Source of the DNA: a virus
Taxonomy: Duplodnaviria; Caudoviricetes
Virus record (IMG/VR): IMGVR_UViG_3300022221_000012
Location: 1 to 48,910 of that record
Length of the DNA: 48,910 nucleotides
Strand: one strand, 5' to 3'
Of the stretch, positions 1 through 48,910 are shown piece after piece; position 1 is the stretch's first letter; the number at the start of each line of letters is the position of its first letter. The notes under the pieces are model-generated. The model searched no databases. It saw only the letters and a list, made by a program, of their open reading frames with translations, and had not been told where the DNA came from. Both the position numbers and the translations under genes were made by a program.

Positions 1-1
1 T

Positions 2-178
2 ATGAACTTAACAGACGAACGAATTAAATCTGCACTGAAAGATGCACAGACAAAAGATAAATTAGACATTGTTTCTATGGTTACGGGAATAGAAGAGCAT
101 CGACTATTAGAAATTATAGATAGTAATGTCTCAATGACACAACTAGAAAAATCCATTCTTGCTATGCACATCGGTTAG
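2..178 (+). CDS. Small hypothetical protein (58 aa) whose first 35 residues are paralogous to ORF 246..620
   Basis: Manual translation MNLTDERIKSALKDAQTKDKLDIVSMVTGIEEHRLLEIIDSNVSMTQLEKSILAMHIG*; absent from the ORF track. Confidence 0.65.
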   Translation: MNLTDERIKSALKDAQTKDKLDIVSMVTGIEEHRLLEIIDSNVSMTQLEKSILAMHIG

Positions 179-245
179 AGGATTAACCATGAGCAGTGAG
201 CTACCGCCTACCGATAAAGACTGTCCTAATCATTGAGGAATAGAT

Positions 246-620
246 ATGAACTTAACAGACGAACAAATTAAATCCGCACTGAAAGATGCTCAGTCCAAAG
301 ATAAGTTGGGCATCGTGTCGATGGTTGTTGGGATCGAAGAGCATCGACTATGTAATAAGTATGGAGCAAGTGTGATGAAAGAAATGAATGATCAAAGATC
401 GATGACGTTAAGAGAGTTTGTAGAGCAAAAATTAGATAAACGCCACCCCGTCCGCGTAGAGATGAATATCCTGCATCACTGTCGCGAAAACCCGCTATCG
501 TGGTACATATTTGACATAAAGAGAAAATTTCTGCCGATGCTTAGGTGGTCGCCTCCGTATAAGTATAAACACAGTCGCTCTAATTCTGTGCAGGAAAACA
601 AGAGTAAGAGCGATGAGTAA
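246..620 (+). CDS. Hypothetical phage protein
   Basis: GAGGA RBS upstream; overlaps the next start. Confidence 0.7.
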   Translation: MNLTDEQIKSALKDAQSKDKLGIVSMVVGIEEHRLCNKYGASVMKEMNDQRSMTLREFVEQKLDKRHPVRVEMNILHHCRENPLSWYIFDIKRKFLPMLRWSPPYKYKHSRSNSVQENKSKSDE

Positions 621-915
621 AGAATTAAAAACCGAGCTACGAAAATTTATTGAGCACACAGACTTGCGGTTTAAGTCGGGTAACGATGTGCCAGTGCGTG
701 ATATTCGTATTGAGCATAAAGACTGGGTGTTCATTAAGCGCAACCTGACGGGAGCAAAACCATCCCTGCTGCCTGATGGGTGGAAGGTGGAGCGCTCGAA
801 AGGCGGCGGATTTATTTTAACCGAGCCAGTGGCTGGGGGTTACTTAACAGAGCCGGTGTGGGATGAAAGACTGCACCTGCTCCTGGACGCAATGCTAAAA
901 CAAGGCGGTGAGTGA
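613..915 (+). CDS. Hypothetical phage protein
   Basis: 100-aa ORF coupled to neighbours by overlaps. Confidence 0.7.
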   Translation: MSKELKTELRKFIEHTDLRFKSGNDVPVRDIRIEHKDWVFIKRNLTGAKPSLLPDGWKVERSKGGGFILTEPVAGGYLTEPVWDERLHLLLDAMLKQGGE

Positions 916-1292
916 TGAGAAAAAACGAACTAAGAAAAGAAATAGACAGCTTGCTTTCTCAGCTAGATAAAATTGAATCTATAGAGCGGAAATCAAAAAA
1001 CACCCCGTATCTAGGTAAATGCTATCGAGCACGCAATAGCTATTCTTGCCCGAGCAAAGAAAGCGATTACTGGTTGTTTTATCTCAAAATTATAGATGCA
1101 GATGATGGTCTTATCGCCGTGTTTTTTGAAACAGATAAAGATGGTCGGATATCTATAGATAGAGAGTATGGGGTTTCTAGTTCAACACTTGACACATACG
1201 AACAAATATCGCCTGCATCTTTCGCTCGGGCATTTAAAAGACTGACTGGGGACATTAGCAGGCTAATTGAACAGACAACAAAGGAACAATAA
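912..1292 (+). CDS. Hypothetical phage protein
   Basis: 126-aa ORF, GTGA overlap with the previous stop. Confidence 0.7.
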   Translation: MMRKNELRKEIDSLLSQLDKIESIERKSKNTPYLGKCYRARNSYSCPSKESDYWLFYLKIIDADDGLIAVFFETDKDGRISIDREYGVSSSTLDTYEQISPASFARAFKRLTGDISRLIEQTTKEQ

Positions 1293-1296
1293 TGGC
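1275..1296 (+). repeat. 22-nt direct repeat ACAACAAAGGAACAATAATGGC, copy 1 (copy 2 at 2567-2588)
   Basis: Exact match read from the sequence; both upstream ORFs therefore end in TTKEQ*. Confidence 0.9.
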
Positions 1297-1334
1297 AATC
1301 AGTAAACAAACACTGCCAACAAAAAGGAATAATC

Positions 1335-1895
1335 ATGCTCAGCTTTAACAATAATCAGCTATTAAAAGACGAAGCAGTACAATTAGCCCAGCAACACGTA
1401 ACCGCAGGGCTCTTGGCTAGAGGTAGCTACGATACTTGCAGTGTCGGGTGCTTTGCAAAAGACCTAGACCCTTCTAGATCAGATCACCATGCGGTGGTGG
1501 CTGAACATCTATGCTTGCCAGAGTGGTTGATCCATTTGCAAGATTGGATATTTGAAAATATCAAAAATCCTGAAGCCTTTCATTTAGAGTTCTATAAGTC
1601 TATTCCGGTTGGTATAAACATGGTTGACGTTCTACACAAAATATCAGCGGATCGTATGCAGCGTTTGATTGACTTAATTCAAGCGCAGACGGCTGACAGT
1701 TATACAGAAGCCGTTTTATCTTCTTTGCGCGAAGTGCGAAACTTGCATGATTTAAAAGTACCGGCAGATGATGAAAGATGGTCAATAGCGCACGCTAATG
1801 CGGCCAGCGCGGCTAGGGCGGCCAGGGTGGATTGGGCGGCTAGTGCGTTTGGCGCAAAACAAGAATTTGAATCATTACTAAAGGCTTTCAAATGA
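1335..1895 (+). CDS. Hypothetical phage protein with an Ala-rich C-terminal segment
   Basis: AAGGA RBS; CSVGC and LPEWL motifs; AASAARAA tail of a kind common in phage early proteins. Confidence 0.75.
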   Translation: MLSFNNNQLLKDEAVQLAQQHVTAGLLARGSYDTCSVGCFAKDLDPSRSDHHAVVAEHLCLPEWLIHLQDWIFENIKNPEAFHLEFYKSIPVGINMVDVLHKISADRMQRLIDLIQAQTADSYTEAVLSSLREVRNLHDLKVPADDERWSIAHANAASAARAARVDWAASAFGAKQEFESLLKAFK

Positions 1896-1923
1896 GAAAG
1901 ACACCCAACAGCAAAGGATTAAA

Positions 1924-2262
1924 ATGATAAATAAAGTTAAAGAATTGCAGGATAAATTAAATGATAAGTCTTACAGGGAGTGGAAGGAGTTTTGCACAAC
2001 TCAAACCAATACCTTTGTTAGTTCTATTAACAGGGAGCAAAAAGATCATCAGTTAAACCTCGTTATCAATCTTCCGATTGACATGATTAAAGATGGCGCT
2101 GTGCGCATCACTTTTGGATCGCTTATGTTGAATGTGAGAGACGCATTAGTAATTGCTGGTAAAGATGTGGCGATAGAAAAAGGCACGATGAAATTCATCG
2201 AGAAAGTAGAGGCTATTAGTTTAGATGTCCAGAACCTAAAAGATGTGGCTGGAATTGACTAA
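1924..2262 (+). CDS. Hypothetical phage protein
   Basis: AAGGA RBS, 112 aa. Confidence 0.7.
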   Translation: MINKVKELQDKLNDKSYREWKEFCTTQTNTFVSSINREQKDHQLNLVINLPIDMIKDGAVRITFGSLMLNVRDALVIAGKDVAIEKGTMKFIEKVEAISLDVQNLKDVAGID

Positions 2263-2281
2263 CACCCAACAGCAAGGAGTG

Positions 2282-2584
2282 ATGATGGAAGATTTAATAG
2301 ACAACTTTAATAGGCTCATCCATGCATTCAAAGCGCACGGATTAAAGCCGCCCGTGGCAATTGAGCTTGATAGTGTTGATGAAGGCATGCGATTTATTAG
2401 CGCGGTACATGATGCCAGCGCTCGGATACATTATGGTAGCTTCATTGACGACAACAAAACATGGGGTGAGTGTCATGTTGGTGGCTTGGCTGTTCGATGG
2501 CCTGCCACATTATTACCATACGACCATAAGCGACAAATTATAAAGATCGAACACACGATATCTAACACAACAAAGGAACAATAA
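2282..2584 (+). CDS. Hypothetical phage protein
   Basis: Start moved to ATG 2282, which follows AAGGAG. Confidence 0.7.
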   Translation: MMEDLIDNFNRLIHAFKAHGLKPPVAIELDSVDEGMRFISAVHDASARIHYGSFIDDNKTWGECHVGGLAVRWPATLLPYDHKRQIIKIEHTISNTTKEQ

Positions 2585-2588
2585 TGGC
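2567..2588 (+). repeat. 22-nt direct repeat, copy 2
   Basis: Identical to 1275-1296. Confidence 0.9.
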
Positions 2589-2615
2589 GAGTGTTGAATA
2601 CTGTGGAGGTGAGTT

Positions 2616-2900
2616 GTGATTGAGATAAATAAATTTGCTTGTATGAAAAAAACCGTGATTGTGACTCGAACAACAGAAATCGAAGTAGAGATTGATGTGT
2701 CTAAATTTACTAAGGAATTTATAGCTGAATACGTGCGGAATTTCTACCCGCATCATGAAATAGATGACCACATTAAACATATAGCGTGGTTGAAATCTGA
2801 AAATCATCTAGATGAATTTACAGCAGGCTATGGTCACATAAGCGAGCTGGGTATTAGTGCTCGCATCATAAACGAGACAACAGAAACAGAACTTGATTAG
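2616..2900 (+). CDS. Hypothetical phage protein
   Basis: GGAGGT upstream of GTG; alternative ATG at 2643. Confidence 0.65.
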   Translation: MIEINKFACMKKTVIVTRTTEIEVEIDVSKFTKEFIAEYVRNFYPHHEIDDHIKHIAWLKSENHLDEFTAGYGHISELGISARIINETTETELD

Positions 2901-2915
2901 CAACAAAGGACAGAC

Positions 2916-3173
2916 ATGAGTGAGTTTAATTGTGAGTGCGTATCATGGGCGCGAGTCCATACTGATACGTATCCTATAAGTAATCATCATCCCCATTGTG
3001 CCAAGCACAAAACAGAGCATTTTGTTAAGGTTGGATATGACGGTAGATGGTGCGTTGTCAAGCCATCAGAAGTCCACGATTTTATAAACTCAGGTGATTG
3101 CATATACACGCTTACTGACATTTATTTAACTATCGAACAGTACGAAAACCTACCTGAATTTAACGGGTTTTAA
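2916..3173 (+). CDS. Hypothetical Cys/His-rich phage protein
   Basis: AAGGA RBS; CEC...HHPHC motif; ends LPEFNGF. Confidence 0.7.
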   Translation: MSEFNCECVSWARVHTDTYPISNHHPHCAKHKTEHFVKVGYDGRWCVVKPSEVHDFINSGDCIYTLTDIYLTIEQYENLPEFNGF

Positions 3174-3196
3174 CAACCACACTACCGGAGAATGAA

Positions 3197-3385
3197 ATGC
3201 CAGACATGAGAGAGCCATACGCATTTATCACATATGAAATTGATCGACTTAAACATGCCGAAGGTGAAGCCAACCGTGAAATGGTAAGACTAAAGCAAAT
3301 CGCTGAAACGCACATGATGGACAGAATGCACCTTGAACATGCACTAGACAAGCAAAAAAAGGCAGATGATGAACGGAAAATATAA
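3197..3385 (+). CDS. Small coiled-coil hypothetical protein
   Basis: GGAG RBS, 62 aa. Confidence 0.6.
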   Translation: MPDMREPYAFITYEIDRLKHAEGEANREMVRLKQIAETHMMDRMHLEHALDKQKKADDERKI

Positions 3386-3421
3386 CAACATTTACACGAC
3401 ACAAGACAACACTAACGGAGA

Positions 3422-3775
3422 ATGATGATGGCTGACAGCTACGAAATACGGACAGTCACGGATTTTTTACAAGTGCCGGAAGATAGGTTAAATGCCTGCT
3501 TAGCCGATTTTGTAGATCATTTGATTTTATGTAGGCATTCGGAGGATATAAATAGCACGTTGTCAGCGATGCTGCCAGCCGGGTCATCAGTAGAATATGA
3601 GGCGCACATTGGCAGAAGGCTTAAAAAAAATGAAATTGTGCACCACAAAGATGGAAATAGGGCGAATAACCAGATAGGCAATTTAGAGTTAATGACGCGC
3701 TCAGAACACGCAAGACACCACGCTTTAGAAAACTACCCAAAACGTAAAAGGAAATTAAATGGCACGTTCAGTTAA
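3422..3775 (+). CDS. HNH endonuclease-domain protein with an unrelated N-terminal half
   Basis: [39 protein letters not shown] is a typical phage HNH motif. Confidence 0.8.
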
Positions 3776-4220
3776 TAAATGGCACGGCATAGGCAATTTA
3801 GGTAACGATCCAGAAGTACGTTATGCACAGTCAGGTGCAGCAATAACGACTATTTCTATTGCTTGCAGTGAGGAATGGAAGGATAAAGACGGCAAAAAGC
3901 AGGAGCGTACCGAGTGGGTGCGAATCAAGTTTTTCGGCAAGCTCGCTGAAATTGCAGGTGAGCATTTGAAAAAAGGCTCACAAGTCTATATCGAAGGTGC
4001 ATTGCGCACCGATAAATACACAGACAAGCAAGGTGTCGAGCGCTACAGCACCGATGTAATCGCCAACGAAATGCAAATGCTTGGAGGCAAGCCAAGCAGT
4101 CAAAGCAACGAACGTAGCCAAAATAGCAACAAGCCACAAGGCCGAGGCGGTTCGCGCAATGAGTACAGCGAAGCGCCTGACGACGATATCCCTTTCATTC
4201 ACGACAAAACAGGATGGTGA
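3759..4220 (+). CDS. ssb: Single-stranded DNA-binding protein
   Basis: [35 protein letters not shown] and acidic DDDIPF tail. Confidence 0.97.
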
Positions 4221-4223
4221 TTT

Positions 4224-4538
4224 ATGAGATATGAAGATACAAAGCGCGCAGATGCAGAAAAAGCACGATGCGGCGAAAGTAAGTATGCTTTTAGTGAGAT
4301 CAATGACTTAGAAAAAAGCATTTCACTATTAACTGATAAAGTACAAAGGCTTGGTTTAGCCACAGCCCAGATTGTTGTTCCGCCTGATAATACAAAACAA
4401 GTAGAAAGTGATGCATCCTGCGAGCCTTCTCTACCCAAATCAACTGTCGGCGCTCATCTATACGGTTTGGCTAAGGACATTACAGCACAAGCTAACCGAT
4501 TGTCTGAAATAACAGACGGGATTTTAGCCAACCAATAA
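4224..4538 (+). CDS. Hypothetical phage protein
   Basis: 104-aa ORF directly after ssb. Confidence 0.65.
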   Translation: MRYEDTKRADAEKARCGESKYAFSEINDLEKSISLLTDKVQRLGLATAQIVVPPDNTKQVESDASCEPSLPKSTVGAHLYGLAKDITAQANRLSEITDGILANQ

Positions 4539-4581
4539 CCGCTAATACTTGTTTGAAAGCTAGCATTAGCACTAACAAAGG

Positions 4582-4920
4582 ATGATTATGATTTATATTT
4601 TAATGGCGGCAGTTATATTATTAGTAGCGTCTTGTGTGCTGCTTTATTACAGCAGTATTGGATATGGTTTAATCCCCATGATCAGTGCGATAACAGGTGT
4701 TCTTGGGCTTGGCGCGTGCGCGATAATTGCTATTCTGTTTGTGACATACGGCTTTGGCTGGCTAGCTGCCGAGCACAAAGCAAAAATCATTAACCGAGAG
4801 TACAAAGCAAACTACACGCAGGCCGAGGTGTTTTATGCCAGCGATGTAATCGACACCGTGCGCGAGCTAGACCGCAAGCGATATGAGGTCAACGGCGATT
4901 TGATGAAGCCGAAAGAATAA
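4582..4920 (+). CDS. Membrane protein with two predicted TM helices
   Basis: Two long hydrophobic stretches followed by a soluble C-terminus; AAGGA RBS. Confidence 0.75.
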   Translation: MIMIYILMAAVILLVASCVLLYYSSIGYGLIPMISAITGVLGLGACAIIAILFVTYGFGWLAAEHKAKIINREYKANYTQAEVFYASDVIDTVRELDRKRYEVNGDLMKPKE

Positions 4921-4980
4921 ACCGCGATAGCGCGGAAATTCCACCAGCACCGGACTGGCGCTATCAATCCGGCACTAATT

Positions 4981-5016
4981 CTTGCCTTTCATATATTGCA
5001 AATAATGAAAGGCAAG
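4981..5016. promoter_or_regulatory. 12-bp inverted repeat (operator or terminator-like hairpin)
   Basis: CTTGCCTTTCAT-N12-ATGAAAGGCAAG in an intergenic gap. Confidence 0.5.
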
Positions 5017-5058
5017 CTGTTTTGATTTACATAAGTGATAGACTAATGAAAGGTAGTT

Positions 5059-5289
5059 ATGGGATCAATACTTAAATGGCGCAAATATAAAATAGATAAT
5101 GTTCCTTCGTGCTTGAGGCAGTTAGCGGACAGGATAGAGTCAGGCGATACAGATGCGCAATATGCTGTAGTCGTTTGGGAGGACGAAGAAGGAGATCCAA
5201 ATTATGCGGCATTTGGAAAAGAAATAAGCCGATCTCAAGTGGTAGGCGCATTGACTTTTATGATTTCTGATATAATGGATGGCCACTAG
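5059..5289 (+). CDS. Hypothetical phage protein
   Basis: AAGGT RBS, 76 aa. Confidence 0.65.
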   Translation: MGSILKWRKYKIDNVPSCLRQLADRIESGDTDAQYAVVVWEDEEGDPNYAAFGKEISRSQVVGALTFMISDIMDGH

Positions 5290-5506
5290 AACATTCAGAA
5301 TCAGTGACCACGCAAGAAAGCGCTGGAATCAGCGCTTCGCAGGCCGAAATATAGACGCCGAGTTTGAGTTTTCAAGCAGCAATGTTGGTGGCGCAGTAAA
5401 ACGCAAGGTAGTTCAGACATGTAGTCGCAGTTATCTGTATGCAATCAAGCGCGGTCATTTAATAACCTATGCGATAACAAGGGACAAAGGCTGTCGTTTT
5501 TGTTAG
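5279..5506 (+). CDS. Hypothetical protein with an ISDHARKRWNQR motif, possibly truncated
   Basis: HAxxRxxxR N-terminus resembles RelE-like/DUF4258-type small RNase folds; the C-terminus looks abrupt. Confidence 0.5.
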   Translation: MATRTFRISDHARKRWNQRFAGRNIDAEFEFSSSNVGGAVKRKVVQTCSRSYLYAIKRGHLITYAITRDKGCRFC

Positions 5507-5540
5507 AGGCAAGGATGTTTTAGCGGATGGATACACAATC

Positions 5541-5617
5541 GCGCCTATAGCTCAATTGGATAGAGCATCGGTATTCTACACCGAGGGTTGAGGGTTCAAA
5601 TCCTTCTGGGCGCTCCA
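5541..5617 (+). tRNA. tRNA-Arg, anticodon TCT, CCA encoded
   Basis: Acceptor GCGCCTA/TGGGCGC, D arm GCTC/GAGC with A20, anticodon stem TCGGT/ACCGA with loop AT-TCT-AC, T arm GAGGG-TTCAAAT-CCTTC. Confidence 0.95.
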
Positions 5618-5669
5618 CAAACTAAGGATTTGACAAGCGCTATTATTAAAGTGGATAAAACCACATAAA

Positions 5670-8600
5670 CTACTCAGCGAACCTGCCTTGCTCTCTGGCT
5701 TTTTTCTCTACGCGCTTATCTACAACGATACCTGCCGTTGCACGGTCTGAATATCTGGCTCTTTGGGCTAAAGACCGTCGCAATGTGTCGTGATCAATTC
5801 TTAGGTCGCGGTTTTTGCGGTTCCAATCATTGATTTTTTGACGCATTTCTCTTTTTAGTTCGTTATCACCATTGCGCACAGCCATAGCATATGCATCCAT
5901 GATCCGCTGTCTTTTAGTTAAAAGTGTAGATTCATAGTTTTTAATGGCTCTGTTAGCATCGTACCTATCATTTAATCTGGCTGGAGAGAAGCCTGCAGCC
6001 TGCAGTAACGACTCAGGCATTGATAAGCTTTCCATTAGCGGGTCGCCGCGCAAGGTCTTCGCGCCTTCGGTCGCATAGCGCACAGCGCGCATGCTATCTT
6101 TGATTGCTTTGGGAACCATAGCTTCAATGCCGCGCATTGTCTGGCCTTCGTGGATCAATTGCTTACCTTTTAACGCATTAGTGAATATGCCGCCGATTGG
6201 CCCCGCTACCTGTTCCATCCAATAATGAGCCAAAGCAGCGCCTTCTAATTCTCTGTCAGGCTCACGCAGCCACAGATTATCTAAGCTAGTGCGGCTAGAC
6301 ACTTCCGCGCCGGTTAAAGGCTCCACAATGCCGCTGGTAATGATTCTGGCAGCATCTTGTCCCAAGTGATCGGCTAAGAAATTACGATAGGCTGTTTCTG
6401 CATCCCACGGTTCATCATCATCACCAAATGCATCTGCCGCTGCATTAGCTACGCCGAACATAACCGACATTAAAGGCAGGCCAAGCGTTCCAGAAAATGC
6501 GGCCGTCATGCCAAGCACACCTGCAAGTTTCTTTCTTGCCAGAGATTTAACTTCCGGCGTTTCGCCTTTGAAAGACTGATAGAAATTACGCCACAGTAAC
6601 CAGCTTATGTTTAGGCTGTATTGACGGAACATTAGCAGCACTTTGGCAACGTCAGACTGCATGAACCGAGCGCGATTGGCATTCGAGTAATCAAACTGAG
6701 TTTCCCAGACAATGTTCTCAGCGTAGGCTGTCGCTTCGTTAAAACTCATGCCGTGTTTTCTGGCAAGGTTAAATGCAGCCAAGGCTGTGCTTTCTCTGTT
6801 TATCACTTCTGTTTTGTGAAATAGAAAACTAATGCCATTCATGACTCGGCGATAAGCAGGTGAATAAGCCTGTGTATCTGTTTCTGACAAGCCAGCTAGG
6901 TTATGCGCCAGTGAGCGATCAATAGCGCCGGATTCATACCAGACCTTGAATGCTGCCTGTTCTTCATCGGATAAACCGCGTGTCAAATTGCCATCGACAT
7001 TTCTAGTCGCTCTAAGTGTGCCGCTCATCAAAGCATTAAAGGCTTTTTTAACGCCGAACTTTGATGCAAGAACAGGAAATGAAACTATCGGAACTTGAGT
7101 GAAGTTCACAAAAGCCGCCGCAGGGGTAAGTCCTAGATACCAAGCAAAACCTAACGAACTAATTTTGTTAGATATGGCGCTGTCTTTAGGACTCATTACC
7201 CAGTCATGCCGCTTGCGCATTTCATTGTGCATAACCGTGGCTTTCACGGCTTCCTCTGGGTCGGTGTCATTCATATCTTTGATACTCTGGCGCATGTTGT
7301 TAAGCGCATCATCCAGCTTGTGTGAATGCCTTAACCGTGCAATTTGGAATGATCCGTGAAACATATTTCCAGCATATGCGCGGAGCGCATCAGAAGAATA
7401 ACCTGGCGTGCCTTTCCGGTGAATGTTGTGTTTTCTAATAGACAAATCAGGCAGCATTCTAAGGTAAAGCTGGTACACATCGTCCTTTACTGCTTCTCCA
7501 GCATTTGCCGTGTCTAATACTTCCATAAGGTCGGACAAGAAGCCGGTGCTAACTCCATCCGCTTGTCGTGACGAATCTAGTTTTCGTCCGGCTTTATTTA
7601 CTTTGTATCCATTTTTCTTTAGCTCAGCATTACCTTTACGCCAATCTTGGATATTCTCATACATGAAAAAGGCTTTTTCGCCATTAGTGTCAGTAGCGGA
7701 AATCCAAAACTCACCAAATCGTGCCAATGGGAAATAAGGGCCAGTCAATCGAGCCGATTCAAAATGCTGCCTGATTTTTGCCGTTTCTGCTTTAGCTACA
7801 GCACCATCTGCAATCAACGCCTCAACCTTTTCTACCAAAGCATCTTCATATGCCTTAGATTGATCTAAGTACGATTGCTTTACATCACGGTATAACTGCT
7901 TCCAGTCCTCGCTAAGCGCATTAAACTTATTTACCAGCCTAGGGTAGGCTTCACGTCTGCGCCGCTCTTGTGTGAGCAATTCTGCAAGATTATCAATGCG
8001 CGCCTGCATCTTACTCTGTGTTGCCTTGTCCTTGCCCTTCATGCCTTCGGCAATTTCGGCAATCTGTGCATTTATTTCCTTTGGTGTCACAGCCATATCT
8101 ACCCACCGGATAGATTCAGTGCCTTTGGCATTTGTTTCTAACCGCTCGCGCTTAAACGTCAATGGCCGGTATTCGCTGTCAGGATCAACACCCTCAAGTG
8201 TTGACTCGTGCATTACTTCAACGGCTTTTGCTGCGCCTTTACGGTCTTTGCGTTGCAGCTTTTCCCAATGTTCGGACTGCTTGCCTACAGCTTCTTGCAG
8301 TTTGTTTCTGTCTGTACCCATTTTCTGAACAATGGATGCATATCTTCCTACTTGAGGCAAGGTATCACCGGCCAATTCTGCTAAGTGGCGCAATGTAAGT
8401 GCGCCAAGCCATGCAGGCCTTGTGTTTTCTTTCAGATTTTTCGGGTTTATTTGATCTAAGCGCTTCCGTGCTTCTTCAACAAAGCGCGATTTTGTGGTTT
8501 TATCAATTTCGTCAAATACAGTTTCAGGCTGACTGTATAAAATACTGTCATTGTCTGCGCTATATTCACCAGCATTACCAATAGCTGATTTTATTTGCCC

Positions 8601-11600
8601 AGGATCGAAGGCTATAAAACTATTCCCGACACCTTCTTGTTTGTTTTTATACACCACTCCATCGTAGCCGCGATCTGCGAGTATGGATTTTATTTCATTG
8701 TTCGCCGTTCTTCTTTCATTAACTGTGCCTTTATCCCCAATTGAATAAAGCCTTTTTGATTTTTCCTTGTCAATAAAACCCGCTTTTAGTAATTGCGGCG
8801 CAACAGAATCAGCGTGAAACGACCCACGATCTAATAATTTTATTGGCTCATTTATCCGCAAATATACAGGGATAGTTTTCACTGGCGCAGTGGAGTCCAT
8901 GAGCGTATCTTTTTCATGAACGCCACCACGCAAATTCCTAGCCTGCTCTGCCGTACCAAAGTGGGATCCTAAGTCGCCTCTCTCAGTATTAAAAGCGTCA
9001 AAGCTTGCCGAGGTTCTATGATAAACAACCAGCGGCCTGCCTTTGCTGTCCACAACTTTAGAGTCCCCGAACCAGCGCCAGAAGTTTTTTATCCCTTCCT
9101 CGGTATTGTGAATAGGCTTGCCGTCGCTGTTTAGTGTGCTGCGCTGTACGCCATCGACTTCAATTAAGTCCTTCTCTGTCTGGCTGTAAAGAAGCTCGCC
9201 AAGGCCATCAGGCGCTAAACGCTTATTGGCCCCGCTGATCCGGCCAGCATTGCCCACCACTTCGGATTGTTCTTGGCCTTGTGTGCGTATAGCGGTAGCT
9301 GCGAGTATTGCTCGCGCAATCGTAGTGCGGCCAAAAGCTGCTTCTCTGCGCTCATTCGCGTAATTAGACCTTGGCGGTCTGCCAGCAAACGCTTTTCGAG
9401 CGCCGCTTGCAATTCTTGCCAGTTCGTCTTTGGTGATAACTTGTCCATCAGCTCCCAAAAAGCGTCCGGTCTTGAAATCGTAGGTAGCATTGCGCACCGA
9501 TGGGGCGAAGGTAAGGACGTTATTGTACGCCGATAACAGTAAAGATTCCAGATTATCGGCATGCTCTCCTTCTGCCCATGCCACAGGACTAAACCACGGC
9601 CTGTCCTTAACCGTCTGGCGCGGATGTGGCCGCATAAATGACGTGTCGCCATCGAATTTCAGTGCCGCCGCTGCCATTAGCTCAGTACGTCGTAGCAAGG
9701 CTTCATCGCTCAATCCATTGGGATCACCTACGAATACCTTGCCTGCATTGCGCGCATAGTTAAAGATAGCCATATACATAGCTGTGCCGCCGGAATGTCC
9801 AGGCGTGAGGCTTGAGGCATCCAAATACATGCGATTGCCTTTGTCCTCAATGTACAAATAAGCGTTTTCGCCATCCGCTGTTTTAATCTTGTGCTTGTGC
9901 GCCGTGCTTTCGCGCCCATCTTCGCGTACAAAACTGGTGCTTGCTGTTCCTGAATAACTAACAGTCATTGATCCGATCACGTCTTTGAAAACACCTTCTA
10001 ATGTCTCTTTGTCGCTTATCGGGTATCTGAATGCATCATCATATTTGGCAATCTCTCGGAATAATTCACTGATCGGCCTTCCTGCTTCTTCGGCAAAATC
10101 ATCGAATATAGAGTCAATAGGTACTGATCTTGCGCCCTCGGTAGCAAATGGCGCTTGGATGATCGGTGCTGCACCAATGCCAGAACCTTCTTTCACGTTT
10201 TTCATGCCACGCGATACCAAGTCGCGCATTTCTGAATCGCTCCATTTAACATCGAAGCCAAGAGCGCGTAGCCAGCGCTTAGCTGCTGATATTACACGAT
10301 CAAGTATGCTGCCTTTAACACCTCGCTCCGCCATTACAGCGATCAATTCCTTCGCATAGGTCATGGGCGTAGCTTTGGCATATCGGCGCGATGTTGATTC
10401 AACGGCAGCACGCAATGCGGCGTTTTTAATTGACGCTGTATCAGCTCTCATCTTTACGGCTGAAAGCATTATTTGATTCCACTGCTCTTTACCGACAATT
10501 GATTCAACGCCGTAATGGCCGAATACTTCATGCGCCAATACCTGCTCTGCGCGTGATGCGTTTTTAAGATTGCCTGCAATCATCCAGACCGTATTGCTGC
10601 CGTCATAATATGCTTCGGCTGTTTCCCATCCTCTACCGCTTTTGCCTCTAGCTGGCAATTCATTAGCTGTCTCAATAATACGCACAGTAGGCGCATCACC
10701 TTTCCATGTGCGCGTGATTTTGTTCAGCCTTTCAGTGACACCAAGCCAGTCACGCTCTGCTTGCTTAATTTCGCCGCGTCGCTGCGCACCGTCTAGCCAT
10801 TGCTTCCAGTTATCAGCGCTCGCCTTGGCTGGAGCGCCTTTCGCTTCTTCAAGAGATTTTAATAGCGCCGAATTAAAAGGCTTGTCTGCTGGTTCTGGCT
10901 TGCTGTAAAGAGGCTGATTTTCATTTGAGCTAGGCTCGCTTTGCTTGTCGATTACAACAAGTCTGGCGTTCACACTGGTGCTTACCGGAAGGCTTGGATC
11001 GTTGAAAGTGCCTGATTCAAGTTTTTCAGATGTCCCTCCTACCGATTCCAGCCATTCTCGAAACGCTTGCGCTTTCTTATCCTGCCCAAAGAACACGCCT
11101 TCGCCCATGATCGAAACAATGCGGCCACCATCTTTAAGCAAAGTGTATGCGTGCATGACGTGCTGCGCATCGCGTCTATCCGAAAATGGCGGGTTCATAA
11201 TAATGCGGTCGTAAATAGCCTTTTTATTTATATTTTCAATAGCAATAGTCGCAGCATTAAAAACAGGCTCAGCCCCGCGCCTAGGCTGCTTTACTTTTCC
11301 AGGCCCAGCGCCGCCTCCACCTTGGTTGCGGCCCGCCTCTTTCGCGTATTTATTTTGTATTGCTTGCAATACTTCAATATCTGCTGCACTTGCAGCATCA
11401 AGCACTTTCTGACCATCATTCTGTATGCTATTGGTAACACTCTCAATAAAAATGTCGCGGCTAACCATGTTGGTTATAAGCTGCTGCCAATCATTATTTC
11501 CTTTAAACTCAAGAAAGTCTCTGCCAACAACATTAAACCCTTTTTCTTCTAACAATTCTCTGCGGCTAGGACTATATTCAATTACGTCTGGATCAAAGCC

Positions 11601-14600
11601 TGCATCACGCAATTTTTCTGCAATATGCCCCATACCGGCACTTGGCTCTAATACTTTCATGCCTTCTGTTATTTCAGCGGCATCAATCATATCTTGCGCT
11701 GTATCTTCTGGTGTTGGGAAGAAGTCTAGCCCATCTTTGGCACGGCCAATCATAGCGCGCTCAAGCTCTTTAATTTTGCTTGGCTTTGCTGCGCCTTCTA
11801 AATGATCCACGTACTCGTACAGCGCTGATCTAAACTCGAACGGGCTTTGTATCCCCATTGCTTTTAATCTGCCAAGATTTTCATATGTGCTGCTAATTAA
11901 ATATGGAAGCTCCAGCTTTTTGTCTGCCTTTGCTTTCTCCACGATTTTTTCACCCAGTTCATAATCAAGAACTATCTTTTTATCGTGGTCGTTTTTCCAT
12001 AACCCTTCTTCTAGTGCTACCTTCGGGCTGGCAACAATGGCAAACTGACCGCGCTTTACCTGCACTACAATTGCCTTGCCTTTAAGATTCGACTTAAACA
12101 AAGACCTCTCAGCCATGGGCCTAGAGCTAAAATGAGCAGCGCCTCCGTTGGCTTTAGAAAATAGGTATAGCAGTCTTGCGTTTTCCGGTTTTTTGACGAA
12201 TGCGATGTAATCTGCTGTGACATCATCGGCTATTTTCATCAGCTTGCGGCTTAGCATTTTAGTACCTTCCAGTTCGGACAGCCTGCGCGCAAGGCTCGCT
12301 AGATCGCTTTGATATGCTTGGTAAACTGGAAATTGCGCGTACTCAACAAGGTCTTTATCTGGGCGTGCTTCCATTGCAGTATCGCGGTCTTTATAGTCCA
12401 ATTTTAATTCTTGAACCTTCGCCTGTTTAGCGCTGCTAAGCACGCTATTCAAGTAACCAAATTGCACTTTCTGCCTGAGCCTTTTAAGGTACTTTACTGA
12501 GCCGCTATCTATGCCGTCTGCAACATTTCTCATGGTCTTGGCAAGTGCTTTATCTCTGCTGGCCGAGGCTTCCGCACTGGCAGCAAAACGCGCCCTGCGT
12601 GCCGTGTTGACCTTTCTATCTGCGGTTAATACATCGTCGGCGTTGCTATCTAACCTGTCGGCCATTTCGCGCAAGCGCTCAGTAGCAGACTGTGATTTAT
12701 CGTCAGCAAACGCATCCCGCCTTGCCTTTACCTGCTCTTGCGCTGCGTCTGCTTTACCGCCGATAAATTCTAAGAATGCATTTGCCGATTCTTCATTCTT
12801 GAATTGAAAGCCTGGTACAGCGCCGCCATGACGGTATTTTGAATACCACCCGCCCATACTTTTTGCCGTTCTATTCCAAAGCGTGTAAATATCACGCTCG
12901 ACGCGCTCATCAGCCTGCACTACAAAAAGATCAATACCGGACTTAGTGTGTTTCGTCTTGATAACTTTGCCGTCAACTGTTTGGCTCGCTACATTTACCT
13001 CTCTTTGCTCGTCTTTTCGTTCGGCTCGCTCTGCCATTCGCTTATCCGCTACTAGGTTATCTAGCCTAATGCGTTGCTCAAGCGTAAGATCACGGCGCGC
13101 TTCTTTTTGTGTTTTCTTTTCTTGCTCTTTTTTATACCCAAAATAGTTTAAGTATTCTTGATATGTTTCTGGATTCTCCAGTGACTTTTCTACAAGTTCC
13201 TTGCGTTCTTTTTTAGCTTCGTTTAGCTCAGCCAGTTCCGTTTTGTATTGCTCTTGTATTTCACTGAGTTCTTTTTCTGTAGTGTTTTCAACAAGCGCAT
13301 CTAATGCCTTTTGCTTTGCTATTTTGTGGGCTTCAATTCCTTCCCTTGTACCAAGATATGAGTTAGGGCCATAGTTTCTATGCAGCGAAAAGCTTTCTAG
13401 CGTTTCTCGATAAACAGTATCAACAATATCGCTTTTCTTTTCGTTTTTGTACCTGTGTTGCATCATAGGACTGAGCATCAGCAACAGGTTTTTAATTGTT
13501 GCTTTGTTCAAACTGTCTATGAAAGCGTCTTTGCTATTCATAAACGAAGAATACATTTGCTTATAATCGCTAAGCGTTGCCACCCCACTATACAAAGACT
13601 TGAAAAACTCTTTAATGCCTGTTGCTGTCGGCTCATAGATTGTTTTTTCTGTGCCCTCTACTGGTACGTTTTCTGCATCTTCGCTTGTGCTTTCAGGTGC
13701 TTTTTCTTCTGACTGTCGCGGCAAGGATGGCTTATCTGCTAATTCATCAGGCTTGCCTTCTTCTGATTTATCGGACTTTGCATCGGTATCAGATTCTTTG
13801 ACTACATCAAGAGCTGGGAATGCTATTTCACCTTTCGCGGCTGACACTTTTTTAGCTTCTTCTATTGCGGCTTTGGCATACCGGCGCAATGAATCGCTAA
13901 CAATCTTAATTGCATCGCCTTCGCTATTAGCCAAGTAGGTGCGTGTGATAGCGCCTTCTTTTCTTTTGTGTATTCTATAGAAGCCCTTAGCAATTAGGCT
14001 ATCAATATATTCTTGGCCGTTTGTAACGGCTCCAGTATCTTCGTCTTTGACCGATACTTTACTTGCTGCGTGTTTGCTTCTTTCAAGCTCCTTAGCGACT
14101 TTAGTTTTTTCTTTAGTGGCTTTGCGTTCTGCGTCAATCTTTGCGCGCTGTTCTGGTGAAACTCCGGTGAAGGCATCTACAGCATCCATTGTGCCTTTCA
14201 CGGTGCGCGGTAGTTTTATCCCAGTAAAACGCTCAAATGTTTTGCGCCAAGCATTGTTGCTCAACGATTTTAAATGCTGGCGTATTTGATTATTGTCTTT
14301 TGACAGTAGCGCTTTGACGATAGAGCTATCATTAGCTGGCTTGTCATGATCAGGGTGAGCCTTGGCGTATTCTTCTTGAAATATGGCGTTAGCTTTAGCT
14401 GCATCATCATTTTCAGCACTCTCTACTGCGGGTGCTTTAGTGTCGCCATCTTTAAGCCATGCCTTAAACTCATCTTGGCTCATTTGTTTGACAGCACCTA
14501 GCCCAGTCCAGCCTTTTTCGTAATTAGATAAATACGCTTTGCGTGCTTGCTTCTCATCAGCAAAACCGATCATTACCTTGTGTTCATCAAATGAGCCGTC

Positions 14601-16910
14601 TTTATTATTTTGATCGACGATGAAAACAGGGTGATCTTCGTTGTGTGCATCATCAGATAGAAATACATCTACTTGATCTTTGTCTGCGCCTGTTGTGCGT
14701 TTGATATACCCGTAATGATTCTTTAAGGCAGGCCATTTTGGATCGCGCTTTGAACCGGCTGGGTTTTCAATAGACACATTAAGGCCGTTTATGTTGGTAT
14801 GGCCTTTTTTGTAATTTCCTGCCTCTTTCTGTGCCTTGGTTGGTACTGGCAAGTCGTTATTTGGGCTTGTGGCGGCCTGCTCTGCTACAGACTTAACAGG
14901 GTTAGCGGAATCATATTGCGCAATCTCAGCATCAAACGGCGCACGCTCATCTTCGGATGCAAACTCTTGGCCAGTAATTGGATTGATATTCGCGGCTAAT
15001 GCCGATCTTAATTCATTGGCTTCTGCGCTGTTTAATTCTTGCGCCGTATCATCGTGCGCTGGCGCATCTTCTATGCGCTGCCCTTGAATATCGTCTTTTG
15101 CATTAGCTGGTTTTGGCGCTTTTCGTTCCATTTGAACTTCTCTGCGAAGTTCAGAAGCACGCCTCGGCGTTAAGCCGAACGCGCTTGCTACCTTCTTATT
15201 GTCTGGCGCTATGCCACGATCTAGCATTTTGCTAATTTCTGAACGAACCAAGGCCTCTTTAGCTAATGTTTGATCCTGCGATTCTGGCTCGGCTTGTAAA
15301 GACAATGGCTTTTGTTCAATAGGCTCAGCTACATTGATCTCAGGTAATTTTTGTGTCTCGATCTTGGGCGCTTCTTGCGCATAATCAGGATTGCGCGCTG
15401 CAATTGTTTTTTGCGTGCTAGGCGTAATACCTAGCTCTTGGTTACGCTGTAATTGTGCTTGCTTGGCTTGCTGCTCTAGCTGTGCGCTTTGTAGCAATTG
15501 GCTCTGTGTGGCTGCATTGCCAGCCGTATTGACTGTAATGGTGCTTTGCGGCAGCATTCTGCCGCCTTGTTCCATGTGTTCTTGCAGTTTTGCAATAGCG
15601 TCTTGCTGTTCTTTTGGATTACGTGCATTCGCTATGTTCTGGCGCAAGATGTTTGCTTGTTCGTCAATCGCGTTTGCCGCAATGTTCAAAGCTCTTGTAA
15701 ATGTTCCTTTTGGTTCTGGTGCTTGTGCCTGTTGTTGGTCAGGATCGCTAGACAGAACTTCTTGAGGCTTTGATAATGCTACGCCGCCTGCACCCATGCC
15801 GCCACCCATTGCGCCGCCAAGCACTGCGCCGGTGGCTGCGGCCTCTGGCACGCCTTCCATTAGTCCTCTGTTTGGGTCTATGCCTTGGACACCAACATTC
15901 ACGCCGAACTGATTGCCGCCTTCTTGCACGGTTTCCTCAGCGGCTTCTGCCAAGATGCCCTGCCCTACCTTGCGCGCACCTTGCAGCGACACTAGGCCAC
16001 GAAGTCCGGCAACATTAGATAGCCCACGGGTAAACACTTCTGCCTCAAAAGGCGCTGAAATTTTACCACCGACATAGGCCAACGGCGCTGCTACCAGTGC
16101 GGCCATCATGCCTGCATCTGTAGCCATAAGGCGCTTAGCTGCGCCTGGTTCTAACCCTCTAGCTAGCAATGACTGGTAATCTTCGTTTGCCTGCCATACT
16201 TCTTCCGGCAAGGATAATGCGTCATTTATCGCGCTTTTTTGCGCGTCTGTTGTTTCAAGAACAGTGCCGGACTTTGCTGCAAAGTCTGCGCCTGCTTTTA
16301 ATGCTTCCGGCCTTGCTGCTAAAGCTGCTTTTTTGCCTATTTCTTCTGCCGCCTCTTTAGTGGCTCCTTGCGCCAATGCTTTCTGTGTGGCCTTGGCTCC
16401 GATTCTGCCAGCAACACTACCTGCTCTTACTGCCGTGCCATAGCCTAGCGTTGCTAATGTAGGTATTTGCTCTGCTGCATACCCTCCCAATAAAACAGGA
16501 TCAGAAATCAAGTGCTTGGCACTAGCGCCAAATCCTTTGACATCTCTAAATTCTTTTCTTTTTGCTTTGGTTGTGTCAGATTGTTTTTCTTCTATTGCGC
16601 CAGTCACAGCATCCGTGCCTTCTGCTAGCATGGTTGTTGGGCCTGGCCCTACTCCCAGCCTAGCCAATCCGCTTAACACTCTATTATGCGGCGACATTTG
16701 TTCATGACCACTGGCAAGACCGCCAATAAGTTGTGCAGTGCCAGACGCTATTTGCAATCCGGTGTCTTTTGCAGCCTCGCCCCATGTGCGCGTCAACTCA
16801 GACTTTTTCTTTTCAGGAAACTTAGGCAAGCCACCATCATCGGCTTCAAATGGATTTACAAATTCGTCATTTGCATTAGGCTCGTCGAATGGATTAACAA
16901 ACTTAGTCAT
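5670..16910 (-). CDS. Giant polyvalent internal virion/ejection protein (3746 aa; PPase-like, N6-adenine MTase, zincin peptidase, GNAT-like, ADP-ribosyltransferase, PLxRFG/LPD39-like)
   Basis: GNYKKGH..HYGYI..DQVDVF..DEHKV; FFPTP..LEPSAGMG..IIMNPPF; LAHEVFGHYG; NFWRWFGDSKVVD..VVYH..GYDGVVY..QIKSAIGN; YFPLARFG; last gene of the late operon. Confidence 0.9.
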   Translation of the reverse strand: MTKFVNPFDEPNANDEFVNPFEADDGGLPKFPEKKKSELTRTWGEAAKDTGLQIASGTAQLIGGLASGHEQMSPHNRVLSGLARLGVGPGPTTMLAEGTDAVTGAIEEKQSDTTKAKRKEFRDVKGFGASAKHLISDPVLLGGYAAEQIPTLATLGYGTAVRAGSVAGRIGAKATQKALAQGATKEAAEEIGKKAALAARPEALKAGADFAAKSGTVLETTDAQKSAINDALSLPEEVWQANEDYQSLLARGLEPGAAKRLMATDAGMMAALVAAPLAYVGGKISAPFEAEVFTRGLSNVAGLRGLVSLQGARKVGQGILAEAAEETVQEGGNQFGVNVGVQGIDPNRGLMEGVPEAAATGAVLGGAMGGGMGAGGVALSKPQEVLSSDPDQQQAQAPEPKGTFTRALNIAANAIDEQANILRQNIANARNPKEQQDAIAKLQEHMEQGGRMLPQSTITVNTAGNAATQSQLLQSAQLEQQAKQAQLQRNQELGITPSTQKTIAARNPDYAQEAPKIETQKLPEINVAEPIEQKPLSLQAEPESQDQTLAKEALVRSEISKMLDRGIAPDNKKVASAFGLTPRRASELRREVQMERKAPKPANAKDDIQGQRIEDAPAHDDTAQELNSAEANELRSALAANINPITGQEFASEDERAPFDAEIAQYDSANPVKSVAEQAATSPNNDLPVPTKAQKEAGNYKKGHTNINGLNVSIENPAGSKRDPKWPALKNHYGYIKRTTGADKDQVDVFLSDDAHNEDHPVFIVDQNNKDGSFDEHKVMIGFADEKQARKAYLSNYEKGWTGLGAVKQMSQDEFKAWLKDGDTKAPAVESAENDDAAKANAIFQEEYAKAHPDHDKPANDSSIVKALLSKDNNQIRQHLKSLSNNAWRKTFERFTGIKLPRTVKGTMDAVDAFTGVSPEQRAKIDAERKATKEKTKVAKELERSKHAASKVSVKDEDTGAVTNGQEYIDSLIAKGFYRIHKRKEGAITRTYLANSEGDAIKIVSDSLRRYAKAAIEEAKKVSAAKGEIAFPALDVVKESDTDAKSDKSEEGKPDELADKPSLPRQSEEKAPESTSEDAENVPVEGTEKTIYEPTATGIKEFFKSLYSGVATLSDYKQMYSSFMNSKDAFIDSLNKATIKNLLLMLSPMMQHRYKNEKKSDIVDTVYRETLESFSLHRNYGPNSYLGTREGIEAHKIAKQKALDALVENTTEKELSEIQEQYKTELAELNEAKKERKELVEKSLENPETYQEYLNYFGYKKEQEKKTQKEARRDLTLEQRIRLDNLVADKRMAERAERKDEQREVNVASQTVDGKVIKTKHTKSGIDLFVVQADERVERDIYTLWNRTAKSMGGWYSKYRHGGAVPGFQFKNEESANAFLEFIGGKADAAQEQVKARRDAFADDKSQSATERLREMADRLDSNADDVLTADRKVNTARRARFAASAEASASRDKALAKTMRNVADGIDSGSVKYLKRLRQKVQFGYLNSVLSSAKQAKVQELKLDYKDRDTAMEARPDKDLVEYAQFPVYQAYQSDLASLARRLSELEGTKMLSRKLMKIADDVTADYIAFVKKPENARLLYLFSKANGGAAHFSSRPMAERSLFKSNLKGKAIVVQVKRGQFAIVASPKVALEEGLWKNDHDKKIVLDYELGEKIVEKAKADKKLELPYLISSTYENLGRLKAMGIQSPFEFRSALYEYVDHLEGAAKPSKIKELERAMIGRAKDGLDFFPTPEDTAQDMIDAAEITEGMKVLEPSAGMGHIAEKLRDAGFDPDVIEYSPSRRELLEEKGFNVVGRDFLEFKGNNDWQQLITNMVSRDIFIESVTNSIQNDGQKVLDAASAADIEVLQAIQNKYAKEAGRNQGGGGAGPGKVKQPRRGAEPVFNAATIAIENINKKAIYDRIIMNPPFSDRRDAQHVMHAYTLLKDGGRIVSIMGEGVFFGQDKKAQAFREWLESVGGTSEKLESGTFNDPSLPVSTSVNARLVVIDKQSEPSSNENQPLYSKPEPADKPFNSALLKSLEEAKGAPAKASADNWKQWLDGAQRRGEIKQAERDWLGVTERLNKITRTWKGDAPTVRIIETANELPARGKSGRGWETAEAYYDGSNTVWMIAGNLKNASRAEQVLAHEVFGHYGVESIVGKEQWNQIMLSAVKMRADTASIKNAALRAAVESTSRRYAKATPMTYAKELIAVMAERGVKGSILDRVISAAKRWLRALGFDVKWSDSEMRDLVSRGMKNVKEGSGIGAAPIIQAPFATEGARSVPIDSIFDDFAEEAGRPISELFREIAKYDDAFRYPISDKETLEGVFKDVIGSMTVSYSGTASTSFVREDGRESTAHKHKIKTADGENAYLYIEDKGNRMYLDASSLTPGHSGGTAMYMAIFNYARNAGKVFVGDPNGLSDEALLRRTELMAAAALKFDGDTSFMRPHPRQTVKDRPWFSPVAWAEGEHADNLESLLLSAYNNVLTFAPSVRNATYDFKTGRFLGADGQVITKDELARIASGARKAFAGRPPRSNYANERREAAFGRTTIARAILAATAIRTQGQEQSEVVGNAGRISGANKRLAPDGLGELLYSQTEKDLIEVDGVQRSTLNSDGKPIHNTEEGIKNFWRWFGDSKVVDSKGRPLVVYHRTSASFDAFNTERGDLGSHFGTAEQARNLRGGVHEKDTLMDSTAPVKTIPVYLRINEPIKLLDRGSFHADSVAPQLLKAGFIDKEKSKRLYSIGDKGTVNERRTANNEIKSILADRGYDGVVYKNKQEGVGNSFIAFDPGQIKSAIGNAGEYSADNDSILYSQPETVFDEIDKTTKSRFVEEARKRLDQINPKNLKENTRPAWLGALTLRHLAELAGDTLPQVGRYASIVQKMGTDRNKLQEAVGKQSEHWEKLQRKDRKGAAKAVEVMHESTLEGVDPDSEYRPLTFKRERLETNAKGTESIRWVDMAVTPKEINAQIAEIAEGMKGKDKATQSKMQARIDNLAELLTQERRRREAYPRLVNKFNALSEDWKQLYRDVKQSYLDQSKAYEDALVEKVEALIADGAVAKAETAKIRQHFESARLTGPYFPLARFGEFWISATDTNGEKAFFMYENIQDWRKGNAELKKNGYKVNKAGRKLDSSRQADGVSTGFLSDLMEVLDTANAGEAVKDDVYQLYLRMLPDLSIRKHNIHRKGTPGYSSDALRAYAGNMFHGSFQIARLRHSHKLDDALNNMRQSIKDMNDTDPEEAVKATVMHNEMRKRHDWVMSPKDSAISNKISSLGFAWYLGLTPAAAFVNFTQVPIVSFPVLASKFGVKKAFNALMSGTLRATRNVDGNLTRGLSDEEQAAFKVWYESGAIDRSLAHNLAGLSETDTQAYSPAYRRVMNGISFLFHKTEVINRESTALAAFNLARKHGMSFNEATAYAENIVWETQFDYSNANRARFMQSDVAKVLLMFRQYSLNISWLLWRNFYQSFKGETPEVKSLARKKLAGVLGMTAAFSGTLGLPLMSVMFGVANAAADAFGDDDEPWDAETAYRNFLADHLGQDAARIITSGIVEPLTGAEVSSRTSLDNLWLREPDRELEGAALAHYWMEQVAGPIGGIFTNALKGKQLIHEGQTMRGIEAMVPKAIKDSMRAVRYATEGAKTLRGDPLMESLSMPESLLQAAGFSPARLNDRYDANRAIKNYESTLLTKRQRIMDAYAMAVRNGDNELKREMRQKINDWNRKNRDLRIDHDTLRRSLAQRARYSDRATAGIVVDKRVEKKAREQGRFAE

Positions 16911-16918
16911 GTTCCGCC

Positions 16919-18160
16919 TTAGTTTCCGTATAGCTCATTGTATTTCATCTTTAACTGATCATCCATCATATTCGGATTTTTTTCTTTCGCTTTTGACATA
17001 AAAAGCTCTAGGCTTGGCGTTTGCCGCTGCGATTGTTGGCCGTACAAAGATGCAAATGTAGGGTTTTGCGCCAATGATGCGTTTATGTTCTGCATTAGTG
17101 CTTGCGCCTGCTCTGGATCGTCCGGAACTCCACCGGCTTGCTCTAATAGCGTATTGAATGATTCATTATAGGCTTTGACTATCTCTGGGTTTACACCGGC
17201 TGGTTGGCCTCTAAATGGCTTGCCGTCTGGGCCTGTAATCTGCGTGGCCTTCGCGCCTTGCAATAATGACATATTGCCGTCTTGACCTACTATCGGCGTA
17301 CCCGCACGCTCAAGTTGTGCGTTTTGGAATGCGGCATTAGCGTTTTGCGCATCCCTGCCTAAAATAGCCGCGTTTTCATTTTGTGCGTTTGCTACTTCGT
17401 TACCTGCAACGCCTGACAACGTGGCATTAGAGGCCGTTTGCAATTGTTGTTCAGCATTTTGAATGCCGCCCATCTGCATTAACAATGCATTGGTAAGCGC
17501 TTGTCTTGCCTGTGGGCTGCCACGATGGGACAGAGCGCTTTGAGCCATTTCAATACGGCGCATTAGCTCTGCTTTTCTTGAGCCACCACGCAAGCCGCTA
17601 GATGCTTGTGCTATCGCCCTGCGTGCAACACCGCCTTGCTTGGCTACCGTTGCGTCTGCAATCTGTGTCGGATTTACTCGGGATAGCTGAGTGGTAGCCT
17701 GTGGAATAGCTGGCTGCGCTGGGTCTTTCATGCTCGCCAGGTCTGGCCTATTGGCAATATATGCATTGTCATAAACTGGCGTTCTGCGAATAGACGGCTG
17801 CGCGATAACATTATTAGGCGGCGCACCTTCATTACCAGTCTGGTTATTTGCGGGTTCTATATTGGTTTGCGCTTGGGTTGCATTTGCCTGCGGCTGTGCG
17901 CCAGTTAACCCTCGCTTAAAGTCAGAGAATGGTTTTACCGCTGCCGCTACCCCAGAAATTATGCCAGCGCCGGTACTCAGTGCTTTTCGCTCTAGTGCGC
18001 CTTGCGTGTTTCTAATGAATGATGATGCCCTGCGACCTGCTAATTCTGCTTGGCTTGGGCGCTCTGTTGATTCAGGACGAACCACCATGGCATCTGTTTC
18101 TGTAATGGCTCCTGCTGTTGGTTTGCCATATTTTAATTCGTCTTTTTCTTTCTTTGCCAT
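16919..18160 (-). CDS. Putative internal virion/ejection protein
   Basis: Ala/Gln-rich, low in aromatic residues, directly upstream of the giant protein; start set at MAKKEK after AAGGA. Confidence 0.6.
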   Translation of the reverse strand: MAKKEKDELKYGKPTAGAITETDAMVVRPESTERPSQAELAGRRASSFIRNTQGALERKALSTGAGIISGVAAAVKPFSDFKRGLTGAQPQANATQAQTNIEPANNQTGNEGAPPNNVIAQPSIRRTPVYDNAYIANRPDLASMKDPAQPAIPQATTQLSRVNPTQIADATVAKQGGVARRAIAQASSGLRGGSRKAELMRRIEMAQSALSHRGSPQARQALTNALLMQMGGIQNAEQQLQTASNATLSGVAGNEVANAQNENAAILGRDAQNANAAFQNAQLERAGTPIVGQDGNMSLLQGAKATQITGPDGKPFRGQPAGVNPEIVKAYNESFNTLLEQAGGVPDDPEQAQALMQNINASLAQNPTFASLYGQQSQRQTPSLELFMSKAKEKNPNMMDDQLKMKYNELYGN

Positions 18161-18193
18161 GCTAGTTCCTTGAATTTGATAAATGCTTTGCAA

Positions 18194-20086
18194 TTAGAAT
18201 CCTGCGTCTGCAATTTCGCCTGAGAAATTGAAGTCGGTCGAGCAAGAACTGCCCTTCGATCTACTGCTACTTACGCCTGCAGAGAAGTTCATAGCGCTCA
18301 TCGTGGCCGCTGATAACTGTGTAATAGCTTGCGTTTGTTGCTCGCGCAATCTTGTAAGTATTTGCACGATAGATATATTTTCTTGAACGGCTATTTGTGC
18401 TGCTTGCAGCTCGGTATCTACCTGCGCTCTAGCGCGCTCAAGACCTAGCTGAAATGTTCTGTCGCTGGCTGCTGATGCTGCCTGCTCAATGGCTGCATCT
18501 GATGCATAAATTCTCGTCTGTGCGTCTATGTGTCCGGTAGCTGCTGCCAGCCTTGATCGTTCGCCTTCTATCTTGGCTCGAAACACGTCTAAACCACCAG
18601 CCCACGCCTTTAGCCTTTGGTCATGTGATGATTGACGCAGCCTTTCCCTGTCGAATCGAAGCATGTTTTCATCTTTCCACGCGCCTATCCGTGTAGCAAA
18701 AGCCTGTGTCATACTTTGGTAAACGTCTGCCTTGACTCCTTCGCCTTGAACCGAAGCTCTATACCCGTCCCACTCAGATGTATGCGCTCTCCATCGCTCG
18801 CCGTATGCCTCTAGCTCAGCGCGATATGCGTCAATTGCAATTTTATTTACATTAGCCTGCGACTCTACGGCCCCGACTTGCGCCCTGTAAAAGTCCACAA
18901 GCGCCTGCACGCCCCGAACCTGCTCAGCATAGATTCGTGCGCGCTGCTCGTTAATCTCGCCTCTGGCGCGCTCTCCTTCGATCTGGGCGCGGTATAGCTC
19001 GACTTTGGATAATTCGGCACGGATGCGCTCAGCAAATACCTGTGATTCTGTTCTGTAGCCTTCCATCCTTGCGTTAAAGATGGTCACTTTTGAATTAAGG
19101 ATCGCTATAGCGCTTTCTCTGGCGTACTGTGCTGCTGCAAGCAATAGGCGTTCTTCTTCTATGTGCAGATTGATTAAAGTGCCTTCTAGCGCCAATCCTT
19201 GCTGCACAGCGAAACGCAAATTCTCAATTTCAACATCAGCAACGCGAATCGTAATATCTCGGTTATGGTCTGCCGCACGATTAGCCGCTTCCTGCCGTGT
19301 TTTTCTTAGGCGCGCATCCAAGATGCCGTTCGGGTGACTGAAACCGCGTGTGGCAAATTCTTCGTGGGTTTCTTGTATTGCTCGATGTGTTTCTTCATCT
19401 ACTCGGGCGCGGCCACGCTCAAAGAGCGCTGTTTCAATTGCAGGGGCCAATCCCGTGCCGCCGTCCATCATGCCGCTGACACGGCCTTTGATCTTATCGA
19501 GCAGGTCAGACATATAAGCATCAGGCGTAAAATGGAAATTTTCGTTTATTTCCATGCCTTCAAAGTCCGGCGCTTGCTCATTAAATGTAGTCAGTACAAC
19601 ATTAGGCACTGCAGGTAAATTCAATTGCTCAAATGTGGGCAGTTCTGGCAATGATAGTGTCGGGCTATCAGGCAGCACCAAATCAGCAAATCTTTGAGGT
19701 GCGTCAGGTAATGGAATGTTTGGCGCATCAGGTCTTGGGCCAAAGCTAATGATAGGTGCTTGCATATCCGCATTTGGCGCAACGCTTATATCTGGGTCTG
19801 TACTCACGTACTGAGGCGCATCTGGCACTGCGTCCGGCTCTCTATACACAAGCTCTGATGTATTAAACTCAGGACGATTAGGCCGTATAAACGCGGTAAG
19901 CTCGCCATTAAAATCAAACGATGCATTAAAGCCTACAGGCTCGATATTAAAATCGTCTAGGTCGTTAATGCTTCGTGTTGCCAACTCATAGGTTTTGTTG
20001 GCTAGATTCGTAAACATCGTGTAGCCGCCATCAACAAACAATACGGCTGGATCAGTGCTGTTATCAGGGCAAAATGTAACCGCCAT
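18194..20086 (-). CDS. Putative virion protein with a Pro-rich N-terminus and long coiled coil (ejection/tail candidate)
   Basis: 630 aa; extended helical heptads; position in the late operon. Confidence 0.6.
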   Translation of the reverse strand: MAVTFCPDNSTDPAVLFVDGGYTMFTNLANKTYELATRSINDLDDFNIEPVGFNASFDFNGELTAFIRPNRPEFNTSELVYREPDAVPDAPQYVSTDPDISVAPNADMQAPIISFGPRPDAPNIPLPDAPQRFADLVLPDSPTLSLPELPTFEQLNLPAVPNVVLTTFNEQAPDFEGMEINENFHFTPDAYMSDLLDKIKGRVSGMMDGGTGLAPAIETALFERGRARVDEETHRAIQETHEEFATRGFSHPNGILDARLRKTRQEAANRAADHNRDITIRVADVEIENLRFAVQQGLALEGTLINLHIEEERLLLAAAQYARESAIAILNSKVTIFNARMEGYRTESQVFAERIRAELSKVELYRAQIEGERARGEINEQRARIYAEQVRGVQALVDFYRAQVGAVESQANVNKIAIDAYRAELEAYGERWRAHTSEWDGYRASVQGEGVKADVYQSMTQAFATRIGAWKDENMLRFDRERLRQSSHDQRLKAWAGGLDVFRAKIEGERSRLAAATGHIDAQTRIYASDAAIEQAASAASDRTFQLGLERARAQVDTELQAAQIAVQENISIVQILTRLREQQTQAITQLSAATMSAMNFSAGVSSSRSKGSSCSTDFNFSGEIADAGF

Positions 20087-20089
20087 TAT

Positions 20090-21688
20090 CTACTCTCCTT
20101 GGCCCGTGCCTTGGATTCTCTTTTCCAAGACCATAGGCAAAAATTCAATTTGATCTAAAGCGAAATTACTGCCATCGACGTTTTCAAGCTCAAAACCCCA
20201 GTAAACAGATTTTAAGCCTTTGCCGATCTTAACTCGCCCCTCTCTCAATCCGGTCAAAGACCTTGGCTTGAACCGATAAACATGCGTTTCTTTAGCGCCT
20301 GATTGATTATTTACCAACATCTTTAGCAACATATCGCCGCTAGCTTCCATGCCTACATAAGCGCTAGACATGCGTTTTAATGCGCCGGTTCCTAGGTTGC
20401 TCATAGCGCCGCGTATCTTCGATGAAATAGGTGTGCCATCGTCGTTATCACCTTCAAGCGCGTATATCCCATCATCGAGCGCGCCAAAATAACGCCCTCC
20501 AAGACCGGCCATAGAATTAAATGGATAATTCGTGTATTTCCCTAGGTGCTTACTTTCGGTATTGACCGACCAAGCAACGTACTGCCCTGTATCAAGCGTC
20601 ATGTGGATAGCAAGGCCAGCGCCTTCACGGATCATGTTAAATGCTTCTGCAGTGCTATTTAACGCTTCGCCTACATTCAATGCATCACTAACCATTATGG
20701 TAATAGAGCCTTGGTTATTAGCATCATCTGCCATCAATAGGCCTTCGATCATGGCCGCTGCGGCCTCTAAGGCGTGATCAATGCTGTCACCAGCTAATAG
20801 CCCTTCCGTCACGCTTTCACGCAGTCTGACCTGCACAATATCTGCAAAGGCTATGGCTGATATGATAATCTGTGTGGCTTCTGCATGGCTAATCGCCACC
20901 TCGCCTAATAACAATGCATCAATGACTTTAATCAGCCCTTGCGTGTTGATTGCCATTCCATCACCTACAAGCATGGATTCAATCAGCGTGTTTCTAAAGA
21001 TAAAAGCAAATGACTCTGTTAAATCTAGCTTTTCAAAAAGCGATGAATTAAATTCGCCGCTACTTATCAAAGATTCTTTTGTGACAAGTATCTCGCTCAT
21101 CACCGCTAGGACACGCCCCAATGGAATATCACCTGCGGCTACTGATTCGGTAATATCATCAAAGTTGTATCCGGTATAGGCAAATGTGTTCCCGCCGCTT
21201 TGTACTACATTAATGTAGTTTTCAGGCAAGGCTTCTGGCAATTCTTGGATGTGCCCGTCATAAGTAACCACGCCATCAATAATGCCTAACGCTTGTTCGG
21301 CCATAAACCCAGAGTAGGTTATTTCAGTGTCTATACTGCCGGATGTTATCGAGTACGCTTGAATGTCTGCTTCGTAATTGACTACGCCGACAAGCTCAGA
21401 GAAATCTAGCGCACCTAGTTCTATGCCAGACATGGCCGCATAAAAAGTAATCACGCCATCAATAGAGCCTGTAGCTGCCTGCGTCATTAGTGTTTCATAA
21501 TTGACTGAGCCGTTAATTTGCCCGTAGGTAATAAAGTGCCCAGATAAGCTTGCCTCGTAGCTAACAACGCCATCTATAAAACCGTCTGCTGCACTGATAA
21601 TAGCGCCTTCATAAAGCACTACGCCGGTTAGCTGTCCGATCAAAGGCGGCTGTGGCGGCTCTTGTGTCAGGGCTTCAAAACTAATCAT
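20090..21688 (-). CDS. Putative tail structural protein with N-terminal repeats
   Basis: Seven GxIDGVVxY-like repeats; beta-rich C-terminal domain (NYPFNS, DGIYALEG). Confidence 0.6.
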   Translation of the reverse strand: MISFEALTQEPPQPPLIGQLTGVVLYEGAIISAADGFIDGVVSYEASLSGHFITYGQINGSVNYETLMTQAATGSIDGVITFYAAMSGIELGALDFSELVGVVNYEADIQAYSITSGSIDTEITYSGFMAEQALGIIDGVVTYDGHIQELPEALPENYINVVQSGGNTFAYTGYNFDDITESVAAGDIPLGRVLAVMSEILVTKESLISSGEFNSSLFEKLDLTESFAFIFRNTLIESMLVGDGMAINTQGLIKVIDALLLGEVAISHAEATQIIISAIAFADIVQVRLRESVTEGLLAGDSIDHALEAAAAMIEGLLMADDANNQGSITIMVSDALNVGEALNSTAEAFNMIREGAGLAIHMTLDTGQYVAWSVNTESKHLGKYTNYPFNSMAGLGGRYFGALDDGIYALEGDNDDGTPISSKIRGAMSNLGTGALKRMSSAYVGMEASGDMLLKMLVNNQSGAKETHVYRFKPRSLTGLREGRVKIGKGLKSVYWGFELENVDGSNFALDQIEFLPMVLEKRIQGTGQGE

Positions 21689-22164
21689 ATGATGGTATCC
21701 CCTGCCAAATAGAGCCAGCCGACAGCTTTAATTTCGCCGCTGCTTTCTACTTGTGATTTATAGATAAAACCAATGTCCGGCACGGCATAGGTAACGACTC
21801 TGGATCGACGATATAGTTGAAATTCTGCCGTCGTTGGAAAAACTGTGAAGCTAGTTCTTTGTTGGCCTCTTTCGTAAATGGCGAATTGCTTACTAGCTGC
21901 CCCTTCTTTGATAACAAAACCATGAGACATATCGCTAATGTTGTCGCCTTCATCTGCGTGCGACACGCCGCAAAGAATGCCTATGCTTTGACCTACGCCG
22001 AATTTTAGAACGCAATCTCCGCTGTGCCTCACAATACTTTCGGCGTTAGAGTTCCAACCTTCATTATTGCTGTATATAACGCCTCTTGGCCTAAACGGAA
22101 TTGCAGGCACGGCCACGCAGTCATAGCAGCCATTACTTAGCAATGTGCAGGGAGAAGCGCTCAT
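21685..22164 (-). CDS. Putative virion structural protein
   Basis: 159 aa, coupled to the next gene. Confidence 0.55.
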   Translation of the reverse strand: MSASPCTLLSNGCYDCVAVPAIPFRPRGVIYSNNEGWNSNAESIVRHSGDCVLKFGVGQSIGILCGVSHADEGDNISDMSHGFVIKEGAASKQFAIYERGQQRTSFTVFPTTAEFQLYRRSRVVTYAVPDIGFIYKSQVESSGEIKAVGWLYLAGDTII

Positions 22165-22174
22165 TCATACCTCA

Positions 22175-22444
22175 TCAAAAAAATGTGATCACGCCGGTAC
22201 ATGCATTTTTGTACCCAATAAGCACATTGGTTCTATTGTCAATCACCACTAATCCATCTGTCCTATAAACAGGAATAGGTGGATAAGGGCATGAGCTACG
22301 TGTGCCGCCTGATCCCACTACAACAGGCCTTGTTATTGCAGGCGGCCTATTGGGTAGTGGAGGACAATACACGCCTGCTGCACTGCCTGGCCTGGCCGAC
22401 TGTCCATTATCAATACGAACAGACTCAAGCTTTAGCAAGGCCAT
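22175..22444 (-). CDS. Small Pro/Cys-containing hypothetical virion protein
   Basis: Fills the gap in the - strand operon. Confidence 0.5.
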   Translation of the reverse strand: MALLKLESVRIDNGQSARPGSAAGVYCPPLPNRPPAITRPVVVGSGGTRSSCPYPPIPVYRTDGLVVIDNRTNVLIGYKNACTGVITFF

Positions 22445-22446
22445 GG

Positions 22447-22932
22447 TTAAGCTACTCGGAATTGTGCAAAATTAGCTGCTGTTACGTTGGTTCCGTTTCG
22501 CGTAATCTGCGCGCTGGTCAAGATAAGCTCGGCTCCTGCAACGCCTAAAGTGCCTTGCAATCGACGGTTTGATGTGAGGCCTGCGGCTTGTCCATTGTCA
22601 CCGGCTTGGCACAAGCGCCAGAACGTGCCTGTTAATGTCGTTTGCGCGGCCTCGAATCCGGTAAAGTCATTCACTCCCGCCCATGTTTGCGCCGCAAGTT
22701 TAGAAATTGCTCTATTTGTTGCCGTGGCTTCAAATGCGATGCCTGTCACGCCGTTTACTACTGGTACTGCATCTGCTGCCAGTTTAACTAGCTGTGTATG
22801 CACTGAAACCATGTCAAGCGCGGCATCTGCATCCACTGGGATAGCGCCGCTAAAAATATAAATAAAGCTGCCGGTTAATTCCGTCGCAAAATTTTGCATG
22901 CTTGCGTTGGCTAGACCAAGACCTACTTTCAT
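22447..22932 (-). CDS. Putative tail structural protein, paralog of 22945..23415
   Basis: IYIFSGAIPVDADA, TFWRL, RLQGT. Confidence 0.7.
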   Translation of the reverse strand: MKVGLGLANASMQNFATELTGSFIYIFSGAIPVDADAALDMVSVHTQLVKLAADAVPVVNGVTGIAFEATATNRAISKLAAQTWAGVNDFTGFEAAQTTLTGTFWRLCQAGDNGQAAGLTSNRRLQGTLGVAGAELILTSAQITRNGTNVTAANFAQFRVA

Positions 22933-22944
22933 AATGTGTTCTCC

Positions 22945-23415
22945 TTAAAGCCCGATAACAGGCGGTAATGTGTATGTAAATGAATCGAAAGGCTTGTTTT
23001 GCCCTAACGTAATTGTACCTGACGATATAGTCATATCGTCGGCTGGATCGGCTGAAACCGAGCCTTGAATGCGTGCGTGCGTGTACGACAATAACCCATC
23101 ATCAGGCGCATTTGCCAACAGCCTAAAGAATGTAGGCGCGCCGGTAGCAATAGGCACAAGAACCCATGACTGCGTTGGGTCTTTTAACACCAGAACACCG
23201 GCATTTATCATCTTTAAGCCGTTCGCTGCACTTCCTGACACCCATGGCTGACCATTGTTAGATATTCTGCCTAGCAATGTAGCTGCCCCTAATGGCGCAT
23301 CCGCATCAACTGGCACGGCTCCGCTGTATAGCTCAATCGCACCATTAGCAAATATCTGAGGAAATGATACCGGCCCTAGTATTAGTTCTTTGTATTTGTG
23401 TGATACATAAAGCAT
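22945..23415 (-). CDS. Putative tail structural protein, paralog of 22447..22932
   Basis: IELYSGAVPVDADA, TFFRL, RIQGS. Confidence 0.7.
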   Translation of the reverse strand: MLYVSHKYKELILGPVSFPQIFANGAIELYSGAVPVDADAPLGAATLLGRISNNGQPWVSGSAANGLKMINAGVLVLKDPTQSWVLVPIATGAPTFFRLLANAPDDGLLSYTHARIQGSVSADPADDMTISSGTITLGQNKPFDSFTYTLPPVIGL

Positions 23416-23423
23416 ATTTTTTC

Positions 23424-24086
23424 CTAGAATAATTCGTTATATAGCGCGGCATTGAAAGCCACGTCTTCTGTTCTTCCTGACTGCGTAGTGATACTTCCTT
23501 CTATCCGAAATATATAGCCTCTCACATAATCCTGCAGCACGGTCGCATTGCCGTATGTGGCCGATGTATTTCCCGTTGTTTGAAGTGTCACAGTCACAGA
23601 GCCACCCGTGAAATCAAGCGTCGAATTTGGTAATTCAAAAACCTTCAATCCGTCCATCGTCGAGCCTGTTATGTTGTAAACCTCCATAAAACAACTTACC
23701 AGGGACAGACTGCCGGACACCGCATAATCAACAATCTCGTCATCAAATTCATCTGCCGTGGCTGAAAAACCAATCAAAAAGGGATCCATTACTTGACTTC
23801 CAGAAGGCGTGTCAACCACTGGGTTGTTTGTAGCGAAGTTTATCCCGCTGCCTCCCTGTTCTTTGCTATATCCAGATAAATACCTAGGGGAACTGCCATC
23901 GCCATTCCATCTTCCGGTGATATAATTGGTTTTGTTATCAAAGGAAGCAGGAAATGACGTTGTTATCGGGTTCAAGACTGGACTACCAATCAAAGGCACG
24001 ATGGTTCCGAAATCACCAAGCACAAAATTACTCGGACTGGCACAATCCTCTACAGCGTTTCTAACATTAGTCCAAAAACAGGCCAT
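23424..24086 (-). CDS. Putative tail tip/receptor-binding accessory protein
   Basis: Starts MACFWTNVRNAVEDC; Thr/Ser/Gly-rich beta-type composition. Confidence 0.55.
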   Translation of the reverse strand: MACFWTNVRNAVEDCASPSNFVLGDFGTIVPLIGSPVLNPITTSFPASFDNKTNYITGRWNGDGSSPRYLSGYSKEQGGSGINFATNNPVVDTPSGSQVMDPFLIGFSATADEFDDEIVDYAVSGSLSLVSCFMEVYNITGSTMDGLKVFELPNSTLDFTGGSVTVTLQTTGNTSATYGNATVLQDYVRGYIFRIEGSITTQSGRTEDVAFNAALYNELF

Positions 24087-24088
24087 TA

Positions 24089-25954
24089 CTACCTCACAAA
24101 AATTGGTCGCCCTAAAACGGTTATTGGATGCGCCCTAAATCCGTTTCCGGCCATTCCGGTTAAGCCTTCTAAAGATTCCTTTATGTTGCTAAAGACTGCA
24201 GAATCATCGCCATTGCTGGCTTTAGGCGCGGGCGTTGATATCATGCTCGCAGAGCCAGACATAGCTATACAACCTACATCTATATTTCCGCTTTCGTCGG
24301 CTCGATCAGACGAAAACCCTACGGCCACAGCGCCATATGTTGTACCTGCATTTGCCTGCGTGTGTACATTAAAGCGATGATGTGCATGCAAGCCCACATA
24401 CCCTGCAGAGCCTTGCCGATAAACTAGAAAAAATGGTGCTGCATTGCCAACAAAGAAGGGAAATGGCGCGCCGGAAGAAACATTCATGCCAAAAGGCGCG
24501 ATCCTATTTGCCCACATTGCGTTTATATCGCTAGTCCAAGGGCCATATGTGACTTGCGCATGCGATGTGTTTTTAGATAAAAGCTCAACGGTCACAAGCA
24601 AATCATCTATCCGTAGGTCGTTGCTTTTTGAATACCTGTACCTTTGAATTGCTAGCAGGTTTTTTCTAATATCCACATGGGCGAAATAGCTTATATCCCA
24701 TGAACTATTCGCATACCCCGTTAGAATATAGCTGTGATCGCCAATGCGTGCGGTATAAACAATGCCGTTTGTTGTCGCATCGCCTTCGCTTTTAATTGTC
24801 ATGTCAATGCGTGTATCGCCATCATAATCAGACGCAATTGCTGTTTCAGGAAAATCAAAATCAACGGCTGTGACTGAGATTGACTCCGATACCAGCACAC
24901 CGGCATCTATTGTTAATGTAAGCCTATTGTGTGCCGAAGGCGTTAATGGAAGGTTTAAAGCCACGCCCTGCCATACAGTAGGGAATGAATACGAAACCGC
25001 CTCAGTGCACGATTGGTTAAAAAACCACGGGCCTATCGCCTCATCAACGACCTGCGACCACACCAGTTCGTGAGAACCCAAAACCACCTTTGCTGCAGGC
25101 AGTCCTTGTCCGGACGTGTCTCGATCTACTCTATACCTGTAAACAGATAAGCTGACTTGAACATCAGGCGGTTGAGGCTCTTGCGCAACGAATCTAGGGT
25201 AAACATGATTGGCTTGCAGGTCTGATTGCATCGCATACAACCACCACTGCCCATCTATAAATCTCAATGCCGCGCCTTTTATGTATCTCTGGCTGATATT
25301 TGGTGTTGGTGTAGTCTGTGCCTCGTATGTGTCTGTGTCTAAAATCACTCGGCCATAATGAAATATCTTTGTATCCCATAACGCGCCCGTTACCAGTCCA
25401 GGATCAGGCCAGTATCGTGTGCTCGCTCCTTTCCACGATATTCTTATTCCTTCGCCAGACTCCCAATCGACGTTGCCATAAAACCTTAGACCAGAAGGGA
25501 GAAAGTCTGCTCCATTTCTTTGCTTATAAGCATGTTTTTTGCCTTTAATGGCTTCCCAGTATCCGGCAAAACGATCATACAAAAAGGAAGCCCACGATTG
25601 GCTTACGCTTGGCGGCGACAACACCTGCTGCGGATATACTGCATCTACTCCATTAGGCGATGCCAGTGTTCTAGGCCAGCATAAAAACCCATCAAATACA
25701 TCAATATCTTCCTGCTCTACAGGCTCATCTATTGTGCTGATAGTAATTCTTGGCTGCTGCCCTATCATTTCAGCAACGATCAATGTGCCATCTTCTAGTC
25801 GCTTTCGGATTGTAGCTACACCAAGATTGCTTGCCTTGCCTTGCTGCATGGCATAGCCAAGCAGCTTTCGCGCATAAGGCAAAACAGCCATCGCCGCATC
25901 TTCATTGCCGAAGATGCGAAGATGATGCCAGTCTGCGTAGCGCGATCCGGCCAT
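24089..25954 (-). CDS. Putative tail protein (621 aa, beta-rich)
   Basis: Position among tail genes; beta-propeller-like composition. Confidence 0.55.
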   Translation of the reverse strand: MAGSRYADWHHLRIFGNEDAAMAVLPYARKLLGYAMQQGKASNLGVATIRKRLEDGTLIVAEMIGQQPRITISTIDEPVEQEDIDVFDGFLCWPRTLASPNGVDAVYPQQVLSPPSVSQSWASFLYDRFAGYWEAIKGKKHAYKQRNGADFLPSGLRFYGNVDWESGEGIRISWKGASTRYWPDPGLVTGALWDTKIFHYGRVILDTDTYEAQTTPTPNISQRYIKGAALRFIDGQWWLYAMQSDLQANHVYPRFVAQEPQPPDVQVSLSVYRYRVDRDTSGQGLPAAKVVLGSHELVWSQVVDEAIGPWFFNQSCTEAVSYSFPTVWQGVALNLPLTPSAHNRLTLTIDAGVLVSESISVTAVDFDFPETAIASDYDGDTRIDMTIKSEGDATTNGIVYTARIGDHSYILTGYANSSWDISYFAHVDIRKNLLAIQRYRYSKSNDLRIDDLLVTVELLSKNTSHAQVTYGPWTSDINAMWANRIAPFGMNVSSGAPFPFFVGNAAPFFLVYRQGSAGYVGLHAHHRFNVHTQANAGTTYGAVAVGFSSDRADESGNIDVGCIAMSGSASMISTPAPKASNGDDSAVFSNIKESLEGLTGMAGNGFRAHPITVLGRPIFVR

Positions 25955-26544
25955 TAAGCGCCATCATCAACTGCGGTCATTGAATAATCAATCAACAACT
26001 TGTCACCGGCAATCTGGTTTGTTCTGGTCGTTGCAAAGCGTGCCGAAGCAATAAGCAAGCCAGCCGAACCGCCCTTCACAGAAGATGTTAGCAAGCTGCC
26101 GCCATAAATAGTATATGGCCCGCCCGTTGAATAGGTGAATTGTGCTTCTGTGCCTGTATTGGATAAAACCTGGTTGGCTACATCACCACGCGCCCACACT
26201 GGCCTAGTAGTTTCATCGTATGCCGTGAACTCTGTCGAATTAGCCACGTAGTTTGCTGCCGTCCAAGTACCTGCAGGCGTGACGTTTCCAGAGAACAAAG
26301 ACAAGTAGAATGCGGTTTGTTGCGCTTGTGCATCGAAGGCTGCGCCAAGCAGATAATTGAGGCCTTGCGCTGTAAAAAGATTCGGCGCAATCTCGCGCTT
26401 TTCGCCTTCAAGTCGATGTCCGAAAGCGCCGCCAATGAATAGGCGAGAAGCATTAAAGTACGCACCTTTTTCTGTAAGCTCAAAGTTCTTGTTGCGGAAC
26501 TCACGGCCAAGGCCCGAAAGCGATTTTTTGCTTAAATTAAGCAT
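25954..26544 (-). CDS. Putative tail structural protein
   Basis: NLFTAQGLNYLL and YLSLFSGN motifs typical of phage tail proteins; start set after GGAGGA. Confidence 0.65.
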   Translation of the reverse strand: MLNLSKKSLSGLGREFRNKNFELTEKGAYFNASRLFIGGAFGHRLEGEKREIAPNLFTAQGLNYLLGAAFDAQAQQTAFYLSLFSGNVTPAGTWTAANYVANSTEFTAYDETTRPVWARGDVANQVLSNTGTEAQFTYSTGGPYTIYGGSLLTSSVKGGSAGLLIASARFATTRTNQIAGDKLLIDYSMTAVDDGA

Positions 26545-26557
26545 GGTTTGTTTCCTC

Positions 26558-26725
26558 CTACCATTTAGATTCAGGGCATTTTGCCCCATTAAGTTTTACC
26601 TTGGCTGCTATTAAACAGCCGCATTTACCACACCATGCAATAGCACCGCCACCGCTAAGATTTTTGAATGGACATGCTTGGCATATTGCTCTGCGCCGAT
26701 TTTGTTCATCTGGATTCGCAATCAT
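26558..26725 (-). CDS. Small Cys-rich protein (55 aa, DUF6171-like)
   Basis: Manual translation MIANPDEQNRRRAICQACPFKNLSGGGAIAWCGKCGCLIAAKVKLNGAKCPESKW*; ATGA overlap with the upstream stop; absent from the ORF track. Confidence 0.8.
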   Translation of the reverse strand: MIANPDEQNRRRAICQACPFKNLSGGGAIAWCGKCGCLIAAKVKLNGAKCPESKW

Positions 26726-28032
26726 GATGTAGTTCCGTCGTGGTGTACGGTGACTGCGCTTATTCTATCCGAAACCTTTAGCGCGCTGGGTTGTGCTGCG
26801 CTGATTGCGGAAATAAACTGCCTGATGCCATTTGTTTCTTTGATGATTGATGCTCCGCGTTCGCCTATATCTATCACGGCTTCATTGCTTTTAATTGGCA
26901 TTACTTGGCCTGATGGTAGGCCAATACAGAATTTATGATTAGTAGCCATCCATGCAACTACAGGCACTACGCTTTCAATTCCCCATATATCGGAAGGGGT
27001 CACTAAGTCCGTGCCTTCCACTACTCCATGCGGATATGCAATGTTTTGACGCATTGCGCTAGGGTTAGGGCCGGATAGCCAATATGTGCGATTGCCTGAC
27101 GACACAAACACGCCTGCGCCGTCTGCGCCGTCACCAAGAGTTTGCACCATTGTAATTCGTTCGGGGAAGGTAATACGGTTATCGGTTTCGTTATAAAGCC
27201 CGTAGCGCAAAGGCTCAGACCATATAAGCTCTTTACCTTTGGCTGCCCACATACGGCCATGCCCATAACGAACGATATGACCGGCTGGCATTTTAACTAA
27301 ATGCTGCGTATCGAGAAGCTTTCCTCTATTTGTCTTGCCGATATTGAAACTTGTCATGCCTACAGGTATATCTGCAACGTGTCTTAGCGATGTGTCATTT
27401 GCTGCGGTAGCATATATTCGCACCACAGACACCATGTCGCCCATGGCTGGTTGAGGAATTGACGTTAAAGCGATACCGCCGCTATCAGATACTTGGACAG
27501 CGCTTGCTAAAGTCGAACCGCTTTCTCGCCCGAATACGTCCCTGTAAGTGATAGCTACTTGATACTCTCCGGCATATAACCCACCTGCGCTGCTTCCAGC
27601 TAACAATGGCTGGCCGGATGGCTCTACACATCCCCACGGGATACCCTCAAGTCCTAGCGTTATCACGCCAGATTGCATTGAATTTGACCAGTACACTTGA
27701 TCATTCACAAGCGCATAGCTAATTGGTAAATTGTTGCTTATCCCTGTGGTTACAAGCTGCGGCTGAATATCCGCGCTAAAGGCGAAAATAGAATCGCCGT
27801 CTGCATAGAGCGCAAAGTCAAGTTTAGGATCAGACCAGATAGAATGAACCTTTGTCCCTGCGATTAAACGTGTCCTACCAGGCCGCCTACTGGCCTTGCC
27901 TTCTTTCGACAATTCAACATTCACGGCCTCGCGCAATACGCTGATTGCTTGGCTATTTTCAGGCGATAGATTGTTGATACCGGCAACGGCATCAATCTTG
28001 ATCATTTGGCCGTCTTTAACAGGCATTAGCAA
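26722..28032 (-). CDS. Putative tail nozzle/head-closure protein
   Basis: GINN..LREAVNVEL..RRPG N-terminus typical of podovirus nozzle proteins; follows the adaptor gene. Confidence 0.65.
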   Translation of the reverse strand: MLMPVKDGQMIKIDAVAGINNLSPENSQAISVLREAVNVELSKEGKASRRPGRTRLIAGTKVHSIWSDPKLDFALYADGDSIFAFSADIQPQLVTTGISNNLPISYALVNDQVYWSNSMQSGVITLGLEGIPWGCVEPSGQPLLAGSSAGGLYAGEYQVAITYRDVFGRESGSTLASAVQVSDSGGIALTSIPQPAMGDMVSVVRIYATAANDTSLRHVADIPVGMTSFNIGKTNRGKLLDTQHLVKMPAGHIVRYGHGRMWAAKGKELIWSEPLRYGLYNETDNRITFPERITMVQTLGDGADGAGVFVSSGNRTYWLSGPNPSAMRQNIAYPHGVVEGTDLVTPSDIWGIESVVPVVAWMATNHKFCIGLPSGQVMPIKSNEAVIDIGERGASIIKETNGIRQFISAISAAQPSALKVSDRISAVTVHHDGTTS

Positions 28033-28682
28033 AGAATCCTGCGTGTTGTATGTCTGCGCCGCTGAGATTGTTTTCTCATGCTATCTGCGCTGTACTTCAT
28101 GCCAAAGCTATCCTCGAATCGAGCAAGAGAAACCATAGCCTTTTCTTCATCGCGCACCTCAACATCTTCTTGAGAATAATAACGATAAAGAACCCAGTCA
28201 ATAAGCCTGCGCTGATGCATTGATTGAATTTCAAACTCATCGTCTAGTTCTTCGATGTCGTATATTGGTGTTCGATATACTTCAAGATTGAGCGTGCCAG
28301 CTTGAGTCGGCTTCGGGTAAATAGTGATCGTGTTGTTTTCAAACATTATAGCCGTAGGCTTTGACGATTCATGGTCGCGCCATCTTGGCATCTGTGTTTC
28401 AAAATGGCTAGGGTGAATGACTTGAAGTGGCGTTCCTTGCCCATTCCAAAGTGCGCTACATACCTCAAATATACGCTGATCTGCTTTGTACGTTCTTTGA
28501 CCGGATAAAACAGCTATTTGCGTCATAGTGCTGCTGTTGTCTTTCAGTAGCCTTGCTCTGGTAGCAGCCTCGGTTTCTGCCTCGGCTGCCCAGTCCAACA
28601 CAAGCGCATCACTCGTTAGGTAAGGCGATTCTAAATCATCAACTCTTGATCTAAACGACTTGACTAGCGCGCTTGCTTCCAT
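28026..28682 (-). CDS. Putative head-tail adaptor protein
   Basis: FRSRVDD, IYPKP, LIDWVLYRYY pattern of podovirus adaptors; position after the capsid genes. Confidence 0.7.
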   Translation of the reverse strand: MEASALVKSFRSRVDDLESPYLTSDALVLDWAAEAETEAATRARLLKDNSSTMTQIAVLSGQRTYKADQRIFEVCSALWNGQGTPLQVIHPSHFETQMPRWRDHESSKPTAIMFENNTITIYPKPTQAGTLNLEVYRTPIYDIEELDDEFEIQSMHQRRLIDWVLYRYYSQEDVEVRDEEKAMVSLARFEDSFGMKYSADSMRKQSQRRRHTTRRILC

Positions 28683-28684
28683 GA

Positions 28685-29089
28685 TTAAGCCTCTAATTCT
28701 TCGTCGGCTTCATCTGCTGCAGTTTTAAGCTCGTTGAACAAGCCATATACTTGTTCTTTGTTCGGGCTAAACCCGCATAGGCTGGCAAGTACACGAAGGT
28801 CTGGCTGGCCTGCTTTTGTCCAGTCAGATTCATCTTCACGCTCAATCATTTGCTTGAGCGCATCCAATATGGCTTTTTCTTCGATGCCTGGGCCGGTATG
28901 TTTTTGGATGTTTTCAGCTTCAATGACCGAACGGCCTTTAATTTCACAGCCAGCCGCAATAGCTAATCGGTGCAAATTGATAGGCAGCTCTCGCCATTCA
29001 TGACCAACAATTGCAGTAGCGCCGCCTTCTGTGGTCGAAACACGGATAGGCTCGCGGTCGTCCGGTGCTTTAAATTCAACATTTGACAT
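28685..29089 (-). CDS. Hypothetical protein of the head cluster
   Basis: Start at MSNVEF after GAGGA; WTKAGQPDL motif. Confidence 0.65.
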   Translation of the reverse strand: MSNVEFKAPDDREPIRVSTTEGGATAIVGHEWRELPINLHRLAIAAGCEIKGRSVIEAENIQKHTGPGIEEKAILDALKQMIEREDESDWTKAGQPDLRVLASLCGFSPNKEQVYGLFNELKTAADEADEELEA

Positions 29090-29111
29090 AGTTATTCCTC
29101 GATGGTGGTTG

Positions 29112-29141
29112 AAAAAAAGCACGCTGATTAGACGTGCTTTT
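29112..29141 (-). terminator. Intrinsic terminator after the capsid/cement genes
   Basis: AAAAGCACG-loop-CGTGCTTTT running into a 7-nt U tract on the - strand. Confidence 0.75.
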
Positions 29142-29170
29142 CTGTTTTTAAGGTGCTTTATGCACCCTTA

Positions 29171-29563
29171 TTAGCCTTCTGTTTCTGTGCCAGCACCCAA
29201 AAGGACGTACTCAACACGTAGCATGCCGCTACCTACCGTACCTGCACCGCCTACTGGTGTGCGGGTGATGCCAAGCGTAGTACGTGGGCCGCGTGCGCCG
29301 TTTGACGAAAAAGCAGTTCGGCCTACGGCCTTAAAGTTCGCGTCATTCAAGTTTGCGTTAGGTGCGCCCGATGTGCCAACGTCAAGAACGTCAGTAGTCA
29401 CAGTGTCAGACGCTACTTCGACAATCACCTCACCGCTTACTACCAGCGCATTAGCCGGTAGGTCAACAAGTGGGACAAAAGTAGAGGCAGGAAGATCGGC
29501 AATATCAAAAGTGACTAAAGCCGATTTTGTTTGTTGGCGAATAGCCTTGTAAAGAATAGTCAT
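29171..29563 (-). CDS. Putative capsid cement/decoration protein
   Basis: 130-aa beta-rich protein directly after the major capsid gene; LPANALVV..LDVG. Confidence 0.7.
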   Translation of the reverse strand: MTILYKAIRQQTKSALVTFDIADLPASTFVPLVDLPANALVVSGEVIVEVASDTVTTDVLDVGTSGAPNANLNDANFKAVGRTAFSSNGARGPRTTLGITRTPVGGAGTVGSGMLRVEYVLLGAGTETEG

Positions 29564-29578
29564 GGCTTTAGCTCCAGG

Positions 29579-30697
29579 TTAGGCCGCATGATCAAGAGCC
29601 ATCAAGCCGAAGTCTTGAGTGCTGTTGTCATAGACAGAGTGGAATTGAGGCTTGAGAATACCGCACATTTTAGCTACGGCAATAGCTGACTTGTTCTTGA
29701 AGTCAGTTTGTTCTTCTTCCCACATTGGGGAACCCAAGTCTGCGAGTGCAAGCGCTTGCGCGCCTAGCAATAGTGTGCGCGTGCCATCTACTGCGCCGCC
29801 TGCGCCCCATTTGCTACCTGATGCAGCGCCACGAGTATTAAATACCTTCGTGTACGAATGGATTACAGCGCCATGCATAGTGACCTGTGCGCCTGAGAAC
29901 ATCTTATTATCATTGCCGCGCACGTCACCAGTGACAATCGCATTACGAAAGTCAGGATCACGCCATAAAGCGGCAAGGGTTTTAGGATGCACTAGGAAAA
30001 CAAAGTAATCTTTGCCTTTGCTGTGTACTGGCTTAACGCGGCGTGATTCAGCTTCGGCAATAAGCTCTGGGATCATTGCGTATTTAGCAGTATCGGTAGC
30101 GGCGACCTGAGTTGTGTCGCCGTCTGCCAACGAGCCTGAACCAGAGTTTGACCAACGGAAATGACGTTTGCTGGACGGCGCTTTTACATCTGCAGCATAA
30201 GCTAATGATGTCCATTCATCTTCTGCGTTAGGCGTTACACGAACAGAACCATCTAGGTTATATGCAAAACTAATGCCTGATGCTGCAAGCATCAATTGTT
30301 CTTCGATGGTTTCTGCTTGCCAGCGACCTAGCTTGTCGCGTGCTGGTTCACGGAAACGTAGAACTGAACGCTGGTCAGCCATTTTGCCTTTGTCTTTTAC
30401 CGCTTTACGAATCTGGTCAATAGTAATTTCTTGCCAGTAGCTTTGCAGATCGGTTTCACGGCCTGCTAATTGGTTGTCACCAGTTACGCCACCGCCGAAA
30501 ATATCAGCGATAAGGTGAAGCATGGCTGATGCCGTGCCTTTTCGGGTTTTTGTAATTTCTTTGACATGCTCAACAATAGCGCCGTCACCAGTGCCAAGGA
30601 ATTTATCAAAGAAGAATTTATCGCGGAACGATTCATAAGCCGAATGGCCCCACGCCTGCTGTTGTTTGGGCTGCATTGCGCCAAAATCAGTGAACAT
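29579..30697 (-). CDS. Major capsid protein (N4-gp56/DUF4043-like)
   Basis: GVTGDNQLAGRE, ITIDQIRKAV, FLVHP, LLLGAQALALA, QDFG; follows the scaffold gene. Confidence 0.9.
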   Translation of the reverse strand: MFTDFGAMQPKQQQAWGHSAYESFRDKFFFDKFLGTGDGAIVEHVKEITKTRKGTASAMLHLIADIFGGGVTGDNQLAGRETDLQSYWQEITIDQIRKAVKDKGKMADQRSVLRFREPARDKLGRWQAETIEEQLMLAASGISFAYNLDGSVRVTPNAEDEWTSLAYAADVKAPSSKRHFRWSNSGSGSLADGDTTQVAATDTAKYAMIPELIAEAESRRVKPVHSKGKDYFVFLVHPKTLAALWRDPDFRNAIVTGDVRGNDNKMFSGAQVTMHGAVIHSYTKVFNTRGAASGSKWGAGGAVDGTRTLLLGAQALALADLGSPMWEEEQTDFKNKSAIAVAKMCGILKPQFHSVYDNSTQDFGLMALDHAA

Positions 30698-30927
30698 AGA
30701 ATACTCCCTCTAAGGAAATTTGAATTAGGAAGGTATGACCTATTTCGCTGGCCTGTAGCGGAAGCGCCTTTTTATCGTTAGACGAAAACGAGCTGCTGAC
30801 CTAGCCACTGAGTATGTTTTTCGCTACATACAGCGATAGCGCCACTTGGCGAATGAGCCGCGCTTTGGCAGGGCGCGGCATCCTGTACATCATTAGGCTA
30901 AAATAATCAAGGGTTTTCGCCTTGTTG

Positions 30928-31923
30928 TCAAGACTTTCCTTCCAAAATAGCTTTTTTTTGTTCCTTTGTCAGCTTGGCATAATCATCATAACTGCTTTGT
31001 TCATTAAACAATACGTCTGCCGTGTCTGTTACTCGCGTGCTTGAGCCTGTCGATTTAACGTCAGGACTCATAGAAGCCTGTGCTGCCCTAATCGCTGCTT
31101 GCTTTTCTCGCTCTTGGCGCACCTTGTCGTTAGGCTGTTCTTTTTCTTTGTTTGGGTTTTCCCATCCATCGCCCTCTGCGACCATGAATGCGATTTTTTC
31201 AGCCCTAGACAATAGCTCAGTAGGCGTTAATTTCCCGCCCGTCTGAGCATCAATACTGGCTATCGTTGCGTGCATTGCAGCCTTGCGGCCTTCGTCGGCC
31301 ATAAATGATTCGTTTCTTGATTCCCATGCTAGCGCGGCTGTATTCCAGTCATTCTTTGATGCTTCTGCGGCCCTATTGATTCGGTCGTTATATTCTTCAA
31401 CTTTAGCAATATGCGCTGCTTCTGCTTTGTTGATCTCTCGGCCTTTAGCAAATAACTCGCCTGCGTCAATGTCGCCATCGTCATATTGCTTTTGCAGGGC
31501 TGCTGCTTCTGCATCAAAATCACGGTCTGTTTCCGGCGCTGTGCCTGCTGATTTAACGATGGACTCAAGCAATGATAGCTTTTCGCTCATGTGTGCATTA
31601 GCTTCTTTTAGTTCGTTGCTCTTTCTCAAAGACTCATCAAGTCTTGCCTTGGGTATCTTTGGTACTGACTTCTTGCCTTCATCATTATTTGTTTCTGGCT
31701 TGGCTGCATCGCCTTCGCTTTCAGATTCGCCCTCGCCCTCGCCCTCTGCATCGGCATCGGCATCGGCATCTTCGGAAGCCTCCAATTCTTTATCTTCGGA
31801 TTCTTCGTTTTCAGAGTCGTCTGATTTTCCGGCTGCAATGCTACGCATTTCAGCGCGATCTTCTTCACTCATGTTGTCAGGGTGTACTGTTCCTAGCATA
31901 TCTTCGGTTTTTGCTGTGGTCAT
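30928..31923 (-). CDS. Capsid scaffolding protein
   Basis: Acidic N-terminus, IPKARLDE motif, helical; between portal and capsid. Confidence 0.8.
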   Translation of the reverse strand: MTTAKTEDMLGTVHPDNMSEEDRAEMRSIAAGKSDDSENEESEDKELEASEDADADADAEGEGEGESESEGDAAKPETNNDEGKKSVPKIPKARLDESLRKSNELKEANAHMSEKLSLLESIVKSAGTAPETDRDFDAEAAALQKQYDDGDIDAGELFAKGREINKAEAAHIAKVEEYNDRINRAAEASKNDWNTAALAWESRNESFMADEGRKAAMHATIASIDAQTGGKLTPTELLSRAEKIAFMVAEGDGWENPNKEKEQPNDKVRQEREKQAAIRAAQASMSPDVKSTGSSTRVTDTADVLFNEQSSYDDYAKLTKEQKKAILEGKS

Positions 31924-31944
31924 AACTATTCCTCTTTGGTGGTG

Positions 31945-34023
31945 TTAAGGCGTACTAGTCATTCCGACGTTCATTCCTACGTCTGGATTGTCTGGTGTAA
32001 GTGGGTTGGTGTTTTCTGGTGGTGGCTGTACTTGCGATGGATCAACTGTTGGAACTAATGGCGCTGCATCTTGATCTTCAAAGCCTGCTGACTTCAATAA
32101 TTGTTCAGCAAGCGCTGATGTACTTGGCATAGTCGCTACAATTTGAGCCGTTCTTACTGATGAGAACATCGCCTCTACAGATTTATTCACGGCTTCAATC
32201 TTGGCCTTGTGCGCTTGAGCATGTATTAGCGCGGCTCTTGCTTCTGCTTCTGGATCGGCGCGGCCTTGGCTTTCCTGCATTGCTGCCGCTATTTCTTCTT
32301 TGTCGGCCAAAGATGATAGCTTGATCATCACATGATTAGGAATAGGAATCCCCATTGTCCTTAACCGCTCGGCTTGATCAAACTGCGAATTATCGAATGT
32401 GACGTTAATCGGCTGCGATGTGATTGCAACATCGTATTCACCTATTGTTAAATCATTGAGTATCATGCCGTCTTGATACTTATTGACGCTTAGCATGCTG
32501 TCTCTTTCGATACCAAACTTGTCTGACTCTGTAATCCTGATCAGCCTTTCCCCGATGTAATAATACTGAATGCGCTCTAGTACGCGCTCAGACACCATGC
32601 AGCGTGTACGCTCTAAGTTATCCAGAGAAACCGCTAGCCTTTGTTGTGCCGCATGCTGCAGGCTTTGAATTGCCACACCTGACTTATCGGTACTATCAAT
32701 GCCCTGCATTGATTCATCCATGGATGTTGTGGATTTTACGCCATTCACGCCTATCTCTAACAGTTTCATAACCCCAGGCGGTACGTTCTGTGCGTTGATC
32801 TTCTCCGGCTTGCCCTTGTTCGGGTTGTACTCAACCACCAGTCCTGTTTCCGCTCCGCGCTCCTCAAAATCATCAATGGTCATATTGGTTAGCGATCCCT
32901 CTGGCACAAACCAGCCGCTATTTGCCATAGAAGAAACAATATCTTGAAATGACGATATTGCTTTATTCGTTATTTCTTGTGGGCTTATTGCGTTATCGAC
33001 CATGCCAACGGTCTTTCCTCGCCTAAAATATGGGAAAAACGGCACAATATCGAAGTTAGAGAAGGGTGTAATTTCGTCATGCACGCATAACTCTGGCAAA
33101 CATATTGATCTACGCACTACACGCATTCTGCGCTTTGTTACATAGAGGCCAGCATCCAATAATGCCTGTACTGTTTCACGTGGAGCACCTTCAATACTCC
33201 GGAAGTCGCCGGTAGGGAATCGAACGCAAAGCATTTTTTTGTACTCGTAGCGCTGCCAATCTAAAATTCGATACCTGATAATGTCGCCTATCTGATGCCA
33301 GCCACGCCCACGCCCATATATGCTGCCAAATCTTGCGCGCTCGATTCCGTATTCAGCGCCCCAATCTTCGTTATCACGTGTCCACCGGCTTGTTTCTTCC
33401 TTGATTCTTTCCGCAAGCTTATGGCCTAGAAATTGCTCAATATCTACTTCGCTCATCCAGCGCTGCACCTGTATGTCGCCCCATGTGCTTGGGTCATATG
33501 ACTTAGCATCGGTATCTGGGATCACGTCTAACGGGTCTAGCGATGTTATTTGTATCTCGCCTTGGTCGTTATCGTCGTAGTTCATGCCTACGTGCAAATA
33601 GCCGCGCTGCTGAATTAGCCCATCAGAAAATGCCTGAGTTTCATGATAACGGTACTTTGTTCGATCAAGGACATGCTTCGTCACACGCGACAATAGCTTT
33701 GCTGTATATGCGTCTGCATGGCCACCACGGGGCCGGTACGATACATCCATACGGTTCGCTATTTGATAGCCAATAGCAGCATTGACTGCAGGCATAATTT
33801 CGTTTATTTCATGCGTAGGCCTTCCGTCTTCTTCCATTATTTGTTTATCTTCTGGCTTCCACTGTTTACCGCCGCCTTGGTACATATCATCATTTCTGCG
33901 TGCTTCGCGGCTATATTGCTCATGGCCTCTGGAATGCATGTCCTCGTTGCGCCCGTATGCCTCTCTGGCAAGCTCTTTTTCGGTTTCGCCGTAAGTGCTT
34001 AGGTACTTGGTTTCTGGTTTCAT
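31945..34023 (-). CDS. Portal protein (P22/933W-like)
   Basis: 692 aa after terL; GKQW, GRPTHEINEI, VPFFPY, SGVAI, NDLTIGEYDV. Confidence 0.92.
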   Translation of the reverse strand: MKPETKYLSTYGETEKELAREAYGRNEDMHSRGHEQYSREARRNDDMYQGGGKQWKPEDKQIMEEDGRPTHEINEIMPAVNAAIGYQIANRMDVSYRPRGGHADAYTAKLLSRVTKHVLDRTKYRYHETQAFSDGLIQQRGYLHVGMNYDDNDQGEIQITSLDPLDVIPDTDAKSYDPSTWGDIQVQRWMSEVDIEQFLGHKLAERIKEETSRWTRDNEDWGAEYGIERARFGSIYGRGRGWHQIGDIIRYRILDWQRYEYKKMLCVRFPTGDFRSIEGAPRETVQALLDAGLYVTKRRMRVVRRSICLPELCVHDEITPFSNFDIVPFFPYFRRGKTVGMVDNAISPQEITNKAISSFQDIVSSMANSGWFVPEGSLTNMTIDDFEERGAETGLVVEYNPNKGKPEKINAQNVPPGVMKLLEIGVNGVKSTTSMDESMQGIDSTDKSGVAIQSLQHAAQQRLAVSLDNLERTRCMVSERVLERIQYYYIGERLIRITESDKFGIERDSMLSVNKYQDGMILNDLTIGEYDVAITSQPINVTFDNSQFDQAERLRTMGIPIPNHVMIKLSSLADKEEIAAAMQESQGRADPEAEARAALIHAQAHKAKIEAVNKSVEAMFSSVRTAQIVATMPSTSALAEQLLKSAGFEDQDAAPLVPTVDPSQVQPPPENTNPLTPDNPDVGMNVGMTSTP

Positions 34024-34033
34024 AGCTTCCTTC

Positions 34034-35464
34034 TCAAGAGGTCATTGCGCTGCGTCGAGCATTGCGCTTCATTGCAATTAGTTTCTTAATCCAAGCAGGA
34101 TCAGCGCTTGTGTTCGGTCTGGTATCAATCCACTGTCCCCACTGCCGGAATGCGTCAGCATAGTCTGAAAATGAGTCATGTACGGCGCTATCAGTAAATG
34201 CTTGTAGCGGCTCAGACCATTTTTTCCTATAGCAATCTAATGCAGCAATCCCATCGCCACAGCCTTCTTCGTCTATCCAACACTGGGTCATTGCAGCGCG
34301 GGTAAGCTGAATCCCAGTGTAAACATGAGGCGTGCGCGGGATTATGTCGAATTTATGGTTCGGCATCAATTCGCCAAGTATGTCTATATTTCTTTTCCCC
34401 GTCTGTACAGTGTTATTTGCGCCGTCATGCGGCAAGTAATGCGTACCATACACGTAGCCGCGCTCCTGCGACAACTTCAGCAGATGCGTTGCGTAGTGCG
34501 AGAACCACTCGCCGCTGTTGTGGTAAGCATAAATAAACCTGTGTTGCAGCCCTACTTGTTGGTGGAACCAGATGGCCGTGCAGTCATTAAACCCAATATC
34601 CCAGAAGGTATTTACTGGGATACCTGCAACAAACGGAACCTTACCTATCCGGTTTTCTGCCCTGGCGCGTTGCATTTCGTTTACATAGAAAGCGCCTTTG
34701 ACTCTGTTGCCGCTCCATAACCCATCTAATAGCGCCTCGCGCTCGTCGGGAGGCAGGTTCATCAATGACTCTCTGTAGCCTGTGCCGCGCAGATATTCAT
34801 TATCTGTCAGTTTTGCCGGAATAAACCGCCTGATAATTGTTTCAGGCACTTCGATATAGCCGCCTTTGCCATCCTTGACTTCGCGCATTATTTCCAGCTT
34901 ACGCATGCTTGCTTTGCCGTCCGGCTTGATGCCGAAGCGCTCCATAACCCATTTTTGACCTGGGCCATCTGGGTTCGTTGCAGATCGCACATACCTAGGC
35001 AAACTAGGGTCGATTGTTCTGTTACGCGATATTAGGTACTCATAGCAAACAGGCGTAGGCCATAGCGTTAGCTCGTCAAAGTCAATGACATTGTAGGCTT
35101 TGCCACGATGCTTGAATCTATCGTTATCGTGAGCAAGGTAGCCAAAATATATCTTTGCTCCGCTCGGCGCGCTCCAAAAATGGTCGTTTTTGTTGTACTT
35201 AATACCAGGTATCGAGGCTGGGTACAGCTCATGCGAGCGATCAATTAAATCTGTCAGCTCTGGGAAAGAGCGCCGGAATATAATCGCACGGTGATTTTTA
35301 TTAGAAATCGCATTGTGCTGCAGTCCTAATATATCTATTAGAAGTGCATCGGACTTGCCGCCGCCTGCTGCCCCTCCGTAACATACTTCATAGTCAGGAC
35401 ATGCCAAGAACTCTATTTGCTTCTTTTGTGGTGTCCATACGATCTCGTAATCTTTACTTGCCAT
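34034..35464 (-). CDS. terL: Terminase large subunit
   Basis: Walker A GGAAGGGKS, Walker B VIDFDE, ATNP coupling motif, nuclease WDIG and DYADAFR. Confidence 0.95.
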   Translation of the reverse strand: MASKDYEIVWTPQKKQIEFLACPDYEVCYGGAAGGGKSDALLIDILGLQHNAISNKNHRAIIFRRSFPELTDLIDRSHELYPASIPGIKYNKNDHFWSAPSGAKIYFGYLAHDNDRFKHRGKAYNVIDFDELTLWPTPVCYEYLISRNRTIDPSLPRYVRSATNPDGPGQKWVMERFGIKPDGKASMRKLEIMREVKDGKGGYIEVPETIIRRFIPAKLTDNEYLRGTGYRESLMNLPPDEREALLDGLWSGNRVKGAFYVNEMQRARAENRIGKVPFVAGIPVNTFWDIGFNDCTAIWFHQQVGLQHRFIYAYHNSGEWFSHYATHLLKLSQERGYVYGTHYLPHDGANNTVQTGKRNIDILGELMPNHKFDIIPRTPHVYTGIQLTRAAMTQCWIDEEGCGDGIAALDCYRKKWSEPLQAFTDSAVHDSFSDYADAFRQWGQWIDTRPNTSADPAWIKKLIAMKRNARRSAMTS

Positions 35465-36068
35465 TTCCGGCCTGTTTTATTCGTATGGCTTGATCTACAT
35501 TGCCCTCTGCAATGTCTTTAGCTGGCACAACAATGTACCCTGTTACCTGCGTTTGCGGCAAAGGCTTGCCGTCTGGGCCTACCGGCGCTTTAGGTGCTGA
35601 GTCCAGTCCGAGTATCCCTGTTAATGATTTAAGCGCCGCGTTTTTATCATAGAACTTCAATTTCTTTGTGAAGCCGATTAGCTCCCTTTCTTCGCCACGT
35701 CCTTGAAATTCCTCGAATGTCTCTATGCCTGAAACAGCACATCGCATTTCGTGGTTCCATTCATGCGGCTGCTTCACTGTTCCATTTTCATTGTAGAACG
35801 TCGAAGGCTCTGCAAAAGCGATTCTTGCTAGCTCCAAAATAACCCGCTGCGCTGTTGCATTATTGGCCTGTTCTAGCATCTTCTGGCCTTCTTTAAGCGC
35901 CACTTGGAACTGCTCTTTCATCATAAGCTGCCTGCCATAGCATTCGCTAATACCTACCGCACGCGATGCCTCAGCCGAAGTCATGCCTTGTTTTAGCTTG
36001 CCAATAAAGTCAATGTGCCTAGCGTTCATTATCTGCTTCTTGGCGGCCGTTTTAGTTTTATTCTTCAT
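35454..36068 (-). CDS. terS: Terminase small subunit
   Basis: N-terminal HTH-like region, VILELARIAF, KLKFYDKNAAL; overlaps the terL start. Confidence 0.88.
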   Translation of the reverse strand: MKNKTKTAAKKQIMNARHIDFIGKLKQGMTSAEASRAVGISECYGRQLMMKEQFQVALKEGQKMLEQANNATAQRVILELARIAFAEPSTFYNENGTVKQPHEWNHEMRCAVSGIETFEEFQGRGEERELIGFTKKLKFYDKNAALKSLTGILGLDSAPKAPVGPDGKPLPQTQVTGYIVVPAKDIAEGNVDQAIRIKQAGNGK

Positions 36069-36095
36069 TGTTTGTCCTGTGGTGTATTTCAAGAA

Positions 36096-36590
36096 CTAAT
36101 CAATCACTTCGACACATACATAGGTATGGCTAATGCCTGCGCTCAGACCAACAATGTCCAATGAAGCGCCTGAATCCTGCAATGCAAATACCCTAAATAC
36201 ATTTATGCCTGGTGTTAGTGGTATTACAGGCGTAGCGATAGTCAGTCCTATATCTGTAGCTGCTGCTGCCGGTAATTGATTATATGTTCGTCCGGCAAAT
36301 GCTGTTGATCCATTAAGCGATAAATATAGATTTCTAACACCCAAAGACCCGTTCGATGCGAATCTACATTGTGCTGTGATCCGCACTGCGCTTGCATCCG
36401 AAGGGATATCGATTTGATCTGGGCTTCCTATGGCCCAAAAAGCATGGCCATCTTGATATACCGCTGCGCTCCAACCTATTGAGGTGTTAGCCCCAGTAGT
36501 CAGGCTAATGTTGCTATTGACCTCTAAAAGACAACGCTTTTTTGCTCCGGATACTGCGCCTAGAAACTGTGATAATAAAATATCTGGCAT
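36096..36590 (-). CDS. Putative fibre-tip/receptor-binding beta-sandwich protein
   Basis: Beta-rich 164 aa, C1q/fibre-tip-like pattern (VFALQDSGASL). Confidence 0.55.
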   Translation of the reverse strand: MPDILLSQFLGAVSGAKKRCLLEVNSNISLTTGANTSIGWSAAVYQDGHAFWAIGSPDQIDIPSDASAVRITAQCRFASNGSLGVRNLYLSLNGSTAFAGRTYNQLPAAAATDIGLTIATPVIPLTPGINVFRVFALQDSGASLDIVGLSAGISHTYVCVEVID

Positions 36591-36608
36591 TATGCCTCCG
36601 TAAAGAAA

Positions 36609-37928
36609 TTAACTTGTTGTTGTCCATGTCGCACCATTCCAAAACTTAGCTGGCTTAGTGTCAAAAGATGAGCCTAGCCAAACCTTTGCTGGCTTTAGAC
36701 CGAATGTGGCCCCATCGTGATACTTGATATTACCGCCTGTAGCGGCTGCAGTAATTGTCACTGCTGGCGTTTGGCTTATCGTGCCTTGCGCGCTGCCGTT
36801 TATCAGCACACGAAATTGGTATGTGCTGCCTTCGTTAGATGCATCACTGGCGCTAACGCACCACTCATCCTCTCGATATTGATTGTTCGTTAAATCAATT
36901 GCATCGCTTGGGTTTTCATCGTCTTGTATTCGACCCCCACCAAAGTTTGCGGTGGTCTTGCCTGATGGCGCGATCAGTTGCGCCGTGGTATTAGCGCCTG
37001 ATGCTGCAATGTGGGCAGATGCCGCAAGAATAAACGCCTTGGCACGATGTGTAGTTACTTGTTTGCTGTATTCTTGCGCTGAGTTGTTAGTCAGTATCAC
37101 CCATCGCGAAGCGCTCGGGCCTAGTGTTGATAGTGAATTTTTCGCGGTAGAGTTTAGATTATTTAAGTTTAGCGATACAGAGCCAGTTGCCCACGAAACA
37201 ATCGCAGCAGATACATCAACTTCGTTCGCTGAGCCTGCCAGAGTTGCAGCATCAGAAATATAAACTTTGCCCGCGCCTTGCGTAGCACCAAAATTCAGGC
37301 CAGCAATAACGACGTTTGCATTGTCGTAATCAAACTCGCTCGGCGTTACCGTGCTGATGCCTGCGCTGTCTACTCCATACTCTCTCCATGTGCTAAACGC
37401 TATATCATTTACAAAATCAGACGTAGGAGTATTAAAACGAATGCGTATCCAAAGCGTGCTTGTTTTCGGCACCGCAGAAAAATCAAACGTGCGGTCAAGC
37501 CAAGCATCGGTGGCTGTGCCCTGCACGGTTGTTAGTATCGTCCAATCTGTTGTTTCATTCGGGCTGGCCACAATTGCGTATTCAACGTAATAAGCAGCGG
37601 TAACTAATATATTTAGGTTGTGCTTAATGTCTAAAAATACGTTTTGCGTATTATTGTTAAAGCTTATATTTCGCTTAATCGCCCAAACTGACGAAATAGC
37701 GGGGGAAGAAGTTTCTGTATATACAAACCCAGCCCGACCGGGCGGGTTAGCGCTCGGCCCTGTACCTGTTGATGCTGTTGAATTTACACCCAAGCACCAC
37801 TCGCCTGCGGTGTTTGTTACCGCAAGGCCACTGCCTGCAGGCTGTACTGTGCCCGCGCGATTTGTAAAACGAAAATCTGCCTCAATGGCCGTGTCGTTGT
37901 CTAAAAAATTAGTGTAATCAAAAGCCAT
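36609..37928 (-). CDS. Putative fibre/adhesin protein (MAM/lectin-like and IPT-like domains)
   Basis: TASTGTGP..FVYTETS..DIAF (MAM-like); IAGLNFGATQGAGKVYI (IPT/TIG-like); ends KFWNGATW. Confidence 0.6.
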   Translation of the reverse strand: MAFDYTNFLDNDTAIEADFRFTNRAGTVQPAGSGLAVTNTAGEWCLGVNSTASTGTGPSANPPGRAGFVYTETSSPAISSVWAIKRNISFNNNTQNVFLDIKHNLNILVTAAYYVEYAIVASPNETTDWTILTTVQGTATDAWLDRTFDFSAVPKTSTLWIRIRFNTPTSDFVNDIAFSTWREYGVDSAGISTVTPSEFDYDNANVVIAGLNFGATQGAGKVYISDAATLAGSANEVDVSAAIVSWATGSVSLNLNNLNSTAKNSLSTLGPSASRWVILTNNSAQEYSKQVTTHRAKAFILAASAHIAASGANTTAQLIAPSGKTTANFGGGRIQDDENPSDAIDLTNNQYREDEWCVSASDASNEGSTYQFRVLINGSAQGTISQTPAVTITAAATGGNIKYHDGATFGLKPAKVWLGSSFDTKPAKFWNGATWTTTS

Positions 37929-38797
37929 TAGACGTTACGCCATTCGCTTGCAGCCTCGTCGCTGCGCTTAAATTGCAGCGTGGCTGTCGCAGCCGCACCA
38001 TCTCCGGTTGCATTGCTCAGTACGCGTATCCTGATATTGGTATTTTTTGGCGTTTCGGCCGCAACGTCTTGTGCGGCTTTCCACGTTGCACCTGACTCGC
38101 TGCCGTCATCGTTTCTAAACCGATAACCTTCTTGCTCATACGTGACCGTGATTGGCCGCAAAGCAATCGTAGCGGCCACGTATTCTTCGCTTGCGCCGCC
38201 TGACCACGTAGCCGTGCCGGTCGCGCCCGCTGTGGCCTGCTCGGCATCGGCAAAGCCCATATTCATGCCGTTGCTCGGCGGGTTGTTTGCCATCGTGCCG
38301 CGTAGCGTAGTGCCTGCGGGTATCGCAGCATCGGTAAAGCCCGGCGCACCATCATTGATCGCAAAACGCAGTATCCGGCAGCCGTTTGTTACGGTCGTAA
38401 TTGAAGGCGAAACCGCATTGCCAGCGCCGGTTGTCATCGCTGGCGGTGTAACATCCAGCACTGCTGAATGCACCCCCGCATACGTCGCGCAAATTGCGCC
38501 GATGGTTTGCGTTTGTGTGTGCGTTACCGTGATGCTGCTCGGATCGCCGTCCTGCACCTGCCGATAAAATACTGCGTGCATCGAGTTTGATGCTGCGCCA
38601 GTTGTTGTTTGCGCAACGGCCTGCGTCCAACCGGCCGGTAAAGATATATTACCGACCGTGCCCGTGCCATCGGGCGAGCCGTTGATCTGAATGACGCGCA
38701 CGTCCCCAACGCTTGCTGCTGATAAGTTGACGCTGTGCGATAGTGCAGATGTCGCGTTGAATGTTTCAACCGCAGCGCTAGGGATAGTGATTGGCAT
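37928..38797 (-). CDS. Putative fibre/adhesin protein
   Basis: LPAGWT, SPSITT, ATGTATW, ATIALRP beta domain; C-terminal QEGYRFRNDDGSE. Confidence 0.6.
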   Translation of the reverse strand: MPITIPSAAVETFNATSALSHSVNLSAASVGDVRVIQINGSPDGTGTVGNISLPAGWTQAVAQTTTGAASNSMHAVFYRQVQDGDPSSITVTHTQTQTIGAICATYAGVHSAVLDVTPPAMTTGAGNAVSPSITTVTNGCRILRFAINDGAPGFTDAAIPAGTTLRGTMANNPPSNGMNMGFADAEQATAGATGTATWSGGASEEYVAATIALRPITVTYEQEGYRFRNDDGSESGATWKAAQDVAAETPKNTNIRIRVLSNATGDGAAATATLQFKRSDEAASEWRNV

Positions 38798-38800
38798 TGC

Positions 38801-39208
38801 TTAAACCGCGTTATTGAGCATTTCGTTAAAATTTTCCAAGATCGAATCCCAGTCTTGGTGTGATGCAAACGGACGAATCCCGTTTATCCGAATAACCGCC
38901 AAGTCAGCGATTGATTCACGATCCTCGTTTGTGATGATCGTCTTGATATCCGGCACGCTAAAATCTTGGATGAACTCAAGCGTTTCATTCATGATAAACA
39001 GCACCCAGCCTTTTGGGTCTAACTCGATATCTGGCACGCCGTTCACTTTTAACGCTCGAGCAATGCCTGAAATTAAGTGGGCTTTATCATCACCCTCGCT
39101 ATAGAGTTCAGAAAACAATGCAGGCTGTAGATTGTGTAAATCTTCAAACGCCCGAAGCTCGAAAAACACTGCTATCACTTCGTTTGGTACTGGTATATGT
39201 CCGGCCAT
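38801..39208 (-). CDS. Acidic hypothetical protein, possible fibre assembly chaperone
   Basis: 135 aa inside the fibre block; function inferred from position only. Confidence 0.5.
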   Translation of the reverse strand: MAGHIPVPNEVIAVFFELRAFEDLHNLQPALFSELYSEGDDKAHLISGIARALKVNGVPDIELDPKGWVLFIMNETLEFIQDFSVPDIKTIITNEDRESIADLAVIRINGIRPFASHQDWDSILENFNEMLNNAV

Positions 39209-39444
39209 TAATCTTCTCCACAGCGTGGGTTTTCAATACGATAGTTATGCGCCTCTAGTAGAGCCACATATTCAGATGCGCGCACTTCACGCTGCATGCC
39301 TTCGGCTGCCAGAAGGCTTACTTCAATGTGTTGCCCAAAAGCTGTCGAATAGACCAGCTTTTTATTTTGGACTCCGTGGAAAATTAGCTTGCGACTATTT
39401 GAAGTCGCCGCTTCAATGTCGACTAACCCTGATATCTCAACCAT
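39208..39444 (-). CDS. Small hypothetical protein (78 aa)
   Basis: Start reset to MVEISG after TAAGGAG; the longer ORF-track version overlaps the fibre gene. Confidence 0.6.
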   Translation of the reverse strand: MVEISGLVDIEAATSNSRKLIFHGVQNKKLVYSTAFGQHIEVSLLAAEGMQREVRASEYVALLEAHNYRIENPRCGED

Positions 39445-39478
39445 TTTTATGCTCCTTAATAGATGGGTGTTCGGTGAT

Positions 39479-40936
39479 TTAGTTCGTATCAATCCACAAG
39501 TCATAAAGCACGGGGTTTGACGGTGCTGTAGGGCCAACAGTAATCCGTACCGGCGCTTGCATGCCCTGTATCCTCGTTGAAAAGGCGCTGATAATGGTTG
39601 ATATGGTTGTTTCGTTGCTTCTTTGGACAGTGCGCCCAATGAATAGAGCGCCTGCTTGAAGCCTGAGCGGCATTGAGTTAGGCCTTTGAGCCGCGCCAAC
39701 GCACTGCGCTTGTGTATCAAAAAAGTCCCATCCATCCAGCGCGGCCAACCTGCCCTGATAATCGATATACCACCACTTAGTTGACCACTTACCTGTTGCA
39801 AGTGTTACCGGCGTGCCGGTGTTATTGTCATAAACTGTTGGTGTTGTGTCGGTTTGTGCCGAAACCTTTGTCCATCCGCCAGCGCCATCGCGGTAATATC
39901 TGTCATATGTGCCTGTTTCTGCGGTATTGACGGCCGCTAGTAGCTTTCGCGTTTGTCTGTGCCAGACATAGCCTGCAGTTGTCGCTACTTTCAGCCCAGA
40001 AGGCGAGCTAAGCATCAATGCCGTAAGCGAATCTTCACGCGCTATTGCATTGTGATTGTTTGATTGCTGTGCGAGCCTATCCGCAGAAACGCCTGCTCTA
40101 TGCGGATTATTGACGATATAAAGCGTTCCGCCTTCATTGATCACGTAGCCTAGAGGAAACTGCGTCCTGTAATTAAAATCGTTTGTAGCTGTTACATTAA
40201 CCGAAGGTGATCCGCCATTGTAATCAAGATAAACGTATCTAATTGTATTTACAGGTACGCTCAAGCCTATCTCAACAGGCGCCTCGAACGGGAATAAAGT
40301 GCTTGTATCATCGTCAGTTGCACGGACAAGCCCTTTCAAAATCGACACGTCAATTAAATTGCTGCCGCCTGATGTGATGACTCCACCATCTAAATGCCCT
40401 GCAGAGCTTGTTAGATCCAGCAACGATTGAAGGTCATTATGCGTAGCACCGCCGATTTTCGTTGCGACGATATCACTTGCATTTACTGCCGTTGCAGCTA
40501 CAGACACATTAGCAGCATTGATAACTCGCAAAACACCTGTGGATACTGCGGCCAAAACTAGCGTTCCACCTTCATCAACCAAAATATCATTGCCTGGCGT
40601 GATTCCGGTGTGATCTATCGTATTACCATTTACCACCAATCTGTGATCAGCACCTCTGGCATGTAGAGCAAATATCTTGCCCTGCTGAGCACTAGCCGGA
40701 ATAGTCAGCTCTTGCGTAGCTACGTTATCCATTATGTAACGCACGTTCGACACAGCGGTTTGCGATGCCGTTATGGTCTCCCAATCGGCAGATCCTGCTG
40801 CACCAAGATTAACCCAGCTCGTACCATCACTGAACCAGACAGTACCGGCGTATGTCAGTAGTGCGCTTGGAGAGGTTGCCGCCGAAGGCAGTGCGGCAAC
40901 CTCATGTATCGCAAGATCAGATATGACCAAAGGCAT
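39479..40936 (-). CDS. Putative fibre protein
   Basis: VWFSDGTSW, WETITASQTAVSNVRY, C-terminal ITVGPTAPSNPVLYDLWIDTN. Confidence 0.65.
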   Translation of the reverse strand: MPLVISDLAIHEVAALPSAATSPSALLTYAGTVWFSDGTSWVNLGAAGSADWETITASQTAVSNVRYIMDNVATQELTIPASAQQGKIFALHARGADHRLVVNGNTIDHTGITPGNDILVDEGGTLVLAAVSTGVLRVINAANVSVAATAVNASDIVATKIGGATHNDLQSLLDLTSSAGHLDGGVITSGGSNLIDVSILKGLVRATDDDTSTLFPFEAPVEIGLSVPVNTIRYVYLDYNGGSPSVNVTATNDFNYRTQFPLGYVINEGGTLYIVNNPHRAGVSADRLAQQSNNHNAIAREDSLTALMLSSPSGLKVATTAGYVWHRQTRKLLAAVNTAETGTYDRYYRDGAGGWTKVSAQTDTTPTVYDNNTGTPVTLATGKWSTKWWYIDYQGRLAALDGWDFFDTQAQCVGAAQRPNSMPLRLQAGALFIGRTVQRSNETTISTIISAFSTRIQGMQAPVRITVGPTAPSNPVLYDLWIDTN

Positions 40937-40938
40937 TA

Positions 40939-41643
40939 TTAGCTCGGAATCACATAATCGACCTGCATGCGCGCTGCGCCAACAGTTGCCGAGCTAGCTG
41001 CGTAGGTAGCAATAATTGCTTCGATACCGCCTGCTGCAATGATGTTGGGCGTAACTTCAAATGAAGTTGCAGCCGAGGCTTTAAGATCAGACTGTGTTGT
41101 AGTCATATATTTTGATAGCGTGCCTGAGATACCAATCGATACAGTCGGAGCAGTGCCATCAAACGGAGTGTCCACAATAACCCTGACCTTTAACACTACG
41201 GCATTTGCCGGTAGGTTGAACATAGCAAGCGATGCGGCACTGTCGAATGTCAATGCTGTAGCGTCGGTCACTATCTTGTCTGTACCAGCGGCTACTGTTG
41301 TGTAAGTAAATGTGATTACACCGCCAGCATAAGATGCCACGGTTAGCGCCTGTCCGGTAGTAGGTGCAGTATTCGGCCATACAAGCACCACATCTTCCGT
41401 CATGCCTGTAGATGGCCTGCGAAAACTTAGTGTCCAGTCGTTGCCGGTTTGCGTGGCCCCTGAGTTAAGCTCGAAGTCGTCGCCATATGTTGAAAACAGC
41501 AACGCTGCCACGGCTGCATAAGCAGCATCGGCGGGATCACGCGCCTCTACTACGCCAGCGTTGTTCTTGATGTTTGGGCCACCAAGGCCGATGCGAAACT
41601 TGTTATATACCGTACCTAATAAGTCTGTAAATTTACCGGCCAT
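40939..41643 (-). CDS. Putative decoration/fibre-base protein with a cement-like C-terminal domain
   Basis: FNLPANAVVLKVRVIVDTPFDG..VSIG resembles 29171..29563. Confidence 0.6.
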   Translation of the reverse strand: MAGKFTDLLGTVYNKFRIGLGGPNIKNNAGVVEARDPADAAYAAVAALLFSTYGDDFELNSGATQTGNDWTLSFRRPSTGMTEDVVLVWPNTAPTTGQALTVASYAGGVITFTYTTVAAGTDKIVTDATALTFDSAASLAMFNLPANAVVLKVRVIVDTPFDGTAPTVSIGISGTLSKYMTTTQSDLKASAATSFEVTPNIIAAGGIEAIIATYAASSATVGAARMQVDYVIPS

Positions 41644-41658
41644 TTGTTTAGCCTCCTG

Positions 41659-42078
41659 TTATGTTGAAACATTAAAAATAATTTCGCCGGAACCTTGTGT
41701 AGCGCCTGCGCCTGGGGTGATGGTGATAATAATATCCGTAGATATTGTTAATTCTGCTGCCGGTGAGCTTTCGTATTGCCCTATCTCACTGGGATAATTG
41801 CCATTGATCGGCATAAGTAGCTCTGGATTGCCTGCCGTGCCTAAGCTAAGCGCTGCGCCTACACCATCAAAAGTCTGATCAATTTGAAACAGGACAGATA
41901 CAATCTCGCACGCAAATGGCAAGGTGACTGCGACTCTTGGCGAAGCATCGCCATATGCGAACTGTACCGGATCCAGCGTCAAGACTGTAGATGGCGGGAT
42001 TACGCCAGATGCGCCTTGCCTGCCTACATCGCTTATTATTACAGGCCGGTTGACCTGCTGAACTATTACGCTTCCCAT
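41659..42078 (-). CDS. Putative decoration protein with a cement-like domain
   Basis: VTLPFACEIVSVLFQIDQTFDG..LSLG..GSGEI. Confidence 0.6.
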   Translation of the reverse strand: MGSVIVQQVNRPVIISDVGRQGASGVIPPSTVLTLDPVQFAYGDASPRVAVTLPFACEIVSVLFQIDQTFDGVGAALSLGTAGNPELLMPINGNYPSEIGQYESSPAAELTISTDIIITITPGAGATQGSGEIIFNVST

Positions 42079-42461
42079 GATCTAGTTACCTGCGGTTGAA
42101 TCTTTACCCTGCCGCCTATAATTGGCTCTCTGACCTCGGGCGATCCTGCGCGTATGAGCGTAGCATCATAGACATACTTTGTAATCTCGTGATTGTTTTC
42201 TGGAAATGCCAGCATGTCGTCTGCGCTAATGCTTAACTTTATCCATCCGCTCGTCTCTGGCGTATCTGCAATAAGCCTACCGTTTGATGTTGATAGCTCC
42301 ATCACATAAGCATCATCGCCAATAGCAGCACGCAAGCGCATCATCAGCGTTGATCCAGTAAGATCTACTGGCGCTCCTGTTTCATCGAGTAGCTGTATGC
42401 TTTCATTCCACGTCATCCCGCGAATAGCTTTGTACGACACCTTAGCAAAACTTAATGACAT
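42066..42461 (-). CDS. Putative fibre adaptor (BppU-N-like beta-sandwich)
   Basis: RGMTW..PVDLTG..MRLR..LST..YVYD..GRVKIQPQVTR pattern. Confidence 0.65.
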   Translation of the reverse strand: MSLSFAKVSYKAIRGMTWNESIQLLDETGAPVDLTGSTLMMRLRAAIGDDAYVMELSTSNGRLIADTPETSGWIKLSISADDMLAFPENNHEITKYVYDATLIRAGSPEVREPIIGGRVKIQPQVTRSWEA

Positions 42462-42724
42462 TACGGCTCATCCTCAATTTTTTGTGTGCCTGAAATATTT
42501 TTAATGCCTGCCTTGTCTAAATTACATTGGATTAGCTCTTTTTTACGCTCTGCTGCTACCTCTGGGCATTCGGCTAAGCTTCCGTTTGCTATCGGGTGTG
42601 GCACTATTAGCTGATCATCAATAGGCACATAGACTGTCTTGGTCACATAAACGATTTGTGGATCATGAATGCGCGTTGCGCACGCAGATAGAAGCAATGC
42701 TGCAATAAGAATAATTGATCGCAT
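42461..42724 (-). CDS. o-spanin (Rz1-like outer-membrane lipoprotein)
   Basis: MRSIILIAALLLSA-C lipobox; late CN motif; TAATG coupling to the i-spanin gene. Confidence 0.85.
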   Translation of the reverse strand: MRSIILIAALLLSACATRIHDPQIVYVTKTVYVPIDDQLIVPHPIANGSLAECPEVAAERKKELIQCNLDKAGIKNISGTQKIEDEP

Positions 42725-43137
42725 TAGTAATCCTTTAGGTCTGGACATGCTGCATCAAGCGCTAATAAGGCTTCACTGCAGGTTTGATCACGGTCTTTGT
42801 ATCGCCGCTTAAAATTGTATAGATTGGCTTGGGCTTGTAGCTTGGCCTTCTCTGCTTTCTCAAGCGCTACTTTGTTTTCTTTGTCGATCCGCACGGCTTC
42901 GCGCTGCCTGGCTTCTTCTTCTTTGGCGCGCTCTGTTTCGACTTTGGCGTACTTCGTGTTGGCTTCTGATAAAGCATCTATCGTACCTATCTGTGCTGTG
43001 ACTTGTTCTTTAAGTGCAGGCAATTGACACTGGGTAACGAACAGTAGCGCCATGATAGCTATAAACGCCAATGCGCCGCGCCAGCCGAGGAATCCCCAAG
43101 CGGCCTGCATAACTTTTGCTGTGGTGATTGGTTCCAT
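42724..43137 (-). CDS. i-spanin (Rz-like)
   Basis: N-terminal TM, long coiled coil, C-terminal Cys residues; directly upstream of the lipoprotein gene. Confidence 0.8.
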   Translation of the reverse strand: MEPITTAKVMQAAWGFLGWRGALAFIAIMALLFVTQCQLPALKEQVTAQIGTIDALSEANTKYAKVETERAKEEEARQREAVRIDKENKVALEKAEKAKLQAQANLYNFKRRYKDRDQTCSEALLALDAACPDLKDY

Positions 43138-43139
43138 GA

Positions 43140-43853
43140 TTAAGCCTCTTGTGTGGTTTCTGTATAAAAGTCGCCTACCAGCTCCATTTCACCTATAAAG
43201 CCGACCAGCCTTCCTGAGTTATCTTTGATGGCTTTGGCGCTAGACATAACACCAAAGCGCTTTGTTCTCTGGCTGTTTCGCATAATAAATTCTGATTGAA
43301 TGCTCATTTTTTTAATTACTGCGTAGGCCCATTCTTCGCGCACATCGTCGCGCTTTTCTTGATCAATAAATCCAATCCAGCCGTTTTCTTTGACTTCATC
43401 CATAGTAGCGCCAAGCCAGCGAAGGTATGTTGAGCTAACCCATGTGCATTCGCCTTTTGCATTGGCTTCAAAATACGCTTTCGTAGTATCCAAGTCCATG
43501 CTTCTATGTAGCTGGCCTCGCAGCATAATTGAATCAATTGCTGCGCTTTTGCTTAAATCTTTTAGCCTTTCCCCGCCGTTCAACTCTGTCTCTTTCCGAA
43601 CCTCTGTTATGTCTGCCTTTATTTCCGTTATATCCGTTTGCATTTCCTTGAATATCTGCATAAGGCCTGCTGTTTTATGGTCGCCATGGAGGGTTTTGTT
43701 TATGCCTTCCACTGAACAGGCCATTGCCACCCATGATTTCTTAACGAAGAACCCTAGCCAGCCAGCTATTAGCACAATCAATGAACCCAGTATGCCTATT
43801 ACCCATATGGATACGCTCATAAGCTCTTGTGATGTAACAACAATGTTTTCCAT
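43140..43853 (-). CDS. Membrane-anchored PAS-domain protein within the lysis cassette
   Basis: TM WVIGILGSLIVLIAGWLGFFV-KK, coiled coil, then YFEANAKGECTWVS..WLG..GWIGFID..VREEW..EFIMR..IKDNSGRLVGFIG (PAS plus PAC). Confidence 0.85.
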   Translation of the reverse strand: MENIVVTSQELMSVSIWVIGILGSLIVLIAGWLGFFVKKSWVAMACSVEGINKTLHGDHKTAGLMQIFKEMQTDITEIKADITEVRKETELNGGERLKDLSKSAAIDSIMLRGQLHRSMDLDTTKAYFEANAKGECTWVSSTYLRWLGATMDEVKENGWIGFIDQEKRDDVREEWAYAVIKKMSIQSEFIMRNSQRTKRFGVMSSAKAIKDNSGRLVGFIGEMELVGDFYTETTQEA

Positions 43854-44623
43854 TAAGCATCCTTTCCGATGGATTCAACCAGCTTGGCCGTTTCTATGTA
43901 CCTACGCTCAAGGCCTTTATGAACGCTAGTGCCTATCCATATGCTAGGCATTGCTCGATATTGCACTGCCATGCACTGATAATCACGCGCTGGCGCGCAT
44001 ACATTAGCAATTACGGCCATCTGCGTGCGTTTTGTGCCTCTTAGCGAAGCGCCACGATTATAAACTGTGGATACCCAAGCGCCCTGAGCAATAGGGTGAA
44101 GCCCGTCAAACACTTCTTTGCCCATCGCGTTTCTTGCTCGATTGCGGTACGTCCACAATGTAGCGTGATCAAACACCTCAACCGCTATATCCCAATGCAC
44201 GCGCACATCACTGAGCGCGTGCGCTGACTTGGAGCATTCTGCTTGCCCAATGACACCGGAAGTCATCGCAAGTCTGGCGCTTTGTGCGTGGTTGCTCCAA
44301 TCTGCGGCTATTGTGGCTTTCGTTTGATGGCCCCCGTCATAGCCGATAGCCCATGTAGGGCCACTGTGAAGGCCTGGGCATATGATCCCTTGAAGTTTTC
44401 GGTTGTAATAACTCTGTCCGATTACTTCAAAGCTTACGATCAAGTCTCTAGCTAAAGGATGTATAGCTGCTTCGCGCTGTATTTGTGCCGGATCTGGCGT
44501 TGCATTAGCAATTGCCATTCCAATACTGTGAACGGTGCTTGGCTGTGGTTCGTTTGGTTCAGTCTGAGCTGCAGCACAGCAACACAGGACGACAACAAGT
44601 AATAATGATACGGCTGATTTCAT
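43853..44623 (-). CDS. Endolysin, lysozyme-like (GH24/pesticin-type) with an N-terminal export signal
   Basis: LIVSFE, SGPTWAIGYD, AWVSTVYNRG, GLERRYIE; signal-like MKSAVSLLLVVVLCCCAAA; ATGA overlap with the holin stop. Confidence 0.85.
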   Translation of the reverse strand: MKSAVSLLLVVVLCCCAAAQTEPNEPQPSTVHSIGMAIANATPDPAQIQREAAIHPLARDLIVSFEVIGQSYYNRKLQGIICPGLHSGPTWAIGYDGGHQTKATIAADWSNHAQSARLAMTSGVIGQAECSKSAHALSDVRVHWDIAVEVFDHATLWTYRNRARNAMGKEVFDGLHPIAQGAWVSTVYNRGASLRGTKRTQMAVIANVCAPARDYQCMAVQYRAMPSIWIGTSVHKGLERRYIETAKLVESIGKDA

Positions 44624-44985
44624 CGCAAGCCGTACCAAATGAGCGCCAAAACCACAATAAATGCCATTGATCCGGCCATTTCTAATCTGTGTTTGACCAA
44701 AAGCCAGTAATGCTGATCATCTCCGTAAACCTTTTCCAATAGATTATTTTCTTCCTTGTCTGTTAAGTCTCGGAAGTATAATGACTGGCAAAACCAAGCA
44801 AGTCCCATGCAGATAAATGCAAATGAAGCAAATAGCGCTAGCTCGATTAAGCTATTTACGATATCTGCGCCTGAATGCGGATCAATCGCCTTGCCCTGAT
44901 AGTAGAGCACTAGGCCGACCAATACTAGCAGCGCGCCATAGCAGGCTTCGCGGTATGTATCGAACCATTCTTGTAGCTTTTTCAT
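44620..44985 (-). CDS. Putative holin (three TM segments)
   Basis: Three hydrophobic stretches, first gene of the lysis cassette; start MKKLQE after AGGAG. Confidence 0.65.
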   Translation of the reverse strand: MKKLQEWFDTYREACYGALLVLVGLVLYYQGKAIDPHSGADIVNSLIELALFASFAFICMGLAWFCQSLYFRDLTDKEENNLLEKVYGDDQHYWLLVKHRLEMAGSMAFIVVLALIWYGLR

Positions 44986-45010
44986 TGGTTTACTCCTGTG
45001 GTTAGGCATT

Positions 45011-45036
45011 AAAAAAGCCTAGGTTTCCCTAGGCTT
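45011..45036 (-). terminator. Intrinsic terminator directly upstream of the lysis cassette
   Basis: AAGCCTAGG-GAAA-CCTAGGCTT running into a 6-nt U tract on the - strand. Confidence 0.85.
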
Positions 45037-45063
45037 AGTGGTGCAGCTCCCTTCGCGTGGGCG

Positions 45064-45216
45064 CTATTCGATTTTTGAATCTCTAAGCTTAGCTAGTAGC
45101 CAAGGGCTTAACTTCATGCCTTTGGTTTTCGCTTGCTTTTCCCAGCTTTTCTTTAAACTGGCTGGTACTCGAAAGCATATAGTAGCATCATTAGCTGTTT
45201 TTTTTTGCTTTTTCAT
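45064..45216 (-). CDS. Ribbon-helix-helix (CopG/Arc-like) DNA-binding protein, 50 aa
   Basis: Manual translation MKKQKKTANDATICFRVPASLKKSWEKQAKTKGMKLSPWLLAKLRDSKIE*; ATGA overlap with the upstream stop; absent from the ORF track. Confidence 0.75.
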   Translation of the reverse strand: MKKQKKTANDATICFRVPASLKKSWEKQAKTKGMKLSPWLLAKLRDSKIE

Positions 45217-45797
45217 GCTTCTACTACAGTTAAACGAGTGCCAAAATCAAATATCTCGAACCGTAACGATTGCGGCATGTGTGTACGGGCTGCATTGACA
45301 AATAGCGCAATATTCAGTGCTTTACATAGATATTCTTTGTTTTTGCTAACGTATTTCCTGCCTACGCACTCTGTAGCTTCAAGCATGCCAAATACTACTT
45401 GTTCTGCTCGATCTCGGTGTTCTGGCTTGTCTCTGAACTTTAGTATTTTTTCGTTAAAGCAGGCCGTTGCTAGCAGTGGTGCTATTTTCCGCATCGCGTA
45501 CATCTGCGCGTCTGCTTCTGTATTGTGCTGAGTGCCATCCACTTGTGTGCATCCTTCGGCTTTGATCGCGTTTAGACATGACTGCAAAGCTACCATTCTA
45601 AGTGATTGGTTAATCGCAGAGTCGCGCCATTCTGGGCCACGATTGCGCGCTTCTTCAATTGTTTCTTTTAGTGACGAAATTTTCCGCTCTATTGCTGCGC
45701 AAATGTCTTTAATGACTAGCTCGCCTGGCGCTATTGGTGGTGGCACTGGTGATATTTTACTTACCAAATCATCCCAAATCTGATCGTATCTGTTCAT
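45213..45797 (-). CDS. Hypothetical protein (194 aa) co-transcribed with the RHH gene
   Basis: Start reset to MNRYDQ after GAGGA because the longer start lies inside the promoter. Confidence 0.7.
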   Translation of the reverse strand: MNRYDQIWDDLVSKISPVPPPIAPGELVIKDICAAIERKISSLKETIEEARNRGPEWRDSAINQSLRMVALQSCLNAIKAEGCTQVDGTQHNTEADAQMYAMRKIAPLLATACFNEKILKFRDKPEHRDRAEQVVFGMLEATECVGRKYVSKNKEYLCKALNIALFVNAARTHMPQSLRFEIFDFGTRLTVVEA

Positions 45798-45835
45798 ATT
45801 GTCCTCAAGTGATAGGCTTTTATTTAGCCATTCCC

Positions 45836-45878
45836 ATCTTACCAAGGACATATTTGTATTACAAGTGTTTTGTATTAC
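45836..45878 (-). promoter_or_regulatory. Sigma70 promoter overlapped by a GTAATACAAA direct repeat (putative RHH operator)
   Basis: TTGTAA (45864-45859), 17 bp spacer, TAAGAT (45841-45836) with extended -10 TG; repeats at 45853-45862 and 45869-45878. Confidence 0.7.
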
Positions 45879-45888
45879 TTTTAGTTTG

Positions 45889-46020
45889 CTCTAGGCCGCG
45901 CACCACCACACGGACTAGAGCCAGCCTTATTCAGACTGATCGGCATTGCTGCCGATCTTGTTCACGCCTAAGCATCACTTGAGGGTATATGTTTCCGGCA
46001 TAGCCTCACGGCTGGCTTTA
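45889..46020 (-). ncRNA. Putative structured non-coding RNA (multi-branched)
   Basis: Closing stem AGCCAGCC/GGCTGGCT enclosing three hairpins, including GATCGGCA-GCAA-TGCCGATC; family not recognised. Confidence 0.4.
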
Positions 46021-46049
46021 TTGTGGAAACATTGCGTGGCGTGGGTGGC

Positions 46050-46077
46050 AAAAAAAATCCCTGCTTTTGGCAGGGAT
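46050..46077 (-). terminator. Intrinsic terminator at the end of the nin-like operon
   Basis: ATCCCTGC-CAAAA-GCAGGGAT followed by a T run on the - strand. Confidence 0.8.
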
Positions 46078-46142
46078 AAATCGTCAGGGGAGGACGTGTT
46101 CTTTGTTGGTGGCTAGTCTGGCAATGTAGGTAAACTACCGCG

Positions 46143-46373
46143 CTAATGCGTTCCTGTCAATAGCTGTTTATTTTTTATTTCTGTCTTGTAATAGTCAACC
46201 ATCATACCAAAGACGCCGCGCTTTACCGCGTCTCGCAATACATATGATTGACCAAATACTCCTGCGCCAGTGACTATTGCTGTGCTTACCTGATCAAGAA
46301 GCAGGTTATTAGACACACTTTGGTTTAATGCTTGCATCGCTGTACTGTCAAGCGACAAACGAATCGTATTCAT
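46143..46373 (-). CDS. Hypothetical protein
   Basis: 76-aa ORF overlapping the upstream gene end. Confidence 0.5.
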   Translation of the reverse strand: MNTIRLSLDSTAMQALNQSVSNNLLLDQVSTAIVTGAGVFGQSYVLRDAVKRGVFGMMVDYYKTEIKNKQLLTGTH

Positions 46374-46764
46374 CCCAGTTCACGCCTTCCGTTAATATTA
46401 GGTTTTGAAGCTCTAGCAGAACGCTATCGCTGCCGAATTTTTCATGGAATATCACGCTTTCTGAGTTAATGCCAGAAAGCGCTGGCCCAAGTTCGCGCCT
46501 TAGATCAGATATTCTCCTGTCCATACCTGGGTTGCTTGGGTCTTTGTAGCCTTGATTGGTTCCTCTGTGATGCCAAACGCATAGGCTGTATGTTTCATCA
46601 TGGCCTAGCCTGCTATTAGCATCAACAATGTGGTTGATCTCGATGTACTGCCATTGTTCTTGAATACCGGCAACAATGCATGCCATGCAAGCACCTTGCA
46701 TCTTCATGCGCTCGAATCGTTTGCTTTGTGCCTTTGTTGGGCTACCTGTGCTGTGTTTAAGCAT
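46348..46764 (-). CDS. Ref-like/HNH-type recombination-associated nuclease
   Basis: CMAC..EINHI..RLGH..LCVWHHRG..FHEKFGSD..LL. Confidence 0.75.
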   Translation of the reverse strand: MLKHSTGSPTKAQSKRFERMKMQGACMACIVAGIQEQWQYIEINHIVDANSRLGHDETYSLCVWHHRGTNQGYKDPSNPGMDRRISDLRRELGPALSGINSESVIFHEKFGSDSVLLELQNLILTEGVNWDEYDSFVA

Positions 46765-47195
46765 TACTTTCGCCTTAATCTTGGGTCTGGGTCTGGTACA
46801 TAAATGTCCATGTCTGCGCTTTCACGCTGTACCAATGCATAGAACTCGCAGAACTGAGCAGTATTGATTAAGTCATAAGCTCCGTTCTCATCCGTTGTTG
46901 TTGTCCTGACTGGCCTGGGTACTGACTTACCAAAGACATTCACGTGCGTAGTACCAAAGAATGAACAGCAAAAGTAAAAGTGCAGGTCGTCTTTATCGTT
47001 ACCTGTTACATCGCTGATGATTGCGTATGCCACGCCGAATAGCGCTCTGTTCTGTGCTGCTGAGCGGTCTTCTTTGTGAACAGCGACTTTGACCTTTAGC
47101 CATCTGTCTGGACTTGCTTGGACAAGCTCTCTGCACATGGCTCTTAGTGCTGCCACACGGTTTTTTGGTGGTATTGAGAACTCTGCTTTGCTCAT
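46764..47195 (-). CDS. NinB/YbcN-like recombination protein
   Basis: RSAAQNRALF, DDLHFYF, RTTT, FCEFY, IYVPDP. Confidence 0.75.
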   Translation of the reverse strand: MSKAEFSIPPKNRVAALRAMCRELVQASPDRWLKVKVAVHKEDRSAAQNRALFGVAYAIISDVTGNDKDDLHFYFCCSFFGTTHVNVFGKSVPRPVRTTTTDENGAYDLINTAQFCEFYALVQRESADMDIYVPDPDPRLRRK

Positions 47196-47244
47196 ATCGT
47201 TAGATTTTCGTTGGTTTTGTTAAGCCGCCATTATCCTGTTAGGT

Positions 47245-47469
47245 TTATTGTGGGTTTTCTTTCTCGAACATCAATGGCTCAATTGTGGTGGTGCTTGTCC
47301 TGCTGCTCAACACTTCATTGCATATGCTATTAAGTGCTTTATAGAACTTGGCCTTACTTCGCTGTCTGTTTATGTAGTCGGTTATGCTTTTAGGTGTTTT
47401 TTCTTTCGATCCGTCACCGAAAGATACCCACTCCCATGGCTTGTTTGGTTGATTCGGGTCATTATTCAT
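47245..47469 (-). CDS. Hypothetical protein
   Basis: Start at MNNDPN overlapping the end of the Q-like gene. Confidence 0.5.
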   Translation of the reverse strand: MNNDPNQPNKPWEWVSFGDGSKEKTPKSITDYINRQRSKAKFYKALNSICNEVLSSRTSTTTIEPLMFEKENPQ

Positions 47470-48103
47470 TACTGAGCGCCTTTGAGTGCTGCCGCACCGC
47501 CTCGGCTTCAAGGTCTTTAATTTCATTCAGAAACCAATCGTAGTACGGCTGAATGTTGTTAATGTAAGTTGAATACCTAATACCGATTAGCTTTGCTCTT
47601 TTGGACTTGCTGATAGGTATCACTCCATTGCCTGCGCACTTTGGGCAATTACCGATAGCTATGCCTATTTTCTTTTCGTTTGTTATAGGGGCCAGTCCGT
47701 AGCCGTGGCAGTGTTTGCAGTCGTTTCGGTGTGCTAGCTCTACTAGCGCGCTGTGCGCTATTCTTTTAACCGCTACTATTGCGCCCTTCTTTGTTATTGC
47801 CTTGTTTAGTTGTGGAAACCCGCTAGGTTTCTTCTGGGCTTTCTTTAGGTTTATGTGTCTGGCGAACCGATTGACAAGCTCTTTTGTTATTTCGTCGCTA
47901 TTAGATGCCGTCGAATAAGCAGGCCACCAAAACCATTCGTATATCCTTCGTGCCAGCTTGTTTTCAATCTGTGTTAGCGCTGCTGCTATGTCCTGTGCCG
48001 AAAAATCTGGCATGGACACTACATGCGTTCCTAGCTGCATTTGACGTACTAGCGCTGGGCTTGCTGCGCCTAGTCTTGCCATTAGCTTGCGCGGGTCTGT
48101 CAT
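47462..48103 (-). CDS. Late-gene antitermination protein Q-like
   Basis: SAQDIAAAL, zinc finger CKHCHGYG..CPKCAGNG, C-terminal helix; upstream of the lysis/late genes. Confidence 0.75.
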   Translation of the reverse strand: MTDPRKLMARLGAASPALVRQMQLGTHVVSMPDFSAQDIAAALTQIENKLARRIYEWFWWPAYSTASNSDEITKELVNRFARHINLKKAQKKPSGFPQLNKAITKKGAIVAVKRIAHSALVELAHRNDCKHCHGYGLAPITNEKKIGIAIGNCPKCAGNGVIPISKSKRAKLIGIRYSTYINNIQPYYDWFLNEIKDLEAEAVRQHSKALSNE

Positions 48104-48492
48104 TGTTTCGGCATCCTCAAGTATGCGTTAATAACGTCAATAGCTTCTTGTGCTGTGTAGCATACATTGGTTTTTGCTCCTTGGGAACGCACAAAGTTAC
48201 CGAATTTTTCTTGTTTGTCTGTCAGGCCTCCGTTTTTTTCTTTTTCTCTGCCTTCGGCCTTCATTTCGATCCATAGCCCTGTTGATCCCTTGCGCGATAC
48301 GGGCAGGTGATAATCCCACACTCCAGCCTTTACGCCTTCTGCCTTTAGTATTGCGCCTTGCAGCGCTGTTCTGTTGCCGCCATTGGGGATATGGAATAGC
48401 CATGCCAGCTCGGGCCACGCGCATTCTTGATACTCGCGCCATTTCTCTAGCGCTTTGCATTGCGCTGACTCAATGTGGTTTTGCTTGGTCAT
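48100..48492 (-). CDS. VRR-NUC domain nuclease
   Basis: ESAQ, FHIPNGG, EGVKAGVWD, LWIEMK, LTDKQ. Confidence 0.9.
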   Translation of the reverse strand: MTKQNHIESAQCKALEKWREYQECAWPELAWLFHIPNGGNRTALQGAILKAEGVKAGVWDYHLPVSRKGSTGLWIEMKAEGREKEKNGGLTDKQEKFGNFVRSQGAKTNVCYTAQEAIDVINAYLRMPKQ

Positions 48493-48910
48493 GCGTCTAG
48501 CCTCCCTCTAAGCAATTCAAATGCGACCGCTGCCACTCTCGGAACTTGGCCGTTTCCAATGGCTTTAAGTCTGTCCACCCTATTGGCCACGCCATGAGCC
48601 ACTCGACCCAATCTGGGTTCAACGTCCCACCAACTGATGCGTCCGGCTTCACAGCCGTTGATAGCCCTATCTGCTTGCCAATTGCTATGCGCCTCTGAAT
48701 TGAGGGGTCGCTCATGTTGCCCCTGTCTCGGTTGTCCGAGGCTTGCGGAGTCGGCCATTTTTGTGCCGCTACTTGATCGTTCAAGTTCCGCGAGCGCTCT
48801 GGATTGTGCCACCGATCCGCGCCGCCCGTCCGGTAGTCCCGCGCCTGTGGTGTTGCCCACTTCTGCATATTGCTCACCTGATCGCGCAGATTCGCTGGCT
48901 TGCTTCGGCC
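48489..48910 (-). CDS. C-terminal part of a C5-cytosine DNA methyltransferase, frame A with motif X; 5' end outside the window
   Basis: WWDVEPRLGRVAHGVANRVDRLKAIGNGQVPRVAAVAFELL; frame stays open to the window edge. Confidence 0.8.
   Translation of the reverse strand, partial: PKQASESARSGEQYAEVGNTTGAGLPDGRRGSVAQSRALAELERSSSGTKMADSASLGQPRQGQHERPLNSEAHSNWQADRAINGCEAGRISWWDVEPRLGRVAHGVANRVDRLKAIGNGQVPRVAAVAFELLRGRLDA
48497..48910 (-). CDS. Overlapping alternative-frame methyltransferase polypeptide, frame B with WxTP repeats and motif IX-like end; 5' end outside the window
   Basis: NLRDQV..WATPQARD..NLNDQV..WPTPQASD..LNPDWVEWLMAWPIGWT; frame stays open to the window edge. Confidence 0.7.
   Translation of the reverse strand, partial: GRSKPANLRDQVSNMQKWATPQARDYRTGGADRWHNPERSRNLNDQVAAQKWPTPQASDNRDRGNMSDPSIQRRIAIGKQIGLSTAVKPDASVGGTLNPDWVEWLMAWPIGWTDLKPLETAKFREWQRSHLNCLEGG

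Follow-up and report, generated by a model that had tools for sequence, protein, structure and literature searches.

Lysis time sets the burst size of a phage and is usually treated as fixed by the accumulation of its holin; to our knowledge, superinfection-triggered inhibition is the main known exception. A viral record of 48,910 bases, linear and estimated to be 67% complete, raises the question of what a PAS domain does in a lysis cassette, where it forms the end of a single-pass membrane protein. An initial annotation had proposed that this protein could be a holin or antiholin which links lysis timing to a metabolite, redox state or superinfection signal, with holin T of phage T4 as its model. 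Here, we analyze the gene in the context of the whole 48,910-nt stretch (hereafter the window), of its relatives in viral sequences, and of related lysis cassettes.

A five-gene lysis cassette with a PAS gene

The window also carries terminases, a P22-like portal and a capsid gene, and its layout is that of a lambdoid late operon, with the lysis genes first and the tail and head genes after them. Within the cassette, the order 3-TM gene, endolysin, PAS gene, i-spanin and o-spanin and their tight coupling, as described in the initial annotation, are borne out by the minus-strand coordinates (Table 1) and by the junctions, which are in this order a 4-nt overlap, a 1-nt overlap, a 2-nt gap and another 1-nt overlap. 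One contig of the probable source run covers the cassette with zero mismatches or gaps; this is not independent support. The name holin, which had been given to the 121-aa gene, is backed by its position and a GenBank label and by nothing beyond those two, and its family has no Pfam or PHROG name; we refer to it here as the 3-TM gene. Since the contig is linear and incomplete, another holin could lie outside the window.

Several further features were noted. A small Arc-like repressor gene with a weak PHROG match (45064-45216, minus strand) directly precedes the cassette terminator, and a second terminator-like hairpin lies farther upstream (46057-46077, minus strand). The plus-strand gene block ends with a gene for a 112-aa protein with two strongly hydrophobic segments (4582-4920), possibly a superinfection-exclusion or other membrane gene, and the late operon is closed by an ORF of 3,746 aa (5670-16910, minus strand).

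Table 1. Window coordinates of the cassette, its upstream elements and the parts of the PAS-gene protein.
Feature	Position	Strand	Evidence or remark
Q-like antiterminator upstream of cassette	47462..48103	-	PHROG 127, E 6e-11
Terminator-like hairpin directly ahead of cassette	45015..45036	-	slot ahead of the 3-TM gene left without a gene
3-TM membrane gene, 121 aa	44620..44985	-	RBS precedes second Met
Pesticin/T4-lysozyme-like endolysin, 256 aa	43853..44623	-	signal-peptide-like N-terminus, residues ~1-19; E66/T90/D96
TM-coil-NGG hinge-coil-PAS protein, 237 aa	43140..43853	-	Pfam, AF2, Foldseek, VIA
Single transmembrane segment, residues ~11-36, then KK	43746..43823	-	hydropathy; predicted N-out/C-in
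NGG-x4-D hinge, residues 92-99	43557..43580	-	inter-helix loop in model
Linker helix 95-120 into PAS domain	43494..43571	-	length keeps heptad phase across family
Terminal PAS domain, residues ~121-226	43176..43493	-	Pfam PAS_3, Foldseek, VIA
Predicted i-spanin, 137 aa	42724..43137	-	N-terminal TM and coil; PHROG spanin, E 0.001
o-spanin lipoprotein	42461..42724	-	Pfam LysC, E 1e-6; PHROG Rz-like spanin, E 9e-8; start is second Met, with RBS

A membrane-anchored PAS domain behind a conserved hinge

The description of the protein as one TM helix followed by KK, a coiled coil and a complete PAS fold is confirmed by hydropathy, AF2, Foldseek and VIA. The single hydrophobic segment has a 19-residue mean of 2.53 from residue 11 and is followed by K38 and K39. 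In the AF2 model built with 109 relatives (mean pLDDT 86.6; 93-98 over residues 101-220), helices spanning residues 8-55, 62-90 and 95-120 lead into a five-strand PAS fold (125-225), with the five-stranded antiparallel sheet and flanking helices that define the PAS superfamily. Foldseek returned PAS/LOV domains as matches to this model (E 3e-7), and VIA aligned it with solved PAS/LOV domains at Z 14.8 and an rmsd of 2.2-2.5 A over 107-117 residues. At the sequence level, the query matches Pfam PAS_3 with E 8e-5, its 23.3 bits being below the curated gathering cutoff of 25.6; all 109 aligned relatives match PAS_3 at E<=0.05, the best of them reaching E 9e-18. G134 is invariant, and W159 and W175 are found in 107 and 108 of the 109 relatives, respectively. 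A homodimer fold of the protein, scored at 0.03, speaks neither for nor against a dimer.

Between the coil and the linker helix lies a conserved NGG-x4-D hinge that was absent from the earlier description. Its residues N92, G94 and D99 are retained in 105/108, 104/108 and 106/108 of the alignment rows with a residue at that position. The chain stops 11 residues past the last PAS strand and thus has no output domain, in agreement with the reported lack of a kinase, GGDEF or HTH domain.

Relatives of the protein in viral sequences

Among 1.84 billion cluster representatives, 1,561 matched the query; the best 150 include 114 proteins of 178-246 aa, and 109 of these length-matched relatives were aligned. 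Their common architecture is a short N-terminus, a single TM, a coil, the NGG-x4-D hinge, a linker helix and a terminal PAS_3 domain. The ESM Atlas contains several nearly all-viral clusters of similar proteins. Judged by their sequences, the TM-NGG-PAS proteins form a large undescribed phage family (65 clusters fetched), sampled here by alignment-seeded scans and therefore possibly with bias. A quick tree was built from 93 PAS domains, and one of its branches (SH-aLRT 100) separates the 27 cellular domains sampled from the 66 phage domains; the tree rests on 112 columns and resolves little else.

In a word-index protein search, the query alone was matched when used by itself and five proteins were matched with the alignment, and locus scans with a single protein, either the query or the endolysin, gave no match. 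Tblastn against cultured phages yielded no match for the query, for P0014 or for one 3-TM relative, and with P0108 the match was confined to the NGG stretch of Thermobifida phage P1312; thus, the PAS form was not encountered in any cultured phage. The 60 loci from a scan of the genome collection comprised 53 long PAS proteins and seven others, none of them TM-NGG-PAS. Apart from this family, the viral fold search showed resemblance to the model in further phage proteins, which are 165-260 aa long and have a PAS or GAF fold, among them proteins of Cellulophaga phages phi19:1 and phi18:3.

Predicted topology and comparison with T4 holin T

The topology suggested in the initial annotation, N-out/C-in with a cytoplasmic PAS domain, is supported as a prediction from the charge distribution: K and R residues are more numerous after than before the hydrophobic segment in 109/109 relatives, a count that is favored by the short N-termini. 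In 82/109 relatives, the hydropathy of this segment comes to at least 1.5.

The T4 model fares less well. Like the PAS gene, the pair of T4 holin T and antiholin RI offers one TM and a globular domain able to regulate lysis timing, and a T-like holin, in which a periplasmic domain binds the antiholin for lysis inhibition, would likewise have one TM and a single globular alpha/beta domain. A T-like holin is also found low among the matches of the viral fold search, where the match is weak (E 0.05, TM 0.26). According to the available text of the source, however, T4 T carries its globular domain on the extracellular side, in an N-in/C-out arrangement (PMC13056207), the reverse of what is predicted for the PAS-gene protein, and it is a poor model because its topology is opposite. 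The short N-termini of the relatives are acidic or neutral and the basic residues follow the TM in every one of them, so that by this predicted charge pattern the N-in/C-out arrangement with a periplasmic domain that marks T4 T as a class III holin is not seen in the family. In its sequence, the domain itself falls with the cytoplasmic PAS_3 domains found in signalling proteins. We consider a T-like holin very improbable.

The N-terminal module also exists without a PAS domain

A motif scan of viral contigs for NGG, with ~3,300 stored stretches estimated, returned 121 loci. A readable ORF was present in 119 of them, all of 41-117 aa and none with a PAS domain. The PAS-less NGG protein is thus an abundant single-pass protein of ~65 aa (phrog_9869). 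It is related to the N-terminal part of the PAS-gene protein, as a module profile built without the query finds the query at E 5e-9; the same profile finds a gene of Thermobifida phage P1312 that overlaps its amidase (E 3e-18).

The PAS-less proteins fall into 73 clusters, and the neighborhoods of the 49 short ones with long flanks were analyzed. An identified peptidoglycan hydrolase is nearby in 13/49 (12 by Pfam within three genes, one by similarity), and 11 further clusters carry an unnamed family with invariant His and Asp, which would give 24/49 if that family is a lysin. A small neighbor with two hydrophobic segments is found in 19/49; of those tested against PHROG, 2/15 matched a holin. 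Across the scanned loci (L001-L121), the ~65-aa NGG protein often has as neighbors a two-TM gene of ~60 aa and a gene for a lysin or a lysin-like protein. The unnamed family, phrog_32486 (L055:4096-4548 and 11 relatives), shows an invariant His, Asp-His and His-x-His and occupies the endolysin position. It has no Pfam and no PDB match; its His/Asp pattern resembles that of zinc peptidases, and it is probably an unnamed endolysin family.

Most related cassettes hold a single-pass protein before the 3-TM gene

The endolysin of the window has a TM score of 0.74 to a Pesticin cluster of the Atlas and 40% identity to the endolysin of Salvo. Its E66, T90 and D96 are invariant in three relatives and are spaced like E178, T201 and D207 of pesticin; a single-sequence AF2 model reached a pLDDT of 35.5. 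The N-terminus resembles a signal peptide, being strongly hydrophobic with an AAA-Q site, unlike the weakly hydrophobic SAR type, and on these sequence features the endolysin is probably exported by Sec. The endolysins of the window, L256 and L478 start with a cleavable-looking signal. Several relatives have a lipoprotein-type signal, with a lipobox-like start in L448:2815-3612, L419 and L498 (Salvo gp36); lipoprotein endolysins are unusual.

Among the best 80 of 274 loci with an endolysin relative, 42 (20 clusters) contain a homolog of the 3-TM gene. The gene before the 3-TM gene encodes a PAS-less single-pass coiled-coil protein in 16/20 clusters and a TM-coil-PAS protein in 2/20 (L478, and L448 without a clear NGG), and is absent in 2/20. 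The PAS-less slot proteins comprise ten TM-first proteins, one of them weakly hydrophobic, and six coil-first proteins including Salvo gp38. In L256, which came from the PAS search, the order is PAS, 3-TM, endolysin and spanins, and the slot gene is TM-NGG-PAS. The PAS-less slot proteins have no detectable homology to the NGG module (best E 0.044 of 11 tested), and the replacement is therefore one by an analog, recognized from architecture and position.

In the window, the slot before the 3-TM gene is empty, and in a hydropathy scan of the late operon no gene but the PAS gene was left as a single-pass candidate once the spanins and the endolysin signal were set aside. Homologs of the i-spanin directly follow the endolysin in PAS-less cassettes, so that the place of the PAS gene in the window is a secondary insertion.

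A 3-TM profile without the row of the window matches the 121-aa protein of the window at E 3e-18, the members having been seeded with it. Pairwise BLAST of this protein against those of L256 and L369 was not significant; the window and L256 proteins are linked by profile only, and the N-terminal segment of L369 is unlinked. The 3-TM family (window; L418-L456, L472, L478 and L492) directly precedes an exported pesticin-like endolysin in the 42 loci. In L449, the 3-TM protein is fused to the endolysin in one ORF, and in L369 and L482 a similar-looking multi-TM N-terminus is found on the lysin. The 3-TM protein may tether or restrain the endolysin rather than form a pore.

Salvo (Xylella phage, KF626668) provides a counterpart: its genes gp38-gp37-gp36-gp35-gp34 share with the window a homologous endolysin, a 3-TM protein (gp37, a member of the 3-TM family) and a single-pass coiled-coil gene. 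Both gp38 and gp37 are labelled holin-antiholin in GenBank, labels that are annotation. In contrast to the PAS-gene protein, gp38 is coil-TM-coil, PAS-less and not homologous, and it precedes the 3-TM gene. In the accessible portions of PMC13068980 and PMC6139136, we found nothing on the membrane pair.

Genomic neighborhoods of the PAS-bearing members

The 115 loci with PAS-bearing members form 65 clusters at 60% identity. The expected linkage of homologs to lysis genes holds for part of them: a lysin, holin or spanin lies within 2 kb on the same strand in 16/65 clusters (10/38 with full flanks), and no recognizable lysis gene lies within 2 kb in 49/65 (28/38 with full flanks). ORFs of 120-420 aa with Pfam hydrolase or peptidoglycan-binding domains, in a scan that took in overlapped ORFs, number 11 in 211 kb within 2 kb of the PAS genes vs two in 236 kb at 2-5 kb. 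This is a ~6-fold enrichment over distal DNA (binomial p=0.007), with the near zone scanned slightly more fully. The lysis-linked members are scattered over the tree (14 changes vs a shuffled mean of 15.9).

In L244, the PAS gene alone fills the gap between the tail fibre and a T7-type small terminase, which we take to be the T7 holin slot. Several unlinked members are flanked by terminase and portal, and others have ribonucleotide reductase, PhoH or recombination genes next to them. The TM-NGG-PAS gene adjoins terminase or portal genes in L122, L124, L125, L127, L351 and L369, most of which have no adjacent lysis gene, and in two related loci a TIR_2-domain gene is located just upstream of it (L275:3643-4005 and L279:436-810).

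Linker phase, selection and cofactor motifs of the PAS domain

The distance from the hinge Asn to the invariant PAS Gly equals 7n or 7n-1 in 145/159 sequences, with 42 in the query; 15/174 sequences were unmeasurable, and the relatives are not independent. The heptad phase is kept in 39/53 sequences outside the main peak at 41/42. Linkers that depend on heptads transmit signals in PAS/LOV receptors, as described in the available text of PMC6798134. Such a heptad spacing is a mark of coiled-coil linkers that signal, but is shared by every structural coiled coil, and both the phase and the purifying selection on the PAS domain (dN/dS 0-0.30; 29 pairs, 10 clusters) also fit a purely structural dimer. 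A DIT-like motif occurs near the end in only 2/109 members, which fits the lack of a downstream output; any signal would therefore run back towards the membrane.

The proposed sensing of a ligand or redox state finds no counterpart in a recognizable cofactor site, since the heme, LOV and FAD motifs are missing or incomplete and neither a ligand nor a redox cofactor can be assigned. In the accessible part of PMC10468136, PAS cofactors are recognized by the flavin-binding Cys motif of LOV domains, an invariant heme-ligating His, or for FAD an F-alpha Trp plus His and/or Asn. The LOV (FMN) motif is lacking in the query, whose only Cys in the domain, C136, is on a strand, and the His of heme PAS domains (FixL, Aer2) is lacking as well, with no His after residue 116. 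For FAD PAS domains (NifL, MmoS, Aer), at least two of Trp, His and Asn were required: W175 aligns with the MmoS Trp, but the query has no partner His, with D164 in the domain, and the Asn is absent in 109/109. Trp plus His of the FAD type are found in 37/109 relatives, where we presume that the His position mapped from the Aer motif is the right one.

Discussion

A role of the PAS gene in lysis is probable. Of the earlier proposal of a holin or antiholin, this much stands, on the strength of the slot replacement and the hydrolase enrichment; the two alternatives are indistinguishable here. As the family replaces a plain single-pass membrane protein in related cassettes, it is likely a lysis-timing regulator. 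The 3-TM protein is its likely partner, as we infer, and the PAS-gene protein is better understood as helping to time the 3-TM protein than as forming pores by itself. Given the probable Sec export of the endolysin, the two membrane proteins are more likely to set the time at which this enzyme is activated or released than to open a large hole.

Our best explanation, to which we give slightly under an even chance, is that the PAS gene encodes the lysis-timing regulator of the cassette, with the PAS domain shifting lysis through the coiled coil on an intracellular cue. Oriented N-out/C-in, the single-pass protein would build up late into an oligomer that switches on or holds back the 3-TM protein and the exported endolysin, setting when each acts; the PAS domain would bias this step through linker and hinge in response to the cue. 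For the signal-dependent part of this explanation, the balance tilts a little further towards doubt.

What the PAS domain contributes is the point at which a single-pass regulator of the LysF1b or releasin kind with a fixed clock has to be weighed, in which the domain would serve only for dimerization or protein docking and sense nothing. The incomplete cofactor motifs agree with this, as do the heptad phase and the low dN/dS, which are expected of any coiled-coil dimer, and the PAS-less module is far commoner in viral contigs and fills lysis cassettes alone. However, PAS-less proteins of ~65-100 aa already give a constant clock, and the full PAS fold is retained at ~25-35% identity with W159 and W175 near-invariant. 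We regard a domain without sensing as rather unlikely, if the more serious of the two remaining alternatives. The other is a mobile late membrane gene with a function outside lysis, for instance towards host PAS kinases or superinfection, or in assembling virions; such a gene would often settle at module borders and would here have entered the cassette between the endolysin and the spanin. The three quarters of clusters that lack a nearby lysis gene speak for it, together with the secondary insertion to which the PAS-less relatives point and with matches of 8/109 members to phrog_1009 and of 4/109 to a 'minor tail protein' PHROG. Against this stand the hydrolase enrichment and the three other cassettes of the same endolysin family that hold a PAS gene exactly in the single-pass slot; moreover, single-pass regulators can sit far from lysins, as D29 lysA2b does in the available text of its source (bioRxiv 10.64898/2026.08.27.747656). 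A non-lysis gene is thus an unlikely reading, and we return to the lysis-timing regulator.

Known single-pass regulators offer working analogs for such a role that are closer than T4 T. N-out/C-in lysis regulators that have been tested, as far as the accessible parts of the sources go, are LysF1b and D29 LysA2b (PMC13056207, bioRxiv 10.64898/2026.08.27.747656) and Mu gp25 (PMC9239132); LysF1b activates LysF1a (PMC13056207), and Mu gp25 releases its endolysin (PMC9239132). According to these texts, the mycobacteriophage proteins LysF1b and LysA2b (DUF2746, PF10874) share with the PAS-gene protein an N-terminal TM, a predicted N-out/C-in topology, basic residues after the TM and a helical cytoplasmic tail; by prediction, the single N-terminal TM, its orientation and the basic residues are those of a LysF1b-type protein. 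LysF1b or LysA2b works with a separate multi-TM protein, sets lysis timing and may sit away from lysins. A LysF1b-type holin is further characterized by impaired lysis after its deletion and by early lysis on treatment with energy poisons. In contrast to the PAS gene, LysF1b is 124 aa long, has no globular domain and comes from a Gram-positive-type host without spanins. The releasin Mu gp25 (DUF2730, PF10805) is likewise, in the text available, an N-out/C-in tethered cytoplasmic protein, and its Gram-negative cassette also has two spanins together with an endolysin that is exported, as that of the window probably is; but Mu has no holin and a SAR endolysin, whereas the window has a 3-TM partner, a cleavable-looking endolysin signal and a PAS domain. 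Neither PF10874 nor PF10805 was matched by the query, by the 109 members (among the 25 of 38 families listed) or by six PAS-less NGG proteins.

In the literature outside subscription journals and supplements, we found no description of PAS with a phage holin, with endolysin or lysis timing, or in phage genomes of this kind. A phage PAS-family receptor that reads a host cue is reportedly VqmA of vibriophage VP882, a PAS-HTH protein with a role in lysis-lysogeny. It differs in being a soluble transcription factor acting on that decision, not a membrane protein of a lysis cassette. The PAS gene is likely a real, undescribed variant of the single-pass lysis regulators that works like LysF1b or the releasin, with sensing as the inferred addition.

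Two families that had no name are delimited by this analysis: one is the TM-NGG module, the other the 3-TM protein that partners exported pesticin-like endolysins. The five-gene Gram-negative cassette is compact and clonable whole, with natural PAS-less counterparts as controls, and the idea is thus directly testable. Phages may, on a tentative view, have fused a cytoplasmic PAS domain to a single-pass regulator, so that a metabolite or the energy state of the host, read in the cytoplasm and relayed back to the membrane along the coiled coil, advances or delays lysis through a one-protein clock; such a cytoplasm-gated clock could possibly be the inside-out counterpart of T4 lysis inhibition. 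If true, coupling a sensor to a lysis regulator would allow lytic phages to adjust bursting to the physiology of the host.
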